IMG/VR virus record: IMGVR_UViG_2651869691_000012
Span: 1 to 17,954 of that record
From: a virus
Lineage: Duplodnaviria > Heunggongvirae > Uroviricota > Caudoviricetes
Direction: 5' to 3' (one strand)
Length of the DNA stretch: 17,954 bases
Part shown: positions 1-17,954 of the stretch, in pieces
How the letters are laid out: each line of letters starts with the position of its first letter
Position numbering within the stretch: position 1 is the first letter of the stretch
Made by a program: the position numbers and the translations under genes
Notes under the pieces: generated by a model
What the model was told of the DNA's origin: nothing
The model's input: only the letters and a program-made list of their open reading frames with translations
Database searches by the model: none

Positions 1-1284
1 TTACTTCTTCGCCTCTGCAACCACTTTGCTACCCACGCCGCGGTTATTGTATTCCCACATGCGGTTGTAGTTTGTGTCATTCAGATTGCGCTGTATTTCG
101 TCTTTATCATCAACGCTGCCGGTGTTACCCGCAAACGGACGATTTGAGATCACCGCATCGGCCCACGGTTTCGCCGTGTTAAAACCTTCGTTGATGGCGC
201 TATCACGGATCACCACCTGACCGTTGGTATTAGCATCAACATCCAGCGAGCGGCCCAGTTGCGCCACACCATCACCGGAAGCATTGAAACGGCTGTTTAC
301 GGCGAGGAAACCGTAGTAAATGTTGGACAGCGTAGCCGGTGCAAACACATACGCTTCTTGCTGGGTACGGGAGTTCACCACGCGGAATTCGGTGTTATCG
401 AACACCACTGCGCCGCGACCAGAAACGATATCCACATCCCCTTCAATATAGCTGTTGGTCACCAGCGTACGCGGCTGACGATTCGTTTCCAGACGGTTCT
501 GCACACCGCTGTTGGTGACAAAGAAGGTGTTCTGACGACCGAGAATGTTGACGTTATTGATCTGCACTTTGTCGCCATCAGTACGTAGTGCCACCGCCGG
601 ATGGTTACCCGCATCTACGCTATCGCCCAGCGTGTTTTCGATGGTCAGGTTTTGCAGTTGCAGGCCATTGTTTTGTGACCAGAAGACCGCAGAGCAGAGA
701 ACACCGATACTGTCGCTGCGTTTACTCTGGCAGCTATCGTACATATACCACGCCGGTTTACCTGGCATATATTTGCCGCGCGGGTTGACGTCGTGACGCC
801 AGTCGGCAGGGCTCATGCCACCATCAAGGGAAAGCCCAATCTTCACATCAATCGGTTTTTCACCTGTACCGTACAGAGTAATTCCACCCGGAGCGGCAGG
901 GACATACACCGTTCCCTGATACTCACCAGGCATCACGGCAATATACTGGCGCTTGTTGGTACGCTTGATAATTGCCGCATCTACCGCCGCCTGAATCGTG
1001 GTATGCGTTACACCTTGAGTACCCGCCGGGCCGACAACAAAGTCAGGTTGCGCAGGCAGGGTAATCGGGGAAGGATTCCACGCTGCCGCACCTGGTGTCA
1101 GGGATGCAAAATAGTGTTGAGCATCGAAATTCTGCGCTTCTTTTGCCGACAGAATCGGGCGAGAAGAGGTACCAGGCGCGGTTTGATCAGAAGGACGTTG
1201 ATCGGGCGGTGTTGAGCTACAGGCGGTCAGCGTCACGCCAAAAGCCAATGCCAGCGCCAGACGGGAAACTGAAAATGTGTTCAC
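1..1284 (-). CDS. ybhC: YbhC, pectinesterase-family outer-membrane lipoprotein (host chromosomal gene flanking attB-lambda)
   Basis: Complete 427-aa ORF with a lipoprotein-type N-terminus (LALALAFGVTLTACSS). I recognise the protein as E. coli YbhC. Host-like GC content. Confidence 0.85.
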   Translation of the reverse strand: MNTFSVSRLALALAFGVTLTACSSTPPDQRPSDQTAPGTSSRPILSAKEAQNFDAQHYFASLTPGAAAWNPSPITLPAQPDFVVGPAGTQGVTHTTIQAAVDAAIIKRTNKRQYIAVMPGEYQGTVYVPAAPGGITLYGTGEKPIDVKIGLSLDGGMSPADWRHDVNPRGKYMPGKPAWYMYDSCQSKRSDSIGVLCSAVFWSQNNGLQLQNLTIENTLGDSVDAGNHPAVALRTDGDKVQINNVNILGRQNTFFVTNSGVQNRLETNRQPRTLVTNSYIEGDVDIVSGRGAVVFDNTEFRVVNSRTQQEAYVFAPATLSNIYYGFLAVNSRFNASGDGVAQLGRSLDVDANTNGQVVIRDSAINEGFNTAKPWADAVISNRPFAGNTGSVDDKDEIQRNLNDTNYNRMWEYNNRGVGSKVVAEAKK

Positions 1285-1330
1285 AGGTTGCTCCGGGCTA
1301 TGAAATAGAAAAATGAATCCGTTGAAGCCT

Positions 1331-1345
1331 GCTTTTTTATACTAA
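1331..1345. other. attL core (15-bp overlap region O of the lambda att site), with bacterial B arm to the left and phage P-prime arm to the right
   Basis: Exact GCTTTTTTATACTAA. The left flank AAGCCTGC matches the attB left arm as I remember it. The right flank (TTATAAAAAAGCATTGCTTATCAATTTGTTGCAACGAACAGGTCACTATCAGTCAAAATAAAATCATTATTTG) is the lambda P-prime arm, which carries the Int arm-type sites. Confidence 0.85.
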
Positions 1346-1418
1346 GTAGGCCTTATAAAAAAGCATTGCTTATCAATTTGTTGCAACGAACAGGTCACTA
1401 TCAGTCAAAATAAAATCA
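1346..1418. promoter_or_regulatory. P-prime arm of attL (Int arm-type binding sites)
   Basis: Sequence between the core and the int stop codon matches the lambda P-prime arm as I remember it, with a few substitutions next to the core. Confidence 0.7.
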
Positions 1419-2489
1419 TTATTTGATTTCAATTTTGTCCCACTCCCTGCCTCTGTCATCACGATACTGTGATGCCATGGTGTCCGACTTATGCCCGAGA
1501 AGATGTTGAGCAAACTTATCGCTTATCTGCTTCTCATAGAGTCTTGCAGACAAACTGCGCAACTCGTGAAAGGTAGGCGGATCCCCTTCGAAGGAAAGAC
1601 CTGATGCTTTTCGTGCGCGCATAAAATACCTTGATACTGTGCCGGATGAAAGCGGTTCACGACGAGTAGATGCAATTATGGTTTCTCCGCCAAGAATCTC
1701 TTTGCATTTATCAAGTGTTTCCTTCATTGATATCCCGAGAGCATCAACATGCAATGTTGTAGGGATGGCAATTTTTACGCCTGTTTTGCTTTGCTCGACA
1801 TAAAGATATCCATCTACGATATCAGACCACTTCATTTCGCATAAATCACCAACTCGCTGCCCGGTAACAACAGCCAGCTCCATTGCAAGTCTTAGCCAAC
1901 ATGGTGATGATTCTGCTGCTTGATAAATTTTCAGGTATTCGTCAGCCGTAAGTCTTGATCTCCTTACCTCTGATTTTGCTGCGCGAGTGGCAGCGACCGG
2001 GTTTGTTGTTATATGGCCTTCAGCTATTGCCTCTCGGAATGCATCGCTCAGTGTTGATCTGATTAACTTGGCTGACGCCGCCTTGCCCTCGTCTATGTAT
2101 CCACTGAGCATTGCCGCAATTTCTTTTGTGGTGATGTCTTCAAGTGGAGCATCAGGCAGACCCCTCCTTATTGCTTTAATTTTGCTCATGTAATTTATGA
2201 GAGTCTTCTGCTTGATTCCTCTGCTGGCGAGGATTTTTTCGTAGCGATCAAGCCATGAATGTAACGTAACAGAATTATCACTGTTGATTCTCGCTGTCAG
2301 AGGCTTGTGTTTGTGTCCTGAAAATAACTCAATGTTGGCCTGTATTGCTTCAGTGATTGCTATCCTCCTGTCTCGGCCTAATCCAAACTCTTTACCCGTC
2401 CTTGGGTCCCTGTAGCAGTAATATCCATTGTTTCTTATATAAAGATTAGGGGGTAAATCCCGGCGCTCATGACTTCGCCTTCTTCCCAT
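1419..2489 (-). CDS. int: Integrase, tyrosine site-specific recombinase (lambda Int)
   Basis: 356-aa ORF, near-identical to lambda Int as I remember it (MGRRRSHERRDLPPNLYIRNNGYYCYRDPRTGKEF...HELRSL...ASQYRDDRGREWDKIEIK). Overlaps xis as in lambda. Confidence 0.97.
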   Translation of the reverse strand: MGRRRSHERRDLPPNLYIRNNGYYCYRDPRTGKEFGLGRDRRIAITEAIQANIELFSGHKHKPLTARINSDNSVTLHSWLDRYEKILASRGIKQKTLINYMSKIKAIRRGLPDAPLEDITTKEIAAMLSGYIDEGKAASAKLIRSTLSDAFREAIAEGHITTNPVAATRAAKSEVRRSRLTADEYLKIYQAAESSPCWLRLAMELAVVTGQRVGDLCEMKWSDIVDGYLYVEQSKTGVKIAIPTTLHVDALGISMKETLDKCKEILGGETIIASTRREPLSSGTVSRYFMRARKASGLSFEGDPPTFHELRSLSARLYEKQISDKFAQHLLGHKSDTMASQYRDDRGREWDKIEIK

Positions 2490-2685
2490 TTCTGATCCTC
2501 TTCAAAAGGCTACCTGTTACTGGTCGATTTAAGTCAACCTTTACCGCTGATTCGTGGAACAGATACTCTCTTCCATCCTTAACCGGAGGAGGGAATATCC
2601 TGCATTCGCGCACCCATCGACGAACTGTTTCAAGGCTTCTTGGGCGTCGCTGGCGTGCATTCCACTCCTGAAGTGTCAAGTACAT
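2467..2685 (-). CDS. xis: Excisionase (lambda Xis)
   Basis: 72-aa ORF MYLTLQEWNARQRRPRSLETVRRWVRECRIFPPPVKDGREYLFHESAVKVDLNRPVTGSLLKRIRNGKKAKS, recognised as lambda Xis. Its 3' end overlaps the int start. Confidence 0.95.
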   Translation of the reverse strand: MYLTLQEWNARQRRPRSLETVRRWVRECRIFPPPVKDGREYLFHESAVKVDLNRPVTGSLLKRIRNGKKAKS

Positions 2686-2791
2686 CGCAAAGTCTCCGCA
2701 ATTACACGCAAGAAAAGCCGCATTGATGCGGCGATGGTAGGTCTGGATATCATTGAGCCATGAACAGGCCTCATCGAGTGTGAGGCTGTGG

Positions 2792-3136
2792 TTAGTCCTT
2801 TCGTAACTCGCTGATTCTCCTGTAAGTCTCTGGTGCTTTGTTTTCGTGTATCTTCATTTCAGACTTCAACAGAGCAACGAGGGAATCCCATTCGTTGAGG
2901 ATGCCTTTGAATGCCGGAACGCGCTTTGCAACCTTGTCGAATGAATCTCTGATTTCTGGAATCTTCTCAACAAGTGCAACGCATCGTCGGAAGTCTGCTG
3001 CGTCATGGGGAGCGCCGAAGTGATGACCATAGATATTCTTTTTCAGGCCACATGCGATTGAGGCAAGAGTTGCGCTACTGATGCCAACATCGCCAGTCGA
3101 TTGCCATTTCAAAACCTTCATAGACAAATCTGACAT
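2792..3136 (-). CDS. Hypothetical early-left (b-region) protein, 114 aa
   Basis: ORF in operon orientation with a GGAGA Shine-Dalgarno 6 nt upstream of the ATG. Protein-like composition. I do not recognise a family. Confidence 0.55.
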   Translation of the reverse strand: MSDLSMKVLKWQSTGDVGISSATLASIACGLKKNIYGHHFGAPHDAADFRRCVALVEKIPEIRDSFDKVAKRVPAFKGILNEWDSLVALLKSEMKIHENKAPETYRRISELRKD

Positions 3137-3164
3137 TTCTTGTCTCCAATAAAAAAAACCTCCA

Positions 3165-3332
3165 TCAGGCGGCTTGGTGTTCTTTCAGTTCTTCAATTCG
3201 AATATTGGTTACGTCTGCATGTGCTATCTGCGCCCATATCATCCAGTGGTCATAGCAGTCATTGATGTTCTCTGCTTCGATAACTCTGTTGAATGGTTCT
3301 CCATTCCATTCACCTGTGACTCGGAAGTGCAT
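3165..3332 (-). CDS. Small hypothetical protein, 55 aa (below the ORF-track cutoff)
   Basis: Translated by hand: MHFRVTGEWNGEPFNRVIEAENINDCYDHWMIWAQIAHADVTNIRIEELKEHQAA. GGAG Shine-Dalgarno about 8 nt upstream. Fills the gap between flanking same-strand genes. Confidence 0.35.
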   Translation of the reverse strand: MHFRVTGEWNGEPFNRVIEAENINDCYDHWMIWAQIAHADVTNIRIEELKEHQAA

Positions 3333-3404
3333 TTATCATCTCCATAAAACAAAATCCGCCGTAGCGAGTTCAGATAAAAGAAATCCCCGCGAGTGCGAGG
3401 ATTG

Positions 3405-3689
3405 TTATTCATTGCCGATATTCACCTTTATCGCGAACACCTTTACCGGTTTATCACCGAAGTGCGGATGTGTGATTGTCTTGATTTCATATCCGTCATA
3501 CGGAACATCAATTCTGCGGCTGGAATCGTCGCGCTTCGGATATCCCTTCGTGATGATCAGACTGCCATACTCGCGGTTAACGAGGCGCTTTTTCCAGTAG
3601 TCATTAACAAGGCGATACTCTTCCGTTTTCTCTCCGCGAATCATGGCATCGAAGTATTCACTTTTAACAGCAAGTTGCAGGTTAGCCAT
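3405..3689 (-). CDS. ASCH-domain-like protein, 94 aa from the ATG
   Basis: N-terminal pattern (LQLAVKSEYFDAMIRGEKTEEYR) is typical of ASCH/PUA-like domains. The ATG shares one nucleotide with the stop of the upstream gene (TGATG), suggesting translational coupling. Confidence 0.55.
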   Translation of the reverse strand: MANLQLAVKSEYFDAMIRGEKTEEYRLVNDYWKKRLVNREYGSLIITKGYPKRDDSSRRIDVPYDGYEIKTITHPHFGDKPVKVFAIKVNIGNE

Positions 3690-3910
3690 CACTTAATCCC
3701 CCTTTGTTTGCGGATAAGCTCCAGATCTTGCTGGCAACTTGCACAAGTCCGACAACCCTGAACGGCCAGGCGTCTTCGCTCATCTATGGGATCGCCACAC
3801 TCACAACAATGAGTGGCAGATATAGCCTGGTGGTTCAGGCGGCGCATTTTTATTGCTGTGTTGCGCTGTAATTCTTCAATTTCTGATGCTGAATCAATGA
3901 TGTCTGCCAT
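3689..3910 (-). CDS. TraR/DksA-family C4 zinc-finger protein, 73 aa (lambda Orf73-like)
   Basis: CxxC-x17-CxxC motif (CCECGDPIDERRRLAVQGCRTCASC) preceded by a helical segment. Size and motif fit the phage TraR-like family. Confidence 0.7.
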   Translation of the reverse strand: MADIIDSASEIEELQRNTAIKMRRLNHQAISATHCCECGDPIDERRRLAVQGCRTCASCQQDLELIRKQRGIK

Positions 3911-4008
3911 CTTCCATTAATCCCTGAATTGTTGGTTAATACGCTTGAGGGTGAATGCGAACAATAAAAAAGGAGCCTGTAGCTCCCTGATGATTTTGCT
4001 TTTCATGT

Positions 4009-4290
4009 TCATCGCTCCTTAAAGACGCCGTTTAACATGCCGATCGCCAGACTTAAATGAGTCGGTGTGAGTCCCATCAGCGTTACCGTTTCGCGGTGCT
4101 TCTTCAGTACGCTACGGCAAATGTCATCGACGTTTTTATCCGGAAACTGCTGTCTGGCTTTTTTGATTTCAGAATTAGCCTGACGGGCAATGCTGCGAAG
4201 GGCGTTTTCCTGCTGAGGTGTCATTGAACAAGTCCCATGTCGGCAAGCATAAGCACACAGAATATGAAGCCCGCTGCCAGAAAAATGCAT
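4009..4290 (-). CDS. Ea8.5-like protein, 93 aa (Cys/His cluster plus helical domain)
   Basis: 93-aa ORF with an N-terminal C-x3-C-x-H-x2-C cluster followed by a helical region. Size and architecture fit my memory of lambda Ea8.5. The start is ambiguous: an internal Met (MTPQQ...) is an alternative. Confidence 0.5.
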   Translation of the reverse strand: MHFSGSGLHILCAYACRHGTCSMTPQQENALRSIARQANSEIKKARQQFPDKNVDDICRSVLKKHRETVTLMGLTPTHLSLAIGMLNGVFKER

Positions 4291-4300
4291 TCAGTGGTTG

Positions 4301-4492
4301 TCATACCAGGTCTCTCTCATCTGCTTCTGCTTTCGCCACCATCATTTCCAGCTTTTGCGAAAGGGATGTGGCTAACGTATGAAATTCTTCGTCTGTTTCT
4401 ACTGGTATTGGCACAAACCTGACTCCAATTTGAGCAAGGCTATGTGCCATCTCAATACTCGTTCTTAACTCAACAGGAGATGCTTTGTGCAT
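4301..4492 (-). CDS. Small early-left protein, 63 aa (lambda orf63-like)
   Basis: GGGAGG Shine-Dalgarno upstream of the ATG. Size and position relative to exo match a lambda small ORF. Confidence 0.6.
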   Translation of the reverse strand: MHKASPVELRTSIEMAHSLAQIGVRFVPIPVETDEEFHTLATSLSQKLEMMVAKAEADERDLV

Positions 4493-4647
4493 ATCGCCTC
4501 CCGTTTATTATTTATCTCCTCAGCCAGCCGCTGGGCTTTCAGCGGATTTCGGATAACAGAAAGGCCGGGAAATACCCAGCCTCGCTTCGTAACGGAGTAG
4601 ACGAAAGTGATCGTGCCTACGCGGATATTATCGTGAGGATGCTTCAT
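4465..4647 (-). CDS. Small early-left protein, 60 aa (lambda orf60a-like)
   Basis: Start placed at the second ATG (MKHPHD...), which has a GGGGAG Shine-Dalgarno 8 nt upstream. The 3' end overlaps the exo start by 4 nt. Confidence 0.6.
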
Positions 4648-5324
4648 CGCCATTGCTCCCCAAATACAAAACCAATTTCAGCCAGTGCCTCGTCCATTTT
4701 TTCGATGAACTCCGGCACCATCTCGTCAAAACCCGCCATGTACTTTTCATCCCGCTCAACCACGACATAATGCAGGCCTTCACGCTTCATACGCGGGTCA
4801 TAGTTGGCAAAGTACCAGGCATCTTTTCGCGTCACCCACATGCTGTACTGCACCTGGGCCATGTAAGCCGACTTTATGGCCTCGAAACCACCGAGCCTGA
4901 ACTTAATGAAATCCCGGGAGGTAAACGGGCATTTCAGCTCAAGGCCGTTGCCGTCACTGCATAAACCATCGGGAGAGCAGGCGGTGCGCATACTTTCGTC
5001 GCGATAGATGATCGGGGATTCAGTAACATTCACGCCGGAAGTGAATTCAAACAGGGTTCTGGCGTCGTTCTCGTACTGTTTTCCCCAGGCCAGCGCCTTA
5101 GCATTAACTTCCGGAGCCACACCGGTGCAAACCTCAGCCAGCAGGGTGTGGAAGTAGGACATTTTCATGTCAGGCCACTTCTTTCCTGAGCGGGGCTTTG
5201 CTATCACGTTGTGAACTTCTGAAGCGGTGATGACGCCGAGCCGTAATTTGTGCCATGCATCATCCCCCTGTTCGACAGCTCTCACGTCGATCCCGGTACG
5301 CTGCAGGATAATGTCCGGTGTCAT
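4644..5324 (-). CDS. exo: Lambda exonuclease (Red-alpha)
   Basis: 226-aa [53 protein letters not shown]..., recognised as lambda Exo. ATGA overlap with the bet stop. Confidence 0.97.
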
Positions 5325-6106
5325 GCTGCCACCTTCTGCTCAGTGGCTTTCTGTTTCAGGAATCCAAGAGCTTTCACTGCTTCGGCCTGTGTCAGTTCTG
5401 ACGATGCGCGAATGTCGCGGCGAAATATCTGGGAACAGAGCGGCAATAAGTCGTCATCCCATGTTTTATCCAGGGCGATTAGCAGAGTGTTAATCTCCTG
5501 CATGGTTTCATCGTTAACCGGAGTGATGTCGCGTTCCAGCTGACGTTCTGCAGTGTATGCAGTATTTTCGACAATGCGCTCGGCTTCATCCTTGTCATAG
5601 ATACCAGCAAATCCGAAGGCCAGACGGGCACACTGAATCATAGCTTTATGCCGTAACATCCGTTTAGGATGCGACTGCCACGGCCCCGTGATTTCTCTGC
5701 CTTCGCGGGTTTTGAATGGTTCGCGGCGGCATTCATCCATCCATTCGGTAACGCAGATCGGATGATTACGGTCCTTGCGGTAAATCCGGCATGTACAGGA
5801 TTCATTGTCCTGCTCAAAGTCCATGCCATCAAACTGCTGGTTTTCATTGATGATGCGGGACCAGCCATCAACGCCCACCACCGGAACGATGCCGTTCTGC
5901 TTATCAGGGAAGGCGTAAATTTCTTTCGTCCACGGATTAAGGCCGTACTGGTTGGCGACGATCAACAATGCGATGAACTGCGCATCGCTGGCATCGCCTT
6001 TAAATGCCGTCTGGCGAAGAGTGGTGATCAGTTCCTGTGGGTCGACAGAATCCATGCCGACACGTTCAGCCAGCTTCCCTGCCAGCGTTGCGAGTGCTGT
6101 ACTCAT
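5321..6106 (-). CDS. bet: Red-beta single-strand annealing protein
   Basis: 261-aa [69 protein letters not shown]..., recognised as lambda Bet. Confidence 0.97.
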
Positions 6107-6111
6107 CCGTT

Positions 6112-6528
6112 TTATACCTCTGAATCAATATCAACCTGATGGTGAGCAATGGTTTCAACCATGTACCGGATGTGTTCTGCCATGCGCTCCTGAAACTCAA
6201 CATCGTCATCAAACGCACGGGTAATGGCTTTTTTGCTGGCCCCGTGGCGTTGCAAATGATCGATGCATAGCGATTCAAACAGGTGTTGGGGCAGGCCTTT
6301 TTCCATGTCGTCTGCCAGTTCTGCCTCTTTCTCTTCACGGGCTATCTGCTGGTAGTGACGCGCCCAGCTCTGAGCCTCAAGACGATCCTGAATGTAATAA
6401 GCGTTCATGGCCGAACTCCTGAAATAGCTGTGAAAATATCGCCCGCGAAATGCCGGGCTGATTAGGAAAACAGGAAAGGGGGTTAGTGAATGCTTTTGCT
6501 TGATCTCAGTTTCAGTATTAATATCCAT
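6112..6528 (-). CDS. gam: Gam, RecBCD inhibitor
   Basis: 138-aa [64 protein letters not shown]..., recognised as lambda Gam. Confidence 0.95.
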
Positions 6529-6626
6529 TTTTTATAAGCGTCGACGGCCTCACGAAACATCTTTTCATCGCCAATAAAAGTGGCAATAGTGAATTTTGTC
6601 TGGATAGCCATAAGTTTTTTATCCAT
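6483..6626 (-). CDS. kil: Kil (host killing / FtsZ-targeting small protein), 47 aa
   Basis: Internal ATG of the longer track ORF gives [47 protein letters not shown], 47 aa as in lambda. Overlaps the gam start and the cIII end. Confidence 0.85.
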
Positions 6627-6759
6627 TTTTGGGGACTCCTGGCTGATTAAGTATGTCGATAAGGCGTTTCCATCCGTCACGTAATTTACGGGTGATTCGT
6701 TCAAGTAAAGATTCGGAAGGGCAGCCAGCAACAGGCCACCCTGCAATGGCATATTGCAT
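6619..6759 (-). CDS. cIII: CIII, inhibitor of FtsH-mediated CII degradation; 46 aa, apparently C-terminally shortened
   Basis: Internal ATG with an AAGGAG Shine-Dalgarno gives [46 protein letters not shown], then stop. Lambda CIII is 54 aa by my memory. Confidence 0.85.
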   Translation of the reverse strand: MQYAIAGWPVAGCPSESLLERITRKLRDGWKRLIDILNQPGVPKNG

Positions 6760-6831
6760 GGTGTGCTCCTTATTTATACATAACGAAAAACGCCTCGAGT
6801 GAAGCGTTATTGGTATGCGGTAAAGCCGCAC

Positions 6832-7200
6832 TCAGGCGGCCTTGATAGCCATATCATCTGAATCAAATATTCCTGATGTATCGATATCGGTAATTCTTAT
6901 TCCTTCGCTACCATCCATTGGAGGCCATCCTTCCTGACCATTTCCATCATTCCAGTCGAACTCACACACAACACCATATGCATTTAAGTCGCTTGAAATT
7001 GCTATAAGCAGAGCATGTTGCGCCAGCATGATTAATACAGCATTTAATACAGAGCCGTGTTTATTGAGTCGGTATTCAGAGTCTGACCAGAAATTATTAA
7101 TCTGGTGAAGTTTTTCCTCTGTCATTACGTCATGGTCGATTTCAATTTCTATTGATGCTTTCCAGTCGTAATCAATGATGTATTTTTTGATGTTTGACAT
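6832..7200 (-). CDS. ea10: Ea10 protein (lambda ea10 / ssb)
   Basis: 122-aa ORF in the position and of the size of lambda Ea10, with an acidic C-terminal half. Confidence 0.8.
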   Translation of the reverse strand: MSNIKKYIIDYDWKASIEIEIDHDVMTEEKLHQINNFWSDSEYRLNKHGSVLNAVLIMLAQHALLIAISSDLNAYGVVCEFDWNDGNGQEGWPPMDGSEGIRITDIDTSGIFDSDDMAIKAA

Positions 7201-7219
7201 CTATTCATATCCTCATAGA

Positions 7220-7246
7220 TAAAAAATCGCCCTCACACTGGAGGGC
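7220..7246 (-). terminator. Rho-independent terminator-like hairpin on the pL-operon strand, upstream of ea10
   Basis: GCCCTC-ACACTG-GAGGGC stem-loop (7229-7246), followed on the minus strand by a T-run (complement of AAAAAAT at 7221-7227). Confidence 0.5.
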
Positions 7247-7369
7247 AAAGAAGATTTCCAATAATCAGAACAAGTCGGCTCCTGTTTAGTTACGAGCGAC
7301 ATTGCTCCGTGTATTCACTCGTTGGAATAAATACACAGTGCAGTGTTTATTAGTATGCCTGTCTTTTAA

Positions 7370-8267
<898 letters not shown>

Positions 8268-8424
8268 CTGGATTCTCTTGTCAGTTAGCTTTGGTGGTGT
8301 GTGTGAGTCGTAGTCCTGAACGAAAACACCCCCGATTGGCTCATTTGCAGCTAATCCGGATTCGCACTTCCGGCCAATGCTTCGTTTCGTATCACACACC
8401 CCAAAGCCTTCTGCTTTGAATGCT

Positions 8425-8455
8425 GCCCTTCTTCAGGGCTTAATTTTTAAGAGCA
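8425..8455 (-). promoter_or_regulatory. nutL (boxB hairpin GCCCTGAAGAAGGGC and boxA-like TGCTCTTAA, read on the minus strand)
   Basis: Minus-strand sequence is GATGCTCTTAAAAATTAAGCCCTGAAGAAGGGC. boxB is exact for lambda nutL. boxA begins T rather than the C I remember for lambda. Confidence 0.85.
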
Positions 8456-8494
8456 TCACCTTCATGGTGGTTAGTGCGTCCTGCTGATGGCCAA

Positions 8495-8523
8495 ATAGTA
8501 CGATTTGTACTTTATTGAGTCAA
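8495..8523 (-). promoter_or_regulatory. pL-equivalent early-left promoter (-35 TTGACT, 17-bp spacer, -10 TACTAT) with an embedded operator-like palindrome
   Basis: Minus strand reads TTGACT-caataaagtacaaatcg-TACTAT. The palindrome AGTACAAATCGTACT overlaps the spacer and -10. Sits upstream of nutL and N. Confidence 0.7.
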
Positions 8524-8584
8524 TACAAAATGTTCTAAATATAATTAGTTTTTTATAACGCTTTGTATTTAGTGGGTTTATATT

Positions 8585-8616
8585 TTGGAAAAAGAAAACC
8601 CGACACTAAGGTCGGG
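8585..8616 (-). terminator. Rho-independent terminator downstream of the repressor gene
   Basis: CCCGAC-ACTAAG-GTCGGG hairpin (8599-8616), followed on the minus strand by TTTTCTTTTTCC. Confidence 0.6.
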
Positions 8617-8648
8617 TTATTGTTGTGTGCTTTAGAGTGGTGAGGCTG

Positions 8649-9302
8649 TTAACTAAATGTCTCTTCAGGCCACTGGCTGGCAATAACTTTCCCTACTACG
8701 GAACAGCTATCATTGCATGGAATCATTGGATATTGCGGGTTTAGTGGCTGTAGGAACACCTGACCGCTATCCCTGATCAGTTTCTTGAAGGTAAACTCGT
8801 CACCACCAAGTCTGGCTATGCAGAAATCACCTGGCTCAACAGCCTGCTCAGGGTCAACGAGAATTAACATCCCGTCAGGAAAGCTTGGCTTGGATCCTGT
8901 TGGCGCGGTCATGGAATTACCTTCAACTTCAAGCCAGAACGCACAATCACTGGCTTTTTTGGTTGTGCTGACCCATCTCTCCGCATCACCTTTGGTAAAG
9001 GTTCTAAGCTCAGGCGAGAACATCCCGGCCTGAACATGAGAAAAAACAGGGTACTCATATTGTTTTTTAACGGGGGCAGATGAGTATTCGCCAACAGGTG
9101 AAAATGTACCGTCGTGGTTGAATGAGACGTTATCAATACCAAGGTATTTAAACACCACACCAATCTCGTCAAGAGATGGATGACGAGATCCGCGCAACCA
9201 GTGACCAATTCCACCCTGCGTCATACCAAGCTCTTCAGCTAACTTCTCTTGAGTTATGCCGAGCTCTTTCATTCTGGATCTAGCCAGTTCATACCATTTC
9301 AT
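8649..9302 (-). CDS. cI: CI-type prophage repressor, chimeric: non-lambda HTH N-terminal domain fused to a lambda-CI-type LexA-like (S24) C-terminal domain
   Basis: C-terminal half ([21 protein letters not shown]...[88 protein letters not shown]) matches lambda CI as I remember it, with the Ala-Gly cleavage site, catalytic Ser and Lys. N-terminal about 80 aa are an unrelated XRE-type HTH. Start chosen at the ATG with AAGGG 7 nt upstream; ATGs at 9308 and 9344 are alternatives. Confidence 0.85.
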
Positions 9303-9317
9303 TTTCATACCCTTATT

Positions 9318-9332
9318 ATTACGCTCTGTACT
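9318..9332. promoter_or_regulatory. Operator-like element on the pRM side (AGTACAGAGCGTAAT on the minus strand)
   Basis: Third copy of the AGTACA-N-A-N-CGTA-N-T element found in pL and pR. Lies immediately upstream of the repressor start. Confidence 0.45.

Positions 9333-17954: not shown

Follow-up and report, generated by a model that had tools for sequence, protein, structure and literature searches.

The cI gene in the 17,954-nucleotide stretch of viral DNA analysed here (the window) very probably encodes the repressor of a VT2-Sakai/Nil2/Stx2-II-type cassette (oL, cI, oR, cro), carried by an otherwise lambda-like prophage at att-lambda by ybhC, with a junction between the two halves of the gene that is ancestral. 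Sequence comparison indicates that cI is a domain mosaic relative to lambda with a sharp junction in the inter-domain linker, and that the exchange of domains at the linker is real, old, recurrent and family-wide and did not happen in the window prophage. The two-part VT2-Sakai-type repressor with a lambda-like C-terminal half is already known and was described in 2000, when the homology of VT2-Sa CI to lambda CI was reported to be high in the C-terminal and low in the N-terminal part (Fattah et al. 2000, Genes Genet Syst 75:223; PMC10742460). The 2008 epsilon34 paper places VT2-Sa and Nil2 together as one N-terminal-domain type on a lambda-like protease domain (PMC2629481), and a survey of 260 Stx-phage CI proteins assigns the VT2-Sakai type to Clade I, nearest lambda CI, at 61% overall identity (PMC8951638). 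The features of the window that bear on these points are collected in Table 1.

Table 1. Coordinates of the cI cassette and of the lambda-homologous blocks around it
Feature	Position in window	Strand	Remarks
cI repressor gene, 217 aa	8649..9302	-	ORF from ATG 9302 to stop 8649-8651
CI N-terminal DNA-binding domain, residues 1-81, non-lambda, VT2-Sakai/Nil2 type	9060..9302	-	16/81 vs lambda; no lambda DNA homology
Lambda-like module of cI, residues 82-217: cleavage-site region, catalytic core, dimerisation/cooperativity surface	8649..9059	-	133/136 aa identical to lambda CI
cro, 71 aa, all-alpha HTH_3 type, outside the lambda Cro fold family	9420..9635	+	Pfam HTH_3, E = 1.4e-12
Predicted operator oR3, TATTACGCTCTGTACTA	9317..9333	.	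homologue of AP005153 putative operator; leave-one-out PWM rank 1; TAC-N5-GTA core
Predicted operator oR2, ATGCACAAGATGTATTT, weakest site	9343..9359	.	homologue of AP005153 putative operator; leave-one-out rank 16/17,938, less certain
Predicted operator oR1, AAGTACATATCGTATTA	9376..9392	.	overlaps spacer and -10 of pR
Predicted operator oL1, TAGTACGATTTGTACTT	8496..8512	.	overlaps -10 and spacer of pL
Predicted operator oL2, CAATACAAAATGTTCTA	8521..8537	.	overlaps -35 of pL
Predicted operator oL3, TATAACGCTTTGTATTT	8554..8570	.	homologue of AP005153 putative operator
Predicted pR promoter driving cro, TTTGCA, 18-nt spacer, TATTAT	9364..9393	+	consensus scan; putative function
Predicted pL promoter driving N, TTGACT, 17-nt spacer, TACTAT	8495..8523	-	consensus scan; putative function
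Putative pRM region: weak -35 near 9338-9343, A/T-rich -10 near 9313-9320	9313..9343	-	placed from putative pRM in AP005153 and sequence reading
Intrinsic-terminator-like hairpin and T-run	8597..8618	-	31 nt downstream of cI stop; in place of lambda rexA-rexB
Left lambda-homologous flank: N gene, nutL, leader	7944..8489	-	95.6% DNA identity to lambda 35037-35583; ends just before oL1
Right lambda-homologous flank: nutR, cII, O, P, ren	9642..12031	+	98.4% DNA identity to lambda 38247-40636
gam/kil/cIII/ea10 side	6296-7351		98.6% identity to lambda

Domain structure of the repressor

The cI product carries a Pfam HTH_3 match at residues 9-56 (E = 8.3e-11; 42.2 bits, cut-off 23) and a Peptidase_S24 match (PF00717) spanning residues 85-207 (E = 8.7e-29; 100 bits, cut-off 23.3). 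Together with an Ala-Gly cleavage site and a Ser/Lys dyad, these domains place it among the predicted self-cleaving repressors of the LexA/lambda-CI type. A start at ATG 9308, which would prepend Met-Lys, is equally possible. We rejected the longer starts at TTG 9350 and ATG 9344, since the extra stretch overlaps oR2/oR3 and relatives do not conserve it; in other genera the CI homologues begin at the equivalent of MKW, without conservation of the 14-aa extension. The CI forms of 231-233 aa reported by ORF finders and PGAP, with a start within oR2/oR3, are probably over-extended.

Aligned with lambda CI (NC_001416; NP_040628; BLASTP E = 3e-111), the protein is identical at 133 of 136 residues (98%) from Tyr82 to the C-terminal residue 217, corresponding to Tyr102 through 237 of the lambda precursor; the three differences are C120/S140, D198/E218 and S217/G237 (window/lambda). 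In the alignment, the lambda counterparts of Ala92-Gly93, Ser130 and Lys173 are Ala112-Gly113, Ser150 and Lys193 (precursor numbering; A111-G112, S149 and K192 in the usual mature numbering). The cleavage Ala and Gly and the dyad Ser and Lys do not vary across 121 aligned members of the family. The original prediction had described a "lambda-CI-identical" domain from about residue 82 with cleavage site and Ser/Lys dyad, all of which is borne out except that "identical" slightly overstates the match. The C-terminal half also matches the lambda CI chains 3bdn, 8gmu, 2ho0 and 1f39 in the PDB, with E values of 1e-64 to 1e-96 against lambda CI C-terminal-domain structures. On the lambda side the shared segment opens near residue 101, where the crystallised self-cleaving fragment cI101-229 (PDB 2HO0/2HNF) also has its N-terminus; what the two proteins share is therefore the whole cleavage-site region together with the catalytic and oligomerisation core.

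At the DNA level, homology to lambda starts sharply at 9059/9060, with nothing upstream of 9060 and 32 consecutive matches from 9059. A junction inside cI near 9060, at the domain linker, had been predicted, and the alignment to lambda CI puts the switch at exactly that point. Over the 411-nt lambda-like segment the identity to lambda is 92.9% (93.6% for the blastn block 8655-9059, the C-terminal part of cI), and of 29 mismatches 25 are synonymous and 4 fall at non-synonymous codons. The alleles of this segment in the window, lambda and the Stx phages are 91-93% identical pairwise, the differences again being nearly all synonymous. Identity to lambda is 96% over the first 300 nt of the segment and 84% over the last 111 nt, which reveals finer mosaicism within it.

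Residues 1-81 are identical to lambda CI at 16 of 81 positions (20%), and the N-terminal domain, whose recognition helix is QGGIGHW, is 20 residues shorter than that of lambda and lacks a lambda-style N-terminal arm. It had been characterised as an unrelated XRE-type HTH. While the low identity agrees with this description, the HTH_3 fold is common to the two N-terminal domains, whose helix-turn-helix cores agree at 11 of 21 residues, and we have dropped "unrelated" as too strong a word.

Relatives of the repressor and its cassette

The N-terminal domain had also been thought novel, a claim we rejected upon searching for its closest homologues. With the Met at 9308 taken as residue 1, the first 83 aa are 96.4% identical to the CI of Stx1 phage, Stx2 II, 2851, 1717 and PA-series phages and 95.2% identical to that of VT2-Sakai; the N-terminal domain of Nil2 CI is likewise 96% identical. 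Tblastn with these residues against 50,697 phage records returned 63, VT2-Sakai among them, at 95% identity or more, and the domain is 100% identical in phages phi458 and 720R6. The same two-domain CI with the same junction is present in VT2-Sakai (AP000363), Stx1-converting phage (AP005153), Stx2 phage II (AP005154), Nil2 (AJ413274) and 2851, and the recognition helix QGGIGHW is identical in Stx-phage CI. The immunity type is thus a known one whose C-terminal domain is naturally lambda-like, which reduces the case to ordinary immunity mosaicism.

Against VT2-Sakai, Stx1 phage and Stx2 II, the DNA of cI is 94-95% identical in the N-terminal domain and about 91% (91.2%) in the C-terminal half. 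Megablast of positions 8400-9700 gave 92.9% identity over cI and cro to Nil2, Stx1-converting phage, Stx2 II, 2851 and PA-series Stx2 phages, and Cro is identical to Stx1-phage Cro at 70 of 71 residues. The window carries a different allele from the Stx phages, and outside these genes the two also differ. Between cI and oL the Stx phages have about 1.3-1.5 kb with an extra ORF (orf22/b63), where the window has only the terminator, so that oL1 and oR1 lie about 2.3 kb apart in the Stx phages compared with 880 bp in the window; and the N, cII, O and P flanks are lambda-type in the window but HK97/HK022-type in the Stx phages. In the deposited VT2-Sakai cI (AP000363 2507-3160), an in-frame TAG replaces the Gln that starts the recognition helix (MT*GGIGHW), and the record therefore annotates only a truncated cI; the TAG may reflect either a genuine amber mutation or an error in sequencing.

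The cassette is closer still to that of several other phages. The megablast of 8400-9700 found it 99.0-99.2% identical in phages vB_EcoP-720R6, 683R2, Louie and Dewey (the last two isolated from sewage), and 97.5% identical in phi458. The CI protein of 720R6 is 100% identical to that of the window, and the C-terminal half of Dewey CI is identical as well. The backbones differ: 720R6 is a P22-like Lederbergvirus podovirus, and Louie has an HNH endonuclease and another replication module. In 720R6 (4709-7692), the same block of N, oL, cI, cro and cII, 99% identical, lies beside Erf/Abc-type recombination genes and a primase/helicase replication module. The presence of this block in a P22-like backbone shows that the cassette travels as one unit from one lambdoid backbone to another. 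Of 5,426 complete E. coli genomes, 206 have 80% or more of it, and the 90% protein cluster of CI has 1,686 member sequences.

More distant relatives are the repressors of Salmonella phages epsilon34 and g341c, which have the same N-terminal type at 55% identity and a lambda-like protease domain at 79%. The operator consensus proposed for them, WTACRAWWTGTAT (PMC2629481), resembles the window consensus. Given the large divergence, a different immunity specificity is predicted for epsilon34/g341c and the window; the working criterion for the same specificity used in the epsilon34 paper is at least 92% amino acid identity of the whole repressor (PMC2629481).

The matching CI DNA-binding domain, Cro and operators predict that the prophage belongs to the VT2-Sakai/Nil2/Stx2-II immunity group, and this assignment in turn predicts which phages a lysogen would exclude. 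The determinants of lambda immunity (imm-lambda), namely a lambda-type CI N-terminal domain, oL/oR operators and Cro, are all absent. Consistent with the original prediction, the non-lambda operators and cro and the lack of rex point to a different immunity specificity combined with what would be lambda-type cleavage and cooperativity hardware. Beyond annotation, this ordinary immunity mosaicism has little significance. It makes a clean textbook case of modular repressor evolution, in which one self-cleavage/cooperativity module is found with several DNA-binding domains across enterobacterial phages.

The one remaining biological angle is possible cross-talk between heteroimmune repressors that share the module. 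Because the dimerisation/cooperativity surface is 98% identical to lambda CI, window-type and lambda-immunity repressors in the same cell, the latter from a resident prophage or a superinfecting phage, might form mixed dimers or higher-order contacts that couple the stability and induction of heteroimmune prophages, and the short 880-bp oL-oR interval could alter looping; we regard this as a speculative and rather unlikely reading of the sequences. If true, mixed contacts could bring partial cross-immunity or dominant-negative destabilisation. For VT2-Sa and lambda, partial cross-immunity was reportedly seen (Fattah et al. 2000; PMC10742460).

Operators, promoters and Cro

Operators were located by homology: the Stx1-phage record AP005153 has annotated putative operators, and their counterparts here are three predicted sites on each side of cI with the 17-bp consensus TAGTAC-AAATT-GTACTA. 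Across the 12 half-sites A5, C6, G12 and T13 are invariant. In a leave-one-out PWM test, 5 of the 6 predicted operators rank first among 17,938 window positions and oR2 ranks 16. The PWM scan of the window gave no other strong site, and matches to TAC-N5-GTA at 11074 and 13561 were rejected as operators since they are at chance level. The window operators (TAGTAC-N5-GTACTA) differ from those of lambda, with TATCACCGC-type half-sites, and nowhere in the window, oL and oR included, does a site come within 4 mismatches of the 17-mer consensus of lambda. The elements at 8495-8523 and 9318-9391 singled out in the original prediction overlap the predicted oL and oR operators, respectively. Compared with the Stx1-phage set, the six operators have the same order and near-same spacing, with 1-2 differences each, mostly at positions 9-11, in the central spacer, or at 17, the outermost base, and one at position 3.

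The predicted operators are spaced 25/33 bp centre to centre at oL and 26/33 bp at oR, and these spacings are kept in the Stx1-phage record (25/33 and 26/32). The close and wide pairs are placed differently on the two sides, the close pair being oL1-oL2 (25 bp) at oL but oR2-oR3 (26 bp) at oR, where oR1-oR2 is 33 bp. In lambda the operators are spaced by 20-24 bp. Given the spacings, cooperative pairing of the window operators may differ from that of lambda. A consensus scan for promoters did not detect pRM. Its putative placement would produce a cI mRNA with little or no leader, like that of lambda, with the centre of oR2 about 42-44 nt upstream.

The closest solved chain to Cro is 28tn_A (E = 2.4e-16), and lambda Cro belongs to a different fold class. 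Over 62 aa, Cro and the CI N-terminal domain share 35% identity (E = 4e-13). A TQGxIGHW recognition segment had been noted in both proteins and is indeed present in each, as MTQGGIGHW in CI and CTQGAIGHW in Cro. In phage 434, CI and Cro read the same operators, and the shared TQG(G/A)IGHW fits a similar arrangement here, in which both proteins would read the same sites.

We infer operator occupancy, promoter use, cleavage and immunity by homology to lambda CI and the Stx-phage cassette. By this analogy, CI dimers would bind the three 17-bp operators at oR and the three at oL through the QGGIGHW helix of the N-terminal HTH, and this binding would repress pR and pL, with activation/autoregulation of pRM from oR2 being probable. 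The C-terminal module would supply dimerisation as well as pairwise and long-range (looping) cooperativity. As suggested by the 98% identity to lambda CI 101-236, RecA would stimulate self-cleavage of CI at Ala92-Gly93 by Ser130/Lys173, and with such a lambda-like self-cleavage module the prophage should be SOS-inducible, with lambda-like kinetics predicted. Cro, a paralogous HTH_3 protein with a near-same recognition helix, would compete at the same operators and favour lytic growth.

Age of the junction and prophage context

To place the junction in time we compared the lambda-homologous blocks of the window by blastn against lambda 33000-41000. Most of the flanking blocks (O/P, exo/bet) are 98.4-98.6% identical to lambda and N-nutL is 95.6% identical. 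With the lambda-like half of cI about 7% diverged from lambda and the flanks about 1.5%, the junction is old and family-wide and not recent. The original prediction had implied a recent crossover inside cI, specific to this prophage, between lambda and a heteroimmune phage. While such an event would account for the sharp boundary at 9059/9060 and for the lambda-like genes on either side of the cassette, the lambda-like half, at 92.9-93.6%, is the most diverged of the lambda-homologous blocks and is a sub-mosaic inside, with its last ~110 nt only 84% identical to lambda. The identical junction in Stx-phage cI genes, themselves 91% identical in the C-terminal half, and the 99% identity of the whole cassette, junction included, in unrelated phage backbones further argue against it. 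We have rejected a recent lambda crossover, which on this evidence is extremely unlikely.

It is also very unlikely that no exchange occurred at all and that cI descends vertically from an ancestor common with lambda cI, its C-terminal half frozen by purifying selection and its N-terminal domain diverging fast for a new specificity. Among 120 homologues the halves reassort: N-terminal relatives of other genera at 79-86% identity have C-terminal halves at 79-85%, whereas lambda CI is 15-20% identical to window CI in the N-terminal domain and 97-98% in the C-terminal half, lambda-type N-terminal domains go with a C-terminal half at 97%, and the N-terminal type of the window is also joined to C-terminal halves of 58-64% identity (P0028, P0029). 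These mismatched identities indicate that the two halves have different histories, and the change from undetectable DNA similarity to 32 straight matches takes place within one codon. Vertical descent does agree with the HTH_3 fold and the 11 of 21 identical core residues of the two N-terminal domains, and with the strong purifying selection on the C-terminal half seen in its 25 of 29 synonymous DNA differences. Finally, cI could be a non-functional remnant of a decaying cryptic prophage, a reading compatible with the location of the window in a chromosomal prophage beside ybhC and with the in-frame stop in the copy of the VT2-Sakai record. We consider it exceedingly improbable, as the reading frame is unbroken and keeps every catalytic and cleavage residue, its protein is 100% identical to the 720R6 cI product, the cassette is 99% identical to those of the sewage phages Louie and Dewey, and int, xis, exo, bet, N, cII, O and P are intact around it. 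A VT2-Sakai/Nil2-type cassette with an ancestral junction is the preferred explanation.

The window is the left end of a prophage at att-lambda, with host ybhC (1-1330) followed by a lambda-type integrase (1419-2489). It is collinear with the prophage of strain 2015C-4136CT1 over 412-12031, at about 98-99% identity over most of the first 12 kb. On the left of the cassette, the N protein is 94.5% identical to lambda N; on the right, lambda homology restarts 6 nt past the cro stop. A segment of 165 nt (8490-8654), with operators and the terminator-like hairpin, replaces lambda 35584-37233 (oL, rexB, rexA), and none of lambda RexA, RexB, Cro and SieB gave a tblastn match in the window. Taken with the absence of lambda-type operators, this supports the earlier description of a non-lambda cro, a distinct operator/promoter region and missing rexA/rexB.

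Three further ORFs lie in the window outside the cassette. At the position of lambda sieB, between ea10 and N, is a 167-aa ORF (7448-7951, + strand) that matches phrog_1244 (unknown function) and has paired Cys motifs (CxxC...CxxC) in its C-terminal part; it shows no homology to lambda and no match in Pfam or PADLOC, and may be a superinfection-exclusion gene of another kind or a moron gene. Lying antisense in the nin region, a 590-aa ORF (13676-15448, - strand) with a full-length match to phrog_9230 ("unknown function") and no Pfam or PADLOC match is a candidate moron or defence-type cargo gene; of the 50,697 phage records, only those of the Stx1 phages AU6Stx1 and SH2026Stx1 contain it (99.2% identity). 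Also inserted in the nin region, upstream of a Q-like gene, is a 215-aa HNH_3 endonuclease ORF (15979-16626, + strand) with a weak AP2-like DNA-binding match.
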